Made by a program: the position numbers and the translations under genes. 64,000 nt of DNA from a virus. Taxonomy: Duplodnaviria; Caudoviricetes. This document shows positions 1-64,000 of the stretch, piece by piece. The notes below the pieces were generated by a model, which saw only the letters and a list, made by a program, of their open reading frames with translations, was not told where the DNA came from and did no database searches. The stretch spans positions 15,800 through 79,799 of the IMG/VR virus record IMGVR_UViG_3300028588_000001; one strand, written 5' to 3'. Within the stretch, counting starts at the first letter, position 1. Every line of letters begins with the position of its first letter.

Positions 1-683
1 TCGTCCGTGCCGATCAGCGTAGGGCGCGCATCCCAGATCGGGCTCACCATGGGGTCAGCCTTGCCGGCCGTCGGCAGAGCAATGATCTGTCCGCCGGTGG
101 CCTCTTCGCCGGTCGTGTCCTCGTACATGAGCTGGTAGGCGCCGAGCTGGGCGGACTTGCCCTTGCGGATAACCTCGCCGTTCTCGATCAGGCGCGCGCC
201 GCTCTTCAAGTCGGGGATGACGGCGCCGGCGTGGCCGATGGCGACCCGGGCGCGGTCCATGCTCCCGGTCAGGCGGATCGTGATGCCGTTGCCGCAGTCG
301 ATGTCCATCGGCTTCATCGTCATTTCGACGGCCTTGAACTCGAACAGTGGCGAGATCTGCATGCAGTACTTGGTCGTCAGCGACAGCCCGACCTTTTCCG
401 CCTCGCGCATCGTGATCGAGGTGTCCCGCTTGTGGTCGACCTCGCCCTCGGGGTGGTGCAGCGTGTGCATGAAGGCATCGCCAGCGTCCAGCGCGGAGAT
501 CGGTGCGCCGTCGATGCGCGCCTGATCGAACGCCGCGGTGCCGGCGTGCACGGCCGTGCCCAGGCTCGCGCGCAGCGTCGACGGTCGGCGCATGCCGAGA
601 AGGTGCTCGCCTTCCCACTTATAGGCGCAGTCGAACAGGCTTCCCCATGAGGATGCCCGGACGGTGACAATCCGGTTGGTCAT
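1..683 (-). CDS. PD-(D/E)XK (RecB-like) exonuclease, 3' end outside the window
   Basis: Translated by hand from ATG 683: MTNRIVTVRASSWGSLFDCAYKW...SLGTAVH...GSMDR...IPDLKSG...QLGAYQL. Not in the ORF track because it has no stop in the window. Confidence 0.8.
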   Translation of the reverse strand, partial: MTNRIVTVRASSWGSLFDCAYKWEGEHLLGMRRPSTLRASLGTAVHAGTAAFDQARIDGAPISALDAGDAFMHTLHHPEGEVDHKRDTSITMREAEKVGLSLTTKYCMQISPLFEFKAVEMTMKPMDIDCGNGITIRLTGSMDRARVAIGHAGAVIPDLKSGARLIENGEVIRKGKSAQLGAYQLMYEDTTGEEATGGQIIALPTAGKADPMVSPIWDARPTLIGTD

Positions 684-892
684 CGATCGACGTGGGCGGC
701 GCAGGACGGCGGCGGCGTGTCAGGGGTGCGCGGGATCTGGTTGATGGCGAACAGCAGCGCACACACGACTACGAGGAAAGCCGCATAAAGCGTCTTGTGC
801 ATGCCGTCGAGTGGTTGCGCGCATGGCGGGGCGATGCAGGCCTTGCTGGCCTCATCGGGTACGAACGGAGCGCTGGCGGTAGTGGTGGTCAT
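680..892 (-). CDS. Small hypothetical membrane protein
   Basis: 70 aa with one hydrophobic segment (LYAAFLVVVCALLFAI). ATGA overlap with the nuclease start. Confidence 0.6.
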   Translation of the reverse strand: MTTTTASAPFVPDEASKACIAPPCAQPLDGMHKTLYAAFLVVVCALLFAINQIPRTPDTPPPSCAAHVDR

Positions 893-929
893 GGCGGGTG
901 GTCGGGCCGCGAGGTCTTGGCGGTGGTGG

Positions 930-1175
930 TCAGGAATCGCAGCCCGGGGAGCGGGTGCAATAATGTTTGCCGGCGCAATCGCGTGGTTGCAGGCAGTAAG
1001 GCGGCCAGCTGGACGGCAGGCCGGGGAGAACGGGCTCGGCTAGGAAATAGATGGGGCGGGCGGTAGCAGGGCGGATTCCGCGTGCTTGCTCGCCCAGGTC
1101 GAGTGCATGGATGGCGTCATGAGCTTCGATGCTTGCGCCGAAACCTGATTCCCAATCTAGCCAGAAGCTTGCCAT
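930..1175 (-). CDS. Hypothetical protein
   Basis: 81 aa, AAGGA RBS 8 nt upstream, first gene after the AT-rich region. Confidence 0.45.
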   Translation of the reverse strand: MASFWLDWESGFGASIEAHDAIHALDLGEQARGIRPATARPIYFLAEPVLPGLPSSWPPYCLQPRDCAGKHYCTRSPGCDS

Positions 1176-1324
1176 CCAATTTGTCCTTGTCGAACGTCAA
1201 CGAAAAGAACATTATGGTAGGGCAATTTACAATTTCATTGGTAATTGATACTTGACAACTTTCCACGAGTTGTATTGAGGCATCAACATTGCTAAATAGA
1301 AATGCAATTATCTTCCAAAAAATA

Positions 1325-1340
1325 CTGTATGGATGTACAG
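1325..1340. promoter_or_regulatory. LexA (SOS) box
   Basis: CTGTATGGATGTACAG fits CTGT-N8-ACAG and lies in an AT-rich intergenic region next to cI. Confidence 0.85.
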
Positions 1341-1587
1341 GAATGTGAGAATTGGAGATAATCTCAGGGCATGAAAGGGGTTATCATGCACGTAGGATAA
1401 AGATTACGAGTTGGAAAGCTAATATCCTATTTGCAAGAGTGTTGCGCGGAACCAACCAAAATATTTTACCGTTGCGCGTGGCATGAAAGCTCTGGCAAAG
1501 TACCGCTCCTGAATTCCAATCAGGCAATGCAAATTGTCCGAATGCAGGAAGAAGATGGCACTATTTCAACGATGCTGCTGAGAGAGA

Positions 1588-1794
1588 ATGATGAAACAAC
1601 AAAACGTGGGCGTTGCGGGGACGAGCGCCCAGGACGGCCAAGAGATTGCCGGCCTGTGCGTGCAGCTGTCGGAAAAATCGCGAGCGTATATTGGGCGCCT
1701 TGCGCGCGCCTTGCTCATGGAAGAGCAGGCAACGGCAGGCCAGCAGGCCAGCAGGCCCGGCTTGCGTTTAGTTGTCGGAGGCATGCCGGCGTAA
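1588..1794 (+). CDS. Small hypothetical protein, candidate SOS-controlled antirepressor
   Basis: 68 aa, downstream of the LexA box, convergent with and overlapping the 3' end of cI. Function is inferred only. Confidence 0.45.
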   Translation: MMKQQNVGVAGTSAQDGQEIAGLCVQLSEKSRAYIGRLARALLMEEQATAGQQASRPGLRLVVGGMPA

Positions 1795-2160
1795 TAGTTC
1801 AGCAACCGGCGTTTTCTCGGCAACGCGAGCGGAGGTGCGGATCATGTGCTTCCCTTCGCTTGTGCATCTTCGATAGTCCTGAATCAACAGGTGTTCATCT
1901 TCAACTAGATATTCCAGAACCGGCTCCATCTGGCGCGCGGGCGGCTTGGCAGGTGCCATCTCGCCATACCTCAACCAATGAGGCGTGACTTCCAGAAACT
2001 CAGCGATTTTAATCAAGCGGTCCTCGTGCGGATTGACCCCATCGGCCACCCAGGTGCGTGCGGTTTGCGGGTTCACTCCAACATAGCGGGCCAGCTCGGA
2101 TATCGCGCCCCGGCCTCTCTTGTTCAGCTCAGCGCGCAATCGATCTTGTAATGTTTTCAT
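1768..2160 (-). CDS. cI: CI-like XRE helix-turn-helix repressor without S24 peptidase domain
   Basis: MKTLQDRLRAEL...ISELARYVGVNPQTARTWVADGVNP...LIKIAEFLEVTPHWLRYG. GGAGG RBS, 130 aa, divergent from the early operon. Confidence 0.85.
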   Translation of the reverse strand: MKTLQDRLRAELNKRGRGAISELARYVGVNPQTARTWVADGVNPHEDRLIKIAEFLEVTPHWLRYGEMAPAKPPARQMEPVLEYLVEDEHLLIQDYRRCTSEGKHMIRTSARVAEKTPVAELLRRHASDN

Positions 2161-2195
2161 GTTTATAGGATACCTCCTATTCAATTGCTTGACTA

Positions 2196-2219
2196 CAATT
2201 ACAAATATCGTTTGTATTG
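2196..2219. promoter_or_regulatory. Putative repressor operator (inverted repeat) between cI and the rightward operon
   Basis: CAATTACAAA-tatcg-TTTGTATTG imperfect inverted repeat in the AT-rich divergent intergenic region. Confidence 0.45.
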
Positions 2220-2302
2220 TCGTCGTAACTTTGCAATTTGAACTGTTAAAAGGTTTTTTTTTAGGGCTGAAACCTGCTGCACTGCCTGAAAACTGTACGC
2301 CT

Positions 2303-2728
2303 ATGTCGACCACCATTCAAGAACGAGTCCGCCTGCAGGTGCGCGAGATCCTAGCCGGAAAGCCAGCTGGGCTGTCGGCCGCCGAGATCAATCGGGCGGT
2401 GCGGGATGCACTTTGCGATGAAGAGTACAGCCGCGCGATTCTGTCCGACGTGCTGGCCGAAATGGAATCGGCCAGCCAGATCGACAGCGATCGCCGCGCC
2501 GGCGTGCCACACAGTCATTTGCAGTATTTCCTGTGTGGGAAAGGCCCTGGCGGGCGCGTGCGCGTAGTGCCGGCGTCCACCGTGCCATTGCCTCCCATGG
2601 AAAAGCAATCGTGGGTGTCGCCGCTGGATATTTTCTGCTTGACCGTGGCCGCCCAGGTCGAAGCACGGCCGGCGCCAAGGTCCACCTGGCTGTCTGCGCT
2701 TGCTGTCGACCCGGAGGCAGTTGTATGA
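2303..2728 (+). CDS. Hypothetical protein, possibly winged-helix, in the Cro position
   Basis: 141 aa from ATG 2303. GLSAAEINRAV...LSDVLAEME looks wHTH-like. ATGA coupling to the next gene. Confidence 0.65.
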   Translation: MSTTIQERVRLQVREILAGKPAGLSAAEINRAVRDALCDEEYSRAILSDVLAEMESASQIDSDRRAGVPHSHLQYFLCGKGPGGRVRVVPASTVPLPPMEKQSWVSPLDIFCLTVAAQVEARPAPRSTWLSALAVDPEAVV

Positions 2729-3258
2729 CCGCGCTCGCCGCATCCCCTGGCGACGAATTCGAGCTGCTCGACGCTGAGCGCGCCGAGTTCAAGCTGCGCC
2801 GTTTCCTATTGCGCACCAAGGCCGAGCTGATGCAGCTGGTGGCGGCGCTTCGGTTCATCCCGCTCGACGCCGCCCGGCCTCTGGAAGTCTTGATACAGGA
2901 GCAGGAGGAAGGGCGCGGGCTGAGCGCAAATGCCCTCATGTGGGCTGGTCCGCTGCACGACATCGAGCAACAGGCCTGGATGGTCGTGGACGGGGTGCGC
3001 CGGCGCTTCCGTGCTGAAGTTTGGCACGAGTATTTCAAGCGCGAATACCTGCCCGAGCATCCGACGCCCGGCATGACCCGCAAGGGCTATGCGAAGTGGG
3101 CCATGGACCCGAGTAACAACCGGGTGATGGTCGGCAGCACAACGATGCTCACCAAGAAAGGCTTTGCCGAATACCTTACCCAAGTCGAGGCCCACGGTGC
3201 GAGCCTGGGCGTCATGTACCACGCGAATCCTAACGAACTACCGGCACTGCCGTACTGA
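2725..3258 (+). CDS. ninB: NinB/Orf-family recombination protein
   Basis: SANALMWAGPLHDI...WHEYFK...GSTTMLTKKGFAEYLTQVEAHGASLGV matches the NinB pattern. Confidence 0.8.
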   Translation: MTALAASPGDEFELLDAERAEFKLRRFLLRTKAELMQLVAALRFIPLDAARPLEVLIQEQEEGRGLSANALMWAGPLHDIEQQAWMVVDGVRRRFRAEVWHEYFKREYLPEHPTPGMTRKGYAKWAMDPSNNRVMVGSTTMLTKKGFAEYLTQVEAHGASLGVMYHANPNELPALPY

Positions 3259-3264
3259 GGACTC

Positions 3265-3675
3265 ATGAATCACTCCCACACCAATGAAACATCCGACGCC
3301 GTATCCACCCTTGACCTGGGTGCGCTGACCGTGCCGTTCGCGCTGACTGCCGCCGCTGTGCCGCTGCGGGGCGACTTCATATTTCCCGACAAGGACGGCG
3401 CCGACATGCTGCGCATCACGCCGACGGGAATCGTGTTCCGCGGCGAGGCCGTGGTCGACGCCGGCGCTGTCTACAACGCGCTGGCCGCGACCATGAACAT
3501 CGAGGCGCCGGGTGTGATCTTCTTCCGCAACCGCAGCATAGACGGGATCTGGGTCGAGGCCGATGAGCACGTCATCGACATCATCCAGAACTCCGAGGTG
3601 CGCGAGAACTACGAGCTGTGCGTGATGCGCAAGTGCACGGGCTCGACCGTGCCGGCGCGCGGGCTCCCCGCGTGA
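3265..3675 (+). CDS. Hypothetical protein
   Basis: 136 aa, GAGG RBS, GTGA overlap with the next gene. Confidence 0.6.
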   Translation: MNHSHTNETSDAVSTLDLGALTVPFALTAAAVPLRGDFIFPDKDGADMLRITPTGIVFRGEAVVDAGAVYNALAATMNIEAPGVIFFRNRSIDGIWVEADEHVIDIIQNSEVRENYELCVMRKCTGSTVPARGLPA

Positions 3676-4115
3676 AACGCTCTCCCATGCCGGCCAGGAA
3701 AAAACCGATGTCGTCCGGTGGCGGCATCTTAAAGCGTTCGGCCATGCCGCGCGCTGGCGGTCTCGCGAGCAAGTTGAGCCGCCCGATCCTGCGCAGGTCG
3801 AAGGGTCCCAAGATGACGCCGATCCGGCGCTCGGCGCAGGGCGAAGACTGCACGCTGCGCTTCCCCGGGATCTGCCGCAATCGCACCGACACGACGGTCT
3901 GGGCGCACTCCAACCAGCTCGCGGACGGCAAGGGCATGGGACTGAAAGCAAATGACGAGGCGGGCTGCTATGCCTGCTTCGAGTGCCACTCGTTCCTTGA
4001 TGGCGGCTGGGCCGCGCTCAAGGAATGGACGTGGGACATGGTTCAACGATTTTTCAAGGTCGCGCGCGAACGAAGCCGCGCGCGATTGCAGCACAAAGGC
4101 TTGGTTGCAGCATGA
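3672..4115 (+). CDS. DUF1364/YbcO-like putative His-Cys nuclease
   Basis: IRRSAQGEDCTLRFPGIC...TTVWAHSN...GKGMGLKAND...YACFECHSFLDG. GTG start at 3672. Confidence 0.8.
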   Translation: MKRSPMPARKKPMSSGGGILKRSAMPRAGGLASKLSRPILRRSKGPKMTPIRRSAQGEDCTLRFPGICRNRTDTTVWAHSNQLADGKGMGLKANDEAGCYACFECHSFLDGGWAALKEWTWDMVQRFFKVARERSRARLQHKGLVAA

Positions 4116-5110
4116 TCCATTATTTCGACATCGGACACGCCCAGGAGCACGGCGTGATCGAGGCAGTCTTGATCCAGAACCTCTCGTTCTGGATCTCGCA
4201 CAACAAGGCCAATAACACGCATTTCTACCAGGGGCGGACGTGGACCTACAACACGATCGCGGCGTTCGGCGAGCTGTTCCCCTACCTCTCGACTTCGCAG
4301 ATCCGGCGCGCCATGGATGGGCTGATCGCGAAGGGCGTTGTCCTCGCTGGCAACTTCAACGCGCGTGCCGTCGACCGCACGAAATGGTATGCGTTTGCCG
4401 ACGAATGCAATTTCCTAATTCAGCAAGTCCATTTGCCGATTCCAGCAAATGCAGTTGCGGGTTTCGGAAAGTCGTTAACAAGAACAGATGGAAACCAGCA
4501 GAAAGTAAACGCAGATCGTCCTGATGGAGCGCGAGCATCGCGCCTCGCCCCGGACTGGACTTTGCCGAAATCCTGGGGCGATTGGGCGCTGGCAGAGTTC
4601 CCGAGCTGGACGGCGGACTACGTGCGACTGGTCGCCGAGAAATTCCACGACCACTGGATCGCACAACCGAAATCGAAAGGCGTCAAGGCGGACTGGCTGG
4701 CGACGTGGCGGAACTGGTGCCGGAACGAGCCGGGCCCGAAGAAGGAAGGCGCCGGTACCGGCGGCGCGTGGTGGGCCAGCGAGGCATCCATCAAGGCGAA
4801 AGGGGCGTCGATGGGCATGCGCCCGATCGGCAACGAATCTTGGCAGGACTTCAAGAGCCGAATCCAAGCCGCGATCGACAACGGAGGGGTGCCGCCATCG
4901 GCCGGCCCCAGCCGCCTCCCGCAGCCGTACACGCCATTGCCCGAGGACGGCGGCCCGCCCGAGGACGATGCGCCGCCCGAGCATGTGGACCCGCCCCAGG
5001 ATGGGCCGCCTCGCAAGGGCGGTGGCGGGGTGCAGGCAGTCATCGAAAATTTGAAAGTTCTGACCAACGTACGACCAAAACGACAGGACCCGCCGCATGA
5101 CCAAGCGTAG
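4112..5110 (+). CDS. Phage replication initiator (O-like, N-terminal wHTH)
   Basis: GRTWTYNTIAAFGELFPYLSTSQIRRAMDGLIAKG...DRTKWY, plus a C-terminal KFHDHW...DWLATWRNW motif typical of phage initiators. Confidence 0.75.
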   Translation: MIHYFDIGHAQEHGVIEAVLIQNLSFWISHNKANNTHFYQGRTWTYNTIAAFGELFPYLSTSQIRRAMDGLIAKGVVLAGNFNARAVDRTKWYAFADECNFLIQQVHLPIPANAVAGFGKSLTRTDGNQQKVNADRPDGARASRLAPDWTLPKSWGDWALAEFPSWTADYVRLVAEKFHDHWIAQPKSKGVKADWLATWRNWCRNEPGPKKEGAGTGGAWWASEASIKAKGASMGMRPIGNESWQDFKSRIQAAIDNGGVPPSAGPSRLPQPYTPLPEDGGPPEDDAPPEHVDPPQDGPPRKGGGGVQAVIENLKVLTNVRPKRQDPPHDQA

Positions 5111-5372
5111 CTATTCCGATGTGTCCGCGCCCGGCTATAACGCCAATGGGCTGCTCGATGTCGTCATGGCGCGATGCAAGCTCAAGAACGATCACGCGCT
5201 TTCGATCACGCTGGAGATCGCGCCGTCGATGATCAGCAAGATTCGCCACCATGCGCTGCCCGTCGGCCCCTCGGTCGTCCTGCGAATCCACGAGCAGGCC
5301 AACATGCCGGTCGCCCTGATTCGCGAGTACCTGGGCATGCCGCCGGCGTCGAAGATGGAGCCGGCGAAGTGA
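5097..5372 (+). CDS. Small HTH DNA-binding protein (family common in Oxalobacteraceae)
   Basis: YNANGLLDVVMARCKLKNDHALSITLEIAPSMISKIRHHALPVGPSVVLRIHE. Confidence 0.75.
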   Translation: MTKRSYSDVSAPGYNANGLLDVVMARCKLKNDHALSITLEIAPSMISKIRHHALPVGPSVVLRIHEQANMPVALIREYLGMPPASKMEPAK

Positions 5373-5605
5373 TGTGCGACCTCTGCATCGCCATGGGCGG
5401 CCGGTTCGATGCGAACCGCGAATGCTGCCAGATCCGGCTCGCGGCCGCGCTGCCCCAGCACATGAAGCTGGCCGCGTTCGAGAAGGTGCGCAGGGAGTCC
5501 GGCACGGTGGCGGAAGAAGCGTTCAAGGAACGGGTGCGCGCCGAGTACGTGCGTCAACGAGAACACCGCCGCGCGAAGGCCCGGCAACACCTGGAAGCAG
5601 CATGA
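5372..5605 (+). CDS. Hypothetical protein with CxxC and CC motifs
   Basis: MCDLCIAMGG...ECCQIRL, 77 aa, translationally coupled on both sides. Confidence 0.6.
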   Translation: MCDLCIAMGGRFDANRECCQIRLAAALPQHMKLAAFEKVRRESGTVAEEAFKERVRAEYVRQREHRRAKARQHLEAA

Positions 5606-6153
5606 GCACGAAGTCGAAGTCGAAGCGTAACGATCGCAGCAAGAAGGGCGCGGTCTCGCGCCGGATGGCCAGCGTCAGCCACGCCGGTGCAGCCGCCAGC
5701 ATCATGAGCATGCTCGGCCACCACGCAGTTATCGAGGCGGGGTTTGCCGAGCCGATATCGGAGCTGTTGCGCATCGAGCGCGGCATCAAAAACTGGATGG
5801 CCCTGCACCTGATCAAAACCAGCTCGGCCGTCACCGAATACACATGGATGCCCTTATGCGAGGCCGTGAACATCGGAATGATTCTGTCGGAGCGCGGCAT
5901 CGGCGCCGAGTACGAAGCATCGTTCCTTGCCGCACAAGAGGCGATCACACGCGCCTGGACGCGATCGGGGCAGCATGGGATAGCAAGGCTGGACGGCGCC
6001 GGCATGTCGGAGATCGCGCTGGCCCTGGAAGTCCACGACGGCCAGCTTGAGCTTGCGATGCGCGGGCAGCTCGCGGCCGCAGATAGTGAAATGCGGCGGC
6101 GGTCTGCAAAGGGCAACGTCGTCCGCGTCGAAGAGCAGCGCAAAGCAGCATAA
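5602..6153 (+). CDS. Hypothetical phage protein
   Basis: 183 aa from ATG 5602 (ATGA overlap), GC3-biased codons. Confidence 0.7.
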   Translation: MSTKSKSKRNDRSKKGAVSRRMASVSHAGAAASIMSMLGHHAVIEAGFAEPISELLRIERGIKNWMALHLIKTSSAVTEYTWMPLCEAVNIGMILSERGIGAEYEASFLAAQEAITRAWTRSGQHGIARLDGAGMSEIALALEVHDGQLELAMRGQLAAADSEMRRRSAKGNVVRVEEQRKAA

Positions 6154-6184
6154 CAATTCAACCACCACCCGAAGGAAAAGCAGC

Positions 6185-6868
6185 ATGCAACAAGCACAGA
6201 AAACCGAAGCCAAGCCCGTCCTGATGTCGTTCTACAGCGACGACGACAAGTCGGCCTGGCTGGCCGGCCGTGACCTCGACCAGCTCGAACTCTGGGAGCG
6301 CGCCTGCTTCGAGTGCAATTTCATCCCGCCCGAAACGCGCGCCGAGTTTCTGGCTGCCGAGCCTCACTATCCCCAGCTGGACGCATGGCGAGACAAGGCC
6401 ATCGCCGCGCGCCGTGAACAGTTCGGCGCGGACCTGCGCGAGAAGCTGCGCGCCGGCGGCCTGCCGGAAGAGCTGATCGAGGATGCCGTCCAGCAGACGC
6501 TCGCCGAACTCGGCAACAAGGTGCTGGGCATTCAGCCGGGCGACGTGAAAGTCATGACGGTGGATGCTTCGCAGGCGCCGGAAGATATCGTCGAGTCGGT
6601 GCTGAACGATGATGCGGCAACGCCGGGCGACATCATCGAGGCCTTCAAGGCGCTGATCAAGGTGAAGGAGCGAGTCGAGCGCAACAAGTGCATCGAGCTG
6701 ATCGAAGCCCTGGACCCGGTTGAGGGCAAGCGCTTCGCCGACGCAATCCGCCAGCGCGCGAAAGAAGCCGATGCGTTTGAAGAGGCGCCGTGCGAATGCC
6801 CGCGCTGCACCGCCAAGCGCGAGAAAGCGGCCGCCGCGGCGTCCAGCTCGAAGCCGGCAACGGTCTAA
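6185..6868 (+). CDS. Hypothetical protein with C-terminal CxCxxC
   Basis: 227 aa, AAGGA RBS, strong codon bias. Confidence 0.7.
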   Translation: MQQAQKTEAKPVLMSFYSDDDKSAWLAGRDLDQLELWERACFECNFIPPETRAEFLAAEPHYPQLDAWRDKAIAARREQFGADLREKLRAGGLPEELIEDAVQQTLAELGNKVLGIQPGDVKVMTVDASQAPEDIVESVLNDDAATPGDIIEAFKALIKVKERVERNKCIELIEALDPVEGKRFADAIRQRAKEADAFEEAPCECPRCTAKREKAAAAASSSKPATV

Positions 6869-6913
6869 ACCCATGGCGCGGCCGCCGCGTGCGGCCGCAG
6901 CGAGGCGCGCGAC

Positions 6914-7267
6914 ATGAAGTATCCAACTGCAAATTCCCGGGGCGAGAAGGTTCTACGGACCTTCTTCAAGCATGGCCCCATGACGATCTACCAGTCCACC
7001 GAGATTCATGGGGACTTCGCATCATTGCGCGCGCCGGCCGGCATGAGCCACGACCAGCTGGTCGAGCTGTATGCGGAGCTGGTCGAGCGCGGGTGCCTGA
7101 TACGCGACGGCATCAAGTACAAGCTGTCGACCCGGGCATGGGACCGGACAAAGCTGCTGGAAGAGGGCGTGCCAGTGCTCGAAGTCGCCCAGCCGCGCGC
7201 CCGGAATATCTTCACCGAGCCCATGCTAAATTTCTTTCGTCGGTCGCCGTGGCTGGTTGCCCTCTAA
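6914..7267 (+). CDS. Hypothetical protein (possible wHTH)
   Basis: 117 aa, GAGG RBS, LVELYAELVERGCLIRDGIKYKLS segment. Confidence 0.6.
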   Translation: MKYPTANSRGEKVLRTFFKHGPMTIYQSTEIHGDFASLRAPAGMSHDQLVELYAELVERGCLIRDGIKYKLSTRAWDRTKLLEEGVPVLEVAQPRARNIFTEPMLNFFRRSPWLVAL

Positions 7268-7322
7268 AAAGTAAAGTTCTGGAAAAGCGCTCTTATCATC
7301 CCTGGATCAACGGGAGCGCTTC

Positions 7323-7757
7323 ATGGCACGACGCGAAAAATACGACTTCATTGCAGAACTTTGTACCGAGTGGGTGAGCTGGCTGAAAACACGCCGGTTC
7401 TACATCAACTCGTATTCCACCGGCAGTACGCTGAATGGGTTGGTCAACGGGCCAGGTGGCGGGCGCGAGCTGAACGGCCGCAACTATCCCGACATGCAGT
7501 ACTTCAACATGGCGATCCATACCTGTTCGGACATGGAAAAGTACAAGGACGAGTGGGAGGCCTTCAAGGCGCACTACTTGGGTGAAGGCGAGCGCACCGT
7601 CGCCAAGCGCATTGCGTCCGACCTGGGCGTGTGCCGGCGCACCTATTACAACCACATCAAGAAATTCGCCGAGGCCGCGTATTCGATGAGCTTGAGTCTC
7701 AAGAAGGCCCACGAGACCATGACCAGTGCTGTCGATCGCCCGGCGCTCGTGCAATGA
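7323..7757 (+). CDS. Putative Q-like late antiterminator or transcriptional regulator
   Basis: N-terminal EWVSW and C-terminal HTH (KRIASDLGVCRRTYYNHI). Last regulator of the early operon, and the late region has many intrinsic terminators. Confidence 0.55.
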   Translation: MARREKYDFIAELCTEWVSWLKTRRFYINSYSTGSTLNGLVNGPGGGRELNGRNYPDMQYFNMAIHTCSDMEKYKDEWEAFKAHYLGEGERTVAKRIASDLGVCRRTYYNHIKKFAEAAYSMSLSLKKAHETMTSAVDRPALVQ

Positions 7758-7785
7758 CCAGTTTATCCACCACCGAGAGTAGCGC

Positions 7786-8286
7786 ATGAAAAAGAGTTTG
7801 ATCCCGATGTTCCTGATCCTGGCCGCCACGCTGGCCGGCTGTTCCCGTGACGTGCCGCCAGCGCCGCCGCCGGTGCCGGCGTACCAGCCGGCCGCGCCGA
7901 CTGTCGTGCAGGCCGCCCCGGCCGCCGCCCCGGTCATCGTCAACGCTGCGCCGGCCAGCTCGGGCGCGGGTGACATGCTCGCCGGCGCCGCGCTCGGTGG
8001 CGCAGCCGGCTACATGCTGGGCGCCTCGACGGCGCGTAGCAATGCCCCGCCAGCGCCGGCGGCCGCGCCGGCCACGGTCATCAACAAGACCGTGATCCAC
8101 AAGACCGTCGTGGTGAAGCAGGCGCCGCCGCCACCGCCGCCGCGCCCGGTCGCGCCCGTGCGGGCGCCGGTCTCGCTCGTGAAGTCGTCGCCTGCAGCTC
8201 CCAGCTACCGCGCGCCGTCGACCTCGTACGCGCCGTCGCGCAGCTACGCGCCGTCGACGGTCTCCTATTCGGGCATGCGTAAGTAG
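7786..8286 (+). CDS. Pro/Ala-rich lipoprotein with glycine-zipper segment
   Basis: Signal MKKSLIPMFLILAAT followed by lipobox LAG-C. Contains MLAGAALGGAAGYMLG. Confidence 0.8.
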   Translation: MKKSLIPMFLILAATLAGCSRDVPPAPPPVPAYQPAAPTVVQAAPAAAPVIVNAAPASSGAGDMLAGAALGGAAGYMLGASTARSNAPPAPAAAPATVINKTVIHKTVVVKQAPPPPPPRPVAPVRAPVSLVKSSPAAPSYRAPSTSYAPSRSYAPSTVSYSGMRK

Positions 8287-8289
8287 GCG

Positions 8290-8487
8290 GTGGACCCGAT
8301 CGCGCAGGCCTTCGCGCTGTTCCAGCAGCTGCGCGATCAGCGGACCCACCTATGCGACTACCGCTATACCGAGCTGGCCGCCTTCCGCAAGGCGGTCGAG
8401 TCGCTTCCCCAGCTGCGCGCCGATCGGCCGCGCAAAAGAAAAAGCCGGGTTGCCCCGGCTTCGATCAATCAGGCTGAACGTTCGTAG
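8290..8487 (+). CDS. Hypothetical protein
   Basis: 65 aa, GTG start right after the lipoprotein gene, overlaps the convergent terminator. Confidence 0.35.
   Translation: MDPIAQAFALFQQLRDQRTHLCDYRYTELAAFRKAVESLPQLRADRPRKRKSRVAPASINQAERS
8434..8462 (-). terminator. Intrinsic terminator ending the leftward cassette
   Basis: Minus strand reads GAAGCCGGG-gcaa-CCCGGCTTTTTCTTTT immediately after the 8465 stop. Confidence 0.65.
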
Positions 8488-8659
8488 ACGTTTCGTTCGG
8501 CACGATCCACCAGCGCGCTTCCAGCGTGCACCCTGGCCCGACAGGCTGGCCGGCGTAGGCGTCGTCAGAGTCGCACAGTTCCTCGCTGAACTCGGCAGGA
8601 TCTGCGGAGACCTTCTGCCCGCAATCCATGCAAACGTAGAAGTCCGGTGGCGTGCTCAT
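8465..8659 (-). CDS. Small Cys-containing (Zn-ribbon-like) protein
   Basis: YVCMDCGQ...LC...GC. Coupled to the upstream gene by TAATG. Confidence 0.55.
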   Translation of the reverse strand: MSTPPDFYVCMDCGQKVSADPAEFSEELCDSDDAYAGQPVGPGCTLEARWWIVPNETSTNVQPD

Positions 8660-9264
8660 TAGCGGGCCTCCTGCTTGCCCGGCACGAACGGCTGGTAGTG
8701 CCTGCGGCCCCAGCGCTCGACCAGCGCTGCGGCATCGCTCGCGCCCAGGCGGGCCAGTGCCTCGGGTACCGTGTCTTGGTACTCGTCCAGCAGGTCGGCG
8801 CGGCTGGCCGCCAGTAGCACGTAGATCCGCTCGCCGGTCGACAGCACGCCGAAACTGCCATCGTCAGGGTTGTCGATCAGGCGCTGCGCGTACTCGTCCA
8901 GTCGATCGAGCTGGCTGGAAGTCATGCCGCCGCCGCCGAGCTTGGCCTCGAATTCGGCTTGCCGCCGCTGCTGGCAAGCGTCGAACACGAATTTCGACAG
9001 GTCGATGAGGTCGGGATACATGGTCTTGACGATCGCGCCCACTTCGAGCAGTTCGGGGCTCTCCCCGTGGTTCAGGTACTCCGTGACCATATCGCCGGCC
9101 ATTTTGGTGCGCAGCTCATCGAGCCCGAACACGCACGCGCCAAGGCTAAACGGGTGAATGCGGTTGTAGAGCGACAGGACCAGCTTGGCCAGGCCAAGCG
9201 CAGAGCTAGTGCCGGGATTCGTGGATATATACACCAGGGCGGCGCGGTACGGTTGTTGATTCAT
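8659..9264 (-). CDS. Conserved hypothetical protein of mobile elements
   Basis: 201 aa, GGAG RBS, LAKLVLSLYN...FSLGACVFGLDE...YLNHGE motif. Confidence 0.75.
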   Translation of the reverse strand: MNQQPYRAALVYISTNPGTSSALGLAKLVLSLYNRIHPFSLGACVFGLDELRTKMAGDMVTEYLNHGESPELLEVGAIVKTMYPDLIDLSKFVFDACQQRRQAEFEAKLGGGGMTSSQLDRLDEYAQRLIDNPDDGSFGVLSTGERIYVLLAASRADLLDEYQDTVPEALARLGASDAAALVERWGRRHYQPFVPGKQEAR

Positions 9265-9315
9265 GTGGATCTCCTAGTTCGTGGTGTGGGATGCCGGCGG
9301 CCGGCCGGCGCGGTT

Positions 9316-9768
9316 TCAATCTTGGCTGCCGATGTCGGGGAGTGGGAAGTCGGTAAGCTCGCCGGCGGCTTCTTCCGGCGACCGCTTGGCCGCGTACATA
9401 TCGGCAAGGTCGTAGCACTCGCTTTGTGTGAAGGCCCGGCCGCCCAGCAGGCGCCGGACCTCATCGGTCCACGCATTTTCGGCGAGCAGTTGGCGCGGTA
9501 CGTGAAGAATCGTGGCGATCGCGTCGTCCTTGTCCCGCTCGTTGATGCTCTTGAAAGCTGCGAATTGGCCATTGGCCACCAGCAGCTGATCCCACACGCC
9601 CAGCGTGTCGCGGTAGATCACTGGCGTGTGCGCGAGGTCGACGCCGGCGGCCGCCAGATCCGCGATCACGCCCTCCGCGTCGTTGGTGACGCTCTTCCCG
9701 TTGTCGTTGTCGATCACGCAAATCACGCCATGCTCGACGGTGTAGCTGTAGTCGGCGCGGATCTTCAT
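9316..9768 (-). CDS. Hypothetical protein
   Basis: 150 aa from ATG 9768 (GGAGG RBS, ATGA overlap). SVTNDAEGVIADL...IYRDTLGVWD. Confidence 0.75.
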   Translation of the reverse strand: MKIRADYSYTVEHGVICVIDNDNGKSVTNDAEGVIADLAAAGVDLAHTPVIYRDTLGVWDQLLVANGQFAAFKSINERDKDDAIATILHVPRQLLAENAWTDEVRRLLGGRAFTQSECYDLADMYAAKRSPEEAAGELTDFPLPDIGSQD

Positions 9769-10268
9769 CCTTCGACCTCCATGTCGCCAGTGTCGCCGGC
9801 GTCGACGCGGCGCGCGATCTCGCCCAGGTCGTGCTCGATATGCCGTGGGGCGAGAAGCCAGCGCCCGTTGGGCATCGGATGATGGTACAGCGTGTGCCCG
9901 CCTGCGCCAATAGAGAAGCTGACGCAATCCGAGAGCAAGTACATGCGCGTTTTCCATGGGAACTCCATGCGCAGGCCGGCCACGTCGGCGGCCGCTTGGA
10001 GTGTGCTGTCCGGGCCATAGTCGACGCCCAGGTAATCGACATGGCGGCCGTTCTCGTCCGGCTTCAACAGCAGCTCGTGCAGGGCGGCGCCGAACTTGTC
10101 CAGCACGTCCGGCGTGTTGTTCTTCGGGATTCGGGCCGCCATCATGCTCTGCATGTCGGTCATGAGCGTGGCAAATTCCGGGCGCTCGTGTTGGTACTTG
10201 GGCGCCGCCAGGGCGCGCTTCCACAGGTCGACGGCGCGCGCGACGATGATGGGGTTCGGCTGGTACAT
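9765..10268 (-). CDS. Hypothetical protein
   Basis: 167 aa, GGAGGGG RBS, LGVDYGPDSTLQAAA...FPWKTRM motif. Confidence 0.75.
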   Translation of the reverse strand: MYQPNPIIVARAVDLWKRALAAPKYQHERPEFATLMTDMQSMMAARIPKNNTPDVLDKFGAALHELLLKPDENGRHVDYLGVDYGPDSTLQAAADVAGLRMEFPWKTRMYLLSDCVSFSIGAGGHTLYHHPMPNGRWLLAPRHIEHDLGEIARRVDAGDTGDMEVEG

Positions 10269-10269
10269 A

Positions 10270-11067
10270 TCAGCCCCTCCCGATCTGGTAGACGTGGCGG
10301 CGCTCGAAGGTGATCATGTCGCCAAGGAGTAGGCCATGCTTCGCGGTCAGAACAAGATCGTTATCCACCTTGCCGCTGATCTTGTTGCCGTTGATCGTCG
10401 CCACCTTGACCCAGAATCGCTCCAAGTCGTCAACGCAAACCTTGACGTGCCAGCCCGGGCGCACGGCGTCCAGTTCCTCGGCCGTTGGGGCCTCGAAGGT
10501 GGCTGGATTCAGCCGCTGTTTTTCTTGCGCATCAACGAAGGTCGGCCGGATCGGGCCGCGATCGGCTTGCGGCCGCGTGTCCGGGGAAAGCCGCCCGGCG
10601 TGCACGGCGGTCTCTGGTTCGAGTGGTGCGTATTCGAGGACGCGGCCTGGAAGAATAGGTAGAGATCCTGTGCGCTGCTGGCCTGGGCGATAAAGCTGGA
10701 TAACGACAACTTCTCGTGCTTGCGGGTCGTGCTTGAGGTCGCGAGGGATGCCGGCCTGTTTGCGGATCTCGCCCTGCACGGCGTTCGGATCGGCCGCAAC
10801 ACTACGCACGTAGGCCTCGCTGATAAGGACGGCGCACGCATTGGGCGGCAGATCCGGCACATATCGCTGCAAGAGTGCGCCGACAGCACGCGAACCGGCC
10901 GGGCTCGTCATCATTTGCGCAATGGGGAACGGGTCGACATGGACGACATGCTCGCCCTCGACAACAACGGTCAGGATTACAGGTGGCAAGTCGCCTTTCG
11001 GCAGGCCTTTGCCGATCAGCTCGCGCGCGAGCCGTTCATACACGGCTTCAAAGGGGAATGTGGACAT
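10270..11067 (-). CDS. Two-domain hypothetical protein with DUF2314-like C-terminus
   Basis: C-terminal HVKVCVDDLERFWVKV...ISGKVDNDL...LLLGDMITFE. GGAG RBS. Confidence 0.7.
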   Translation of the reverse strand: MSTFPFEAVYERLARELIGKGLPKGDLPPVILTVVVEGEHVVHVDPFPIAQMMTSPAGSRAVGALLQRYVPDLPPNACAVLISEAYVRSVAADPNAVQGEIRKQAGIPRDLKHDPQAREVVVIQLYRPGQQRTGSLPILPGRVLEYAPLEPETAVHAGRLSPDTRPQADRGPIRPTFVDAQEKQRLNPATFEAPTAEELDAVRPGWHVKVCVDDLERFWVKVATINGNKISGKVDNDLVLTAKHGLLLGDMITFERRHVYQIGRG

Positions 11068-11080
11068 AATTTCTCCAGAG

Positions 11081-11818
11081 TTAGGGGATCTCGGTAAAGC
11101 GCTGTGTGCACTCTCCGCAAATCAGGTTCAGGGCGGGCTTGCCCCATACCGCTACGGGGTCATCGCACCCGCATGTGTATTTCGAGCGGTTGCTCTTGTT
11201 GGCCGTGGGTTTCGCCGGCGCCGGTTCCATCTGTAGGCCCGTGAGCGCGGCCACCGTCGTCGCCGGCGCCGGCAGCTGTGCGGTTTGCACCAGGGCGGCG
11301 CCGGATGGCTCAGCGCCGGCCGATGGCGGCTGGCCGAAGCGGTCGTACCACGCGATTTTGAAATCATCGTCCAGCAGCTCGCGGCAGGCTGCAAGGAACC
11401 GGCCGCCCTCGATCGGGTAGTCGGCCATCTTGTCGCCCGTGCGCGCGCCGCCAGGCCGGCCGGTAGACGACGGCATGAGCCCGATGGATTCCATTTTGTC
11501 CGCCCACTCGTGGTTGTGATAGCTGGCACGGCCGGGCTTGCCGAATTCGTATTGCCATACGTGGGATTGCTCGTGCACGAGGGTGGCCATGATCTCGACC
11601 AGGGGAACGACTGCGAAGTAGGTCGGATTCATCGCCAGCTCGTGCAGCTTGTCGCCGTTCTGGTTGCCGAAGCGGTTGCGCGAGAAGTAGCCATAGGCGC
11701 GCTCCTTGCGTTGCAAGGTGATCAGGCACTGCGGCAGCTTGCCGTCCCACAGAAGGCGATTGAACGTGTCATAGGCCTTTTGCAGCTCGGAATAGAAGGC
11801 GGTCGTCGGTTGATTCAT
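11081..11818 (-). CDS. SprT-like (Mpr-type) zinc metalloprotease with C-terminal zinc ribbon
   Basis: YDTFNRLLWDGKLP, TLVHEQSH (HExxH), YHNHEW, and KYTCGC...VWGKPALNLICGEC. Confidence 0.9.
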   Translation of the reverse strand: MNQPTTAFYSELQKAYDTFNRLLWDGKLPQCLITLQRKERAYGYFSRNRFGNQNGDKLHELAMNPTYFAVVPLVEIMATLVHEQSHVWQYEFGKPGRASYHNHEWADKMESIGLMPSSTGRPGGARTGDKMADYPIEGGRFLAACRELLDDDFKIAWYDRFGQPPSAGAEPSGAALVQTAQLPAPATTVAALTGLQMEPAPAKPTANKSNRSKYTCGCDDPVAVWGKPALNLICGECTQRFTEIP

Positions 11819-11989
11819 CTTTGTATTGTGCAATCCAAAGTAGGAATTACAAATTCTACTGGCAATTTCTTGCGACGTGTCAAAGATTCAAGTTCAAAGG
11901 AGTAATAAAGTAGGAACTGAGACGCAGGCCGGTTCCACCAACAAACCTTCCTTCACACAGCCGCTGTTGGCGGCCTGCGCCTCACCTGA

Positions 11990-12514
11990 TCAGGCCTTGC
12001 TCCTTACCCAAACCCGGATCTTCGTGCAGCCGCAATTCGGGGTGGAGCACTTCGGCGGGAGCTGATTCGGCAGATCTCGGCCCCAGCTAAAGGCGCTGCC
12101 GGCGTCAGGATCGCCCGGGCACATCCATCCGACCTGTCGGCCGTCGTGCGGTATCGCATCGCGGAGCCCGTTCTTGTAGCCCATGGCGGCGATTGCCTGG
12201 ACGGCTTCGGCATGGGCGCGCGGGCCAGCGTGCGCGAGGTTGCCGAGCAGGGCGGCCGCTTCGCGCAGCTGGGCGGCGTCGATCGCGCCGATGATCGCGT
12301 CTGTCGCTGGCAGCGCCTCGGCCGCTTCAAGCTCTTCCAGCGTCATGTTGCTCGTCATGTTCAGCGCGGCCAGCAGGCGCCGCGCCATCAACGGCTTGTC
12401 GGCATCGCGCAGCTGCGAATACATGACCGTGGCCACGCCCTTGCCGTCGCGCTCGTCCGGCGCGATCCACAGATCCTTGAACCCGTGCAGCCTATACCTG
12501 ATTCCCTTAAACAT
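11990..12514 (-). CDS. Hypothetical protein
   Basis: 174 aa from ATG 12514 with GGAGG RBS. N-terminus is paralogous to the 12507-12794 protein. Confidence 0.7.
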   Translation of the reverse strand: MFKGIRYRLHGFKDLWIAPDERDGKGVATVMYSQLRDADKPLMARRLLAALNMTSNMTLEELEAAEALPATDAIIGAIDAAQLREAAALLGNLAHAGPRAHAEAVQAIAAMGYKNGLRDAIPHDGRQVGWMCPGDPDAGSAFSWGRDLPNQLPPKCSTPNCGCTKIRVWVRSKA

Positions 12515-12794
12515 TCGTTTCCTCCGTAGTGACGCGCGCAACGAGGCCAGCCCCTTCCAGCTGGGCCAGCGCGGCGGCGGCCGAGATCGCAGGCAGGGCT
12601 TCGATAGCCGCGACCGACAGAAAGCGCGTCAGGTTCAGCGAGGCCGTGATTCGCCGGGCCATTTCCGCGCGCTCTTCGTCCGTCAGCTTGTAGCTGTAGG
12701 CGGTCGTCGCCACGCCGCCATCCTCGTCGGCGAAGCGGATCGAGCGATCGCCGTACCCGCCATACCTGTAGATCCTGCCCTCAAACACAGCCAT
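12507..12794 (-). CDS. Hypothetical protein (paralog of the downstream gene)
   Basis: 95 aa from ATG 12794 with GGAGG RBS. Confidence 0.7.
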   Translation of the reverse strand: MAVFEGRIYRYGGYGDRSIRFADEDGGVATTAYSYKLTDEERAEMARRITASLNLTRFLSVAAIEALPAISAAAALAQLEGAGLVARVTTEETNV

Positions 12795-13269
12795 CCTCCA
12801 CTTTCTCGACCGCGTAGAGGAAATGGTCAACCTGCTCCAGCTGGAGAGTCAACTTCCGGCGGAGGTTGGCCGCCACGCGGTAGTGGAACTCCAGCGCGTT
12901 GCAGTGCGAGATCGCGGTGTTCTGCTCCAGGGGCGTGCGCTTGATACGGGGGTCAAGCACAAGCCGCTCAGCATCCTTGTATCGCTGGAAAGCCCGGTCG
13001 GTGTACTTGGTGATTCGGGCAAGCAGATCCGGCCGGAAGGCCGGGGCATCGGCGAGCAGGCTGGTAAGGTGCGTGTTGTTCAGGTCCATCGTATTGCAGT
13101 CGCCGCAAAGCATGATCCGCTCGGCGTCCGTTCTCGGGTCGGCCGCACTACGGCTGCAATTCATCGCGCACTGCTTGGCTGTCGGGTCGAACTTCGCCAG
13201 CTCGGCCGGGTCGGCGCGTGGGAAGTCGATCGGCGCCGTCGGCGCGGTCGGGGGCGTGCGGCGGGTCAT
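12781..13269 (-). CDS. Hypothetical protein with Cys-rich N-terminal motif
   Basis: KQCAMNCS...DPRTDAERIMLCGDC. ATGA overlap with the upstream gene. Confidence 0.65.
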   Translation of the reverse strand: MTRRTPPTAPTAPIDFPRADPAELAKFDPTAKQCAMNCSRSAADPRTDAERIMLCGDCNTMDLNNTHLTSLLADAPAFRPDLLARITKYTDRAFQRYKDAERLVLDPRIKRTPLEQNTAISHCNALEFHYRVAANLRRKLTLQLEQVDHFLYAVEKVEDGCV

Positions 13270-14063
13270 GCCGAGGTCCCTGCGTTCGGCTCGATGCGCA
13301 GCAGCTTGCGGAGCGCCTGCAGGGCCTGCTCGCCGGCGGCGCGATCGTGCGGGTGGAAGGCCAGATCCGCCGGCAGAAGGTGCAGCAGGTCGGCCGCGCG
13401 CGAGCGGAAAATGAGGTCGCTCGTGGACAATCCGGCGCCAGGGTCAAAGCCAGCATTGGTGCGGGTTTCGGCAGATTCCGGGGCTGGTTTGGCGCCAGCG
13501 CTGCGGCCGTTTTCGATATGGGCAACGATCCGGCGCAGTAGCCCAACTGATTCCTCCCTTTTGATGACTGAGGGGAACTCCGTGATCATCGCGCGCCATT
13601 CCGCGGAGTCCAGACTGCGTAGTACGGTTTCGATGTGCTGCGACTCTGCTTCGCCCAGCACGCCGTCAGCTACGCCCGGCGCCTCTACGTGCTGCAAAAG
13701 TGTTGGCATGGCGCGCAAGAGTGCCGATTGAGCCGCCGGGACATCGCCCAGTGTCTTGACCACAGCGCGGCCGGCCACGTAGTGCCAGTCCATGCCCGGC
13801 GCGGTGCGGCTGGCCTCTTTCACCAGGCCTTCCATTGCCAGCATGCCGGCATCCATGACGGCGACGACCGCGCCAGCCTGGAAGATCTCGCTGTCGCACG
13901 CCGGCGGGACAGCGGCGGGGGCGTTCAGGGCTTCGTTCGCCAGGGTGTTGATGGTTTGGACGATCCCGATGTCGACGTTCGAGGACAAGTCGGCGATAAC
14001 TTGGAGCGCCCGAGTATCGTCAGGTGCAGGCGTGGCCGTGCTCGTGTTGTTGGTCGTGCTCAT
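13266..14063 (-). CDS. Hypothetical phage protein
   Basis: 265 aa, AAAG RBS, EIFQAGAVV...MDWHYVAGRAVVKTLGD segment. Confidence 0.7.
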   Translation of the reverse strand: MSTTNNTSTATPAPDDTRALQVIADLSSNVDIGIVQTINTLANEALNAPAAVPPACDSEIFQAGAVVAVMDAGMLAMEGLVKEASRTAPGMDWHYVAGRAVVKTLGDVPAAQSALLRAMPTLLQHVEAPGVADGVLGEAESQHIETVLRSLDSAEWRAMITEFPSVIKREESVGLLRRIVAHIENGRSAGAKPAPESAETRTNAGFDPGAGLSTSDLIFRSRAADLLHLLPADLAFHPHDRAAGEQALQALRKLLRIEPNAGTSA

Positions 14064-14407
14064 AGGTGTCTTTCAGGTGAAGGTGGGTAGACCGGCATGC
14101 CATTGGCATCCGGCTCAAGGATCTCGTCGTACATGCCTTCCAGCTCGGACGCTTCCAGCATCCCGAAGCGGATCGCGACACGGATGGCAAGGGACTGGTG
14201 GCCGGCCCGGTACAGGTAGGCGATCGAGCCCATGCACGAGCTGCGCATCCGGCGGGGGAAGTTGGTCGTCTTGTGGCATGCGAAGTTGTGCCCATCGTCG
14301 GCCAGCAGGCCGGCGATGATGTCCTCAAGCCGGCCGGCGCGCAGCGGGATCGCGCCCTCTTTGCGGAACGGGCAGTTCGCGCACGGGCGCTTCATGTTCA
14401 GGTTCAT
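14060..14407 (-). CDS. DUF6283-like Cys/His protein
   Basis: MKRPCANCPFRK...FACHKT...CMG, 115 aa. Confidence 0.7.
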   Translation of the reverse strand: MNLNMKRPCANCPFRKEGAIPLRAGRLEDIIAGLLADDGHNFACHKTTNFPRRMRSSCMGSIAYLYRAGHQSLAIRVAIRFGMLEASELEGMYDEILEPDANGMPVYPPSPERHL

Positions 14408-15024
14408 CGCTTGCCTCGGCCTTTCGGGAAGAAGCGGCGCAGGTCCGCCATCTGGGACCACTCGGCTTCACCAAAGGCGTGCACATAGGCCTTGTCGTAA
14501 GTGTCGACGCGCAGCATTGGCGAAATGATCTCGACGCCGGGGAAGATCTCGCACAGGGTCTCATCCCGATCGACAATCAGATGCGTGCGGCAGGCGTACG
14601 GCCGCGAGTTGTAGATGGAGCAGGCGCCGTCGACCAGGAACGTGCACGGCACGCCATCAAAGGCGAGATCCCGCTCGGGCGGGAATGAGAACTCGGGCTT
14701 CGCCATCGGCACGCCGATATCCTTTGCGATCTGCGCCGCCTCGGTGGCGCCGACAAGGACCGGCATGTGGCAGCAGTGCGAACAGCCCTTGCTGCATGCG
14801 ACATGCGGCGCGGCCGCAGCATTCAGCCCGTCGGCCAGCTCGCGTAGCAGGATGACTTTTGCCTTGGGCGACGTGGCGCGGTGGACCTTCGCTATGAGCG
14901 CGTTATGTTCGGCTGGGTCGACGCCAGCCTTGATCGCATTGGCGACCTTGTTGCCGTGGACGTAGACCTGGGGATCGGCCTCCCGCTCGCGGATCACGGC
15001 GAGGCGTTCAGCTTGAGACTTCAT
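14404..15024 (-). CDS. YkgJ-family (CxxCxxCC) cysteine-cluster protein
   Basis: ACSKGCSHCCH...PCTFLVDGACSIYNSRPYACR. Confidence 0.85.
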   Translation of the reverse strand: MKSQAERLAVIREREADPQVYVHGNKVANAIKAGVDPAEHNALIAKVHRATSPKAKVILLRELADGLNAAAAPHVACSKGCSHCCHMPVLVGATEAAQIAKDIGVPMAKPEFSFPPERDLAFDGVPCTFLVDGACSIYNSRPYACRTHLIVDRDETLCEIFPGVEIISPMLRVDTYDKAYVHAFGEAEWSQMADLRRFFPKGRGKR

Positions 15025-15491
15025 TGTTGATTCTCCATGCGGACATACCGCGCGTGGTTCAGGCGACGGCGCCGGCGACGTGCGGCGGCCGGCCCGGGCA
15101 GGCGCGGAGTAGTGTAGATCTTGGGTTGCGGTGTTACGGGCGTGCGCGCCTGGGCGATGATGCGGCCGAGGCTTTCAGCGGTAAGGGACTGCGCGCGCTG
15201 GTACTCGGCCTCGACGGCGCTGACGAAGCGGGAGTGGCCGGCGAGAGCTTCCTCGCGCGTGCTGTAGCGGCGGCCGTCGACCGGCTTCTCGTGCAGAAAA
15301 AGCATGGTCTCGAACAGCATGGGAAGGTGGAAGCCGGTATCGACGCCGGTAAATATGGTCGAGATCCGCACATCGTCTACCCAAGTGTCGCCGATGTGCT
15401 TGGGATGGGTTTGCATCCACTGGCCCCAGGTCAGGATGTCATCGCACGGGATCGGATCGCCGGCGTCGTCAAGGATGTATGTCAGCCTCAT
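15021..15491 (-). CDS. Hypothetical protein
   Basis: 156 aa. ISTIFTGVD...LFETMLF...RRYSTREEALAGH is a recurrent phage motif. Confidence 0.75.
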   Translation of the reverse strand: MRLTYILDDAGDPIPCDDILTWGQWMQTHPKHIGDTWVDDVRISTIFTGVDTGFHLPMLFETMLFLHEKPVDGRRYSTREEALAGHSRFVSAVEAEYQRAQSLTAESLGRIIAQARTPVTPQPKIYTTPRLPGPAAARRRRRRLNHARYVRMENQQ

Positions 15492-15820
15492 GCCTTGCGC
15501 CCGCCAGTCTGGACGAAGCTCGCCCAAGCGCCTTCCATGCCGTGATTGTGCCCGCGCTTGTTCCAGTAGTCCCGCTCGGCACCGCCCAGGTTTTCCCACC
15601 AGAGCGCGCGCAGCGTGGTATTGCGCAGCAGGTCCTCGCGGATCTGGGCGGCGAAGTCCTCCAGCATCGCCGGCAGGGTAGCGGTGACTGCCGGTGAGGC
15701 TTGGCAGGCAAAGCCGCCGCCGCCCGGGCCGCCGAAGATGATAAGAAATGCACCGTCCGCTTTCGCCTGCAGGCGAGCATGGGTGCAGGGGTCGTCGTAT
15801 TTGCCGGGACCAAATGCCAT
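15488..15820 (-). CDS. Hypothetical protein
   Basis: 110 aa from ATG 15820 with AAGGA RBS. Confidence 0.65.
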   Translation of the reverse strand: MAFGPGKYDDPCTHARLQAKADGAFLIIFGGPGGGGFACQASPAVTATLPAMLEDFAAQIREDLLRNTTLRALWWENLGGAERDYWNKRGHNHGMEGAWASFVQTGGRKA

Positions 15821-15822
15821 GG

Positions 15823-16299
15823 TCAGGTTCCTTTCTTCGGCGTGTGGAAGGCGTGGCAGCGGCCACAGTAGAGGTAGGCGATATCGTTGGGGTTGTACGA
15901 AGTCTTGCCGCAGCGTGCGCACAAGATGCCCAGGTGGACGCCGGTAGCGACAAAGCGGAACGTCGGGTGCAGCGGCGCGCGCGCGATTGGCGGGAGCCCG
16001 TGCTCTTGCTTCCAGTGGAAGATCCGGGCGGCCGCACGCGCGGCCTGCCGGGGAGTCAGGCCCGGCGGATCTTCTTCGGTACCGCCGTAGCAGGAGCAGC
16101 GGCCGAGCTGGTGGCCGACACTGCCGGCTACGCCGCGCATGCTGCACTCGTAATGCACGGCGCCGCCGTTTTCGTACACCGAGCCCATATCGCCCTCGGC
16201 GATTGCTTCGTCGCACAGGACGCAGGGCGCGCCGATCGGCGTGTCGACGGTTTCCTCTCCCTCTCGCTTCAAGCCGGGCGGGCCAAAGAACTTAGACAC
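15823..16299 (-). CDS. Cys-rich hypothetical protein (two putative metal sites)
   Basis: PCVLCDE...HYEC...CSC and ILCARCGKTSYNPNDIAYLYCGRCH. Confidence 0.7.
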   Translation of the reverse strand: MSKFFGPPGLKREGEETVDTPIGAPCVLCDEAIAEGDMGSVYENGGAVHYECSMRGVAGSVGHQLGRCSCYGGTEEDPPGLTPRQAARAAARIFHWKQEHGLPPIARAPLHPTFRFVATGVHLGILCARCGKTSYNPNDIAYLYCGRCHAFHTPKKGT

Positions 16300-16615
16300 G
16301 GGCCGCTCCTTTTGGCGCGTCGACCACGATGTTGTTCAGGTAGTGGTCGCGCTGCTTGACCCAGGCCCGGGCGTGGTTCGCCGGCATGCCCAGCTCGCCC
16401 TCGAAGTAGGCCAGCAGTTCGGCATCGGTCGACGACTCGTCATTCGAGAGGGACATTTTCGCGTTGCTCACTGCCTTGATAATGGATTGGCAGACCTTGC
16501 ACTTGGAGATCGCGCCTTCGCTAATGCCGGTTTCTTTTGCGGCGGCGTAGCCGGTCTTGCCGGTCCAAAGCAGGATGCGCGCCTGCTTCATTTCATTGCT
16601 TGTTCGTGCGCCCAT
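16292..16615 (-). CDS. HTH DNA-binding protein (frame stays open upstream to ATG 16918)
   Basis: GKTGYAAAKETGISEGAISK HTH, AAGGAAAG RBS before ATG 16615. Confidence 0.65.
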   Translation of the reverse strand: MGARTSNEMKQARILLWTGKTGYAAAKETGISEGAISKCKVCQSIIKAVSNAKMSLSNDESSTDAELLAYFEGELGMPANHARAWVKQRDHYLNNIVVDAPKGAARV

Positions 16616-17004
16616 GGGCTTTCCTTTGGTTGGTTCGGGGGTGTCGGGAGCGGCCTGGGGATCGTCCGGTACCAGTGTGGCGCCGCCGGCGAGGTATTGC
16701 TCCAGCAAAGCGTTCGGGATGCACGCGAAGCGGAAGCCCTGAATGTAAGCGGGGTTGCCCTCGGGGATAGTGACGATGCTGTAGGGCGAGCCCATGGTCT
16801 TGCAAATCCGGGCAGTGTATTCGCGCACCGGCTCGATGGTCGCGTGGACCGGCTCGCACGGCGGTTGCTGCTTAAATTTCTCCCAGAGGGAGGTGGCTTC
16901 ATTGTGTTGTGTTTTCATTTCGGCAGGCCTTGGATGGTCAGTCGGAGAGGCGGCCCCATTGCGAATGGTACGTGAATAATTCAAGCAGGGCCACCGGAGT
17001 GTTG

Positions 17005-17832
17005 TTAGGCGGCTGCCCAGGTTGCATCGTCCTTGATGGCCTGCGCGATCACGACCGTGCGGACCTTGATCAGATTCGTGCTGTTGGTCCTGACGCGGTG
17101 GGCGCGCAACTCGTCGCACTTCTGGGAAACGATGGCAAGGCGGCTGCGCAACCAGTTCGCATCGGCCGTGATCTGGGCGTCGGGCTGCTGGGCGCGCAGG
17201 GCCAGGATGCGGGCGATCTGTTCCGGGTCCTTCTGCACGCGGCCGAGGATGTGGAAGCTGTGGTGTTTCAGGGTGGCGCACTCGGCGACCGACATCGCGG
17301 CCGCGTTGCTCGGGATGCCCACGGTGAAGTCGCGGGTTTCGAGGATGACGGCGATGGTGTCGATCAGGTCGGCGGCCGCCAGCGGTCCAGTCTGAATCGG
17401 CACGATGACCTTGACGCCCATGGCGATCAGCTCGCGGACCTCGTTCTCGTACTTGCACAGGCGCTCGATCGATGCCCACTGGTCGCCAACCTTGTCCGGC
17501 GCGACCACGTACAGGCTCGCCGGCGTGATGCCGAAGTCGAGGGTGGATTCGGCGATCCGCTTGTAGGTGGCCAGCACTGCCGGGAAATCCGGCTCGATCT
17601 GGGTTTTCAGTTCCGAGAAGGCGCCGCTGTCGACAAACACGGCGCCGCCGCTCGCGAGATAGCGCGGGAGCGTGATCCCCTTTTGCAACACCATCAACTC
17701 GCCGGCGACGACGCCGACCGGAACGCCGGCCTCGATCGCGCCATGCAGGTCAGGCGAGCGGGACATCCCAGAGCGAAAAGCCAGATCCAGAGCGTGCGTT
17801 GCGGTGGAGTCGTTTTGCAAGGTTGCGGTCAT
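17005..17832 (-). CDS. TGT-fold, DpdA-like putative 7-deazaguanine transglycosylase
   Basis: Ordered motifs VFVDSGAFS, VAPDKVGD, HILG and TADANW, as in the TGT/DpdA barrel. No C-terminal Zn site. Confidence 0.7.
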   Translation of the reverse strand: MTATLQNDSTATHALDLAFRSGMSRSPDLHGAIEAGVPVGVVAGELMVLQKGITLPRYLASGGAVFVDSGAFSELKTQIEPDFPAVLATYKRIAESTLDFGITPASLYVVAPDKVGDQWASIERLCKYENEVRELIAMGVKVIVPIQTGPLAAADLIDTIAVILETRDFTVGIPSNAAAMSVAECATLKHHSFHILGRVQKDPEQIARILALRAQQPDAQITADANWLRSRLAIVSQKCDELRAHRVRTNSTNLIKVRTVVIAQAIKDDATWAAA

Positions 17833-17919
17833 GTTAGATCCTCAGTTTGTGCCCGAGCGCGGTAACACCAGGGCGGGTTTGGTGTGGGTTTTGCTCACCC
17901 TTGCGGGTGAGGCACCATA

Positions 17920-17940
17920 ATACTTGAATTATTCAAGTAT
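17920..17940. promoter_or_regulatory. 21-bp palindromic operator candidate
   Basis: ATACTTGAAT-T-ATTCAAGTAT, with a partial copy GTGAATAATTCAAG at 16972-16985. Confidence 0.55.
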
Positions 17941-18140
17941 CGGAAGGGCGAATTGAGCCGTTTGGTAAGCAGGTAAGCAGAGTTTTGCGAACCATGCGAA
18001 CCGGCTGAAACCCGCATGGATAGTGGCTTTCAGAGGTGTGCAAAATTGCTTGCGCACAATACCGCTGGGAGAACGTGCACACTTACCCCTAAAATTCAAA
18101 CCAATTCGATAGATCTAAAAAGTGGGTCTAGCGAAACGAG

Positions 18141-18217
18141 AGGGGAGTCGCCAAGTTGGTCAAGGCACCGGATTTTGATTCCGGCATTCGTAGGTTCGAT
18201 CCCTACTTCCCCCGCCA
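18141..18217 (+). tRNA. tRNA-Gln(UUG)
   Basis: Cloverleaf: acceptor AGGGGAG/TTCCCCC, anticodon arm CCGGA-TT-TTG-AT-TCCGG, T arm GTAGG-TTCGATC-CCTAC, encoded CCA. Confidence 0.97.
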
Positions 18218-18458
18218 GAACGTCGCGCCACTTCCCAGATAGGGCTGGGCGCAGAGCGAAAGGAAGGCCGGCCCGTGTGGGTCGGCCAGTTCCGAGGCTG
18301 GAATCAGCCCCGAACAAGAGAGCCGGCCGGGCGCCGTTTGTCTTGTTGGTCGCGCACTGGATGCGGGTTAGCTCCGCATTGGTAATGAGCGGCATGAGTA
18401 TCCCAATTGGTTGAGAAAGCACACGGCTTACAGTGAGCGGTGGGCGGCCAACAGACAA

Positions 18459-18512
18459 CACTCCCTGACGAGCCCGTGAGATCCGGGCGAAACGCCGTGA
18501 GGCGTAGGAGTG
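18459..18512 (+). ncRNA. Type I hammerhead ribozyme
   Basis: Stem I CACTCC/GGAGTG, core CUGACGA, stem II GCCCG/CGGGC, GAAA, stem III CGCC-GUGA-GGCG, cleavage triplet GUA (cut after 18506). Confidence 0.9.
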
Positions 18513-18782
18513 ACCGCAACGAGCACTTTCCCCGGGCACAGCGGTTATACCGGGGCAGCCATACGCAAGACATAGGACGCCACCTCTGTGCGCGAGATTT
18601 GATAGGCCGTATGGGCAATGAGGTTGACACTCTGGAAAGACAGGGGCCGTGATGTTGTATCGACTGCCCGCGCCCGGACGGTCCCCTGCAGGGGATAGTG
18701 AGTCTGACGGGGCTCGCGAAAAGCTCGGTAGGACATCGCCAGTTTTCAGCCGCCTTTCTGTAAAAAAGTCGGGCCACATTCC

Positions 18783-18808
18783 AAGCCTCGCCTCGTGCGG
18801 GGCTTTTT
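18783..18808 (+). terminator. Intrinsic terminator
   Basis: AAGCCTCGC-ctcgt-GCGGGGCTTTTT. Confidence 0.8.
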
Positions 18809-18826
18809 CATTTCTAGGACCGCACC

Positions 18827-19270
18827 ATGAACAAAGACCAGAACGACATCGTGATCAGCCGTAAGAACCTGCCGACCGGGCTGGGCCTGGGCGCGCTGAC
18901 TGCCTACTTCCTGCTGTTGACCCACCTCGGCGCGCCGACCTGGGCGTTCTGGATCTTCTACGTGTTCGCCGCCGTGATCGTCCTGGCCGGCATTGTCCGC
19001 CTGTTCCGCACCCGCGAGGTCGACCTGCTGGCGATCGCCCATGCGCGCCCCGCGCCGATCCTCCCGACTGCGCCGGCGCGGCGCGATACGTTCACGCTCA
19101 AGGGCGACGAGATCGTGATCGAGCGCCTGTGCAACGACGTTCTGCGCGTGAGTATTCGTGACGCGAACGGAAATCAGCTGTACTGCTTCAAAGATTATTC
19201 GATCCCGCCGGGCTCGTCGCTGCATCTCCATGATGTGCGTGTCGAAACCGACGTAAGGATCACGTACTGA
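18827..19270 (+). CDS. Membrane protein (two N-terminal TM helices plus soluble C-domain)
   Basis: Hydrophobic segments GLGLGALTAYFLLL and WAFWIFYVFAAVIVLAGIV. AGGA RBS. Confidence 0.7.
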   Translation: MNKDQNDIVISRKNLPTGLGLGALTAYFLLLTHLGAPTWAFWIFYVFAAVIVLAGIVRLFRTREVDLLAIAHARPAPILPTAPARRDTFTLKGDEIVIERLCNDVLRVSIRDANGNQLYCFKDYSIPPGSSLHLHDVRVETDVRITY

Positions 19271-19294
19271 CACTTGCGGCCAAGCGAGCGTGCG

Positions 19295-19455
19295 ACGCCT
19301 TAGCACTCCAGTGGCGTGTAACGGTGCTGTCGTTGACGTGGGAATCCCGCCGGACTTCACGCGCCGCATGGTGGGCTGCAATCCACTGTGCGGCGTGCTT
19401 TAAGCGGCACGGGCAACGACCGAAGAATTAGCACGGGCACGTAAAGCCCTGCCAA
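19295..19455 (+). ncRNA. Second structured intergenic RNA element
   Basis: H-type pseudoknot ACGCC/GGCGT with AGCAC/GTGCT, closing helix GTCGTTG/CAACGAC, and a 14-bp hairpin at 19361-19396. Confidence 0.4.
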
Positions 19456-19474
19456 GAACACCACCAGGGGAGCC

Positions 19475-19753
19475 ATGACCCACTTCAACGGACCAGACTA
19501 CAAGCCCGAGCGGGACGATGCGCGCCTGTCGGCGCAGCAGGCCGCCATCTTCGAGCTGGTGAAGGATGGGCAGTGGCGAACCCTCCGGGCGATCGCGCAG
19601 GCCTGCGCCGCACCGGAGGCGAGCGTCAGCGCGCAGCTGCGCCACCTACGCAAAGAACGGTTCGGCGGCCATGCCGTCAACAAGCGGTACCTGGGCGCCG
19701 GCTTGTACGAGTACCAGCTCGTGCCCAGATTGACCGATTCCTCTGCAAAATGA
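19475..19753 (+). CDS. Winged-HTH DNA-binding protein
   Basis: IFELVKDGQWRTLRAIAQACAAPEASVSAQLRHLRK. GGGGAG RBS. Confidence 0.8.
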   Translation: MTHFNGPDYKPERDDARLSAQQAAIFELVKDGQWRTLRAIAQACAAPEASVSAQLRHLRKERFGGHAVNKRYLGAGLYEYQLVPRLTDSSAK

Positions 19754-20109
19754 AACTAACCAACCACGTCTACCCCTACATCAATTGCGACCAGGGCGAG
19801 ATCGAGCTGCACGCCTACGCGGTCAACGAGTTCGGCGCCACTGTCCAGCGCATGCAGCGCGAGCTGGTACGCACCAAGGACAAAGCCGTCTACCTGGGCC
19901 TGCAGGCGCTGGGCTGGACCCCGCCGGATGGCCTGCACGATGTCGTGTTCGCCGACAGCGCTGAGCAGGCGGACGCGGCCCGGGTCGCCATGGAGGCACC
20001 GAGCCTACGCGCCGCCATCGAGCGCGCCGGCCCAGATGCCTTGCATGCTGCGCTGGCCGAGCTGGGCTGGACTCACCTCGGCCGCGGCGTATGGACGGAC
20101 CCAGAATGA
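19750..20109 (+). CDS. Hypothetical protein
   Basis: 119 aa, ATGA overlaps at both ends. Confidence 0.65.
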   Translation: MKLTNHVYPYINCDQGEIELHAYAVNEFGATVQRMQRELVRTKDKAVYLGLQALGWTPPDGLHDVVFADSAEQADAARVAMEAPSLRAAIERAGPDALHAALAELGWTHLGRGVWTDPE

Positions 20110-20267
20110 TCGGTGAGCTGTTCGCGTACGGCGTGGCCGCCTGTTACCTGGCTGTCGCCATGTGGCACGGCTCGGACGCCATGCAGGCCGGCGAGGAAGC
20201 CAACGTGCGCCGGCGCCGCGCTCTTTACCTCCGATCGATCAAGAGGGCGCCGCCGCGTGGAACGTGA
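20106..20267 (+). CDS. Small membrane protein
   Basis: Translated by hand: MIGELFAYGVAACYLAVAMWHG..., 53 aa, ATGA-coupled. Below the ORF-track length cutoff. Confidence 0.4.
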   Translation: MIGELFAYGVAACYLAVAMWHGSDAMQAGEEANVRRRRALYLRSIKRAPPRGT

Positions 20268-20672
20268 GCCCGCAGTAGGGGCACTTGTACAGCCGCAGGT
20301 TGAAGAACGCGCCGACATCCTCGGCGTCAGGGTGGCCCCACTGGTACTTGTCCTTGTCGGCCGCCGGCATGGGGCTGTCCTTTTCGCAGTAGCGGCGGGG
20401 GAGCGCAGGGCGCGCGTACAGCAGAGTGGGCATCGTTGCATTCCTGAATGAGTACGAACTAGAAGGATACCAGCCGGCCGCGCGCCGGCGCTATCCGGTT
20501 TGGGGGCTGGCCCAGCTGGGCAGGCTTGGTCAGCCTCGAAGGCGGCCAGCCTCCAAACCAGATAGCGATCCCCAGCCGAGGGGCGAATGCCCGGGCCTGC
20601 GCTGGGAAGTGATCGGAAATGCGCTTGGCCAGCGCTGCTATCGCCAGATCCACGCAGTACAAGGGAATCCCC

Positions 20673-21362
20673 GTGAAGCTGAAACGCACCACAACGGACC
20701 GCCCGGACTTCCGAATCCACGAGGTCCCGCAGCCAACGTGCTATGACGCCCGAGATCCGATCCGACCATGGATCGCCCTCGATCGCACCCAGGACGACTA
20801 CGACGACATGCAACTCGTGCGCTCCTGGGCTCGCCGCGCACCAATCTCACCGCTGACTACCGCAGAGGCCTACGCCGGCCACGAGCCAGAGCCGCGCGTG
20901 TGCCATCCGAAGCACGTCGTCCCCGATCGCGTGTCGACCATCGAGCCGGCGCCGCCAGTAGATCCGGCCACCGAGATCCGCGAGCACGTCGCCCGACTGC
21001 TGGCCGAGCTGGATGACGCGCAAGGCTTCCTGCAGGCGCTCGATCGGCAGCGCGCCCAGGTCGACCGAGATCCGCCGCCATGGAAGCCACTGCGCTACGT
21101 GGTGATGGAGACCAGTGTGCGCCGCGATGCAGTTCAGATCCTGCTCCTGCCCGACAACGACGTATACGTGGGAGTGCTTGCCATCCCGAAGGAAGAGATT
21201 CGCCTTGTCGCCGGCATCCCGCAATGGATCAGCACACGAGCCGCCTACCTGTTGGGCACGAGCCCGCAGTTCACCCGCGTGTTGATGCGCCTGCACCCGC
21301 TGCCTCCCGCGCCGCCCGCAGACGCGCCACAACAGCCCGTAGAGGCTTCAACCGCCCTGTAA
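20673..21362 (+). CDS. Hypothetical protein
   Basis: GTG 20673 with AAGGGA RBS, 229 aa. Confidence 0.55.
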   Translation: MKLKRTTTDRPDFRIHEVPQPTCYDARDPIRPWIALDRTQDDYDDMQLVRSWARRAPISPLTTAEAYAGHEPEPRVCHPKHVVPDRVSTIEPAPPVDPATEIREHVARLLAELDDAQGFLQALDRQRAQVDRDPPPWKPLRYVVMETSVRRDAVQILLLPDNDVYVGVLAIPKEEIRLVAGIPQWISTRAAYLLGTSPQFTRVLMRLHPLPPAPPADAPQQPVEASTAL

Positions 21363-21447
21363 GGCACACAGACACCCATAGAGAGAGAAAGGAGCGCTGA
21401 GACTGCCATAGACGCCGGCAGGCAGGCAATCGAAGCCAGATACATCC

Positions 21448-22071
21448 ATGGCAGAACCGAAGGCACCCGTCCAATGGGACTTGGTAGAGGTCGATTACCG
21501 CGCCGGCATCCTGTCCCTGAGAGTGATCGGGGCGAAATATGGCGTGTCCGACGCCGGCATCCTCAAGAAAGCGAAGAAAGAGGGCTGGACTCGTGACCTG
21601 GGCGCGAAGATCCGGGAAAAAGCAGCTCAGAAGGTTAGTGCGGCGGCGGTTAGCAAGCCGGTAAGTATACAAACCGCCGCTTACGAGCGCGAACTTGTTG
21701 AAGCAAATGCAACACTTCAATCCGACATCATCCTTGCGCACCGGCAAGACATCCAGCGGTCCCGCCGCCTGACGATGCGCCTGCTCACCGAGCTGGAAGG
21801 ACAAACCGACCACCTCGATCTGGTCGAGCAGCTGCGCGAAATGGTGTACAGCCCGGACGACAAGGGCCAGGACAAGCGCGACGAGCTGATCCGCAAGGTT
21901 ATCTCCCTTGCGAGCCGGTCGAGCACGATGAAAACGCTGGCCGATTCCCTCAAGGTACTGGTCGGCTTGGAGCGCGAGGCGTTCGGCGTCGACGCGGACG
22001 AGAACAAGGGCGGCAGCGAGGTCGACCAGGTTATCAAGCAAGTGAAAGCCAAAATTGCCGCGCGACAATGA
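21448..22071 (+). CDS. terS: Terminase small subunit
   Basis: WDLVEVDYRAGILSLRVIGAKYGVSDAGILKKAKKEGWTR HTH, directly upstream of TerL. Confidence 0.9.
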   Translation: MAEPKAPVQWDLVEVDYRAGILSLRVIGAKYGVSDAGILKKAKKEGWTRDLGAKIREKAAQKVSAAAVSKPVSIQTAAYERELVEANATLQSDIILAHRQDIQRSRRLTMRLLTELEGQTDHLDLVEQLREMVYSPDDKGQDKRDELIRKVISLASRSSTMKTLADSLKVLVGLEREAFGVDADENKGGSEVDQVIKQVKAKIAARQ

Positions 22072-23608
22072 CAACTACCAGCGCGAGCTGGCCGAAACCG
22101 TCGAGATCCTGCGCAGCGACCTTGAGCTGCACTGCGAGACCTGCTTCTTCGTGAAGGACAAGGCGGGCCGCAAGGTTCCGTTCATCTGGAACAAGGCGCA
22201 GCACTACATCCATGCGCGGATCGAGGAGCAGCGCGCGAAAACCGGCAAGGTGCGCGCGATCATCCTCAAGGGCCGCCAGCAGGGCGCCTCGACGTACATC
22301 GCCGGCCGCTACTACGCGCGGACCTCGATCAACGAGGGCATCGGCGCCTTCATCGTGGCGCACGAGCAGAAGGCAACCGACAACCTCTTCACGATGGTGA
22401 AGCGGTATCACGATAACAACCCTCTCGCGCCGTCGACCAAGGCGTCGAACGCGAAAGAGCTGCTGTTCGGCGAGCTGGACGGCGGCTACAAGCTGGCGAC
22501 CGCCGGCAGCGCCGACGTGGGCCGAGGCAACACCGCCCAGCTGCTGCACGCTTCCGAGTTCGCATTCTGGAAGAACGCCCAGAGCCACATGGCCGGCCTG
22601 GGCAACACCATTGCGGACATCGACGGCACCGAGATCATCATCGAGTCGACCGCGAACGGCACGAGCGGCGCCTACCACGAGATGTGGCAGAACGCCGAGG
22701 CCGGGATCGGCGACTACATCGCGATTTTCGTGCCGTGGTTCTGGCAGGACGAGTATCGCGCGCCAGTGCCGCCGGATCTGCTGCTGTCGAAGGACGACGA
22801 TGCCTACATGCAGGCGTACGGCCTCGACATGGAGCAGATGGCGTGGCGCCGCAACAAGATCGTGTCGTACGGCCAAGGCTTCGAGTGGCTTTTCGATCAG
22901 GAATACCCGGCCACCCCGGCACTGGCTTTCAGATCGGCGACCACCGACCCGCTGATCACGCCAACGACCGTCATGGCGGCCGTGAACAGCGGCTATCGCG
23001 AGCGCACCGGCTCGTTCGTGATCGGGTGCGACCCGGCCGAATACGGCGCCGACCGCACCGCGATCGCATTCCGGCACGGCCGGACGTGCTACCGCATCGA
23101 ATATCACGAGAAAAAGGGGCCGATGGAGGTCGCCGGCATCCTGGCGAGCTACTGGAAGGACCTGACGCCGAAGCCTGACGCCATCTTTGTCGACAAGATC
23201 GGCATCGGGTCGGGCATCGTGGACCGCCTCAAGGAGCTGGGCGTGCCCGTCATCGGCGTGAACAGCGCATCCAGGGCCGAGGACAGCGAGCGGTATGCCA
23301 ACAAGCGCGCCGAGATCTGGTACCGGCTCAAGGAATGGTTGGAGGACGGCCCCAACAGGCTACCGAAAGACCCGGCGCTGATCGCCGATATCTCCGCGCC
23401 GAGCTACAAAACGTCGTCCAACGGCTCGCGCCTCATCGAGTCCAAGGACGACATGAAGAAGCGCGGCATGCGCTCCCCGGACGGCGCCGACGCCCTGGCC
23501 ATGACGTTCGCCGAGAACGTGGTACCGCGTGCGCAGCGCGAAGGCAGCGATCGGGGCGACGACTACGGCAGCGGGGACACCGCGCCAGCATCACGAGCAG
23601 GGTATTGA
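22055..23608 (+). CDS. terL: Terminase large subunit
   Basis: KGRQQGAST (Walker A), LLHASEFAFW (Walker B), IESTANG, and nuclease motifs GCDPA, VDKIGIG, SPDGADAL. Confidence 0.97.
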   Translation: MPRDNDNYQRELAETVEILRSDLELHCETCFFVKDKAGRKVPFIWNKAQHYIHARIEEQRAKTGKVRAIILKGRQQGASTYIAGRYYARTSINEGIGAFIVAHEQKATDNLFTMVKRYHDNNPLAPSTKASNAKELLFGELDGGYKLATAGSADVGRGNTAQLLHASEFAFWKNAQSHMAGLGNTIADIDGTEIIIESTANGTSGAYHEMWQNAEAGIGDYIAIFVPWFWQDEYRAPVPPDLLLSKDDDAYMQAYGLDMEQMAWRRNKIVSYGQGFEWLFDQEYPATPALAFRSATTDPLITPTTVMAAVNSGYRERTGSFVIGCDPAEYGADRTAIAFRHGRTCYRIEYHEKKGPMEVAGILASYWKDLTPKPDAIFVDKIGIGSGIVDRLKELGVPVIGVNSASRAEDSERYANKRAEIWYRLKEWLEDGPNRLPKDPALIADISAPSYKTSSNGSRLIESKDDMKKRGMRSPDGADALAMTFAENVVPRAQREGSDRGDDYGSGDTAPASRAGY

Positions 23609-23610
23609 GC

Positions 23611-23838
23611 ATGAAAGACACCGATCAGGACTACATCAACACATGGAACGCGCCTGAGCAGCCGTCGACCTCGATTGTGATCGAGGCGAGCGGCGCCGAC
23701 GCCGGCACCGACCCGGCCAGCGTGGCCAGCATGGCATCGCAAGCGGCCGTGCAGCTCGCCCAGGTCGCCGAGGCGGCCGGCAACGAGGCGGCCGCGCAGA
23801 GCGCCGCGGAATACAGCAGTTCCTGGGCGCGACACTGA
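23611..23838 (+). CDS. Small acidic/Ala-rich hypothetical protein
   Basis: 75 aa between terL and the terminator. Confidence 0.55.
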   Translation: MKDTDQDYINTWNAPEQPSTSIVIEASGADAGTDPASVASMASQAAVQLAQVAEAAGNEAAAQSAAEYSSSWARH

Positions 23839-23861
23839 CCGCCCACCAACGAATCACCATG

Positions 23862-23886
23862 GCCCGCCGCGAGCGGGCTTTTTTTT
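23862..23886 (+). terminator. Intrinsic terminator
   Basis: GCCCGC-cgcga-GCGGGC-T8. Confidence 0.75.
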
Positions 23887-23896
23887 GGACGTGTCC

Positions 23897-26212
23897 ATGA
23901 CCGAAGCATTAGAAAAAGACCAGCGGGAGTATGAAGCGGCAGCGGCCGAAGGGTTCCAGCGCGACGACAACACCGCCTATGTCGCCATGGATGCGCTCGG
24001 CACCGTCCTGATCTCCGAATTCCAGCAGGCGGTTCTGGACCGGCGCGAGACCGAGCAGCGCTGGTTGCAGGACCTGCGCCAGTACAAGGGCATCTACGAC
24101 CCCGAGATCGAGCAGCGCATCGGCAGGAACCGCTCGAAGGCGTACGTGCGCGCTACCCGCGTCAAGGTCAAGACCGTCGACGCCCGCGTGGCGGATCTCC
24201 TGTTTCCGTCGAACTCCGACCGCAACTGGACGGCCGAGCCTACGCCGGTACCGTCGATCGACCGCCAGAGCAAGGTGGCGATCTTCGCACAGCTGGCCCA
24301 GGCCCTCGGCCGGGCGCCGAATCAGCGCGAGCAGGACGAAGCGGTGCGCAAGTACGTCAAGCGCGCGGCCGACAAGATGACCTCGATCATGGATGACCAG
24401 CTGTCCGAGGCCCGGTACCGCGAGACCGCGCGCGAGATCCTGCATTCCGGCCACCTGTACGGCACCGGCGTGCTCAAGGCGCCGCTGGTCGAGCGCAAGA
24501 CCCGCGACAAGTTCGTGTTGGAGCACGGCCGCTGGGTCATGAAGCAGGAAAGCTACGTCGTCCCGTTCGTGGACTACGTGCCCCTGTGGCGGTTCTACCC
24601 GGATATGTCGGCGACCCGGCTGGAGGACTGCAATTTCGTCTACGAGCTGCACCTGTTCACCCGGGCACAGATCGCGGCCCTGTCCAAGCGCAAGTCGTTC
24701 AAGGGCGACAAGATCCGCGCCTACATCCTCGCGAATCCGAAGGGCGCGCAGACCACCACGTCGTCCACCTACGACAACGAGATCCGCCAGATCGGCGTGC
24801 GCACCAATGCGCGCGTGAACCACGACGGCAAGTACGAAGTGATCGAGCGCTGGGGATACCTCGACGGCGAGCAGCTGTCCCAGGTCGGCGTGAAGGTACC
24901 GCAGGAACGGATGCACGAGACCTTCTTCGCGAATACCTGGCTGTTGCCGAACGGTGAAGTGATCAAGTGCGTGCTCCAGCCGATCAACGGCGTCACCTAC
25001 CCGTACCACCTGTACTACTGCGACAAGGACGAGACCAGCATCTTCGCGGACGGCTTCGCAGCCATCATGCGCGACGATCAGACCACCATCAACGCGGCAA
25101 CGCGCATGGTTCTCGACCACGCGGCGATCACGGCCGGCCCGCAGTTTGAAGTCAACATGAAGCTGCTCTCGCCGAGCGAGCGCGCCGACGATATGTACCC
25201 GTTCAAGCTGTGGAAGCGGAACGGCGAGGACGCCGCAAGCCCGGCGATCCGCGTGCTGAACGTGCCGCTGGGCCTGGAAGAGCTGCTTCCGATCGTTGAA
25301 ATGTTCCAGAAGAACGCCGACGACGTGACGGCGATCCCGCGCTACATGCAGGGCCAGAACGCCACCGGCGGCGCGGCCGGCACCGCGTCGGGCATGTCGA
25401 TGCTGCTGGCGAACGCCTCGATCGTCATGAAGGACTTGCTGACCAACTACGACGCCGTGACGCGCACCTTCATCACGGCCCTGTACAAGTGGAACATGCA
25501 GTTCAACCCGGACAACGACTGCAAGGGCGACTTCGACATCAAGGCGCGCGGCACTGCGTCCCTGATGGCGAAAGAGATCCGCGCCCAGCAGCTCGACCAG
25601 TTCGCCGCCACGCTCAGCCCCGACGACGCGCCCTATATCAAGCGCGAAGAGCTGCTGCGCCAGCGTGCCGAGGCCCACGACCTCCAAAGCATCATCAAGA
25701 GCGAGGAAGAAGTGCAGGCCGAGCAGAACAGCGAAGCGGCCAAGCAGCAAGCGCAGTTCGCCCAGAAGATGCAGGAGCTGCAAATGCAGCTGGCCGAGGC
25801 GAACGTGCACAAGGTCATCGGCGAAGTGCAGCGACTGTCCGCCCTGGTCGAGCAGCTGCAAGCGGCCGCCACGAAAACGAAGGTCGACACGGCCTATGCC
25901 GGCATGCAGGCGGGCGGCGTTGCCACCGAGCGGCCCGAGATTGCGCCTGCAGGCGATGCAATCCTCAAGTCGGCCGGCTACGTCGACAAGACACCGCAAG
26001 ATCCGGCGGCGCCAGTCATGCCGGCCGGCGCAGGAGCTGCGCAGGTCGATCCCGCTCAGCCGGGAATGACCAGCACCGACCCAGCGGCCGCGCCGCCGGC
26101 GCCAGTGCCAGCCGTGCCGGATCTCGCCGCGCAGCGCGACCCGCAAGGCGGCCAAGTCGGCGCCAACGTCGGCGAGCGTGCCGGTATCGAAACCCCAGCA
26201 ATCGAGAGCTAA
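23897..26212 (+). CDS. Portal protein (podovirus type)
   Basis: 771 aa after TerL, WLQDLRQYKGIY...LYGTGVLK, long Gln-rich C-terminal coiled-coil barrel. Confidence 0.92.
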   Translation: MTEALEKDQREYEAAAAEGFQRDDNTAYVAMDALGTVLISEFQQAVLDRRETEQRWLQDLRQYKGIYDPEIEQRIGRNRSKAYVRATRVKVKTVDARVADLLFPSNSDRNWTAEPTPVPSIDRQSKVAIFAQLAQALGRAPNQREQDEAVRKYVKRAADKMTSIMDDQLSEARYRETAREILHSGHLYGTGVLKAPLVERKTRDKFVLEHGRWVMKQESYVVPFVDYVPLWRFYPDMSATRLEDCNFVYELHLFTRAQIAALSKRKSFKGDKIRAYILANPKGAQTTTSSTYDNEIRQIGVRTNARVNHDGKYEVIERWGYLDGEQLSQVGVKVPQERMHETFFANTWLLPNGEVIKCVLQPINGVTYPYHLYYCDKDETSIFADGFAAIMRDDQTTINAATRMVLDHAAITAGPQFEVNMKLLSPSERADDMYPFKLWKRNGEDAASPAIRVLNVPLGLEELLPIVEMFQKNADDVTAIPRYMQGQNATGGAAGTASGMSMLLANASIVMKDLLTNYDAVTRTFITALYKWNMQFNPDNDCKGDFDIKARGTASLMAKEIRAQQLDQFAATLSPDDAPYIKREELLRQRAEAHDLQSIIKSEEEVQAEQNSEAAKQQAQFAQKMQELQMQLAEANVHKVIGEVQRLSALVEQLQAAATKTKVDTAYAGMQAGGVATERPEIAPAGDAILKSAGYVDKTPQDPAAPVMPAGAGAAQVDPAQPGMTSTDPAAAPPAPVPAVPDLAAQRDPQGGQVGANVGERAGIETPAIES

Positions 26213-26215
26213 CAC

Positions 26216-26518
26216 ATGACCTTTCCTCAAGTCGGCATGCCCATGGAGTACTGGCCGAGCCCGTGGGACCGTAGCGGGCCGGGCGCCATGGCCCAGCAGA
26301 CCGGCGTGCCCCTGTACGCCGTCGTCGTGGCGGTGAATTCGCCGCAGAACGTCAATCTGGCCGTGTTCGACGCGGCGGGCAAGCATCACGCCCGCACGTC
26401 GGTCCCGATCGTGCACAACCGCGCCCAGGATCTGCCGGCCAGCAGCGGCACCGCCTATGCGGAGCTGGCTGGTTCGCATCTGCACCGCACGCTGGCCGCG
26501 CAGGCTGTCCCGGCATGA
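26216..26518 (+). CDS. Conserved small phage protein
   Basis: PQVG...LYAVVVAVNSPQNVNLAVFDAAG, within the head operon. Confidence 0.7.
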   Translation: MTFPQVGMPMEYWPSPWDRSGPGAMAQQTGVPLYAVVVAVNSPQNVNLAVFDAAGKHHARTSVPIVHNRAQDLPASSGTAYAELAGSHLHRTLAAQAVPA

Positions 26519-26760
26519 TCGACATCGAGAAGCGCCGCGCACGCATCCATGCGGCCACGCAGGAGCTGCGCGAGTACCGCGCGATGCCGGAAACGAAGCT
26601 GATCCTGGCCCTGCTCGATAGCTTGGCCGTTGACCTGCTCGAAGATCTGGCCACTACCAAGCCGGAGCGCCTGCAATACACGCAAGGCGCGCTGGCCCAG
26701 GTGCGCGCGCTGCACCTCGCGATCAGTTCCGACGATCCCGACCGTTCCGCGAAAGCGTAA
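26515..26760 (+). CDS. Small helical head-module protein
   Basis: 81 aa, LQYTQGALAQVRAL, in the usual portal-scaffold interval. Confidence 0.7.
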   Translation: MIDIEKRRARIHAATQELREYRAMPETKLILALLDSLAVDLLEDLATTKPERLQYTQGALAQVRALHLAISSDDPDRSAKA

Positions 26761-26778
26761 ACACCGACCGCACGCATG

Positions 26779-26805
26779 AAACCCGCCCTTGAGCGGGTTT
26801 TTTTT
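26779..26805 (+). terminator. Intrinsic terminator
   Basis: AAACCCGC-ccttga-GCGGGTTTTTTTT. Confidence 0.75.
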
Positions 26806-26839
26806 CGTCCGCGCCGTCCATCCACACAGGAGAAACACC

Positions 26840-27715
26840 ATGGCAATCGCCACCAAAGACCAGCAAGACCAGGACGACGCCGATTTCGCGGCGCAGTTCG
26901 ACGCTCCCGACGCGGAGAAGAAGCAAATCAGCGAGGACGAAGCATTCGGCCTCGCCGATACCGACCCAGCCCCGGCCGCTGGCGAGGGCGAAGGCGCTAC
27001 CACCGATACGGGCGGCGCCGATGCAGCGGCCGCGCCGGCCGAAGCCACCGCCCAGGAACCGCAGGAAAGCGATGCCGAGAAGGCACTGCGCGAGCGTGAA
27101 GCCGCCGTGGCAGCGCGCGAGGCCGAGCTGGCCGCGAAGGAAGCCTCGATCTCGACCACCAACGTCGGCGAGACCCAGAACGACGGCGAAGGCAGCGGCG
27201 AAGGCGGTACCGGCGGCAGCGCCGGCGAGGACCCGGACGGCGACCCGGCGCAGCTGCTGGCCGACGACTTCGGCCCGGACTTCGTACAGCTGCTGACCCG
27301 CTTCATCAAGCAGATCTGCAAGGGCGAGCTGGGCGAAGGCCTGGGCAGCATCAACGCCACCGTGGATCAAGTGATCCACCACCTGACCAGCGAGCGTCAG
27401 GCCAACCACTTCAAGGCGATCAAGGACGCGCACGACGACTTCATGGAAGTGGTCGATTCGCCGGAATTCAGCGCGTGGAAGGGCTCGCAGGCCCCGGAAG
27501 AGCAAGACCGCCTGCAGCGCGTGGTCGACAGCGGCAGCGCCCAAGAAATCATCGACATGCTGACCGCCTTCAAGCAGTCGCGCGGCAACGGCGCATCGAC
27601 GGTGGACGAAAGCGCCCTGGACGACGCCGAGGGCGTGCGCAGCGGCGGCGGCATGTCGTTGCCGAGCGAGCCGGCGGCCGCCGACGACTACGCCCGGGCC
27701 TGGGATCAGGCCTGA
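26840..27715 (+). CDS. Capsid scaffolding protein
   Basis: Very acidic, low-complexity, 291 aa, AGGAGA RBS, directly before the capsid gene. Confidence 0.85.
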   Translation: MAIATKDQQDQDDADFAAQFDAPDAEKKQISEDEAFGLADTDPAPAAGEGEGATTDTGGADAAAAPAEATAQEPQESDAEKALREREAAVAAREAELAAKEASISTTNVGETQNDGEGSGEGGTGGSAGEDPDGDPAQLLADDFGPDFVQLLTRFIKQICKGELGEGLGSINATVDQVIHHLTSERQANHFKAIKDAHDDFMEVVDSPEFSAWKGSQAPEEQDRLQRVVDSGSAQEIIDMLTAFKQSRGNGASTVDESALDDAEGVRSGGGMSLPSEPAAADDYARAWDQA

Positions 27716-27822
27716 CACCCGTGCCAGTGCGGTCTCTCACTGGCAACGCTGCTGTTGACGCCTCAACAGATCCAAAACCCTCCCGGCCGCTCGGTCGACA
27801 AGCCACATAGATAGGAAATTCA

Positions 27823-28824
27823 ATGGCACAAACCAACTACGGCGATATCTCGCCGCGTACCGCCGCGTATGCAGAAAAAGAGCTGCTGAAACGCGCGCTC
27901 CCGTTCATGGTCATCGAGAAGTTCGGCCAGGCCAAGGCCCTGCCGGCAAACAACTCGAAAACGATGGTGTTCCGTCGCTACTCGGCACTGGACCCGACCC
28001 CGGCCGTGCTGACCGAAGGCGTCACCCCGGGCTCGCAAACCATGCAGTTCACCGACATCCCGGTGACGCTGGTTCAATACGGCTCGATGATCACGATCAG
28101 CGACGTGATCCTCGACACCCACGAGGACAACGTGCTGAACGAGGCGATCGAGCTGCTGGGCGAGCAGGCCGCCCAGATGGTCGAGCGCATGCGCTTCGGC
28201 GTGCTGCGCGCGGGCACCAACGTCGTCTACGCGAACGGTGCGAACCGTGGCGCGGTGAACACCCCGATCAACCTGACCGCGCAGCGCCGCGTCGTCAAGG
28301 CGCTGAAACGCCAGAACGCCGAGCAGATCACCAAAGTGGTCAAGTCCACCCCGGCATTCGGTACCGAAGCGGTGGCAAAGGCCTACATCGCCCTGATCCA
28401 CCCGGACATGGAAGCCGACGTGCGCAACATGGTCGGCGCCGACGGCCGCAGCGTGTTCGTGCCGGTCGAGAAGTACGGCACCATGACCCCGTACGAGAAC
28501 GAGATCGGCAAGGTGGAGGACGTGCGCTACCTGTCGTCCACCATCTTCACCCCTTGGGCGGACGCCGGCGCCGTCAAGGGCAACATGACGTCGACCAACG
28601 GCGCCCAGGCCGACGTGTACCCGGCCCTGTTCATCGGCGCAAACGCCTACGCGATCGTGGCCCTCAAGGGCATGTTCGCACTGACCCCGATGGTCGTGAA
28701 CCCGAAGCCGTCGGACAGCGACCCGATGGCCCAGCGCGGCCGCGTGGCCTTCAAGACCATGCAAGGTTGCGTGATCCTCAATGACCAGTTCATGGCCCGC
28801 CTGGAGGCGGCCGTCACCGCGTAA
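27823..28824 (+). CDS. Major capsid protein (N4-gp56 family)
   Basis: KFGQAKALPANNSKTMVFRRY...LTEGVTP...QYG...SDPMAQRGRVAFK. Confidence 0.95.
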   Translation: MAQTNYGDISPRTAAYAEKELLKRALPFMVIEKFGQAKALPANNSKTMVFRRYSALDPTPAVLTEGVTPGSQTMQFTDIPVTLVQYGSMITISDVILDTHEDNVLNEAIELLGEQAAQMVERMRFGVLRAGTNVVYANGANRGAVNTPINLTAQRRVVKALKRQNAEQITKVVKSTPAFGTEAVAKAYIALIHPDMEADVRNMVGADGRSVFVPVEKYGTMTPYENEIGKVEDVRYLSSTIFTPWADAGAVKGNMTSTNGAQADVYPALFIGANAYAIVALKGMFALTPMVVNPKPSDSDPMAQRGRVAFKTMQGCVILNDQFMARLEAAVTA

Positions 28825-28842
28825 TCGGTAGACCCGTCCCAT

Positions 28843-28874
28843 AAACGCCCGCCGCGCGCGGGCGTTTCCTTTTC
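28843..28874 (+). terminator. Intrinsic terminator after the capsid gene
   Basis: AAACGCCCGC-cgcgc-GCGGGCGTTTCCTTTT. Confidence 0.7.
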
Positions 28875-28894
28875 CAATTCAGGAGCATCAAAAC

Positions 28895-29248
28895 ATGGCA
28901 GCAAAAGACACCAGCGTTACCACCATCGACGACGAAACCCCAGCAGCCGCGGCCCCGCGCGCCAAAAAGATCGCCGTCACCGATGCGCACAGCGCAATGA
29001 GCGGCCAGATGGCCGAGATCACCATCCACTCGGGCGAAGGCGAAGCCGGCAAGCAGGCCGTTTTCCTGTCCATCAACGGCCATGGCATCCTGATTCCGCG
29101 CGGCGTGCCGTCGATCGTGCCGGCCGAAGTCGCCGAGATCCTCGATAACGCCACCATGACCGTCTACGAGGCAGGCGCGAACAACACGATCGTGTCGCGC
29201 GAAGTCAAGCGCTTCTCGTACAACGTCAAGGTCGGCATCGTCAAGTAA
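28895..29248 (+). CDS. Virion structural protein (N4 gp55-like position)
   Basis: VFLSINGHGILIPRGVPSIVPAEVAEILDNA. AGGAG RBS. Confidence 0.75.
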   Translation: MAAKDTSVTTIDDETPAAAAPRAKKIAVTDAHSAMSGQMAEITIHSGEGEAGKQAVFLSINGHGILIPRGVPSIVPAEVAEILDNATMTVYEAGANNTIVSREVKRFSYNVKVGIVK

Positions 29249-29257
29249 CGGCGAGCT

Positions 29258-29887
29258 ATGGCGGCCCTCTCTGACTTCATGCCGTACGTGCTGCCCTACG
29301 TCCCAGGCTGCACCTACCCGCTCGCCGAGCTGCACATCCGGCAGATCTGTATCGACTTCTGTGCGGCCTCATCGGTCGTACAGGAGCAGCTGGACCCGAT
29401 CGACGTGGTAGCCGGCCAGATCAATTACGACATCGACTCGGCACCGCATACCACACCCACGCTGGTCATCGAGGCCGCCTACCTGATGCGGCCGCTGGCC
29501 ATCATCAAGCAGGGCGACATCAACTTCCCGCGCGCCCACGAGTACCACGGCGAGCCGTTCGCGCTGATGCAGGCCGGCGACGGCACCTTCACGCTCGACC
29601 ACACCCCGGCCCAGGACATCGCCGGCGCGATCTCCCTGCTGGTGGCGACCAAGCCGGCCCGTAACGCGCAGAACGTCGCCGACCTGCTGCTGGACGACTA
29701 CGGCCACGAGATCGGCCAGGGCGCCGTCGGGCGCCTGCTGATGATCCCTGGCCACGAGTGGACGAATCCGGCCATCGCCGGCGCCTACACCCAGATCTAC
29801 GAGAGAGCGCGCACCGACGCCCGCATTCGTGCCGAAGCGTCATTCGGGCGCACGTCGACGCGCGTGCGATCGCGCCGCTTCGAGTGA
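29258..29887 (+). CDS. Head-tail adaptor-like protein
   Basis: 209 aa, DFMPYVLPYVPGC...CIDFC...IGQGAVGRLLMIPG..W. Confidence 0.75.
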   Translation: MAALSDFMPYVLPYVPGCTYPLAELHIRQICIDFCAASSVVQEQLDPIDVVAGQINYDIDSAPHTTPTLVIEAAYLMRPLAIIKQGDINFPRAHEYHGEPFALMQAGDGTFTLDHTPAQDIAGAISLLVATKPARNAQNVADLLLDDYGHEIGQGAVGRLLMIPGHEWTNPAIAGAYTQIYERARTDARIRAEASFGRTSTRVRSRRFE

Positions 29888-29890
29888 TCG

Positions 29891-29911
29891 AGCCCTTCGG
29901 GGCTTTTTTTT
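29891..29911 (+). terminator. Intrinsic terminator
   Basis: AGCCC-TTCG-GGGCT-T7. Confidence 0.75.
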
Positions 29912-29929
29912 CGCCTGTTGACTCCACCC

Positions 29930-30562
29930 ATGCCCACTACTACCGCCCTCTCGATCATCGATCGCGCCGCAAGCCTGCTCCAAGACACCGGCTACCGTCG
30001 CTGGCCCCAGGCGCGCCATCTGGAATGGCTGAACGAGGGCCAGCGCGAAGCGGCGATGCTCGACCCGACCCTCTACGTGGTGACGGACACCTTCACGCTC
30101 GAAAAGGGCACCAAGCAGGTATTGCCGGACGATGCGCGCGCGCTGCTGGACGTGCCGCGCAACGAGGACGGCTATGCGATCACGCTCGTGGCGCGCAAGT
30201 CGCTCGATGCCCAGGTACCCGACTGGCACGCGCCGAGCCGGGCAGGGCGCCGCGTCATTCACTTCGCCTTCGCCACGCTGGCCGATCCGTGCACCTTCTA
30301 CGTCTACCCGCCGTCACCCGGCGGCAATGCCGTGGAAGTGACCTACGAGGCGATTCCGCCGCTGGTCGGCCTGAACAGCCCGATCGCGATCCCCGATGAC
30401 TACGCCGGCGCCCTGGTCGACTACCTGATGTACCGCGCCTACGAGAAGGACAGCGAATACGGCGGCAATGCGGATCTCGCCGCGCTGCACCGCCAGAGCT
30501 TCGTGTCGATCGTGAAGGGAACGGGCGCCCCGCCCGCGCAGCCTGCCGCACCTGCCGCTTGA
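29930..30562 (+). CDS. Head-tail connector / tail tubular A-like protein (DUF6682-like)
   Basis: IIDRAASLLQD...RW...WLNEGQRE...ALVDYLMYRAYEKDSE. Confidence 0.8.
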   Translation: MPTTTALSIIDRAASLLQDTGYRRWPQARHLEWLNEGQREAAMLDPTLYVVTDTFTLEKGTKQVLPDDARALLDVPRNEDGYAITLVARKSLDAQVPDWHAPSRAGRRVIHFAFATLADPCTFYVYPPSPGGNAVEVTYEAIPPLVGLNSPIAIPDDYAGALVDYLMYRAYEKDSEYGGNADLAALHRQSFVSIVKGTGAPPAQPAAPAA

Positions 30563-30604
30563 CCCACCAGTTTCACCACCCACCAATCACTATAGGAGCC
30601 ACCA

Positions 30605-31015
30605 ATGGCAGGATTATCCGATTGGGCCGAGCAGCAAATGATCAACGCACTGCTGCGCGGCACCAACTTTGTCGCACCCGCGACGGCATCGCTGCGCCTC
30701 GCGCTGTTCACGGCCGACCCCACCGACGCCGGCAATCTGAACGAGGTCCCAAGCGGGACGTGGTACACGCGCCAGCCGACCGGCGCATGGACGGCACCGG
30801 CGCCGGCCGGCTCGGCCCAGCAGAGCACGAATGCGGCCTCGATCACCTTCCCGGCCGTCACGGTTTCGGCCGTTACCGTCACCCACGTCGGCATTTACGA
30901 CGCCAACACCGCCGGCAACATGCTGTTCTCGGCGCCGATGCAGTCCGCCAAGACCCTGCAAGTCGGCGACGTGCTGAGCTTCGCGCCCGGCACCCTGGTT
31001 GTCTCCGTCGACTGA
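30605..31015 (+). CDS. Small tail/fiber structural protein
   Basis: LALFTADPTD...EV...YTRQ...NAASITFPAVT...THVGIYDANTAGNMLF. Confidence 0.8.
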   Translation: MAGLSDWAEQQMINALLRGTNFVAPATASLRLALFTADPTDAGNLNEVPSGTWYTRQPTGAWTAPAPAGSAQQSTNAASITFPAVTVSAVTVTHVGIYDANTAGNMLFSAPMQSAKTLQVGDVLSFAPGTLVVSVD

Positions 31016-31026
31016 TCTAGCGGCCC

Positions 31027-32214
31027 ATGAATTCCTTCGGTCTCAATAGTGCGGCACTCAATGCCGGCGTAAACGCTTCCGTCCTCGGCGCCGCACTGTT
31101 GGCGGCCGTGGGAACTCTCACCGCAGCGCCGTTGCGTACGGCGCTGCTTCCAGATCCTGTAGTAATCAGCTCAGGCGCGCAGCTCGACGCGCTCGGCGTG
31201 CGCATGTGCCTGGGCGCCGCCAAAACAGCCGCCGCCACGGCGCTGTCGGCAGATGGCGTGATCGCGATCACTTCGTCCGCCGAGAGCCGCGCCACATCGA
31301 AGATGACGGCGCGCTACACCGACGTGTACGCGACCATCGGATCGAGCTTCGCCGTCGACGGCACGAGAGTCCTGATCGGCGCCGCTGCAAGCGCGGGCAC
31401 CTCGGCCATGACGGCCGAAGGCCAGCGCACCGCGTATTTCTTCACCTATCTGCCGGCGGCATCGGCAGGGTCCGCTGATGGCAGCGTCAAGCGCAGCGGC
31501 CAAGCAACAACCGATCGCGATGGTTATGTCGCGCCGATTAACGCCACCACCGGGTTCTCGGCAAATGGCCTGCGCACGGCAAACGGCCTGGCCGACATGG
31601 GCATCGCGGGCAGCTTCATCCCGGCCGACGCCCTCAAGACTCACGGCGGCCGCGCGCGCCTGGGCGTGTCGAGCAACTTGGATGCGCTGGCCTCTACCGA
31701 CGGGGCGTTCTCCCGATGGGGCTCGAACTTCACCGCGACGCCGCTCCACACGCACAACGCCGGCGCACAGCTGGTCGCGCGCACCACGCTGGACGTGCCG
31801 CCGATTGCCACGACGCAGGCATTTATCACGCGCGTAACGACCGTAATCGACTTCTTCGCCGACGGCCGCCTTGCACTGCGCGGAGCAGCCTCGCCCGCGT
31901 CGATGAGCCGCTTTACCTCGGCCGAGCGACTGGCCCAGCTGGGCAGTGCCTCCGCCGTGACGCAAAACGACCTCCTGGCCGCGCCATGGGTCTATCGGCC
32001 GGCATTCGCCGACATCCCGGCGTCCGGCTGGCTCACGGCCAGCGGCACGCGCGCCGCCAGCGGTCAAGCCGTCCTGGCCGTCACCGTCGGCTTTACCGCT
32101 GACCCAATCGCCAACCCGGGAACCCTGGCCCCGGCCAGCCGCAGCGTCCGAGTGCCCGCAGACCCGCGAAGCATGCGCATCCCCTACGAGAACCGGACCA
32201 TGAGGGCCACATGA
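31027..32214 (+). CDS. Ala/Gly/Thr-rich virion structural protein
   Basis: 395 aa, N-terminal FGLNSAALNA, within the tail operon. Confidence 0.7.
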   Translation: MNSFGLNSAALNAGVNASVLGAALLAAVGTLTAAPLRTALLPDPVVISSGAQLDALGVRMCLGAAKTAAATALSADGVIAITSSAESRATSKMTARYTDVYATIGSSFAVDGTRVLIGAAASAGTSAMTAEGQRTAYFFTYLPAASAGSADGSVKRSGQATTDRDGYVAPINATTGFSANGLRTANGLADMGIAGSFIPADALKTHGGRARLGVSSNLDALASTDGAFSRWGSNFTATPLHTHNAGAQLVARTTLDVPPIATTQAFITRVTTVIDFFADGRLALRGAASPASMSRFTSAERLAQLGSASAVTQNDLLAAPWVYRPAFADIPASGWLTASGTRAASGQAVLAVTVGFTADPIANPGTLAPASRSVRVPADPRSMRIPYENRTMRAT

Positions 32215-32492
32215 TTTTAGAAACATTCACCAAGCAGCCGCGCGAAAAGCTCGACTACGACGTGCTCTACGAGGACTGGCTCCCCGACACCGACCAGATC
32301 GACGCCGGCAAAAGCACCGTCACCGCCGACAAACCCGGCCTGAATGTCACTTTCACCGTCACGGGCAAAGTGGTGAAGGTGTGGATCAGCGGCGGCGCCA
32401 ACAAAACCACCTACAAGGTAACGCTCACGATCGAGACCGATGACGGCCGCGTGAAGCAGGACGAATTCATCGTGAAGGTCAAGGATTACTGA
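32211..32492 (+). CDS. Tail fiber adaptor-like protein
   Basis: FTKQPREKLDYDV...VKVWISGG...YKVTLTIETDDGR. Confidence 0.75.
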   Translation: MILETFTKQPREKLDYDVLYEDWLPDTDQIDAGKSTVTADKPGLNVTFTVTGKVVKVWISGGANKTTYKVTLTIETDDGRVKQDEFIVKVKDY

Positions 32493-35400
32493 TGACTCAG
32501 CTTTTCACCAACAACGCAACGTCGAAACTTGCGGCCGACATCACCGCGGCCGCCACGAGTTTGACCCTGCAGGCGGGCGACGGCGCGAAGTTCCCGAACC
32601 CGGGCGCCGGCGATGACTTCCTGCTTACGCTGTTCCAGCTCTTCGGCACCGCCGAGATCAATCACGAGATCCTGCTGGTGACGGCGCGCGCCGGCGACGT
32701 GCTGACCGTCGTTCGCGCCCAGGAAGGCACCACGGCCAAGGCTTTCAACACCGGCGACCCCGCCGAGCTGCGCCTCACCGCCGGCGCAGTCCTGCCGGCG
32801 CGCGCCGGCGCGCTCACGGGCGCCTTGAACGAGGCACAAACCGTCACTCTCGCGAGCACCGCTTCGATGCTGATCGGCTCGGCCAAGGCCAACACGATCA
32901 TCATTTCGGGCTCCACGACGATCAACGCCTTCGACACGGCGCCGATCGGCGCAATCCGCCGCACCCGCTTTCAAGGCGCACTGACGCTGACCCATAACGT
33001 GATCGCGAACACGATCCTGGGCGGCGCGAGCATGATCACGGCCGCCGGCGACTGGTGCGAATGGATCTCGATCGGCGCCGGCAAGTGGGAAATGATGAAC
33101 TACACCCGCGCGAGCGGCAACGCGCTGGGCGTCGTGTCGCTGGACAAGGGCGGTACCGGCGCGACGACGGCGGCCGCAGCGCGCGCCGCATTGGGCGCAG
33201 CGCCTCTCGTAAGCCCGACCCTGACCGACAACGTGACGGTATCGGGCAACGCCGAGGTCGGCGCAACCTGGGCTTCTGGCGCCGGCGGCAAGTACACCCG
33301 CCTGTTCTACCGCGCGAGCGATGACACGTTCGGCCTGTACCTGTTCGACGGCAGCGGCGGCACGACCCGCTTGCGCTTTGTCGGCCGTACCGGCGCCATG
33401 CTGCTTTCTGAGGGCGGCGGCAACGTCGTCGTAGGCGCCAGTGCCGAGTTCTCGGGCGAAAAGCTGCAAGTGGCAGGCGCCGTCAAGGCGACGGGCGGCT
33501 TTGTCGGAGACCTCACCGGCAATGTCGCCGGCAACGTTTCAGGCAACGTCATCGGCAACGTGACCGGCAACGTCACGGGCAGCGCGGGCAGCGCGGGCAA
33601 GCTACAAACCGCGCGCAAAATCAATGGCGTGGCATTCGACGGCACGGCCGACATTACCGTGGCCGATAGCTCCAAGCTGGCCCTGACTGGTCACGTCGGG
33701 CTGCTCAACAGCGGCATGTCGCTCGGTATCAGCGGCTCGGATCTGAACAACCTCACCGCGACCGGCTTCTATCGCGGCAACCCATTGACGAACGCACCTG
33801 ACACTGGCTGGTGGTACGTCATGGTCGAGGGCCACGACAACACTGGCGCTGCTGCCGGCTGGGCCAAGCAAACCGTTACCTCTTATGGCTCGGGCAACAG
33901 CTATCCCGCAGGGGCAACGTTCGTGCGGGTGAAAACCTCCGACTCTTGGTCCCTCTGGCGGCGTGTTGGCTTGGCGGGCGGCGACCCAGCCGTCGAGTTT
34001 GCGGCAAGCAATGTAACCGCATCGGGGAGTGTAATTGCATCGGGCGCCGGCGGGTTCATGAGCAGCACCTATGTCGCAAACGGGCGTAACCCGATCTGGC
34101 GTTTCGGTAGCGCTCAAGGCTACGGCCTGAGCTACTTCCAGCAGAACGCGGGCATCAACAACCTGGACACCATTGGCCTGCACTTCGGCGCCCCGACCGC
34201 TGGCGGCTCGGCGTTCCAGTTCGTGAGCGATGGCACCAGCTTCTTCGGCAACCGCGTCACCAGCTACGCCGGCGGGTTCAGGGCCCAGGGCGGCGGCGAC
34301 TTGGCTTTCCAGCCGGCAGCGGGTAGCAACGATAACGGCGACATCGTCTGGATCAATGGCGACGGGTCGGAGCGACATCGACTGTGGACCGAGATTGGTA
34401 CCAACACGATGCTGTACCGCTATAACGGCGGCACCGCATACAGCCTGTGGCACAGCGGGAACATGAACCCGAGCGAAAGCGCCGACCCAAGCAGTATCGT
34501 GCGCCGAACCACGAACGGCTACATCAACGGTAATTACATTTACATGACCGATGATGGCAATCCGGGCGGTAACGGGAATGCGGTCACGTCGATCATCACC
34601 AAGAAAGGCGACGACTACTACCGATCGTCCAATGCCGCAAGCGTCAAAGCATTCCTGAAATACTCTGGCGCCGATGTCTTTACCGATCGGATGGACTGGA
34701 CCAAGGACATTTGGATTTCTCGACACCTGCGCTGGCAGAACTACGGCAACGGGCACATCATCTTCGATGCGAGTAGTGGCGCGGCGCCAGAAGGCAAGGC
34801 AATCGACCGAGTAAACTCGTCCGTCCCATGGTCGAGCACCTATCCAACCTTGATGGGGTGGAATGGCAACGAAACGTATGGCGTTCGCGTGGACTCGGCG
34901 CGCGTTGCGGACAACGTGTCATGGGGCGGAATCAGCGGCAAGCCGATCTTCATGGTCGACCAAGGCTCGGCCGCAATCGGGAATACAGACTCCCTTACCG
35001 CTCCCGGCTACTACAACCTGACCACCAGCGGCGACAGCTTGTGCATGCTGGTACTGGCACCGGGCGGCTCGACAAACATCACGCAGATCCAGTTCCACTA
35101 CAACGGCTGGATGAAGTTCCGCAACAAGACGGATGGGGCCAACTGGACCGGATGGAAGGATGTTCTTACCAACGTCAATATCGGCAACTACCGGGCGGCC
35201 TCTGCCGGTTCGGCTGATATCTCCGGCACCACCAGCCGTGTTCGACTGGTTCAGGGCCAGGATGCAGCATTCCACTGGGAAGGTCAGCCTGGTCAGCCCG
35301 CATGGCTGTGGGGCGGTAGCGAGCCGACCAACATGTACGTCTATGATCCGCGCAATTTCAGCGTTGGATACGCGACGACTGCCAATCAACTGTCCGGGCC

Positions 35401-36046
35401 TGCGCACACCAATGGTAGTGATGGCTGGTGGCGTTCGTCGGGCAACACGGGCTGGTACAACGAGACCTATGCTGTCGGCATCTTTGCCGAGAGCGCCAAT
35501 CTGGTCAAGGTCTACAACGGCGCCAGCTTCCAGACCGAAGGCAACTCGTATGCGAACCGCTTTCTGGGCAATGCCGGCTCGGCGGCTGCCCCGACCTATG
35601 GCTTCAACAACGACGGCGACAGCGGCATGTATTCGGGCGGCGACGGCACGCTGTACTTCTGCGTCAATTCCAGTTACGTCGGCGGCTGGGCGGGCAACAA
35701 CTTCACTTCCACCGGCAACATCACGGCATTCTCGGATGAGCGCCTGAAAACGAACTGGCGCCCGGTTCAAGACGACTTCGTGGCGAAGCTGGCCCAGGTC
35801 AAGGCCGGCGTCTATGACCGTACCGACATCGATCTGACCCAGGCCGGCGTGGGAGCGCAGTCGTGGCGCGAACTGCTGCCCGAAACCGTCACCGAGGACA
35901 AGGACGGCAACCTGGGCGTGAACTACGGACAGGCGGCGCTCGTGTCGTCGGTGGAGCTGGCCAAGAAAGTCGTCCAGCTGGAGAACAGTCTCGCGCAAGC
36001 CATGGAACTGATCGCCCTCCTGAAACAGAAAGTGGATCTCCAATGA
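32492..36046 (+). CDS. Long tail fiber with C-terminal intramolecular chaperone (peptidase S74-like)
   Basis: N-terminal anchor FTNNATSKLAADIT, GTGATTAAAARAALG and GNVxGNV repeats, C-terminal SDERLKTN...GVGAQ...LLPE...VNY. Confidence 0.93.
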   Translation: MTQLFTNNATSKLAADITAAATSLTLQAGDGAKFPNPGAGDDFLLTLFQLFGTAEINHEILLVTARAGDVLTVVRAQEGTTAKAFNTGDPAELRLTAGAVLPARAGALTGALNEAQTVTLASTASMLIGSAKANTIIISGSTTINAFDTAPIGAIRRTRFQGALTLTHNVIANTILGGASMITAAGDWCEWISIGAGKWEMMNYTRASGNALGVVSLDKGGTGATTAAAARAALGAAPLVSPTLTDNVTVSGNAEVGATWASGAGGKYTRLFYRASDDTFGLYLFDGSGGTTRLRFVGRTGAMLLSEGGGNVVVGASAEFSGEKLQVAGAVKATGGFVGDLTGNVAGNVSGNVIGNVTGNVTGSAGSAGKLQTARKINGVAFDGTADITVADSSKLALTGHVGLLNSGMSLGISGSDLNNLTATGFYRGNPLTNAPDTGWWYVMVEGHDNTGAAAGWAKQTVTSYGSGNSYPAGATFVRVKTSDSWSLWRRVGLAGGDPAVEFAASNVTASGSVIASGAGGFMSSTYVANGRNPIWRFGSAQGYGLSYFQQNAGINNLDTIGLHFGAPTAGGSAFQFVSDGTSFFGNRVTSYAGGFRAQGGGDLAFQPAAGSNDNGDIVWINGDGSERHRLWTEIGTNTMLYRYNGGTAYSLWHSGNMNPSESADPSSIVRRTTNGYINGNYIYMTDDGNPGGNGNAVTSIITKKGDDYYRSSNAASVKAFLKYSGADVFTDRMDWTKDIWISRHLRWQNYGNGHIIFDASSGAAPEGKAIDRVNSSVPWSSTYPTLMGWNGNETYGVRVDSARVADNVSWGGISGKPIFMVDQGSAAIGNTDSLTAPGYYNLTTSGDSLCMLVLAPGGSTNITQIQFHYNGWMKFRNKTDGANWTGWKDVLTNVNIGNYRAASAGSADISGTTSRVRLVQGQDAAFHWEGQPGQPAWLWGGSEPTNMYVYDPRNFSVGYATTANQLSGPAHTNGSDGWWRSSGNTGWYNETYAVGIFAESANLVKVYNGASFQTEGNSYANRFLGNAGSAAAPTYGFNNDGDSGMYSGGDGTLYFCVNSSYVGGWAGNNFTSTGNITAFSDERLKTNWRPVQDDFVAKLAQVKAGVYDRTDIDLTQAGVGAQSWRELLPETVTEDKDGNLGVNYGQAALVSSVELAKKVVQLENSLAQAMELIALLKQKVDLQ

Positions 36047-36726
36047 AACGAGGAATGAACGGCTTGACGCCGACGATCGACAGCGGCCGCGTGGTCAAGC
36101 TGTTTTTCAATGCCATTGTTGAGGGCGATAACGGCGCCCGCGTGGCGGCACCGCTCACGCTCGATGGACCGTTCCCAGCGCTTGACCAGCTGTCCAAGTC
36201 AGGCGAGCCCACGCAAGCCCAGATCCGGGCCGCCGCGCAGCAGCTGGCCGAGGACATGGGCCTGTATGCGCGCCTGGAGCAGCAGGTACGCGAATTCGAG
36301 CCGCCGGCGCCGAATTCGTCCGCGCCGGCTGTCGCTCAGATGCCCTTGAGCGACGACGAGACCAAAGCCGCTTGGGTCAACGACGTGGACACCACGATCG
36401 GCGACATCATCACGCGCTTTACCCGGTTCCAGCTGGGCTACGAACAGCGCGAGCAGGCGGCCAAGGCCTACAAGGCCGCAGGCTATGCCGGTGACGTAAG
36501 CATCTGGATCTCGGGCTTCGCCGACAACGCGAAGCTGGGCTACCGGGATGCGGCCGACCGGATTCTCGCCCAGGCCGCGGCGCTGCGCGCTGCTGTCGTC
36601 CAGCTCGACGGCACGCAGCGCATGCGCAAGTACTCCATTCTGGGCGCGGCGACGATCGGCGAAGCTCGCAAGATCTACGCCGACATCATCCAGACCGTGC
36701 GCGGCATCGAAGCGAGCCTGCCATGA
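36043..36726 (+). CDS. Tail fiber assembly/chaperone-like protein
   Basis: 227 aa, ATGA overlap with the fiber gene, helical YEQREQAAKAY...AADRILAQA segment. Confidence 0.65.
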   Translation: MKRGMNGLTPTIDSGRVVKLFFNAIVEGDNGARVAAPLTLDGPFPALDQLSKSGEPTQAQIRAAAQQLAEDMGLYARLEQQVREFEPPAPNSSAPAVAQMPLSDDETKAAWVNDVDTTIGDIITRFTRFQLGYEQREQAAKAYKAAGYAGDVSIWISGFADNAKLGYRDAADRILAQAAALRAAVVQLDGTQRMRKYSILGAATIGEARKIYADIIQTVRGIEASLP

Positions 36727-37205
36727 CGTTGCCAGCATCCGGCGCGCTGAGCATGGCTCAGATCAATACCGAGTTGGGCGTAGGCGCGACCGCAACCATG
36801 TCGATGGATGCCGCCTCACTCCGAGCGCTGGCCGGCCGGCCGGCCGGCTCGATCAGCTTTTCGGACCTGTGGGGCAAGAGTTCCATGCAGCCGCTGACCG
36901 CTGTGGGCAATGAAGCCTACAGCAGCGCCTACACCGCGAACGGGCGCGGCACGGTCTCGGCCCAGCCATCCGTCACGGTAAGCGGCGCGTTCAACGGGTT
37001 CAGCGTGGTCTGGTCGTTCATCGACAACCCGTTCGGCATGGGCCTCACGAACCCGAATGGCAATTATCCATCCGTCAGCTATCAGTTTGCCCGGTACATG
37101 GAAGGCAGTGCCGGGGCTTCTTTACGGGCCGTCATTACTGACGGTGCCGGCCGCAGCATCACAGTAAACAATATTTACGTGACCTTTGACTTCTATGGGT
37201 CGTAA
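36723..37205 (+). CDS. Small fiber-tip/adhesin-like protein
   Basis: MTLPASGALSMAQINTELG...ISFSDLWGKS N-terminus followed by a variable beta-rich domain. Confidence 0.7.
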   Translation: MTLPASGALSMAQINTELGVGATATMSMDAASLRALAGRPAGSISFSDLWGKSSMQPLTAVGNEAYSSAYTANGRGTVSAQPSVTVSGAFNGFSVVWSFIDNPFGMGLTNPNGNYPSVSYQFARYMEGSAGASLRAVITDGAGRSITVNNIYVTFDFYGS

Positions 37206-37213
37206 AGGAAAAC

Positions 37214-37714
37214 ATGAACTATGACCAAGCGCGCGAGCGCATCGAAACTGGCGACCTGATTGCGGTACGCGGCAAAGAGGGCCTGCTCACCCCCTTCACC
37301 AAGTTTTTCACACGGTCCCCCTACACCCATGTCGGCATCGCCTTCTGGATGAACGGCGGCCTGTGGATGTCCGAGATCAACGGCGGCCGCAATCACGCGA
37401 TCCCGCTGTCCCAGCTGGCCGACAGCGAATTCGACGTGTACGAGCGGCCGCCCGGCCTCTCGATCGCCGACATGCTGGAAGCGATCAACGAAGCCCTGCG
37501 CGAGAAGATCGACTACGGCTACCTGTCCCTGCCCGTGATCGGCCTGATCAACTTCCTGGGCATCAAGGTCTTTATCCACGCCCGCCGCATCATGTCGTGC
37601 GCCGGCTACTCGGTCATGACGTACGAGGCGGCCGGCTGGCCCGAGCACACGCGGATTCTGTCGCCTCGCGACCTGGCCGCGCTGCTGAAATTCAAGCTGG
37701 CCGTTCGCCCGTAG
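37214..37714 (+). CDS. Permuted papain-like (YaeF/YiiX, NlpC/P60) amidase
   Basis: TGDLIAVRG...SPYTHVGI (His) precedes DY...IMSCAGY (Cys), which is the permuted order. Confidence 0.8.
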   Translation: MNYDQARERIETGDLIAVRGKEGLLTPFTKFFTRSPYTHVGIAFWMNGGLWMSEINGGRNHAIPLSQLADSEFDVYERPPGLSIADMLEAINEALREKIDYGYLSLPVIGLINFLGIKVFIHARRIMSCAGYSVMTYEAAGWPEHTRILSPRDLAALLKFKLAVRP

Positions 37715-37741
37715 GGTGCAAGGGTTGCAGTACCAAAGGTG

Positions 37742-37767
37742 AAGCCCGTGCGAAGCGGGTTTTTTTT
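37742..37767 (+). terminator. Intrinsic terminator before the lysis cassette
   Basis: GCCCG-tgcgaag-CGGGT-T7. Confidence 0.65.
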
Positions 37768-37821
37768 CGTCCACATCCAACCACCACCCTGCCCATGCAA
37801 CCCACCGAGGAGATTGCCGAC

Positions 37822-38076
37822 ATGGCTCTCAAATCTAGCCCACCAGTCGCGGTAGCTGCCGTAAATGCCTTTTCCGATGTGTCCCTGCCGCACATCGTCA
37901 ACGTGCTCACGGCCCTGTACCTGCTGCTGATGATCGCCCACAAGGCCTGGACGATGTTCCGCGAATACAAGGCCGCCGAGCGCGCGGCCGCCTACGTCCC
38001 TCGCTCGAAGGACCGTCGCGCACGCCCGCGCGACACCGATGAAAGGAGAACCCCGAATGAAGGACCCGATAGCTAA
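37822..38076 (+). CDS. Holin (putative)
   Basis: 84 aa, hydrophobic LPHIVNVLTALYLLLMIAH, basic C-tail, GAGGAG RBS, overlaps the endolysin start. Confidence 0.75.
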   Translation: MALKSSPPVAVAAVNAFSDVSLPHIVNVLTALYLLLMIAHKAWTMFREYKAAERAAAYVPRSKDRRARPRDTDERRTPNEGPDS

Positions 38077-38551
38077 AAGCGCGATCGCGCTGGTGACGGC
38101 TGGCCTCATCACCAGCGTCAACGCCCTCGAAGGCATCCGGTATGTGCCGTACGAGGACATCGTGAACGTGTGGACTGTCTGCGCCGGCTATGCCGGCAAG
38201 GACGTGGTGCGCAACAAGATCTACACCCCGGCCGAGTGCAACACGCTGACCACGCGCGAGCTGACCGCCAAGGGAACGGCGGTCCTCAAGTGCACGAAGG
38301 TCCCGATCTCGCAGGATGAATACGAGGCATACACCCTGTTTGCCTACAACGTGGGCAGCAGCGCGTACTGCAATTCGTCCCTGCTCAAGAAGCTGAACGC
38401 CGGCGATCGCGCCGGCGCCTGCGCCGGGCTGATGGCGTGGGACATGGCCGGCGGCAAGCACGTCCAAGGCCTGCGCAATCGCCGCGACTACGAGCGGCGC
38501 CTCTGCCTGGGCCAGATCCAGCGTCCGGCACCGCCGGCCGCACCGAAATAA
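38057..38551 (+). CDS. GH24 lysozyme endolysin, probably SAR type
   Basis: Weakly hydrophobic IAKSAIALVTAGLITSVNAL, then EG...PYED...WTVCAG (E/D/T triad) and GLRNRRDYE. Confidence 0.93.
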   Translation: MKDPIAKSAIALVTAGLITSVNALEGIRYVPYEDIVNVWTVCAGYAGKDVVRNKIYTPAECNTLTTRELTAKGTAVLKCTKVPISQDEYEAYTLFAYNVGSSAYCNSSLLKKLNAGDRAGACAGLMAWDMAGGKHVQGLRNRRDYERRLCLGQIQRPAPPAAPK

Positions 38552-38567
38552 CCGAACGGAGTAGCAC

Positions 38568-39110
38568 ATGGAAATCTCGAAACTCGCCGGCGTGACGCTG
38601 CCGACCTGGGGCCGCCTGCCGGCGATCCTGCTGGCCGTCGCCTGCATCTTCCTGCTGGGCGCCCTGTGGGGCGAGGGCCGCGCCGGCGAGCGCGAGATCG
38701 ACAGCGCCGACAAGCGCGTGGCGGCCGCCGCCCAGGTCGCGCATGCGCAGGAGCGCGTGGTCGTGAAAACGGAAGTGGAGTACCGCGACCGAATCCGCAC
38801 CATCTACCAGAAGGGAGAAACGATTGAAAAACAGGTACCAGTCTATGTCACGGCTGCTGATGACGGCCGTTGCAGTGTCAATGCTGGCTTCGTGCGCACA
38901 TACAACGCAGCCTGGGCCGGCGAGCCTGCCGGACCTGCCGCCGATTCTGACCGAGAACCCGCCGGCGTACCGCTTTCTGGAGTCGCAGAAGTCGACGCCC
39001 ACAACGCCGCCGCCTGTATCGCATGGCGAGAGCAAGCCCTCGGGTTGAGGGAATTCTACAAACGCCTGCAGGCGGCCACCGCCGGCCAGGACAACGGGAG
39101 CGCGCCATGA
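38568..39110 (+). CDS. rz: i-spanin (Rz-like)
   Basis: N-terminal TM ILLAVACIFLLGALW plus a periplasmic coiled region, following the endolysin. Confidence 0.85.
   Translation: MEISKLAGVTLPTWGRLPAILLAVACIFLLGALWGEGRAGEREIDSADKRVAAAAQVAHAQERVVVKTEVEYRDRIRTIYQKGETIEKQVPVYVTAADDGRCSVNAGFVRTYNAAWAGEPAGPAADSDREPAGVPLSGVAEVDAHNAAACIAWREQALGLREFYKRLQAATAGQDNGSAP
38824..39048 (+). CDS. rz1: o-spanin lipoprotein (Rz1-like) embedded in Rz
   Basis: +1 frame, AAGGGAG RBS before TTG, lipobox LAS-C, Pro-rich mature part. Confidence 0.8.
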   Translation: MKNRYQSMSRLLMTAVAVSMLASCAHTTQPGPASLPDLPPILTENPPAYRFLESQKSTPTTPPPVSHGESKPSG

Positions 39111-40870
39111 CGGCACCACTGGCTTTGAAATCGTTCGGCGGCATCCTGCCGCGTGTGCCCGATACGGCACTGCCGTGGGGCGCCGCGCTGGTCGCCCGGA
39201 ACATCGACTTTGGCTACGGCGAGCTGCGATCGGCGAAAGGTAACTTCATGCTGCGCGAGCTGGCGATCGCCGCGCGCACCGTGTTCAGTGACGACGGCTT
39301 GAGCTTCTACGCCTGGACCGACGACGTGAACGCGGTAGTGAGCCCGCTGCAATCCGGCGATGCGCACGACCGCCTGTACTACACCAGCGGTAAGGACTTC
39401 CGGGTTACGCTGCTGTCGCTGGCCACCCTCGGCGGATCGACGCCGACGGCCAGCTATCGCGTCGGCGTGCCGCGCCCGACCCTTGGCCCGCGCGTGGAAG
39501 TGGTACCGCCGCAAGAGCCGGCCGCGCCCGTGGCCACCGTCGATCCCGAGCCGGCCGCGACCTATCCCGAGCGCCTGAAAAGCGCGCAGGACGCCTCCGA
39601 TTCGACGTTCAAGGCATCCAAGCAGGTCGACACCGAGACCCGCGCCTATGCCTACACCTACGCCAACGTCTACAACGAGGAAGGGCCACCGAGCCCCGCT
39701 ACGGTAGTGGATGTCACCACGATCACGTACAACGGCGTCAGCTACAAGAGCAAGGTGACAGTGACGATCCAGTTCGACCCGGCAAGCGCGTACGTGCCGA
39801 TCACGGAGGCGCGCCTATACCGCAGCGCCGGCGCCAACGATGCCGGCGACTACTACTTCACGACCACGATCCGCCCGGGCCAGCCGCAAATCGAGGATAC
39901 CGTCACGGCCGGCAACCTGAACGAGTCCCTGTCGAGCCTGGACGCATACCCGCCGCCGGTCAACCTCAAGGGCCTATTCAACATCGGCAACGGCATCCTG
40001 TGCGCGTGGCGCGGCCGCGAGCTGTGGTTTAGCGATGCGTATCGGCCGTGGTCCTGGCCACCGTCTTACGTCGTCACGGTCCCGTACCCGATCGTCAGCG
40101 CGGTCGCGCACGGCGCCGGCGCGCTGGTGACGACGGTGGCCGAGCCCTGCCTCATCACCGGCATGAGCCCGGACGCCATGGCCCAGGTACCGCTGTCGAT
40201 CTCCCAGGCCGGCGCCTCCAAGTGGTCCCTGATCAGCATGGGCGGCGTTGCCCTCTACGCCTGCAATGATGGCCTCGTGACGATTGAGGGCGGCCAGCCG
40301 AATTTCCAGCTGTCGGAGCGCTTCTTTACCCGTGACGTGTGGCGATCGCGGTACGCCGCCGGCCTGGCCAGCATGCAGTTCGCCAGCTACGACGGCAAGC
40401 TGATCGTGTTCTCGCGTGAAAATCGGTTCGTGCCGTTCATGATCGACCTGGGGCCGGAAGGCGGCCAGATGACGGAATTGCCCGAACTGGTGGCGTCGAC
40501 GGCGCTCGTGCTGACCACTTCGGATCAGATGTACATCGTCAAGGGCACCGGCCTGTACCAGTTCGCCGGCGGCGACATGCTCCCGCTGACCTGGAAAAGT
40601 GGCGACCTCGTGTTGCAGTCGCCGGCTGTACTCGCGGCCGTCGAGGTCGAGTGCGTCGGCAATTTCACCATCAAGTTCTATCAGGATGGCGTGCTGGGCT
40701 TCACCGAGACCGTCGACACCGGCCGCACTGTGTTCCGCCTGCCGAGCGAGCCCATTCCGGGCCACGCAGGCCTGCCGCCGTCCGATCGGTGGCAATTCGA
40801 GATCAGCGGTACCGGCCGCTTCAAATGGATGAAAGCAGCGGCCTCGATCCGAGGCCTGAAAGCAGTGTAA
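39107..40870 (+). CDS. Tail tubular B / nozzle-like stabilization protein
   Basis: 587 aa, LKSFGGILPR N-terminus, LWFSDAYRPWSWP, beta-propeller-like composition. Confidence 0.8.
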   Translation: MTAPLALKSFGGILPRVPDTALPWGAALVARNIDFGYGELRSAKGNFMLRELAIAARTVFSDDGLSFYAWTDDVNAVVSPLQSGDAHDRLYYTSGKDFRVTLLSLATLGGSTPTASYRVGVPRPTLGPRVEVVPPQEPAAPVATVDPEPAATYPERLKSAQDASDSTFKASKQVDTETRAYAYTYANVYNEEGPPSPATVVDVTTITYNGVSYKSKVTVTIQFDPASAYVPITEARLYRSAGANDAGDYYFTTTIRPGQPQIEDTVTAGNLNESLSSLDAYPPPVNLKGLFNIGNGILCAWRGRELWFSDAYRPWSWPPSYVVTVPYPIVSAVAHGAGALVTTVAEPCLITGMSPDAMAQVPLSISQAGASKWSLISMGGVALYACNDGLVTIEGGQPNFQLSERFFTRDVWRSRYAAGLASMQFASYDGKLIVFSRENRFVPFMIDLGPEGGQMTELPELVASTALVLTTSDQMYIVKGTGLYQFAGGDMLPLTWKSGDLVLQSPAVLAAVEVECVGNFTIKFYQDGVLGFTETVDTGRTVFRLPSEPIPGHAGLPPSDRWQFEISGTGRFKWMKAAASIRGLKAV

Positions 40871-42436
40871 ATGGCAAAAGTACCAGCAGTTTCGACAGCC
40901 TCAATCGCATCGATCGCGGACCCGAACGTGCGCAATGTCCTGCGCGCGGTCGCGGACCATATCGCAGTGCGCAACGGCGATATCGGCAGTGGCGATCAGG
41001 CCTATCTGACCATGGGCGACCTGACCGGAAACAAACGGAACGCCCTGGAGCTGGCGAAAGCTGTCGCGCCGGCGCTGGCGTCAGGCGGCAGCGCGCCGGG
41101 CCAGCCGCTCGCGGATCTCGCCGACGCGCTGCGCGATCGCATCCTGCGCTCTCCCTATTGGCAAGAAATGTTCACCCGCCTGCAGGCGATCGACGCGCCC
41201 GACACCGTGCCCGGTAGTCCTGCCTGGAAGCTGCTGCGAGAGGCGCGCGAGCGCGGCGCGGCCATCGACCATGTGCAAAACGTGGTGCAGGGCGTGAACG
41301 AGTCCCTTGTCAACGTGCGTGACACGCTCACGACCGCCATCGGCGACAACGCGGCCGCGATCTCGTCCGAGGTCGAGCTGCGCACCACGGCCGACACCGC
41401 GATCCTCAATTCGGTGAAGGAGTTCATCACGTCGGTCGGGCAGTCGTTCGCCGGCGTCGAGCAAAAGATCACCCTACGGACCAACAACGAGAACGCGCTC
41501 GCCGAGGCCATCAACACGATCTGGGCGCGCGTGGGCGCCAATGAGGGCCTGATCCAGTCGGGCGAACAGATCGCGGTCAACCCGGTCGGCAGCGTCGTCA
41601 CCAAGTTCGACCAGCTGCAAGCCGTCGTGCGCAAGCAGGCCGACGACCTGGGCAACACGATCGAGTCCGCGGCGATCATCCGAGAGGATCTGAAAGTCTC
41701 GAACACGGCCATCGACGGGCTCAAGGGCAAGTGGGGCGTGAAGGTCGACCTCGACGGCTACGTCGCCGGCGTTTCGCTCAATGCCGGCGTCGATCCGCAG
41801 GGCCGATCCGAATCCATGTTCATCGTCCTGTCCGATATCTTCGCAGTGGGCGCGCCGGGCAAGCCTACCGTCGTCCCGTTCGCGATCGACGCCACCACGG
41901 GCCTTGTCGCGATCGACGGCAACCTCGTGGCAACCGGCACGATCAGCGCAAAGCAGCTCTCGGCCTACTCGGTCCAGCGTGACAAGCTGGCCCTGAAAGT
42001 GGTCGGCGGCGCGCAGATCGACGACCTGGCCGTCGATACCCTCAAGCTGGCCAACCAGTCCGTGACCACGATGGAGCAGTTCAACGACGTGATCTACGGT
42101 AAAACACCTGGCTCGAACAACGGCAGCAAGTACTTCAACAGCTCGTTTTACATGGCGCACCCGGGCGATGCCTACATCATCACTGTGTCGCAGTTCTTCT
42201 CGAACAGCCCGAATGCCGACTGGAGCCAAGTGGAAGTCACCTGTGATGGCATGGCGGTCGGGTCGGGCATCGAGCGTAAGGCGTCATCGGTTCAGGCGCC
42301 GAACGTCATCATCGGCAAAGTCACCCTTTCGGCCGGCTGGAAAACGGTCCAAGTGAAAAACCAGTGGGCTAACATCGAGCTGGATAACACGGTCGTCAAC
42401 ACAACGTCCGTCGTCGTTTTTCGAGCGTACAAATGA
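40871..42436 (+). CDS. Central tail tip protein with DUF1983-like domain
   Basis: Coiled region, then GKWGVKVDLDGYVAGVSL...FIVLSDIFAVG...VVPFAID...IDGNL. Confidence 0.8.
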   Translation: MAKVPAVSTASIASIADPNVRNVLRAVADHIAVRNGDIGSGDQAYLTMGDLTGNKRNALELAKAVAPALASGGSAPGQPLADLADALRDRILRSPYWQEMFTRLQAIDAPDTVPGSPAWKLLREARERGAAIDHVQNVVQGVNESLVNVRDTLTTAIGDNAAAISSEVELRTTADTAILNSVKEFITSVGQSFAGVEQKITLRTNNENALAEAINTIWARVGANEGLIQSGEQIAVNPVGSVVTKFDQLQAVVRKQADDLGNTIESAAIIREDLKVSNTAIDGLKGKWGVKVDLDGYVAGVSLNAGVDPQGRSESMFIVLSDIFAVGAPGKPTVVPFAIDATTGLVAIDGNLVATGTISAKQLSAYSVQRDKLALKVVGGAQIDDLAVDTLKLANQSVTTMEQFNDVIYGKTPGSNNGSKYFNSSFYMAHPGDAYIITVSQFFSNSPNADWSQVEVTCDGMAVGSGIERKASSVQAPNVIIGKVTLSAGWKTVQVKNQWANIELDNTVVNTTSVVVFRAYK

Positions 42437-42843
42437 AATACACCTTCTTTTCTCTTGAGGATGGCCGCTACCTGGGCGCCATCGACACATCGAGCCCGGA
42501 AAGCCTGGAGCGCAACACGCCGCCGGGCGCACGCGCCGTGGAGGGCAACCACTCGCACGAGTCCTATTTCGAGGACGGCGCGGTGCACCCGATCCCTGCG
42601 CGCGTGAACCCCTACGACACCTGGGATTTTGCTGCGCACCTGTGGCGCGACGTGCGCACGGACGAGAAGCGCACCGCCGATGCCGCCGAAGAGATCGCGG
42701 CCGCCCGGCGCGCCGCCTACCCACCGCTGGCGGATCTCGCCGACGCCCTGTACTGGCAGTCTCAGGGCGACAACTCCAAGATGGACGCCTACAACGCCCA
42801 GGTGGCGGCCGTGAAGGCGGAATTTCCGAAACGCGTCACGTAA
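42433..42843 (+). CDS. Tail assembly chaperone-like protein
   Basis: RRAAYPPLADLADALY...VAAVKAEFPK motif. Confidence 0.75.
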   Translation: MKYTFFSLEDGRYLGAIDTSSPESLERNTPPGARAVEGNHSHESYFEDGAVHPIPARVNPYDTWDFAAHLWRDVRTDEKRTADAAEEIAAARRAAYPPLADLADALYWQSQGDNSKMDAYNAQVAAVKAEFPKRVT

Positions 42844-42951
42844 ATAGTCCAGACCGGCGCCTGTATTGTGCAATACAACAGGCCCGGCTAAAAAGTAAAA
42901 GTTCGCGGAACCGCCCATAGACTTCTGCCTATCAATTTTCAGGAGGCAGGC

Positions 42952-43848
42952 TTGGAACTCTCGCGCACCCACGAATCACCGTCCCACGCGCCGATCGCAG
43001 AACTCATGCGCGGCTTGCCGATCACGCCGGCAATGGTCGAGGCGGCCGAAAACGCATCGCTTCAACTCGAACAAGTGTCCTGCCCGGTTGTGCACCGCTT
43101 CGGCCCGGGGATCTGTGTGCGCGAGGTGTTCATGCCGGCCGGGACGTTCGCAATCGGCCACCACCAGCGTTACGAGCACATCAACGTTTTCCTGCAGGGC
43201 CGCGTGACGATGATTCAGGACGACGGGTCGACCCGCGAGCTGGTCGCGCCCATGTTCTTCATCGGCCAGCCCGGGCGCAAGGTCGGCTACATCCATGAGG
43301 ATGTGGTGTGGCTGAATATCTACGCGACCGACGAGACCGACGTGGCGAAGATCGAAGAGCACTTTGTCGATCGAAGCGCGGCATGGAAGGCGCACGCCAG
43401 TCAGCAGCTGGCCATCGATTCACTCGGCCGACAGGTCGACCGCGACGACTTCGCCAGCGCGATCGCCGAGATGGGCTTTACCGCCGAGCAGGCACGCCAA
43501 ATGGCCGAGGACGACAGCGACGTAATGCCGCTCCCGCCTGGGCACTACAAGATCCGGCTGTCCGACTCGCCGATCGAGGGCAAGGGCGTATTTGCCACGT
43601 CGAGCATTGCCCCGGGCGAAATGATCGCGCCGGCGCGCATCGACGGGTACCGGACCCTGGCCGGCCGCTACGTGAACCACGCAAAACACCCGAACGCACG
43701 ACTGAAAGCGGTGAACGAGCGCGGCGACATGGCTTTTGTCGCGATCGCGCCTATCGCCGGCTGTCATGGCGGCGGGAATGGCGACGAGATCACGGTCGAT
43801 TACCGGCAAGTGGTCCCGGCATATCCCAAATTTGTTAATAAGGAATAA
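42952..43848 (+). CDS. Cupin-SET domain fusion protein
   Basis: N-terminal cupin HRFGPGICVREVFMPAG...GHHQRYEH. C-terminal SET motifs SPIEGKGVFA, RYVNHAKHPN, GDEITVDY. AGGAGG RBS with TTG start. Confidence 0.85.
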   Translation: MELSRTHESPSHAPIAELMRGLPITPAMVEAAENASLQLEQVSCPVVHRFGPGICVREVFMPAGTFAIGHHQRYEHINVFLQGRVTMIQDDGSTRELVAPMFFIGQPGRKVGYIHEDVVWLNIYATDETDVAKIEEHFVDRSAAWKAHASQQLAIDSLGRQVDRDDFASAIAEMGFTAEQARQMAEDDSDVMPLPPGHYKIRLSDSPIEGKGVFATSSIAPGEMIAPARIDGYRTLAGRYVNHAKHPNARLKAVNERGDMAFVAIAPIAGCHGGGNGDEITVDYRQVVPAYPKFVNKE

Positions 43849-43851
43849 ACA

Positions 43852-44589
43852 ATGTCAGTAGTTGCAGCAGCCGTTATCGGCAGCGCCGTTGTCGGCGGCG
43901 TGGTCTCCAGCAAAGCATCCAAGAATGCAACGCAGGCCCAGGACCGCGCCACCGACGCGAACGCGTACCAGGGCGAGATCGCGACCGACCAATACGACTA
44001 CTACAAGGGCACCTATCGTCCGCTCGAAACGTCACTGGTCGCGGAGGCTACAGCTGCCGGCAGTCAAGCCGAGTACGACAAGGCCGCGGCCGACGCGCAA
44101 TCGACGGTTTCGACCCAGCTGGGCCTTGCAGCGGATCGCTTGCGCCGTACGCCCGGGCTCGACCCATCCAGCGCGGCATCGGCGGCCGCAAACACCAATC
44201 TTGCGCTCAAGGGCGCCGCGATGGGCGCCGGCGCCCAGAACGCAGCGCGTGAGCAGGTCAAGGACAAGGCCTACGCGAAGAAGATGGATGCTGTCGGGCT
44301 CGGCAAGGGCCTCGTGACCAATGCCATGAACGGCCTGAGCAGCGCGGCCGCAACTGCGCAATCCGCAGCGAATGCGCAAAACGCGCAGGCCGCGTCGACC
44401 GCGAGTAGCGTGGGCGGCGCCGCGTCGACGGCAATCACGGCTCTGGCCAACAAGAATTGGGGGCTGACGGGCTACCAGCCGCAGGGCAACTACACCGGCA
44501 CCGGCTCCAGCTGGGTCGACAACTACACGCCCAGCACAGCGCCGGTAACGATTGATCCGAGCGTCGGCGCCGTCATGCCCAGCATTTAA
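43852..44589 (+). CDS. Internal virion (ejection) protein, small
   Basis: MSVVAAAVIGSAVVGGVVSSKAS N-terminus, Ala/Gln/Gly-rich. Confidence 0.85.
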   Translation: MSVVAAAVIGSAVVGGVVSSKASKNATQAQDRATDANAYQGEIATDQYDYYKGTYRPLETSLVAEATAAGSQAEYDKAAADAQSTVSTQLGLAADRLRRTPGLDPSSAASAAANTNLALKGAAMGAGAQNAAREQVKDKAYAKKMDAVGLGKGLVTNAMNGLSSAAATAQSAANAQNAQAASTASSVGGAASTAITALANKNWGLTGYQPQGNYTGTGSSWVDNYTPSTAPVTIDPSVGAVMPSI

Positions 44590-44604
44590 CAGAAAGGTAA
44601 CAGC

Positions 44605-46518
44605 ATGTCATTCAATTGGGGCGGGGTCGCCGCAGCAATTCAGGGCGCAGATGCCGCGCAACGCCAGCGCAAGGACGATGAACGCAGGGACGCGGCCGAG
44701 GCGCGCGCCACACGCGCTGATGAGCGTGCGGATCAGGCCGCAGCGTTTGAAGAAGAGGCGCGCGGCCGCCAGCGCACCGAATGGAAGGAAACCGACCGTA
44801 TCAAGGACGCCGACAAGGCGGATCGCGATGCGGTAGCCAAGGAATTCGACGCGAAGGCGGCCGCGCTCCAGACCGGCGCCGGCGCGCAGGATGTCGCCGA
44901 CGCCCAGCAGCAGGTTGCGGCGGACAAGCAGCAGGCCGCGATCGACGCCGCGCTCGCCCCGCCGTCCGACCTGTTGCCGGGCGCGGCCGCAGCAGCGCCG
45001 GCGCCGGCCGCATCGGTCGTCAAGACCGGCGCCTCGACCAAGCCGAGCTGGGCCACGCCAGCGCCGGCGGCCGCCGATACCTCGGGCTCGCCCAAGCTCG
45101 ACCCGGCCGTGGCCGCGAAGCTGCAAGCGAACGCCGGCGGCATCCCGCAGGCGCAAGACTTCAATGACTCCCTCGATCGCCAGCTGGCATTCCTGCGCCG
45201 CAAGAGCGCGCGCGGGGACATGAAGCCGGAAGAGTACGCTGCATCGGCAACCGTGCTGGACCGGCTGAAAAATGAAGGCGTCAACGATGCCCTGGCTCTG
45301 ATGGCGCAAGGGCGCTACGACGAGGCGATGAAGCGCTACAACAGCGTGGGCACCATGCGTGGCGCCGCGATTATCAAGGCGGAAGAGGGCACGACCAAGA
45401 TCAACGGCGAGGACGTGCCGACCCGCTTCGTCACGGTGCGCAACCCGGATGGCTCGCGCACGACCATGGACGTTGCGAAGGCGCAGTACCAGCTGCTCGA
45501 CATGAATACGCAGCTCCAGCACGCCGACCGTGCGAACACGCGCCGGGATGCAAATACGCACGCTGACCGGACCTACGAGCTGCAAAAGAAGGAAGCCGAC
45601 CAGCGCGCGAAAGACGCCGCGGCCTCGCGTTCGTTGCAGGCGCGCCAGATCGCGATCGCCGAGGCGAACACGCCATCGGGCCAGTTGCTCGCCGCCGAGA
45701 AGGCACTCGGCCGCAAGCTCACGCCCGAAGAAAAGGCGACGAAGCTGGGCTTTGACACGCTGCCGCCGCAGACCCGCGCCCAGCTCAACAGCCTGTTGAA
45801 AGAGGTCGAGGGAATCTCGTCGGCCATGAACAAGTCGCAGGCCGAGGGCACCTGGGACGAGAAAACCGCCGGCGCGCAGCAGCTCATGCAACGCCAGGGC
45901 GTGCTCAACGTCCAGATCAAGCAGCTGCTCAACAAGCAGGGGAATGGTTCGGGCAAGGCCGATGCCGATCCGCTGGGCCTGTTGTCGCCGCCGCCAGCGC
46001 AGAAAGGCGGCGCGCCGGCGGCCGCCGCTGCACCGGCCTCGCCCGCAGCAACGCCGAAAAGCACAACGAGGGCCGAGGTGGCCCAGGGAATTGCTGCGCA
46101 GGCGAAAAATCCAGCGCTGGGCGGTTTGCCGCCGCTTTCCTTCGCGGCCGCCAAGGCCAGCCCGATCCCTGCGGCTGCATCGGGCGTGCTCAAGCCCGTC
46201 GGCGGCGTACGGCCGCAAGCCCAAGCCGCCGGCCCGCAGGCGACTCCGGGCTCGCAGGCCGCAATCGCGCAGGCAATCGGCCTCACCAATGACGGCGCCA
46301 TGAATGGCGTTGTCATGCAGCAGGCCGACGCAATCGCACAAGCGAACAACGCCTTCATCCTCGCGCGCCGCACCTATCAAGCGGTGGCGAATTCGGGCGA
46401 CGAAGCGGCAACGAAACAAGCGCTGAAAGACTACTACACGACCAATGACGCCCTGCGCGAAGCGCTCGGCCGCGTGGGCAATCAGCGTGCGGCCGTCGAG
46501 GCCGCAATCGGAATGTAA
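44605..46518 (+). CDS. Internal virion (ejection) protein, medium
   Basis: 637 aa, helical and low-complexity, between the small and giant ejection genes. Confidence 0.8.
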   Translation: MSFNWGGVAAAIQGADAAQRQRKDDERRDAAEARATRADERADQAAAFEEEARGRQRTEWKETDRIKDADKADRDAVAKEFDAKAAALQTGAGAQDVADAQQQVAADKQQAAIDAALAPPSDLLPGAAAAAPAPAASVVKTGASTKPSWATPAPAAADTSGSPKLDPAVAAKLQANAGGIPQAQDFNDSLDRQLAFLRRKSARGDMKPEEYAASATVLDRLKNEGVNDALALMAQGRYDEAMKRYNSVGTMRGAAIIKAEEGTTKINGEDVPTRFVTVRNPDGSRTTMDVAKAQYQLLDMNTQLQHADRANTRRDANTHADRTYELQKKEADQRAKDAAASRSLQARQIAIAEANTPSGQLLAAEKALGRKLTPEEKATKLGFDTLPPQTRAQLNSLLKEVEGISSAMNKSQAEGTWDEKTAGAQQLMQRQGVLNVQIKQLLNKQGNGSGKADADPLGLLSPPPAQKGGAPAAAAAPASPAATPKSTTRAEVAQGIAAQAKNPALGGLPPLSFAAAKASPIPAAASGVLKPVGGVRPQAQAAGPQATPGSQAAIAQAIGLTNDGAMNGVVMQQADAIAQANNAFILARRTYQAVANSGDEAATKQALKDYYTTNDALREALGRVGNQRAAVEAAIGM

Positions 46519-46539
46519 TGACAAGGAATTAAGCCGGCA

Positions 46540-49500
46540 ATGAGTGATCTGAACGCAGTACGTCAAAAACTCCCCGAACTGGCCGGGCTCGACGATGAAC
46601 ACCTCGTCGACGCCGTGCACCAGTTGTATTACCCGCAGGTCGACAAGGCCGTTCTCGCGCAGAAGCTCGGCTACAAGCCGCCGGAAAAGCCGGTTGAGCA
46701 GGCTGGCCTGTTCCGCACGGCTGGCGACGTGGGCATCAAGCTCGCGCAAGGCGTGGTCGACCTGGGGCAATCTGCCATCGGCGCCGCCAATCTGGCATCG
46801 CTCGGTCTCGTCGGCTCGGGCCTGGATGCCGTAGGCTACGATCCGAACCTGCCGAAACGCATCAACGATGGCATGGGCGAGTACTTGAGTCCGGCCCAGA
46901 AGGCCTCGGACGCCAAGGTGGCGAATGCTGACGGCTTCGTGGACACGCTCGCGGAGTCCGTCAAGAACCCGCGCGCGATCGTCGGCAGCATCGCCGAATC
47001 GGTCCCGGGAATGGCCGCAGGCATGTACGGTACCAGCGCGCTCGCTGGCCGCATTGGCCTCAAGGCGGCCATGGCGACGGCCGAGGGGCAGGCCGCAAGC
47101 GCAGCTGCGAGCGCCGCCGGCGCGACTGCGAAAGAAGCAGCAGCGGCCGCGCTCAAGACGCAAGCCGGCGCCGCCGCCGCCAAGGATGCCATCGATGCGG
47201 CCGGCACCAAGCTGCTCGCCACCGGCGCCGGCATCGAGGGCGCCCAGAGCGCCGGCCAGATCGCCGAGCAGGCGCGTGCTGCCGGGCGTGATTACGGCGA
47301 CTATGCGCTGCCGGCGGCCGCCGCAGGCCTGGGCACGGCCGCGATCGGGCTGGGCGCGGGCAAGCTCATGGGCGATTCGGCGACCAAGATCGCCACCGGC
47401 GCGCAGTCCACCGGCGTCAAGGGCGGGCTCGCGGCGCGCGTGGGCAAGGAATTCTTGAGCGAGGGCGTGCTGGAGGAAATGCCGCAGTCCGCCCAAGAGC
47501 AGGTATTCACCAACATGGCGAACGGCGACCCGCTCGATAAGGGCGTGGCCAATGCCGCCGCCTCGGGGCTGATCACGGGCGGCGTCATGGGCGCCGGCAT
47601 GGGTGCATTCCAGAACCACGGCGATGCACCGGCCGCGCCGGCGCCTGTCGTACTGCCGAACACCGGCCCGCTGTCGCAGGCGGCGAACGCCGGCCAGGCC
47701 GCCCAGGCCGCAGCAGCAGCCCAGCAGGCGCCGGCGGCACCAGCTGCGCCGGCGGCACCAGCCGCTCCAGCGGCACCGGCCACGCCGGCGCAGATGCCGC
47801 TCGACGCGATCGACGCGCGCCTGTCCGAGATCCGCGCGATCGGGCGCGGTACCGAAGATCAGACCATCCAGAACCCGGACGGCACCACGTCGACCGTCAA
47901 GGGCGCAGTGCCGCGCCGCTACACCCCGGAAGAGCGCGCCGAGTACGACACCCTGATCGCCGAACGCAAGAAGCGGGTCGCGATCCCGGCCGACCAGCAG
48001 GCCGAGTATCAGCAGCTGCTGACCGACGAGGCGCAGGCGCAGGCGCAACAGGCAACCCCGAAGGGCCAGCAGGCCGCGCCGCAGAGCCAGCAGCAAACGC
48101 CCGATATGTTCGCGCCGCCGCCGCTGCCGTCGCCGGCCGAGCAGGATGCCGAGATCCAGCGCCTGATCGCCGAGGAAGAGGCGCAGCGCCGCGCCGCCCA
48201 GGAACAGGAGATCTCCACCACCAATGCGATCATCGAGCACGACATGGCCTCGCGCGCCGCGGCGAACCGCAAAGCGCTGCGCGACAAGATCCTGGCCGAT
48301 GAACTGATCCCGGCCCGCAAGAAGAAAAAAGCCTTCCAGAAGGCCATGGAGCAGGACGGCTACACCTTCCCGCACCTGGGCGAAGAGGATCACGCCGCGA
48401 TCGACGCGCACGCGGCCGGCCTGCGCGCATCCGTGCTTGAGCAAGTGCTCGCCGATGATTCCATCCCGGCCGAGCACAAGGCCGAAGGCCTGTCGCACGC
48501 GCTGTCGTACCACGGCTTCAAGGAAACCAAGCCGACCGAGGCAGATCTCGACGCGATCGCCGAGGCAACCGCGCCGGTACCGGCGGCGCCGAACGAGCTG
48601 GTCGACGCGGTACCCACGCGCGAGCAGACCGCGCCGGCACCGGCGCCTGCAGGCGGCGTGAACACGGCGGCCGTCGACGCGGCGATCGACGCCGGCATGC
48701 GCCTGAAAACTGCAAACGGCGCCGTTCTGCACAAGAAAGGGTCGAGCAAGATCTTCAAGCTGTCGACCGCGCAGAAAGCCTACTACTTGGAGCGCATGGC
48801 CGCCCTGGAGCCTGCCCAGGTCGAGGCGCCGGCCGCCGCCGCCGACGTGGAAACGCCGGCGGCCGCCGAGGCGCCGATCGAGCAGCAGGTACAGGATTAC
48901 GTCGACGGCAACCGTGACACCCCGCCCGAACTGCCGGCCGCGCCCGTTGCGGCCGCGCCGGCACCGGCGCCGTCGACCACCGCAGAACGCGATGTAGCGC
49001 ACGACGCCGGCATGGAGCAGCTGGCCCAGAAATGGGCCGAGGACGACACGAAGAAGGCCCAGGAGACCAACCCGACCATTGCCTACCAGAGTGGCGCGGG
49101 TACCGTGTGGGACGAAGAGGCTGTGCAGCGCCGCAACCTGACCCCACGCGGCCCGATCGGCGTCGACGTGCTCGGCGAAGAGCAGGCCAATATGTTCGCG
49201 GCCGCGGCCCTGCGCGAAGCGCGCGAGTCGTTCGACGCGGACGGCAAATTCATCGGCAAGTACAAGTACCGCGCGCGCCCGAACCACGCGAAAGCGCGCG
49301 TGATGATGTTCACCGATCTGGACGACGCGAAGGAATACGTCAACGACTACGGCCGCATCAAGAACCCGGAACAGCGCGAGAAGCGCAAGCGCCTGGGCCT
49401 GGGCGATCGTGGACAGACCATTTTCGAGAACGAGCAGGGCGTCCGCTCCTACCGCGCGAGCGGGTTCAAGTACACCGAAACACCGGGCAGCACGCGCGAG

Positions 49501-52500
49501 GATGACTTCAAGACCCAGGCCGAGCTGGAGCAGGAGAAAGCCGGCAAGGCGGCCGCGCCAGTCCCGCCGGCGCTGGATCTGCCGACCATCGATCACGACG
49601 GGGATACGTGGCATATCTCGAACACCGGAGCCGAGCGCGACGGTAAGATCTTCGCCCACCTGTCGAGCGCAACGCGCGGCACCCAGCAGAAAAACGGCGT
49701 CAATCCGGCCCAAATCAACGACTGGATCGACGCGGACAAGATCGCCGCCGCGCGTGAGCGCTTCGAGCTGGACAAGGCCGCCCATGAAGCCGCCACCAGC
49801 CCGACCAACGACCGCCCCGAGCCGACCGACGCCCAGAAAGAGGCCGGCAACTACAAGAAGGGCCATATCAAGCTGCACGGCCTGGATATCTCGATCGAGA
49901 ATCCGGCCGGCTCGACCCGCAAGGGCGTCGACCCAGATGGCAAGCCGTGGGAAACCACGATGCAAAACCACTATGGCGACATCCTGGGGACCGAGGGCGC
50001 CGACGGCGATCCGGTCGACGTGTTCATCGGCAAGAACCACGAGAGCACGAAAGTATTCGTGGTCGACCAGAACAAGCCGGGCAGCGTCCGCAAATTCGAT
50101 GAGCACAAGGTCATGCTGGGCTTCGACACCGCCGACGAGGCGCGTGCGGCCTACAGCAGCAACTACGCGGCCGATTGGAGGGGCGGCGACCGGATCACCA
50201 CGACCGATATCGACGGCCTGAAAAAGTGGCTGGCCGAGGGCAAGCGCACCCGCCCGATCGCCTACGACCCGCCGAAGGGCGCGGAGATCGAGGACTTCCG
50301 CCCGGTCCAAGTGGGTACCGGCCCTATGGCACGGGAGATCGCCGCGCAGGAGCGCGTGCTCGCCCAGCTCAAGCGCTCGAAGGAGGAAGCGCAGGACGCC
50401 GGCAAGGAGTGGGTTTACGACAAAAAGATCGCCAGCGTCGAAAGCACCATTGAAGCGTATCGCCAAATCGAGGCGGCGCAGGCAGCGCATGCAGCGGCCG
50501 CCACCTCCACGCCCGAAGCCACGCCGGCAGAGGCGCCGCAGCTGACGAAGTTCGAGCTGAACAAGATGACGGTCAAGGACATGAGCGACGAGCAGCTGAT
50601 GCAGGCGCAAACCGTCCTGGCCGACACCAAGCGCGCGCCGGCGATCGCCAAGGAGGTCGACAAGCGCGGCCTGGTGCAGAAGATGAAGGCGGCCGAAGAT
50701 GCGGCGCGTGCGCGTGCGGCCGCTCGCGAATACTGGAAGCCGGGCATGGTCACGAGCATGCCGCTCTGGTCGGAGATCGAGGGCGGGTCGAAGCTGGCCT
50801 ATACCCAGATGCTGCCGGGCGTCATCGAGTCGATTGACGGCGACACGGCCAGCGTGCGGATCTACGCTGCACCGGAATACGGCTACAGGCTCGAAAACTA
50901 CAACCTGCACGGCAAGCTGGCAGTGAACGTGCCATTGACGGAGTTGGGCAAGAACGCCGATCGCCAGCTGCAACGCATTGCCGACGAGGGCAAGCTGGCC
51001 GAGGGAGATCCGCAGCTGGCCGCCCAGGTGCGTGAACGTGAGGCCGGGCGCGCTGCCGATGGCAAGGCCCAGACGACAGCGGCGGCACCCGCCGACATGC
51101 CGGCGGCACCAGCCGAGAGCACCGAGGGCGCAGCGCCGGCCGCGCCGGCAGAGGAGGCGAAAGCGCTCAGCACCGCGCCCGAGCATGCCCGCATGGACGG
51201 GACCGGCCCGAAGTCTGACCAGTTCACGAGCGAGAAATTCCGCGCGGCCGCGGCGCGGGTCAAAGACCTGCAGGCCGAGCGCGAAGCCATCCTTGCGGCC
51301 AACCCGGGGATGTTCGAGGGCAAGGGCAGCGGCCGCAAGCCGACGAAGGCGGCGCCGCCCGAGCTGGTCGCGCAGTGGAAGGAGTTCAAGCGCAAGTGGG
51401 ATCAGGCCACGGGCGACTATAACGCCGCCCTGGCCGTGCCCAAGTACGGCACTGCGACCGGCAACCCGGTCAAGGGAGAGGCGCCGGTCGATGAGTCCAT
51501 TGTTCCGATGACCATGGACAAGGCGCACTTCCAAGAGATCACCGACGAGTGGGCGGACCTGTTCGCCGAACCGCCGGCGGGCGAGCGCGTGCGCCTCGAC
51601 ATGAAAACCTTGCCCGAGACCATGGACGAGGCCGCCGCGCGCGCCCAGGTCGAGGAATGGATCGCGCACGCCCGCAAGCAGGGCGAGACCCACGGCAGCG
51701 AAAACAGCCGCCGCACCGTGCTGTCCCTGTTCGACCTGTCGGGCGAGTGGTCGAAGCCATGGGCCGAGGCCGGCTACAACGTCGTGCAGTTCGACATCCA
51801 GAGCGGGCAAGACGTGTTCGACTTCAACGTCGAGTACTTCACCGAGAACTACGACCTGTCGGACGTGTTCTGCATCCTGGCCGCCACGCCCTGCACCGAC
51901 TTTGCATCGAGCGGCGCCAAGCACTTCCTCAAGAAAGACGAGGCAGGGCAGACCGAGCAGAGTGTCGAACTGGTGAACCAGACCGCGCGCACCATCGAGT
52001 ACTTCCGCCCGATGATCTGGTCGCTGGAAAACCCGGTCGGCCGCCTGTCGAACCTCACCGGCCTGCCGGCGCCGCGCCTGATGTTCCAGCCGCACGCATT
52101 CGGCGACCCGTACACCAAGGAGACTTGGATCTGGGGCCGCTTCAATGGCGAGCTGCCGACCGCCAACGTGTTCCCGACCGAGGGCTCGAAGATGCACTCG
52201 AAGTTCGGCGGCAAGAGCATCGAGACCAAGAACGCGCGCAGCGAGACCCCGGAGGGCTTCGCTTACGCCTTCTTCATGGCGAACAACTACGTCGACATGC
52301 CGGCCGAGCGCAAGCTGCCGCTCGAATACCCGGAAGCGTCGGGCGCGATCACCCAGGCGTTGAAGGCTGGGATCTCCGAGCAGGAGATCCACGACCTGAT
52401 GTACGACACCTACGGCAACTACGAGTACGAGGATGCGCGCAACGCGCTGATTCAAGCCGTGGCCGATCGCCAGAAGGCGGCCGAGCCGGCACCGGAGGCG

Positions 52501-52698
52501 GCGCCGGCCGAGCCCGAGCACGACGACGGCAAGGACATCCCGCGCGCCTTCTACAAGAAGGTGAAGGTACCCCATGACGTGTGGATCGAGGACGAGAAGC
52601 GGTACGAGTCCGTCGAAATCTCGGCCGACAAGGCGCTGACATCGGTGCGCGAGGACATCGACAACCTCAAGAGCCTGTTGGGCTGCATGAAAGGCTGA
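46540..52698 (+). CDS. Giant polyvalent ejection protein with InPase-like and C5 DNA-methyltransferase-like domains
   Basis: 2052 aa. Gly/Ala-rich N-part (EGVLEEMPQSAQEQ), then AGNYKKGH...IENPAGS...DGDPVDVF...FDEHKVMLGF, then VLSLFD...TPCTDF...LENPVGR. Confidence 0.9.
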   Translation: MSDLNAVRQKLPELAGLDDEHLVDAVHQLYYPQVDKAVLAQKLGYKPPEKPVEQAGLFRTAGDVGIKLAQGVVDLGQSAIGAANLASLGLVGSGLDAVGYDPNLPKRINDGMGEYLSPAQKASDAKVANADGFVDTLAESVKNPRAIVGSIAESVPGMAAGMYGTSALAGRIGLKAAMATAEGQAASAAASAAGATAKEAAAAALKTQAGAAAAKDAIDAAGTKLLATGAGIEGAQSAGQIAEQARAAGRDYGDYALPAAAAGLGTAAIGLGAGKLMGDSATKIATGAQSTGVKGGLAARVGKEFLSEGVLEEMPQSAQEQVFTNMANGDPLDKGVANAAASGLITGGVMGAGMGAFQNHGDAPAAPAPVVLPNTGPLSQAANAGQAAQAAAAAQQAPAAPAAPAAPAAPAAPATPAQMPLDAIDARLSEIRAIGRGTEDQTIQNPDGTTSTVKGAVPRRYTPEERAEYDTLIAERKKRVAIPADQQAEYQQLLTDEAQAQAQQATPKGQQAAPQSQQQTPDMFAPPPLPSPAEQDAEIQRLIAEEEAQRRAAQEQEISTTNAIIEHDMASRAAANRKALRDKILADELIPARKKKKAFQKAMEQDGYTFPHLGEEDHAAIDAHAAGLRASVLEQVLADDSIPAEHKAEGLSHALSYHGFKETKPTEADLDAIAEATAPVPAAPNELVDAVPTREQTAPAPAPAGGVNTAAVDAAIDAGMRLKTANGAVLHKKGSSKIFKLSTAQKAYYLERMAALEPAQVEAPAAAADVETPAAAEAPIEQQVQDYVDGNRDTPPELPAAPVAAAPAPAPSTTAERDVAHDAGMEQLAQKWAEDDTKKAQETNPTIAYQSGAGTVWDEEAVQRRNLTPRGPIGVDVLGEEQANMFAAAALREARESFDADGKFIGKYKYRARPNHAKARVMMFTDLDDAKEYVNDYGRIKNPEQREKRKRLGLGDRGQTIFENEQGVRSYRASGFKYTETPGSTREDDFKTQAELEQEKAGKAAAPVPPALDLPTIDHDGDTWHISNTGAERDGKIFAHLSSATRGTQQKNGVNPAQINDWIDADKIAAARERFELDKAAHEAATSPTNDRPEPTDAQKEAGNYKKGHIKLHGLDISIENPAGSTRKGVDPDGKPWETTMQNHYGDILGTEGADGDPVDVFIGKNHESTKVFVVDQNKPGSVRKFDEHKVMLGFDTADEARAAYSSNYAADWRGGDRITTTDIDGLKKWLAEGKRTRPIAYDPPKGAEIEDFRPVQVGTGPMAREIAAQERVLAQLKRSKEEAQDAGKEWVYDKKIASVESTIEAYRQIEAAQAAHAAAATSTPEATPAEAPQLTKFELNKMTVKDMSDEQLMQAQTVLADTKRAPAIAKEVDKRGLVQKMKAAEDAARARAAAREYWKPGMVTSMPLWSEIEGGSKLAYTQMLPGVIESIDGDTASVRIYAAPEYGYRLENYNLHGKLAVNVPLTELGKNADRQLQRIADEGKLAEGDPQLAAQVREREAGRAADGKAQTTAAAPADMPAAPAESTEGAAPAAPAEEAKALSTAPEHARMDGTGPKSDQFTSEKFRAAAARVKDLQAEREAILAANPGMFEGKGSGRKPTKAAPPELVAQWKEFKRKWDQATGDYNAALAVPKYGTATGNPVKGEAPVDESIVPMTMDKAHFQEITDEWADLFAEPPAGERVRLDMKTLPETMDEAAARAQVEEWIAHARKQGETHGSENSRRTVLSLFDLSGEWSKPWAEAGYNVVQFDIQSGQDVFDFNVEYFTENYDLSDVFCILAATPCTDFASSGAKHFLKKDEAGQTEQSVELVNQTARTIEYFRPMIWSLENPVGRLSNLTGLPAPRLMFQPHAFGDPYTKETWIWGRFNGELPTANVFPTEGSKMHSKFGGKSIETKNARSETPEGFAYAFFMANNYVDMPAERKLPLEYPEASGAITQALKAGISEQEIHDLMYDTYGNYEYEDARNALIQAVADRQKAAEPAPEAAPAEPEHDDGKDIPRAFYKKVKVPHDVWIEDEKRYESVEISADKALTSVREDIDNLKSLLGCMKG

Positions 52699-52700
52699 CC

Positions 52701-53012
52701 ATGATCAAGGTAGGTAGCAGGGCGGATCTCGACGCCCTGGCCGGCACCAAGCCGGCGCCAAAACCAACGCCGGCGCCGACGCCGGCCGCAATGCCAGCCC
52801 AGGCACCGGCCGCGCCGGCGGCATCGCCGCAGATCGAGCAGGCCCTGGCTGCGCTTTCCAAGCACATGCAGGACGTGGCGACCATGGCCGCGCAGGCAAA
52901 CGCCGGCATCGCCGCACTGGCCAGCCGCAGTGAGCAGGTCATGGAGGCCACCGTCCAGCGGGACACCCTCGGCCGGATGGAGCGAATCATTATTAAAAGG
53001 AAAACACCGTGA
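52701..53012 (+). CDS. Hypothetical protein (Pro/Ala linker plus coiled coil)
   Basis: 103 aa, C-terminal VQRDTLGRMERI motif. Confidence 0.65.
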   Translation: MIKVGSRADLDALAGTKPAPKPTPAPTPAAMPAQAPAAPAASPQIEQALAALSKHMQDVATMAAQANAGIAALASRSEQVMEATVQRDTLGRMERIIIKRKTP

Positions 53013-53449
53013 CTGAATACAAAGTCTACAGCCGCGCAACGGGCGCCTTCATGACCAGCTATCGCAGCCCGAGCGACGCGCCTATTGACATGGCTGCCTA
53101 TGGCTTTGCCGAGTATGACCACCAGCCGCAAAGCGACGATGCGATCGCACAGCCGATCGAGGTGAATGACCACTTCGCCTACCTGATCGACATTGGCCCC
53201 TATTTCGATCGATTCGGCGTGGCCAAGCTGCCCGTACTGGCGTGCGCCGACAACGTGGTGCAAGCGATCGTTCGCGACGTGTCGGTACGCAAATGGATCG
53301 ATCTGAAACGCCCCGAGGTTGCGCAGGCACTTGCCTATATCACCACCAAAGTGCCCGAGGTGACGCCGGAAATCGTTCAGGCAGTCTTGGCATACCCCGT
53401 TTTACCTCAAGAAAATGCTGTGTTGCGTACCAGCGGCTACATGGGATAA
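53009..53449 (+). CDS. Fiber assembly-like protein
   Basis: YFDRF...WIDLKRPEVAQALAY...IVQAVL, GTGA overlap. Confidence 0.65.
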   Translation: MTEYKVYSRATGAFMTSYRSPSDAPIDMAAYGFAEYDHQPQSDDAIAQPIEVNDHFAYLIDIGPYFDRFGVAKLPVLACADNVVQAIVRDVSVRKWIDLKRPEVAQALAYITTKVPEVTPEIVQAVLAYPVLPQENAVLRTSGYMG

Positions 53450-53458
53450 GGAGCCCAG

Positions 53459-55762
53459 ATGAAAATTAAATACTGTGACCACGGCGCGTACTCCGTCAAT
53501 GCTACCTTCACGTTCGATACGCAGAACTATTCCGATCGAATTAACGTGCGCAATGTCGTCGGCACAATTGCACCAGGGGCGCGCCTCGTTTCGACACTTT
53601 ACGGCGATGGGAATCGCGGCATTACTGGCGGTAGCGGAACCTCGTTCGTCGTCAACCAATATATGAATCAGAACTCCGTTGCCAATCAGACCGCCCAGGC
53701 TTTCGGCGGATTCCTGCGCGACCCGGCAACGTGGGGCGTGCCGATTGAGGGAGACGGTTTGGCTAAGTCTCCATCTGCGGCCGCTGCAACCGTTACCATT
53801 GACATGAGCGGCGCGAGCGCCGTCGCCGGTAACACGTTCATCGTCGCCGGTGCAGTACTTACCTGCAATGCTGGCAACGGTGTCGACCAGTTCGCGCCGG
53901 CCAGCGGCGCGGGCCTTGTAGCCGCTCTGGTAGCGGCAATCAACCGCTCGAACAACGGCACGCGGGTAAATGCTGCCGATACTGGCTGGTATCAGCACAA
54001 GATTCAAGATGCTTTATTCGCACGCGTCGACCCGGCCAATGCCACCAACTTGCAAATCATGACGCGGGCCGGCTCGGCCAAGTACAACGCCAACACTAAC
54101 TTTTCGATCACTTATTCAGGGATGACTGGGTTGGCCCAGCCAAACTACATTTTCGACGGGGGAGCAAGCGGCTGCTGGGGCGTATTTATGGCCGGTGTCG
54201 CGATGTGGCCGTCGGGGATCTCTGCTGGCCAGTATGGGATTGGCCTTGCGTTTGGCGGGAGCATCGGGGGAACAGCTGCAATCCCGCCATTGGCAGGCGT
54301 CCGTGCATCGGGCGACCGCATCGTGGTCCGTTCACACAACAAAATCGGCGGCTCGACCGTATGGTCCGGTGGAGACAATTATTCCTGCTACGTTGGCGCA
54401 AATGAAGGCACCGCAACAGAGGCAGTCGTATTTGACTTCGATGACGGCACTGAATGGCCGCAGGACGTGGTAGGCGGGAAGAAGCCGATCTTTCGCTTTA
54501 CCTGGCCGGGCAGTCAATACCAACGCTTGCGAATCAATAGCTATGGTAATGGCATGCTTCACATGAAAGGGAAGCGTTACGCCGACGGGCAGCGAAATTG
54601 TGTATTCGAGTGCTATCAAGGTAGCGCGAACAACGTCAATATTCACCTGATTGCCGGTGGCCCTGCCATTTACGACAATCTCGATATCATTGCGATGGAC
54701 GGAAACGCTTACGTCGCGATTATTCAAGATGGCAGTAACCCATACATTCAAAAAACGTTGATGCGTGGCGTGCGCGTGCTCTGGCAGTCCCAAAATGCCA
54801 GTCGCGTGTTCCTGAATATGAATACCGCCAATTACAGTGTATCGCTGCTTGAGTCGTACGACCTTACGCTCGAATTGGCAAGCTCGAATTCAATTCAGCC
54901 TGCTATCGTTCAGTTTATGAATGGCGGTAATAGCAGTGCTGTACGAACATTTATTGATGGCCTGAATCTTATCGGATTCCTCCAAGGCAGTACTTTCCAT
55001 GGTGGCGGTCAATCTACCGGCAATAGTTGTAGTGCAGTAATTCGCAATGTGAATCCCGGCTCTGTAACGAACTTTGGGCCATCGTTCAGTACATGGAGCG
55101 TTGCAGACCAACGTATTTCCTATGGCGATATTGGCATTTTCATTTCGAGCGATATCGGCGCAGGATTGCTGGCGATGGATACGGCACTTGGCTTTTATGG
55201 ATGGTCGCCACTACAAGATCCCCCGTGCTTGAATGCTCGTCGTCGTGATGGCACTGCATGGTCGATCAGAATCATGCCCAGCACCCAGCTGAATAATCTC
55301 AACATCCTGAATCCGCTCCCTGTCAACGGCGGCGCCAAGACGGTATTGTCCGCCGGCCGGAAAACGGTAACGGCCAATTTCCTGCTTGAGAAATCGATGG
55401 CATGGACTGCCCGGGATGTTGGGCTGACAGTGACGTACACGGACATTAGCGGGAAGGTGCGCACAGAGCACAGCATGGCATTCAACGACGGCACCCCGCT
55501 CTCCCCGGCAAGTAATGCCTGGATCAAACCGGGCGGCGGAAGTGCGATGGCGGTCGACCCGGCCGACGGCGTGCAGCGCGTGGGCTTTGCTGACGTAGGC
55601 GGCCTGCTCTACTTCAACCAGTTCGCGCTCTCGGTTCAGACGACATACCCGGTGGCGGCCGAATCCGACATCAACTGGACGTTCCGCGTCGGCCGCACTG
55701 TGGCCAACACGCTCCAACAGGTGTTTCTCGACCCCGACGTGCAGCTGGGGGATGTGGCCTGA
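53459..55762 (+). CDS. Second receptor-binding / tailspike-like protein (low GC)
   Basis: 767 aa rich in Gly/Asn/Ser/Thr and beta structure. Visibly lower GC with many A/T-ending codons. AAGGAG RBS. Confidence 0.7.
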   Translation: MKIKYCDHGAYSVNATFTFDTQNYSDRINVRNVVGTIAPGARLVSTLYGDGNRGITGGSGTSFVVNQYMNQNSVANQTAQAFGGFLRDPATWGVPIEGDGLAKSPSAAAATVTIDMSGASAVAGNTFIVAGAVLTCNAGNGVDQFAPASGAGLVAALVAAINRSNNGTRVNAADTGWYQHKIQDALFARVDPANATNLQIMTRAGSAKYNANTNFSITYSGMTGLAQPNYIFDGGASGCWGVFMAGVAMWPSGISAGQYGIGLAFGGSIGGTAAIPPLAGVRASGDRIVVRSHNKIGGSTVWSGGDNYSCYVGANEGTATEAVVFDFDDGTEWPQDVVGGKKPIFRFTWPGSQYQRLRINSYGNGMLHMKGKRYADGQRNCVFECYQGSANNVNIHLIAGGPAIYDNLDIIAMDGNAYVAIIQDGSNPYIQKTLMRGVRVLWQSQNASRVFLNMNTANYSVSLLESYDLTLELASSNSIQPAIVQFMNGGNSSAVRTFIDGLNLIGFLQGSTFHGGGQSTGNSCSAVIRNVNPGSVTNFGPSFSTWSVADQRISYGDIGIFISSDIGAGLLAMDTALGFYGWSPLQDPPCLNARRRDGTAWSIRIMPSTQLNNLNILNPLPVNGGAKTVLSAGRKTVTANFLLEKSMAWTARDVGLTVTYTDISGKVRTEHSMAFNDGTPLSPASNAWIKPGGGSAMAVDPADGVQRVGFADVGGLLYFNQFALSVQTTYPVAAESDINWTFRVGRTVANTLQQVFLDPDVQLGDVA

Positions 55763-56181
55763 TGTCCTATTTCTACCTCTCGCCGTTTTGCCCCCTCGCG
55801 CTGAGCGGGGCATTGAGCCCGCCGACGGCCAACCAGCGCGGGAAGTCGTTTATTACAAGCCTCATGAACCCGATCGTGCGCGAGCGAGCGCCGACGGATG
55901 CAATCGGAACGATTCGCCTTTCCCTTACTGGTGTCAAAGATGGGAGCGAAGTCGCGGTATTCGGCCCAGGCGGGCAAGTGCTCGGGAATATCGAGCATGC
56001 CAGCGGCATCCCGTCCTTCGTCCTGCCGCGCTACGCCGCAGGCTCGCCCAATAACGTAGTGCGGATCATGGTCCTGGCCCTGCAATACGAAGTGGTCGAC
56101 TTCGACTACACCCTCGCCGGCACCGAGGCAACAATCCCTGTTTTTCAGCGACTCGATCGCAGCTACCGCAACCCTGCATAA
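55762..56181 (+). CDS. Small structural protein
   Basis: 139 aa, LSLTGVKDGSEVAVF...IPVFQRLDRSYRNP. Confidence 0.7.
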   Translation: MSYFYLSPFCPLALSGALSPPTANQRGKSFITSLMNPIVRERAPTDAIGTIRLSLTGVKDGSEVAVFGPGGQVLGNIEHASGIPSFVLPRYAAGSPNNVVRIMVLALQYEVVDFDYTLAGTEATIPVFQRLDRSYRNPA

Positions 56182-56190
56182 AGCACACCC

Positions 56191-57537
56191 ATGACTACGA
56201 AAATTACTGATCCCGACCTGCTGCGAGTGGGCACCGAACTCATCATCGACCAGACTGCGCTGACCTTCCAGCTGGTCAAAGCCGGCAACCTGGGCGGCGA
56301 AGGCGTGCAAGCGCAGGCCCTGTATTCCAAGTTCAAAGAACTGTGGCTGACGATGCCATACCAGTCCACGCGCATTCCCATGTACTCGATCGATGCGGAC
56401 GCCGGCAAGTACCAGTTCGGCACCGATGGCTCGAACTTCCACGGCTGGAGGCCGCTGGACGACACCACTCGCCAGCTGCTGCGTGACGGCGGTTGGGAAG
56501 AGTACGATGCAGCCGGCAACTTGCTGCGCGTCTACGCCGGCATCGTGACGCTTGGCGCGGTCGAATTGACCGACCAGCTGTACTACCAGCGTGCCGCCGG
56601 CGGGCAGGCTCGCGACTTCGTGTTCAAGGGCGCTGTGAATGAGGGCGTGCAGGTCTACGGCAATGCGGCCAATGGCGGGTTCGATGAGCGCGCCTACTTC
56701 AAGGTGTTCTCGCGCACCGGCAGCAAGCGCTTCGCGCAGTCGGATCTGGCGACGATCGGCGAGACCGCGACTGGCCCGCGCAAGATGACGTTCGCAGTCG
56801 CGAACGACGTTGACCAGCACATCACGGCCGTCGACGGGCAGATGACCGGCGCGCCGTACGCCGGCATCACCGTCACCTACTACAACGCCGATCAAAGCCT
56901 GCCGATCGGCGGCGTGAATTTCCCGTTCCGCGTCGTCATCCAAGGCAACGGCGCCACCAAGGGCCAGATCTACACCAAAGTGCAGTACCTGTTGCGCCAG
57001 AACAGCGACATCGACAGCGGCGCCGGCACCATTACCGGCAAGACCGCTGACGCGCTGCTGTCGTACGACGGCGAAACGCTGGTGACAGCCAAGGGCGTAA
57101 TCATTCAGGGCTACGATCCGAACGACACCAACGGGATCAGGTTCACGGACCAGAACGGCGCCGCGCGCACCGAGCCATTTGTCGCGGCCGGCACGCTCGC
57201 GCCGAACTCGAACCTGATCGGCGACCCGACCGCAGTATTCCGCATGGTGTTCGCGTCGACCTACGGCACCGGCACCGCGGCGCTCACGGTGAAGGACAAG
57301 GACGGCGCCGATATCGCCGGCGTCGTCGGCGGCCGAAGCGCGATCCCGTTCACTTTCGCCTACGACACCAACAGCCAGGCCGGCCATGCGGCCGGCACCG
57401 ATGCGGACGTGATCGTGATCGCCACCGGGACCAGCGGCGCCAAGTTCGTGACGGCCGCCGGCACGCTCAAGCGCGCGACCGGCCAAACCTTCGCCCTGGT
57501 CTCCGAAAAAGAGCGCTCGTACAAGAACCCAGCGTAA
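56191..57537 (+). CDS. Virion structural protein
   Basis: 448 aa, ALYSKFKELW...GWRP, ends ERSYKNPA. Confidence 0.75.
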   Translation: MTTKITDPDLLRVGTELIIDQTALTFQLVKAGNLGGEGVQAQALYSKFKELWLTMPYQSTRIPMYSIDADAGKYQFGTDGSNFHGWRPLDDTTRQLLRDGGWEEYDAAGNLLRVYAGIVTLGAVELTDQLYYQRAAGGQARDFVFKGAVNEGVQVYGNAANGGFDERAYFKVFSRTGSKRFAQSDLATIGETATGPRKMTFAVANDVDQHITAVDGQMTGAPYAGITVTYYNADQSLPIGGVNFPFRVVIQGNGATKGQIYTKVQYLLRQNSDIDSGAGTITGKTADALLSYDGETLVTAKGVIIQGYDPNDTNGIRFTDQNGAARTEPFVAAGTLAPNSNLIGDPTAVFRMVFASTYGTGTAALTVKDKDGADIAGVVGGRSAIPFTFAYDTNSQAGHAAGTDADVIVIATGTSGAKFVTAAGTLKRATGQTFALVSEKERSYKNPA

Positions 57538-57540
57538 CCC

Positions 57541-58095
57541 ATGGCCTACACGTTCGATGGACCAAGCCGCCTCATCATCCTGCCGCCGGGGACGACGACC
57601 CTCGACGTGCAGGATATGTACAGCAGGTGGAAAGAGTGGACGATCGCCGGCGCCGGCGCGAACCTGGGCTATGCCCAGGCTATGCGCGCGGTCGGCGGCG
57701 ACACCACGACAGGCAGCAACACGATCAGCAATTACTTCTACCTGATGAACGGGTGGAAGGTCCGGCCGCAGGAGGCGAACCACACGCTGACCGTGAACGG
57801 GACCCTGCTGGACGAAGAAGAAAAATCCGATCCATTCGCCAATACAATCGGCGTGTGGCGAGTGCGCATCGTCCAGATCATTCCCCTGCAGGCGGAAACC
57901 ATCACGGTATCCGGCGCCGGCGGTGGTGGCGGCGGACTGACGGCCGCCCAGGATGCGCTGCTGGTTGCCCTCGCCAAGATTCACGGGCTCGTGCCGGGCG
58001 TGCCGCTGGTCGTCGGGCCAGCCTCGCGCGTGGCAGGGGATCTGGTGCAGTCGATCACCGAGGATAACGGCATCGTCACCGTCGCACGCGAATGA
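57541..58095 (+). CDS. Structural protein paralogous to the N-terminus of 56191-57537
   Basis: DMYSRWKEW...YFYLMNGWKVRP. Confidence 0.75.
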   Translation: MAYTFDGPSRLIILPPGTTTLDVQDMYSRWKEWTIAGAGANLGYAQAMRAVGGDTTTGSNTISNYFYLMNGWKVRPQEANHTLTVNGTLLDEEEKSDPFANTIGVWRVRIVQIIPLQAETITVSGAGGGGGGLTAAQDALLVALAKIHGLVPGVPLVVGPASRVAGDLVQSITEDNGIVTVARE

Positions 58096-58349
58096 ACGCA
58101 CGCCTCATAGCCACGCAAGGCATCGGTGGCGGCGCCCGCATGGTGGCGGTGCTGGGCATTGCGCCGGCTCGCGCGCCGAGCGGGCCAGCGCTGCCGCCGC
58201 CGTCGACGGACCCGATCGGCGGCGGTGGGGCGTTCGCGCGTTACAGGGTGGACGACGACACCTACGAAGTTCCGCTTTTCCTCGCCAACGCCGAGGATGA
58301 AGAAGCGGTAGTACTGACATTATTGATGGAGCTTTCTCTTGTCCTTTAA
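58092..58349 (+). CDS. Hypothetical protein
   Basis: 85 aa, ATGA overlap, LIATQGIGGG motif. Confidence 0.55.
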   Translation: MNARLIATQGIGGGARMVAVLGIAPARAPSGPALPPPSTDPIGGGGAFARYRVDDDTYEVPLFLANAEDEEAVVLTLLMELSLVL

Positions 58350-61300
58350 CAGTTGCATGGTCGGCCTCGGGCTGAATGGCAAAATCCCCGCCGGCGAATT
58401 ACGCGAAGTGGCAAAGCAGTACGAACAAGACGGCATGGCGCCCGAGCAGGCATTGCAGCGCGCCGTTGAGGACAAATTGCAGTTGCTCCAAATGGAAGAG
58501 CGCCGCATCGTCGCGGCCGTGCGCACCGCATGGGAAGCGCAGGGCGGCACGAAGCGCGCGCGCAAGCTCGCCCAGGTGCAGAACGAACCTGCGCCGGCAG
58601 CGCCGGCTGGCGAAGGCACCAAGGCGCCCAAGGTCAAGGAAGATCCGCTGCGCGCGCTGAATCACGGCCGCGACGACTGGATTCCGAAAGGCGATCTCAA
58701 AACATACACCGCCACCGAGGCCAAGACCGTATGGGACACGTCGAGCCCGGGCTTCAAGCGTGTGATGATGGGCCGCATCGAGCGCGCTGGCGACGATCCG
58801 ATGGTGGGCAAGAAGTGGGACGAGCTGACGCCGATCGAGCGCAAGCTCGCCCATGGCGCGCTGAACGAGGATCACTACAGCGGCAGCTGGTACACCAACA
58901 AGAAGGGCGCGCGCGTCGACCGTTTCCGCATGGAGGCGGCGTCCAGCGAGGCAGCGCTGGCAGAGCAGAAGCGCACGGCCGACGCCCAGGCCATGCAGGA
59001 GGCGGGCGAGCGCTGGGCCGCAGTCCCGTACGAGAATCGCAAGAGGATGCTGTACGACCTCGGCTACAACGATCAGGATGCGACGGGCGCCGCCGCATCA
59101 CCGTTCGCCAGCTTCAAGGCCGAGCTGCGCGACCAGCTCGCGCCGCAACTGGCCCAGGCCGCCGCGCCGGTACCAGCCGCCCAGGTCGAGCAGCCGGCTA
59201 AGAAGGCTAAAAAAGGGTCGAGTGCGCCCGGCGAGGCTACGCTGCGGCAGGATTGGGGCGTCGACGTGATCGACGGCTATGCCTCGACCGATGAGCACAC
59301 CGCCGATACCAACCGCGACAGCCCTGCAGGCGGCGTAAAAGATGCCTTCCTCAAGGACTCGCAGCGCTACCTCAAGGACGTGGTGGGCCTGCTGCTGGAT
59401 GCCGGCTGGACGAACGCCGCGCAGCGTGACGGCAAGGCCATGAAGCCCGTCAGCGTGAACGAGAGCGGCGACGCCACCAGCGGCACGGTCTCGATGACCA
59501 TGCTCAACGATAAGGCCGGCCGTGGCATCTATGTGCAGATCGGCGACCTGAACATCGCGCCCAAGACCCGGGCCGGGATCTCGCTCATGATGCGCGTGAC
59601 TGACAAGGGCGATCCGTATGTTGGCCGTGAAAATATGTTCATGGAGCCGACCCTGACCTCGCGCGAGCTGGCGGACAAGATCATCGCGGCCGTGGACCGC
59701 GTGACCAGTACCGGCAAACCAGCTAAACTTGCAACAAACGTATGGACGGATCAACGAAATGGATCGAGCAACACTGGCAGCGCAGGCGCGCAAGCATTGG
59801 GAGACCTGGCTCCCGCAACGGACGGCCGAGCTGAAAGCGGCGAGGGAGTTCACGGAAGCGACGGAAGCAGCGGCCTCGCTAGCGCTCAAGGAACTGCAAC
59901 ACCTGATGCGCCAGGGCGCGAAGGAGCACGAGGCGCTGGAAGTGGTGTTGCCGAAGTTCATCCTGCTGACACCGGAACCGCCGGACGAGGACGATTGGGA
60001 GGCAAACGAGCTGGCCGAGAAGGAGCGCCAGTATCAGGACATGATGCAGGGCCACGAGTAGCCGACATCGCGCCGGCCGTGCCGCCGGCGCCGCAGATCC
60101 CCGCAGTCAATTTCCGCATCACCGAGGACGTGCGCCTCGGCCAAGGTGGCGAAGTCGAGAAGTTCAACGACAATCTCGCCGCAATCCGCACGCTGCAAGC
60201 CATCGAGCGCGAGAACCGCCGCGCCACGCCGGAAGAGCAGGCCATGATCGCCCGCTACGTGGGCTGGGGCGGTCTCGCCAACGCATTCCCGAACCCGGAA
60301 ACCGGCGAATTCAAGGACGCATGGAAGAAGCGCGGGGCCGAGCTGGCCGAGCTGCTGACGCCCAAGGAATACGCCCTGGCGCGCCGCTCGACCCTCGACT
60401 CGCACTACACCTCGCAAACCGTTGTCGATAGCATGTGGGGCGCCGTCAAGCACCTGGGCGTGAAAGGCGGCCTGTTCCTGGAATCGTCCATGGGCATCGG
60501 CAACTTCCTGGGCCGCATGCCGTTCGATATCGCCGGCAACTCCAAGTTCATCGGCGTCGAGTACGACAGCCTCACCGCGCGCATGGCGGCCCTGCTGTAC
60601 CCGGCCGAGACCGTGCTCAACAGCGGGTTCCAGAGCGTGCCGTTATCTGACGGCGCATTCGATCTGGCGATCGGCAACCCGCCGTTCGGCGAGCAGTCCC
60701 TGCGCTTCCAGTTCAAGCCCGAGCTGAACGGCCATTCGATCCACAATCAGTTCTTCATCGCCTCCCTGGACGCACTGCGCCCGGGCGGCGTGCTGGTTCA
60801 GGTCGTGTCGCGCTACCTGATGGACAAGCAGGACAAGTCGTCCCGTATCGCGCTCGCCAAGCGCGCGAAGCTGCTGGGCGCGATCCGCCTGCCGGACACC
60901 GCTTTCAAGGAAAACGCCCGCACCGAAGTGGTGACGGACATCGTTTTCCTGCAACGCCTGTCGCCCGCCGAGCAGACTGAAATGGAGGACGCATTCGCCG
61001 CGGCCGCCACGAAGCCCGGCCGCGATCGCGAGAAGGAAAACGAGCGTCAGCGGCTGGCCGCGCTCGTGCCGAAGTGGGTCGAGACCCTGAGCGTGAACGA
61101 TCCGCTGGGCGGCGAGAAGATGCCGGTCAATCACTACTTCGCGACCAACCCGGGCATGATCATGGGCACGCTGGAGCGTTCGGGCTCGATGAAGCACGGC
61201 GCCGACATCACCGTGCGCCTCGACAAAGGCGCCGACCTGGGCAAGATGCTGGCCGATGCGATCGCCAAGCTGCCGCAGGGCGTGGCCGAGCAGGATCAGA

Positions 61301-64000
61301 CCGCGATCGACCGCGCCAAGGCGCGCCACGAGGACATGAGCAACGCCTTGCGCATTGCCCTGGCCGGCCACGAGAACGGCTCGATCAAGCTCGAAGCCGG
61401 CGGCGTGTTGGAGCAGGTCATCGAGCGCGAGACCCCGGAAGGCGCGTACGAGCTGACCAAGCGCGCGCTGACGCCGGCGGCGCCGTGGTCGGACGCCCTG
61501 TACATGAATGGGGATGGCAAGTGGTACACCGTCGAGGCCAAGCTCGACAACGACGGCAAGCCGGTCAAGCAGGTCAAGGACGGCAAGCCGACCAAGCTGA
61601 ACGTCTACGAGCGGAAGGTGTTCGACACCGATGCCGACATTCCGGCATCGATGCTGCTGGGCCAGTCCCGCTACGACCGCCTCAAGGAACTGGTCAAGAT
61701 GCGCGACCTGCTGAAAGAGCAGTTGGCGATGGAGGCGGAAAATCATAACGCTTCGCTGATCGAGGCAAACCGCGCCGAAATGCGCAGCGCCTATGACGCG
61801 TTCGTGAAGAAACACGGGCTGATCTCCGAGCCGGCTAATTCCGGCCTCGTGAACGGCATGCCCGACGGCGCCCTGGTGCAAGCGCTGGAATTCGGCTACC
61901 GGCCGGCCATCACGGCCGCCCAGGCCGCGCGCAGCGGCGAGAAGGTGCGCGCGGCCTCGGCCACGCCGGCGCCGATCCTGTCCGAACGCGTCATCTTCCA
62001 GTACAAGCCGGCCGAGTCGGCCGATTCGCTGGCCGACGCGATCTCGATCAACCGCGCCGAGAGTGGCACCGTCGATATCGACCGCATTGCATCGCTCCTG
62101 GGCAAGACCGTCGAGCAGGTCGAGCAGGAGATCGAGGCGGCCGAGCACCCGCTGCTGTTCAAAGACCCGGAGACCCAGCGCTGGGAATCGCGCAACGATT
62201 ACCTGACCGGCCACGTCAAGCGCAAGCTGCAAGCGGCGCAGGCGGCGCGCATGTCGAAGAACGTCGAAGCCCTGCAGGCGGTGCAGCCGGAGCCATGGGG
62301 CGCCGAGAACGTCACCGCGTTGCTTGGTTCCTCGTGGATTCCGCCATTCGTCTATGGCGACTTCGTGGAGCACATCGCCGGCGTGCCGGCGCGCGTGGGC
62401 TACTCGGCGCTGACCAACTCCTACAACATCAACGTCGGCAGCTCGGTCAAAGCCGACCGTGAAAGCGAGTGGGCAACGCCCGGCTATTCGTCCGTCGCGT
62501 TGATCTCGGACATCCTGAACAATCACCAGATCAAGGTGACGTACCGCGACATGGACGGCAAAACCCACGTCGACGGCGAGAAAACCGCGCTGGCACTGCT
62601 CAAGGCCAAGGCGATCAATGCCGAGTGGGCCGATTGGGTCTACAAGGACGGCGAGCGCCGTGGCAAGCTGGTCGAGATCTTCAACGAGAAGTTCAACACC
62701 CGCGTGATGCGTCAGCACGACGGCTCGCACCTGATCCTGCCGGGCAAAGTGCCGGACGAGATCATTGGCATGCGCCGGCACCAGAAGAATGCGATCTGGC
62801 GCGGGGTCTCCGAGCGCTTCATGCTGGCCGACCACGCCGTCGGCGCCGGCAAGACCTTCACGGCGATCGCGCGCGCGATGGAGCGCCGGCGCATGGGCTT
62901 GTCCAAGAAGCCGGCCATCATCGTGCCGAACCACATGGTCGACCAGTTCACGGCCGACGTGTACCGCCTCTATCCGGCCGCCAAGGTCCTGGCCGCCGGC
63001 AAAAAGGACTTCGAGAAGAGCCGCCGCCGCAAGCTGTTCGCCAAGATCGCCACCGGCGATTGGGACATCGTGATCATCCCGCATTCGTCGTTCGGCTTCA
63101 TCGACATCGCACCCGAGACCGAAGAGCGCTACCTGCAAATGGAACTGGATTCCGCACTGGAAGCGGTGAAGGATGCCGAGGAAGAGGCAGAGGCCAACGG
63201 CGACGGCGGCGGCTTCCGCAAACCGTTCGGCGTCAAGGAGGCTGAGCGTCTGGTCGAGAAGATCACGCAGCGCATGGACAAGGTGCGCGGCAACAAGAAC
63301 CGCGATCGCCTGCTGACGTTCGAGCAGCTGGGAATCGACGACATGACCGTAGACGAGGCACACGAATTTAAAAACCTCTTCTACAGCTCGCGCCTGACCG
63401 GCGTGAAGGGCATGGGCAATAAAACGGGCTCGCAAAAGGCCTTCGACCTGTACAACAAGGTGCGCGTCCTGGCCGAATCGCCGACCGGATCTGTTCTGTT
63501 CATGACCGGCACGCCGATCTCGAACAGTGCCGTCGAGATGTACACGATGATGCGGTACCTGGCCGCCGGCGAACTGGCAGATCTGGGCCTGGAACACTTC
63601 GACGCATGGCGCGCGCAGTACGTGAGCACCGACCCGGGCTGGGAGCCGACCGAAACCGGCCGCCTCAAGGAAGTCAACCGCCTCGGCCGTACGTGGTCGA
63701 ACATGCGCAGCCTCATGGAGCTGTACTACAGCTTCACCGATGCGGTCGACAACGACGACATCAAGAAGGCCTACGCCGAGGACAACGACGGCGCCGCCTT
63801 CCCGATCCCGCGCGTCACCGGCGGCGACCGCCAGTCTGTCGTAATCGCGCCGACCAAGGCGCAGGTCGCGCTGCTGGAGGACGTGCTGCAAGGCTTCGAC
63901 AACCTGCCGAGCATCAAGGACCCGTTCGACCGCAACAAAACGCGCTTGCGCCTCATGGACCGTGCGCGCAAGGTCTCGCTCGACGTGCGCGCGGCCGAGT
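58339..64000 (+). CDS. darB: DarB-like protein (N6-adenine methyltransferase plus SNF2/SF2 helicase), 3' end outside the window
   Basis: Start TTG 58339 (GGAG RBS) or ATG 58357. Frame checked at the start, 59701-60300 and the window end. Motifs ARYVGWGGL, LESSMGIGNF, IGNPPF (60676-60687), DHAVGAGKT, VDEAHEFKN, TGTP. Missing from the ORF track because it has no stop. Confidence 0.92.
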   Translation, partial: MSFNSCMVGLGLNGKIPAGELREVAKQYEQDGMAPEQALQRAVEDKLQLLQMEERRIVAAVRTAWEAQGGTKRARKLAQVQNEPAPAAPAGEGTKAPKVKEDPLRALNHGRDDWIPKGDLKTYTATEAKTVWDTSSPGFKRVMMGRIERAGDDPMVGKKWDELTPIERKLAHGALNEDHYSGSWYTNKKGARVDRFRMEAASSEAALAEQKRTADAQAMQEAGERWAAVPYENRKRMLYDLGYNDQDATGAAASPFASFKAELRDQLAPQLAQAAAPVPAAQVEQPAKKAKKGSSAPGEATLRQDWGVDVIDGYASTDEHTADTNRDSPAGGVKDAFLKDSQRYLKDVVGLLLDAGWTNAAQRDGKAMKPVSVNESGDATSGTVSMTMLNDKAGRGIYVQIGDLNIAPKTRAGISLMMRVTDKGDPYVGRENMFMEPTLTSRELADKIIAAVDRVTSTGKPAKLATNVWTDQRNGSSNTGSAGAQALGDLAPATDGRAESGEGVHGSDGSSGLASAQGTATPDAPGREGARGAGSGVAEVHPADTGTAGRGRLGGKRAGREGAPVSGHDAGPRVADIAPAVPPAPQIPAVNFRITEDVRLGQGGEVEKFNDNLAAIRTLQAIERENRRATPEEQAMIARYVGWGGLANAFPNPETGEFKDAWKKRGAELAELLTPKEYALARRSTLDSHYTSQTVVDSMWGAVKHLGVKGGLFLESSMGIGNFLGRMPFDIAGNSKFIGVEYDSLTARMAALLYPAETVLNSGFQSVPLSDGAFDLAIGNPPFGEQSLRFQFKPELNGHSIHNQFFIASLDALRPGGVLVQVVSRYLMDKQDKSSRIALAKRAKLLGAIRLPDTAFKENARTEVVTDIVFLQRLSPAEQTEMEDAFAAAATKPGRDREKENERQRLAALVPKWVETLSVNDPLGGEKMPVNHYFATNPGMIMGTLERSGSMKHGADITVRLDKGADLGKMLADAIAKLPQGVAEQDQTAIDRAKARHEDMSNALRIALAGHENGSIKLEAGGVLEQVIERETPEGAYELTKRALTPAAPWSDALYMNGDGKWYTVEAKLDNDGKPVKQVKDGKPTKLNVYERKVFDTDADIPASMLLGQSRYDRLKELVKMRDLLKEQLAMEAENHNASLIEANRAEMRSAYDAFVKKHGLISEPANSGLVNGMPDGALVQALEFGYRPAITAAQAARSGEKVRAASATPAPILSERVIFQYKPAESADSLADAISINRAESGTVDIDRIASLLGKTVEQVEQEIEAAEHPLLFKDPETQRWESRNDYLTGHVKRKLQAAQAARMSKNVEALQAVQPEPWGAENVTALLGSSWIPPFVYGDFVEHIAGVPARVGYSALTNSYNINVGSSVKADRESEWATPGYSSVALISDILNNHQIKVTYRDMDGKTHVDGEKTALALLKAKAINAEWADWVYKDGERRGKLVEIFNEKFNTRVMRQHDGSHLILPGKVPDEIIGMRRHQKNAIWRGVSERFMLADHAVGAGKTFTAIARAMERRRMGLSKKPAIIVPNHMVDQFTADVYRLYPAAKVLAAGKKDFEKSRRRKLFAKIATGDWDIVIIPHSSFGFIDIAPETEERYLQMELDSALEAVKDAEEEAEANGDGGGFRKPFGVKEAERLVEKITQRMDKVRGNKNRDRLLTFEQLGIDDMTVDEAHEFKNLFYSSRLTGVKGMGNKTGSQKAFDLYNKVRVLAESPTGSVLFMTGTPISNSAVEMYTMMRYLAAGELADLGLEHFDAWRAQYVSTDPGWEPTETGRLKEVNRLGRTWSNMRSLMELYYSFTDAVDNDDIKKAYAEDNDGAAFPIPRVTGGDRQSVVIAPTKAQVALLEDVLQGFDNLPSIKDPFDRNKTRLRLMDRARKVSLDVRAAE
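59759..60061 (+). CDS. Overprinted TnpV-like small protein nested in the DarB linker (+1 frame)
   Basis: MDRATLAAQARKHWETWLPQRTAELKAA...EHEALEVVLPKFILLTPEP. Host-like codons in this frame while the DarB frame becomes Gly/Arg/Ser-rich. Frame is open from 59729. Confidence 0.75.
   Translation: MDRATLAAQARKHWETWLPQRTAELKAAREFTEATEAAASLALKELQHLMRQGAKEHEALEVVLPKFILLTPEPPDEDDWEANELAEKERQYQDMMQGHE

Follow-up and report, generated by a model that had tools for sequence, protein, structure and literature searches.

In phages and prophages, type I hammerhead ribozymes (CL00010, RF00163; PMC3088659) are usually found between a stop codon and the Shine-Dalgarno sequence and ATG of the next gene; an order in which the stop codon precedes the hammerhead, and GGAGG and ATG come after it, is a known phage arrangement, associated with intercistronic mRNA processing (Perreault et al. 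2011, PMC3088659). Theta ribozymes, which are HDV-like and hence of a different class, are co-transcribed with phage tRNAs and directly abut the tRNA 3' end; the role proposed for them is the processing of the tRNA-containing transcript (PMC10879173). At lambdoid late promoters, a promoter and a non-coding leader are followed by an intrinsic terminator located directly before the late genes, as for lambda 6S RNA and StxS, and the latter illustrates that a short transcript, started at a late promoter and soon terminated, can work as a regulatory sRNA (PMC7547250). The GOLLD and ROOL RNAs, 500-800 nt in size, are also phage-borne, structured and non-coding, and are located near tRNA genes. tRNA genes occur, in addition, in the late leaders of Stx phages; lambdoid late leaders are not known to carry the hammerhead-pseudoknot cassette described here.

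The locus was analysed within a window of 64,000 nucleotides, which covers positions 15800-79799 of a 79.8-kb virus record in IMG/VR; the record has 64% G+C, and its ends are classed by IMG/VR as direct terminal repeats. A gene-free gap of about 1 kb, bordered on one side by a minus-strand gene (17005-17832), contains the tract 18218-18808, which a sequence-only reading had described as a single ornate, tRNA-linked RNA of about 590 nt housing a ribozyme. On the other side of the gap lies the packaging and structural block: its first late-strand gene (18827-19270) begins 15 nt past the leader terminator, and terS (21448-22071) and terL (22055-23608), both on the plus strand, are found in the same block as the structural genes. 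Since terL has its nearest GTDB relatives in Massilia frigida (78%), in another genome labelled Oxalobacteraceae bacterium (76%) and in Undibacterium (65%), the phage host probably belongs to the Oxalobacteraceae.

Related loci were identified by different routes. A terS search led to a sister phage (L002), whose contig of 80 kb derives from the metagenome that also yielded the window, and a terL search of GTDB genomes led to two Oxalobacteraceae prophage-like contigs (L123 and L124). A further IMG/VR contig (L207) was found by scanning for stem II of the hammerhead and then by using a covariance model. As comparison of these sequences shows, the tract is a patchwork non-coding leader of the packaging/structural operon, not one large RNA.

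The leader is built on a backbone shared by several relatives. A block at 18036-18135 (plus strand), made up of a TAAAAT -10-like hexamer, TGTGCA../..TGCACAC repeats and a conserved downstream stretch, is kept upstream of terS and terL in the window, in the sister phage, in L123 and in L124, at a distance of a few hundred bases in the last two. Judging from its conservation and position, it is most simply interpreted as the promoter and initial transcribed region of the packaging/structural (late) operon. A sigma-70 consensus scan of the block found no site, and for this reason the promoter may depend on an activator or on an antiterminator. The block is followed by a tRNA-Gln gene with anticodon UUG and encoded CCA (18141-18217, plus strand; detected by ARAGORN, and by the Rfam tRNA model at 55.2 bits), which is kept in the sister phage and missing at the same place in L123 and L124, and by a leader hairpin, GCGCC..CCAGAUAGG..GGCGC (18225-18252, plus strand), kept in the sister phage and in L124; its loop motif CCAGATAGG is also present in L123. 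At the far end, a leader tail starting with CCAGUUUUCAGCCGC leads into an intrinsic terminator (18739-18812, plus strand), for which the terminator scan reported a stem at 18783-18805 plus a U tract. Tail and terminator (window 18739-18808) have homologous counterparts in the sister phage and in L124.

In L124, CCAGUUUUCAGCCGC and the terminator are located only 19 bases after the hairpin with the CCAGAUAGG loop, and neither a tRNA nor a hammerhead is present; both are also absent from L123, which nevertheless has the promoter block. Two terminators are found in each of these two leaders. Because the ends of the backbone exist in L124 without tRNA and without hammerhead, the ancestral leader is a short one, in which a hairpin is followed by a terminator, as at lambdoid late promoters. 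For the same reason, the leader backbones of L123 and L124 being devoid of both, the tRNA and the segment 18253-18738 are inserts in this short terminated late-operon leader. A layout of the lambdoid pR'-tR' type, with a conserved promoter-proximal region and then one or more intrinsic terminators immediately ahead of the late or packaging genes, is found in the window, the sister phage, L123 and L124. No Q-like antiterminator was identified: the candidate ORFs of the window and of L124 gave no PHROG or Pfam match, and the upstream ORFs of L123 and L124 have no counterpart in the window phage. In phage HK639, where the late leader extends over 900 nt and contains four terminators, a 37-nt look-alike of the leader terminator directly follows the Q gene and carries a terminator annotation. 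Apart from this look-alike, no sequence similarity links the lambdoid leaders to the window; the embedded tRNA and the possible regulatory short transcript are common features.

Comparison of the window with the sister phage revealed that, within the tract, only 18459-18645 is strongly conserved. In this segment a hammerhead is joined to an H-type pseudoknot, which is followed by a long-range helix (P3) and by a hairpin with a GARAGA loop. The hammerhead, already noticed in the sequence-only reading, was recovered by a descriptor scan as one complete match to the full type I consensus (18459-18512, plus strand). Its stem I (18459-64/18507-12) has 6 bp and an open end; stem II (18472-76/18484-88, GCCCG..CGGGC) and stem III (18492-96/18501-05, with a GUGA loop) have 5 bp each and are both looped. 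The core is formed by CUGACGA (18465-71) and GAA (18489-91) and is consensus at every position (C3-U-G-A-N-G-A9, G12-A-A14), and G10.1-C11.1, A15.1-U16.1 and N1.1-N2.1 are paired in the three helices. The cleavage triplet, GUA at 18504-06, obeys the NUH rule, and the cut is predicted on this basis between A18506 and G18507. The MFE structure of 18459-18512 coincides with the hammerhead fold (z = -3.16). The triplet is GUA in the sister phage and GUC in L207; the core is CUGACGA in the former and CUGAUGA in the latter, with the only difference at the variable position N7. Stem II is the same in the window and in both relatives, and covariation is seen in stems I and III of L207. The best Rfam clan match is to RF00008, at 17.1-21.4 bits and below the gathering value of 48.5, and this is a type III model, poorly suited to the type I topology.

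The scan of IMG/VR for stem II revealed 35 contigs carrying hammerheads with the same stem II, often several per contig and nearly all in the order stop codon, hammerhead, GGAGG, ATG. With the known phage and prophage hammerheads the one in the window has in common the full core, the open stem I and its location between the genes of a phage operon; it differs from them in that its 3' product begins a conserved, pseudoknotted non-coding domain of about 135 nt, for which no Rfam family exists. Unlike the Theta ribozymes, it is located 241 nt downstream of the tRNA, and its counterpart in L207 is tRNA-less.

The appended domain starts with the H-type pseudoknot (18513-18555, plus strand), attached with zero linker to the 3' strand of stem I. 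Its two helices are S1, formed by ACCGC (18513-17) and GCGGU (18541-45), and S2, formed by CCCCGG (18530-35) and CCGGGG (18550-55). The P3 element (18559-18620, plus strand) is next: CCAUACG (18559-65) pairs with CGUAUGG (18608-14); the helix encloses CAAGAC (18566-71), which is invariant, together with an inner hairpin that varies, and is followed by GCAAUG (18615-20), also invariant. UGACAC and the closing hairpin CUCUG-GAAAGA-CAGGG (18625-18645, plus strand) make up the 3' end of the cassette; in the sister phage, the 3' arm of this hairpin is cut by a deletion. The CCCCGG/CCGGGG and CCATACG/CGTATGG helices, as well as ATGCGG/CCGCAT (18361-66/18374-79), had been listed in the sequence-only reading and are indeed present. 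The pseudoknot suggested there, between GCGGT (18437-41) and ACCGC (18513-17), is not supported, because neither the sister phage nor L207 contains such an upstream partner and ACCGC covaries with 18541-45.

When the genomes of the window phage and of the sister phage were compared as a whole, the alignable segments, terL and portal included, were found to be 66-79% identical. Two segments exceed this range, namely promoter plus tRNA (82%) and 18460-18643 (88% by BLAST, 92-94% by MAFFT), the latter being the best-conserved stretch of the two genomes; around P3, 42 nt are unchanged. On the 3' side of the cleavage site 12 substitutions are found, four of which form two compensatory pairs (from window to sister phage, A18513/U18545 to G/C and C18533/G18552 to G/C); one more keeps its pair as G-U, and the others fall in loops. 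The high identity of this stretch in the two phages could also be due, in part, to a mobile cassette having been exchanged recently, and not to a stronger constraint.

L207 gave a full-length match to the covariance model, with 45 bits. Its cassette comes after a cI-like repressor gene and before recombination genes, and no tRNA was found there. Stem I, ACUCC/GGAGU in the window, is GUUCC/GGAAC in L207; S1 is ACCGC/GCGGU in the window, GCCGC/GCGGC in the sister phage and GAUGC/GCAUC in L207, and S2 is CCCCGG/CCGGGG, CCCGGG/CCCGGG and GCCGA/UCGGC, respectively. P3 changes from CCAUACG/CGUAUGG to GUGCGG/CCGCAU, with the same flanking motifs and spacing, and the closing hairpin from CUCUG-GAAAGA-CAGGG to CCUCG-GAGAGA-CGGGG, after UGACAC at the same place. 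Every helix of the domain is thus rebuilt with other bases between the invariant CAAGAC and GGGCAAUG, and the unpaired CAAGAC, (G)GGCAAUG and UGACAC are kept with unchanged spacing. With the L207 helix registers set by hand and anchored by the invariant motifs, 15 of 35 pairs are changed on both sides and are still paired. Since L207 carries the cassette alone, in another leader and without a tRNA, the unit is a cassette of about 187 nt (18459-18645) found in different leaders. The combination of tRNA, RNA and ribozyme proposed in the sequence-only reading is, by the same evidence, not obligatory: the link to a tRNA holds for two phages, the window and its sister, and fails for L207. In all three copies the cassette is placed in a leader upstream of same-strand genes, a position which fits a role in cis equally well.

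The compensatory changes across the three copies point to selection on RNA structure, not on DNA, and the view that a structured non-coding RNA with a ribozyme is real and under selection is supported. The covariation statistics are weak, because there are three copies only, two of which are close relatives from one metagenome. Covariation in relatives was found as compensatory changes in S1, S2, P3 and the clamp module described below; a shuffle control on two sequences, which give no power, was not significant (102/500).

The other parts of the insert are less uniform. Upstream of the cassette, a GC-rich spacer module with a GGCCGGCCC/GGGTCGGCC hairpin and others (18253-18335, plus strand; z = -1.67 for 18218-18335) is variable, aligning poorly to the sister phage, where a different hairpin is found. 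It is followed by the clamp module (18336-18458, plus strand), in which a 15-bp helix (18338-53/18444-58) closes CACTG/CAGTG and an AUGCGG/CCGCAU hairpin; the helix was correctly described earlier as abutting stem I, and contains one bulged U and one G-U pair. The clamp gives z = -2.39 (18336-18460), and its counterpart in the sister phage -2.06. Between the two, the helix undergoes compensatory changes (GGTCGC/GCGGCC to GATCGC/GCGATC), an A-U pair of AUGCGG/CCGCAU becomes C-G and the size of about 120 nt is kept, with about 155 extra nt in the sister phage between clamp and hammerhead. The module was not found in L207. It is probably a folded unit too. Downstream of the cassette, a window-specific module with TCCCC/GGGGA and GAGC../..GCTC hairpins (18646-18738, plus strand; z = -0.93 for 18644-18738) is absent from the sister phage, so that the TCCCC/GGGGA helix of the sequence-only reading exists in the sequence, but in a part that this relative lacks. 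Segments 18253-18335 and 18646-18738 are lineage-specific. The order of tRNA-Gln, spacer, hammerhead, conserved domain and terminator is the same in the two phages, which differ by large indels between tRNA and hammerhead and by the lack of 18644-18737 (about 95 nt) in the sister phage. A long-range pairing found in the window, 18330-45/18566-81, was discarded as not conserved in L207.

Pairing beyond chance was confirmed only in part: the folding energy is modestly unusual for the tract as such (z = -1.83; 4 of 100 shuffles did equally well), the lowest z-scores being those given above for the hammerhead and the clamp, and it is ordinary for the best-conserved part, 18507-18643 (z = +0.43), where the pseudoknot cannot be scored by nested-structure tools. 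The absence of a credible ORF was borne out. The long minus-strand ORFs in the tract fail the GC3 test and have no Pfam match, and the open plus-strand frame 18507-18652 was rejected as coding, since 11 of its 12 differences from the sister phage alter the amino acid. A 13-codon AUG ORF (18611-18652) was also rejected: L207 keeps the first few residues only (MGN), with the later codons in another frame, which places the conservation at the RNA level. An overlap or competition of the domain with the terminator stem, as in a riboswitch or attenuator acting on the terminator, was not found: the terminator and its 5' flank belong to the backbone and exist in L124 without the domain, and the window and the sister phage differ by 95 nt in the spacing of domain and terminator.

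Database searches were performed at several levels. Rfam, scanned over the whole window at gathering thresholds and over three sub-regions at E up to 10, returned the tRNA and the sub-threshold hammerhead only; the appended domain, and hence the structured RNA earlier suspected to be new, matches no Rfam 15 family. BLAST of the tract detected the tRNA and the 37-nt terminator look-alike only among GenBank phages, and nothing among PLSDB plasmids. Of the 80 IMG/VR loci collected with terS, only that of the sister phage contains the RNA, and terL as a query in GTDB genomes returned cassette-less relatives. An upstream 275-aa gene, used as a query, gave no IMG/VR loci and 40 metagenome loci, none with the RNA; a linkage between this gene and the RNA was rejected, as its sole homolog in the genome of the sister phage reaches 33% and is situated at a distance of about 35 kb. 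Domain pattern scans found the L002 and L207 contigs only in IMG/VR and nothing in GTDB genomes, and covariance models R1 and R2 gave no credible match in 151 genomes from the family of the Massilia relative and 151 from its order; these are samples scored under strict filters, and the result does not speak against further copies there. Similarly, no covariance model match was found in 86 other loci compared. The cassette is rare within the databases and sampled genomes covered. No antisense target of the RNA was found in the window phage or in the sister genome, and the number of GGA (CsrA-type) motifs does not exceed that expected from base composition.

The best explanation of these results, to which we would give about an even chance, is a mosaic late-operon leader with an inserted hammerhead cassette that releases an independently acting RNA. 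The conserved promoter would drive a transcript including tRNA-Gln and leader and ending at the intrinsic terminator before the first gene. Cleavage after A18506 would leave a tRNA-bearing 5' part with a 2',3'-cyclic phosphate end and, as 3' product, a 5'-OH RNA beginning GGAGUG, whose first bases would be held by stem I, on which S1 could stack. Without read-through, the released RNA would reach the terminator after about 300 nt, and its conserved part, closed by the GARAGA hairpin, would span about 140 nt; this structured RNA would be the functional product, for example by binding a protein, and would not serve the late operon as such, as suggested by the occurrence of the L207 cassette in the leader of a different operon. 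Release of a structured, independently acting RNA, taken by itself, is favoured at an even probability or slightly below, because the cassette is the most constrained element of the genome and also occurs in an unrelated, tRNA-less leader. That the cassette represents an undescribed class of phage small RNAs, self-liberating, moving between leaders and acting in trans, for example as a protein decoy, in anti-defence or as a defined 5'-OH substrate of RNA repair or ligation by the host, is a more tentative proposal, possible but doubtful. A role in cis, in which the hammerhead removes tRNA and leader from read-through late mRNA and the domain remains as a structured 5'-OH cap stabilising or tuning the message, a free small RNA being of no importance, is the main rival and is considered unlikely. 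It would agree with the mostly intercistronic location of same-stem-II hammerheads in about 35 IMG/VR contigs (cf. PMC3088659) and with the same-strand genes following the cassette in 3/3 copies; however, an intrinsic terminator separates cassette and first gene in both the window and the sister phage, the distance to the next gene varies (about 180 nt in the window, 90 in the sister phage and 200 in L207, with extra modules), and the unpaired motifs are conserved more strongly than a protective hairpin requires.

In 3/3 copies not a single nucleotide separates the 3' strand of stem I from S1, and pseudoknots bracing stems I and II are common in natural hammerheads (PMC3088659); the domain could accordingly be a ribozyme accessory, in which the pseudoknot on stem I provides a tertiary contact, or a ligand or protein switch, setting the cleavage rate. 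In the window and in the sister phage GGAGUGACCGC can also pair with GCGGUUAUACC, competing with stem I, but this pairing is impossible in L207, no loop II partner covaries and sister hammerheads with the same stem II have no appended domain; moreover, only 18513-18555 would be explained, the equally conserved P3, CAAGAC, GGGCAAUG and hairpin being left over, and we regard this reading as distinctly improbable. Still less probable is the absence of any organismal function, the tract being a selfish mobile hammerhead with a decaying spacer, or a DNA-level site. The patchwork leader, with gain and loss of the cassette, and the rarity of the latter (three IMG/VR copies, with no model match in about 300 sampled Burkholderiales genomes) would be compatible with it, but compensatory pair changes are found across the three copies and no other segment of the two phage genomes is as well conserved as the cassette. 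Finally, the single multi-domain RNA of about 590 nt working as a whole, similar to GOLLD or ROOL, is largely refuted and retains only a slight residual probability. The many helices, the whole-tract z of -1.83, the neighbouring tRNA and the clamp architecture, kept in the sister phage with compensatory changes, are in its favour; yet close relatives differ by unalignable stretches and indels (95 nt missing and 155 nt inserted in the sister phage), the ends of the tract are a backbone that exists without the middle in L124, and the cassette stands alone in L207. No model of GOLLD, ROOL or another large RNA matched the window at gathering thresholds or, with E allowed to reach 10, the region 17800-19000, and, compared with the 500-800 nt of GOLLD and ROOL, the conserved unit measures about 187 nt, in a setting where modules are gained or lost independently.

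The cassette bears on what bacterial and phage hammerheads are for, as the ribozyme is joined here to a conserved RNA without an Rfam family. Matched relatives, namely leaders with the cassette (window and sister phage), leaders without it (L123 and L124) and a cassette in another operon (L207), make a direct functional test possible. Late leaders of phages can consist of RNA modules that are exchanged independently of one another, which calls for caution in reading such leaders as single 'ornate' RNAs. In L207, hairpins of the GARAGA type occur three times, at the 3' end of the cassette, directly upstream of the hammerhead and about 120 nt downstream, so that two copies bracket the cassette and the third closes the following module of about 100 nt.

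For the clamp module, which lies 5' of the hammerhead and is closed by a 15-bp helix (18338-53/18444-58), an alternative pairing is possible (window 18313-18321, 18339-18347 and 18449-18458). AACAAGAGA is complementary to UGUCUUGUU, the 5' arm of the helix, and competes for it with CAACAGACAA. Since both the sequence and the alternative pairing are retained in L002, a sister phage contig from the same metagenome, the module may hold a conformational switch.

A hairpin of the form UGACA(C/G)-stem-GARAGA-stem is repeated, being found at window 18625-18645 and three times (4369-4389, 4559-4580 and 4683-4704) in L207, a contig carrying a distant copy of the hammerhead cassette. The L207 copies flank both the cassette and the module following it, and in L002 a deletion has its endpoint inside the hairpin homologous to window 18625-18645. 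The element may represent processing or recombination 'punctuation'. A match to the Rfam Burkholderiales-2 RNA was also detected in L207 (3951-4025, minus strand), with a score of 45.6 bits (E = 1e-4), below the gathering threshold of 67.9. Because this sub-threshold match and the cassette are contained within one gene-free region of about 1 kb, the sequence suggests a Burkholderiales host for L207 and a multi-RNA nature for the region.

The leader position upstream of terS is a common tRNA landing place, since in many terS relatives among L003-L062 a tRNA gene or a pair of them (Met, Ser, Gly, Trp, Pro, Tyr or Gln) lies 0.1-2.7 kb upstream of terS. The tRNA-Gln(UUG) call in one of these contigs, L019, is 97 nt long and may include an insertion.

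At the end of the leader, window 18778-18814 matches Escherichia phage HK639 (44324-44361; L190:2501-2538) over 37 nt, at 92%. In HK639 four terminators are annotated in the interval from Q to the lysis genes, and the matched element is the first of them; either GC-rich terminators converged by chance, or a tR'-type element is widely shared.

The upstream 275-aa protein gene (17005-17832, minus strand), labelled TGT/DpdA-like in the sequence-only reading, matches no Pfam or PHROG family. The protein has more than 170 homologs (identity 49-80%) and many invariant residues (D68, D113, D117, H190, H194, D224, N226, W227). Its linkage to the RNA cassette was ruled out, because the sole L002 homolog is 33% identical and about 35 kb distant.

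Hammerhead arrays occur on other contigs. In L193 (6034-7060) two type I hammerheads are spaced exactly 283 nt, with a third about 700 nt beyond; each is followed by a small ORF, and a CUGCAAUGGAG motif lies 3' of all three, a few bases ahead of the ATG. Similar arrays are present in L197, L203, L211, L216, L218 and L223. The GCAAUG core of the motif is also found in the window cassette (18615-20).

Follow-up and report, generated by a model that had tools for sequence, protein, structure and literature searches.

Thousands of hammerhead ribozymes have been found in phages and bacteria, and the biological purpose of these self-cleaving RNAs is still open (PMC3088659, PMC6765202). Those of phages are well known, and the role proposed for them is transcript processing (PMC3088659, PMC6765202); in vitro, phage and prophage examples have been seen to cleave within transcripts of about 2 kb (PMC3088659), and for hammerheads of bacteria cleavage in vivo has been demonstrated (PMC8782182). 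Most phage hammerheads sit inside multi-gene messages, where the effect of a single cut is hard to isolate. Here we analyse a locus in an uncultured phage at which one ribozyme per genome is embedded in a non-coding unit, a setting that provides a simple test of the idea that a functional RNA can owe its 5′ end to a hammerhead. The identity of the element as a hammerhead is confirmed. We hold with moderate confidence that it makes the fixed 5′ end of a conserved RNA block lying directly downstream, a reading built on the motif, its family membership, covariation, the conservation of the whole cassette and its non-coding setting.

The window, by which we mean the whole 64,000-nt stretch of DNA that was analysed, corresponds to bases 15800–79799 of the IMG/VR virus record IMGVR_UViG_3300028588_000001, which is 79.8 kb long and carries direct terminal repeats. 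Genes left of 17832 are oriented leftward and those from 18827 onward rightward, the latter including the late genes for the small terminase TerS (21448), the large terminase TerL (22055), the portal (23885) and the major head protein (27823). The unit between them comprises a presumed promoter region, a tRNA gene, a spacer, the hammerhead, the conserved block and a terminator (Table 1). The same unit is carried by one other viral contig, an 80,082-bp record (L007/L059, hereafter G001). The layout agrees with the first-pass annotation of this DNA, which had placed the hammerhead at the head of the late region, as the packaging and head genes to its right bear out, some 240 nt beyond the tRNA (the gap is 241 nt) and ahead of a terminator at 18783–18808, where a stem and T run are indeed found. 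On the assumption that the 5′ product begins after the tRNA 3′ end and the 3′ product stops at the terminator, the two would measure 289 and about 306 nt, matching the roughly 290–300 nt expected for both.

Table 1 Features of the tRNA–hammerhead unit and its borders, in window coordinates
Feature	Position	Strand	Description	Basis
Conserved upstream control region, presumed promoter	18036–18140	+	−10-like TAAAAT at 18090–18095, no clear −35	
tRNA-Gln (anticodon UUG), encoded CCA	18141–18217	+	Also in G001	Rfam tRNA 55.2 bits, ARAGORN
Non-coding spacer	18218–18458	+	Large indels relative to G001, conserved islands kept	
Distal stem I extension, 5′ strand GCGG	18444–18447	+	Pairs with 18514–17	Minimum-energy fold
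Type I hammerhead ribozyme	18459–18512	+	Scissile bond A18506/G18507 (predicted)	Sequence, fold, family model
Conserved RNA block	18513–18643	+	Leading part of the predicted 3′ product; helix a, hairpin b and helix c predicted	
Segment missing from G001, ~92 nt	18644–18735	+	Insertion here or deletion there	
Pre-terminator hairpin	18750–18772	+	Kept in G001 with changed pairs	Alignment by eye
Intrinsic terminator	18783–18812	+	9-bp G+C-rich stem (18783–18805) and T run; identical in G001	
First late-block protein gene, 147 aa	18827–19270	+	Hydrophobic N-terminal part, no family	

In a direct read of the + strand, stem I is formed by CACTCC (18459–64) and GGAGTG (18507–12), and the core segment C3–A9 is CTGACGA (18465–71). 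Stem II pairs GCCCG (18472–76) with CGGGC (18484–88) and is closed by loop II, TGAGATC (18477–83); stem III pairs CGCC (18493–96) with GGCG (18501–04) and is closed by a GNRA loop, GTGA (18497–500). G12, A13, A14 and A15.1 are the GAAA at 18489–92, U16.1 is position 18505, and the cleavage-site nucleotide 17 is A18506, which satisfies the requirement for a base other than G. Loops cap stems II and III and stem I is open, with a strand at either end, which is the topology of type I. Every core position of a type I hammerhead is therefore present, as first noted, the direct read and the fold agreeing, and all the coordinates originally assigned to it are correct, including the predicted cut after A18506. 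Both the minimum-energy and the centroid fold of 18440–18520 form the hammerhead three-way junction together with a distal four-pair helix (18444–47/18514–17), which an 11-nt internal loop (18448–58) separates from stem I; the distal pairing in G001 is CGGCC with GGCCG, in a slightly shifted register. In hammerheads, fast cleavage at cellular Mg2+ concentrations comes from a tertiary contact of loop II with stem I. The loop II consensus UGARAUY is common to many family members with differing stems, and a search by eye found no base-pairing partner for this loop.

Viral contigs were scanned with a pattern of the core and stem II only, which 48 contigs matched, and free extension from the junction recovered stems I and III, of quite different sequence, in 52 of the 62 pattern matches. 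A covariance model (R1) was built from 24 other phage hammerheads, with the window phage and its one relative left out. It scores the window site at 59.8 bits (E ~1e-14, filters off), and the next best match on the two window strands (128 kb) reaches 12 bits. Run over 53 sources, R1 returned 159 hammerheads, 104 of them distinct. In the family alignment 96% of cells are paired, compared with 32–40% when the partners are slid; the alignment is fitted to the model, which biases it towards such a result, and the independent free-extension parse (52/62) agrees with it. Compensatory double changes occur in 14 of the 16 pairs (413 cells, 104 distinct members), and none of 500 shuffles reached the observed covariation. 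Across the 104 distinct sequences, C3–A6, G8, A9, G12–A14 and the pairs G10.1–C11.1 (G–C in 104/104 rows) and A15.1–U16.1 (A–U in 103/103) are invariant, the commonest base at N7 is C, and position 17 is C in 91, A in 10, U in 2 and G in none. Covariation in homologues, one of the points on which the first-pass annotation had let its reading stand or fall, is present: stem III differs between the window phage, G001 and a further variant described below with its pairing kept, and the wider family covaries strongly in stems I–III. As part of the overall explanation proposed here, we consider 18459–18512 to be probably a functional type I hammerhead and a member of a large family in uncultured phages.

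The comparison with Rfam hammerhead models that had been recommended as a check did not recover the element: no hammerhead reached a gathering score, RF00163 (cut-off 34 bits) gave nothing at E ≤ 10, and the best match within the hammerhead clan was Hammerhead_3, of the wrong permutation, at 17.1 bits. The tRNA alone reached an Rfam gathering score in the unit. Because the Rfam models also miss every family hammerhead in seven other loci, their silence at the window site indicates a gap in model coverage, and routine annotation with Rfam 15 would overlook such phage hammerheads.

Of 111 distinct hammerhead contexts in the family, 72 start at the stop codon of the upstream ORF, and in 89 a Shine–Dalgarno sequence and start codon lie no more than 100 nt away (median 28). 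The window hammerhead has neither an abutting stop codon nor a Shine–Dalgarno sequence and start codon nearby. As most family members cut between protein genes, a role in making RNA ends is not the family norm. In those 72 contexts the end of the stop codon and the first nucleotide of stem I lie no more than a base or two apart, most often at offsets of +1, 0 and −1, so that the conserved A before stem I is often the last base of that codon. Some phage contigs bear dense same-strand arrays of type I hammerheads, none of which Rfam detects: at least 16 on one contig (IMGVR_UViG_3300036780_000230; L025 1852–5510 and L034 501–3541), 11-plus within 7.6 kb at about one per small gene (L030 5819–13466), and others at L017 5204–11949, L006 5677–10568 and L008 2776–7845. 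The examples described in PMC3088659 are pairs and triplets. On two unrelated contigs a family hammerhead lies 40–60 nt upstream of same-strand tRNA genes, tRNA-Asn and tRNA-Glu in one (L038 3054–3351) and tRNA-Ser in the other (L046 7512–7682), and the ribozyme would there cut just ahead of the tRNA precursor.

The window phage and G001 each have exactly one hammerhead, in the homologous place. A third variant is found on a 151-nt metagenomic contig (run X2), and near-identical copies occur in run X8 (soil, another study). The runs compared, all in the form of contigs, show no end at 18506/18507, and X10, which may be RNA, does not extend over the hammerhead. Stem III reads CGCC-GUGA-GGCG in the window, CGC-GAAA-GCG in G001 and CGC-GCAA-GCG in the X2 variant, all three versions being paired and each having a GNRA loop. 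The hammerhead core is 100% retained in G001, amid flanks that diverge with large indels. DNA identity between the window and G001 is 66–79% in genes and 88% over 18460–18643, which contains the hammerhead and the block and is the best-conserved segment of the 31 kb compared.

Copies further afield were sought in several ways. The locus has no blastn homologue among phages and plasmids, E. coli genomes hold nothing matching 18640–18830, and two metagenome pattern scans for the locus were empty, as were neighbour-protein searches with the 147-aa and 275-aa proteins. A 30-mer derived from the block matched L007 alone among viral contigs, and a scan of genome contigs yielded four metagenome-assembled-genome loci that have family hammerheads without this locus. 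In 80 TerS-related phage loci, hammerhead, block, spacer and promoter are absent except in G001; at 30–55% protein identity, these phages serve as distant controls rather than closely matched ones. Window 18687–18822, a stretch of 136 nt that takes in the hairpin, the terminator and part of the ~92-nt segment missing from G001, recurs letter for letter in small runs from three studies of a coded ‘organism B’, where it sits in a 151-nt contig whose flanks differ from those in the window.

The span 18036–18252, which runs from the control region into the start of the spacer, shows 82% identity to G001. A consensus promoter scan found none for the unit, so the promoter status of 18036–18140 is presumed. 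The divergent control region upstream of the tRNA contains two elements conserved in G001: a perfect palindrome, ACTTGAATTATTCAAGT (17922–17938), of which G001 has two copies, and an inverted repeat around TGCGCA (18036–18057). Both are likely operators. Divergent from the tRNA unit is a gene for a 275-aa protein (17005–17832, − strand) with no Pfam or PHROGs match; when the two genomes are compared as DNA, G001 has no counterpart at the corresponding place.

The spacer matches only G001 in nhmmer (E 7e-6), has a fold z-score of −2.35 and retains three islands, namely 18223–18252, a helix (18313–19/18341–47) and a hairpin (18361–18379) in which an A–U pair has become C–G in G001. A 15-bp helix considered between 18338–53 and 18444–58 was rejected, being lost in G001, where the conserved UGUCUUGUUG pairs locally with CAACAAGA (by eye). 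A long-range helix, 18258–63/18753–58, shows two compensatory and two broken pairs relative to G001. The longer spacer of G001 contains a 53-codon and a 26-codon ORF (L007 958–1119, − strand), both missing from the window, and the TAA of the 26-codon ORF abuts stem I; they may have arisen by chance, or the window phage may have lost a small gene here. The segment 18644–18735 matches nothing outside the window genome in nhmmer. A coding reading of the unit was also rejected: ORFs at 18096–18779 (− strand, 227 aa) and 18440–18652 (+ strand, 70 aa) match no family, lack a codon-position bias in GC and are interrupted by indels in G001. As the indels are not multiples of three, a reading frame across the hammerhead and the block is ruled out.

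Three helices are predicted in and around the block: helix a (18507–17/18541–51), hairpin b (18530–35/18550–55) and helix c (18559–65/18608–14). The block matches G001 with an nhmmer E of 1e-25 and nothing else, and neither nhmmer, the 30-mer nor the metagenome pattern scans gave a homologue outside these phages; across 18218–18826 the Rfam 15 covariance models returned weak terminator look-alikes only (E 0.05–10). Helix a is the alifold consensus of the 3′ product (three sequences), and its pair 18513/18545 shows a double change from A–U to G–C in G001 and the X2 variant, which, being common to the two, may represent a single event. In hairpin b, the pair 18533/18552 is C–G, G–C and U–G across the three variants. 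Helix a and hairpin b are mutually exclusive and both have support, and the structure of the block as a whole draws on three or four sequence variants and two covarying pairs. The first 11 bases of the 3′ product (18507–17) can pair either upstream, in the active ribozyme, or with 18541–51. In a longer context, the minimum-energy fold of the window prefers helix a over stem I and that of G001 prefers the hammerhead together with hairpin b; on this modelling, helix a could hinder cleavage rather than follow the cut. Antisense targets of the block of 12 nt or more were not found in the window, which offers only 11-mers at chance level.

In the explanation that we favour, transcription would proceed rightward through the promoter region, the tRNA-Gln, the ~240-nt spacer, the hammerhead, the block and the terminator. 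Stems I–III would form and, judging from the full consensus and the activity of related hammerheads, the RNA would cleave itself between A18506 and G18507. The tRNA-bearing 5′ piece would end in a 2′,3′-cyclic phosphate, and the 3′ piece would start at G18507 with a 5′-hydroxyl. The freed bases 18507–17 would re-pair with 18541–51 to form helix a, as one covarying pair suggests, thereby sealing the new 5′ end, releasing the 5′ piece and rendering the cut irreversible. Given a cut followed by such end-sealing, the proposed job of the ribozyme is therefore to define the 5′ end of the block RNA: a fixed, protected end on an RNA that would extend to the terminator, separate from the tRNA precursor. 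A block RNA starting at the cut would explain why conservation peaks just 3′ of it, where the block surpasses the genes of the window phage in sequence conservation. Transcription, cleavage in vivo, the strand swap and the block as a functional product are thus predicted steps of this scheme. A bolder version, in which the hammerhead and the 130-nt block would form one device that cuts, swaps strands and yields a 5′-OH, end-sealed RNA controlling entry into the late operon (acting, for instance, on the terminator 140–270 nt downstream or on the polymerase), seems unlikely to us; if true, it would supply the defined biological job that phage hammerheads have lacked since 2011.

The late genes could instead be the beneficiary, as the first-pass annotation had also suggested. 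Were the terminator read through, the cut would strip the tRNA and spacer from the packaging and head message, and the resulting 5′-hydroxyl on a base-paired leader would be a poor substrate for RNase E, whose entry here depends on a 5′-monophosphate. Ribozyme-made 5′-OH ends have reportedly been used in E. coli to show protection from 5′-end-dependent decay. Consistent with this, the unit directly precedes the late genes, a scan of the stretch from the terminator to 18827 showed no further promoter-like site, and family members usually lie a median of 28 nt before a ribosome-binding site and start codon. The cut here, however, is 320 nt from the start codon rather than about 28, and a strong conserved terminator between it and the first gene makes read-through a requirement, yet no antiterminator gene was recognised (PHROGs, seven ORFs at 5–8.5 kb). 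A mainly messenger-directed function would also leave the stronger-than-gene conservation of the block unexplained, and we judge it improbable. The same conservation bears on service to the tRNA, in which the cut would give the tRNA-Gln precursor a fixed cyclic-phosphate end and uncouple its supply from what lies downstream. The tRNA and the hammerhead do co-occur in both phages, and three other family loci (L038, L046 and L027) have a same-strand tRNA near the hammerhead, but conservation peaks 3′ of the cut and not between the tRNA and the cut. The cut lies 289 nt beyond the tRNA 3′ end, against 5 nt or less for the theta ribozymes beside tRNAs (PMC10879173), and RNase P and 3′ trimming can act without it, so this purpose is very unlikely.

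The pairing alternatives of the block admit a regulated switch, in which 18541–51 would compete with stem I for 18507–17 and the fraction cut would be set by folding kinetics or by a factor that binds the block. Stem I and helix a are indeed mutually exclusive and both conserved, and the longer-context folds differ, helix a being favoured for the window sequence and the hammerhead for that of G001. Yet the energies are close and the fold z-scores unremarkable, comparison with Rfam shows no known ligand- or protein-binding motif in the block, and re-pairing after cleavage accounts more simply for the same pairs; we regard a switch as distinctly unlikely. There is scarcely any probability that the element arose by chance or is a former hammerhead that has decayed into inactivity. 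The Rfam models do score it below threshold, but they miss the family anyway, an independent model finds it at E ~1e-14, the core is fully retained in G001 amid diverging flanks, and stem III has been remodelled with its pairing kept.

Like the HDV-like theta ribozymes (PMC10879173), the window element is a small ribozyme, predicted to cleave itself, that is associated with a phage tRNA gene, here for Gln. Theta ribozymes, however, belong to another class and cut within about 5 nt of the tRNA, compared with 289 nt downstream of it here, and the window tRNA, with its ordinary UUG anticodon, is no suppressor. The large GOLLD and ROOL RNAs resemble the locus in being structured non-coding stretches beside phage tRNAs; the unit, however, matches no such family in Rfam, whether at the gathering cut-off or at E ≤ 10, and only parts of its ~590 nt are kept in G001, between indels of 24–92 nt. 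In phage lambda, late transcription starts at PR′ and, on stopping at the tR′ terminator, gives a short leader transcript upstream of the late genes. The window unit would likewise give a short non-coding transcript ending at a strong terminator before a late operon, but the lambda leader contains no ribozyme or tRNA, and no Q-like gene or qut site was identified in the window phage. With the phage type I hammerheads (Perreault et al. 2011, PMC3088659; CL00010, RF00163) the element shares the core, the three-helix junction with open stem I, G10.1–C11.1, A15.1–U16.1, H17 and carriage by a phage, and the processing of long phage transcripts that the literature proposes for them would apply equally here. 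Described phage hammerheads flank protein genes and are often clustered, whereas the window copy is single, with non-coding RNA on both sides. Phage hammerheads as such are known; judged from its sequence, what is unusual about this one is its setting, a single ribozyme between non-coding flanks with a conserved RNA starting at its cut.
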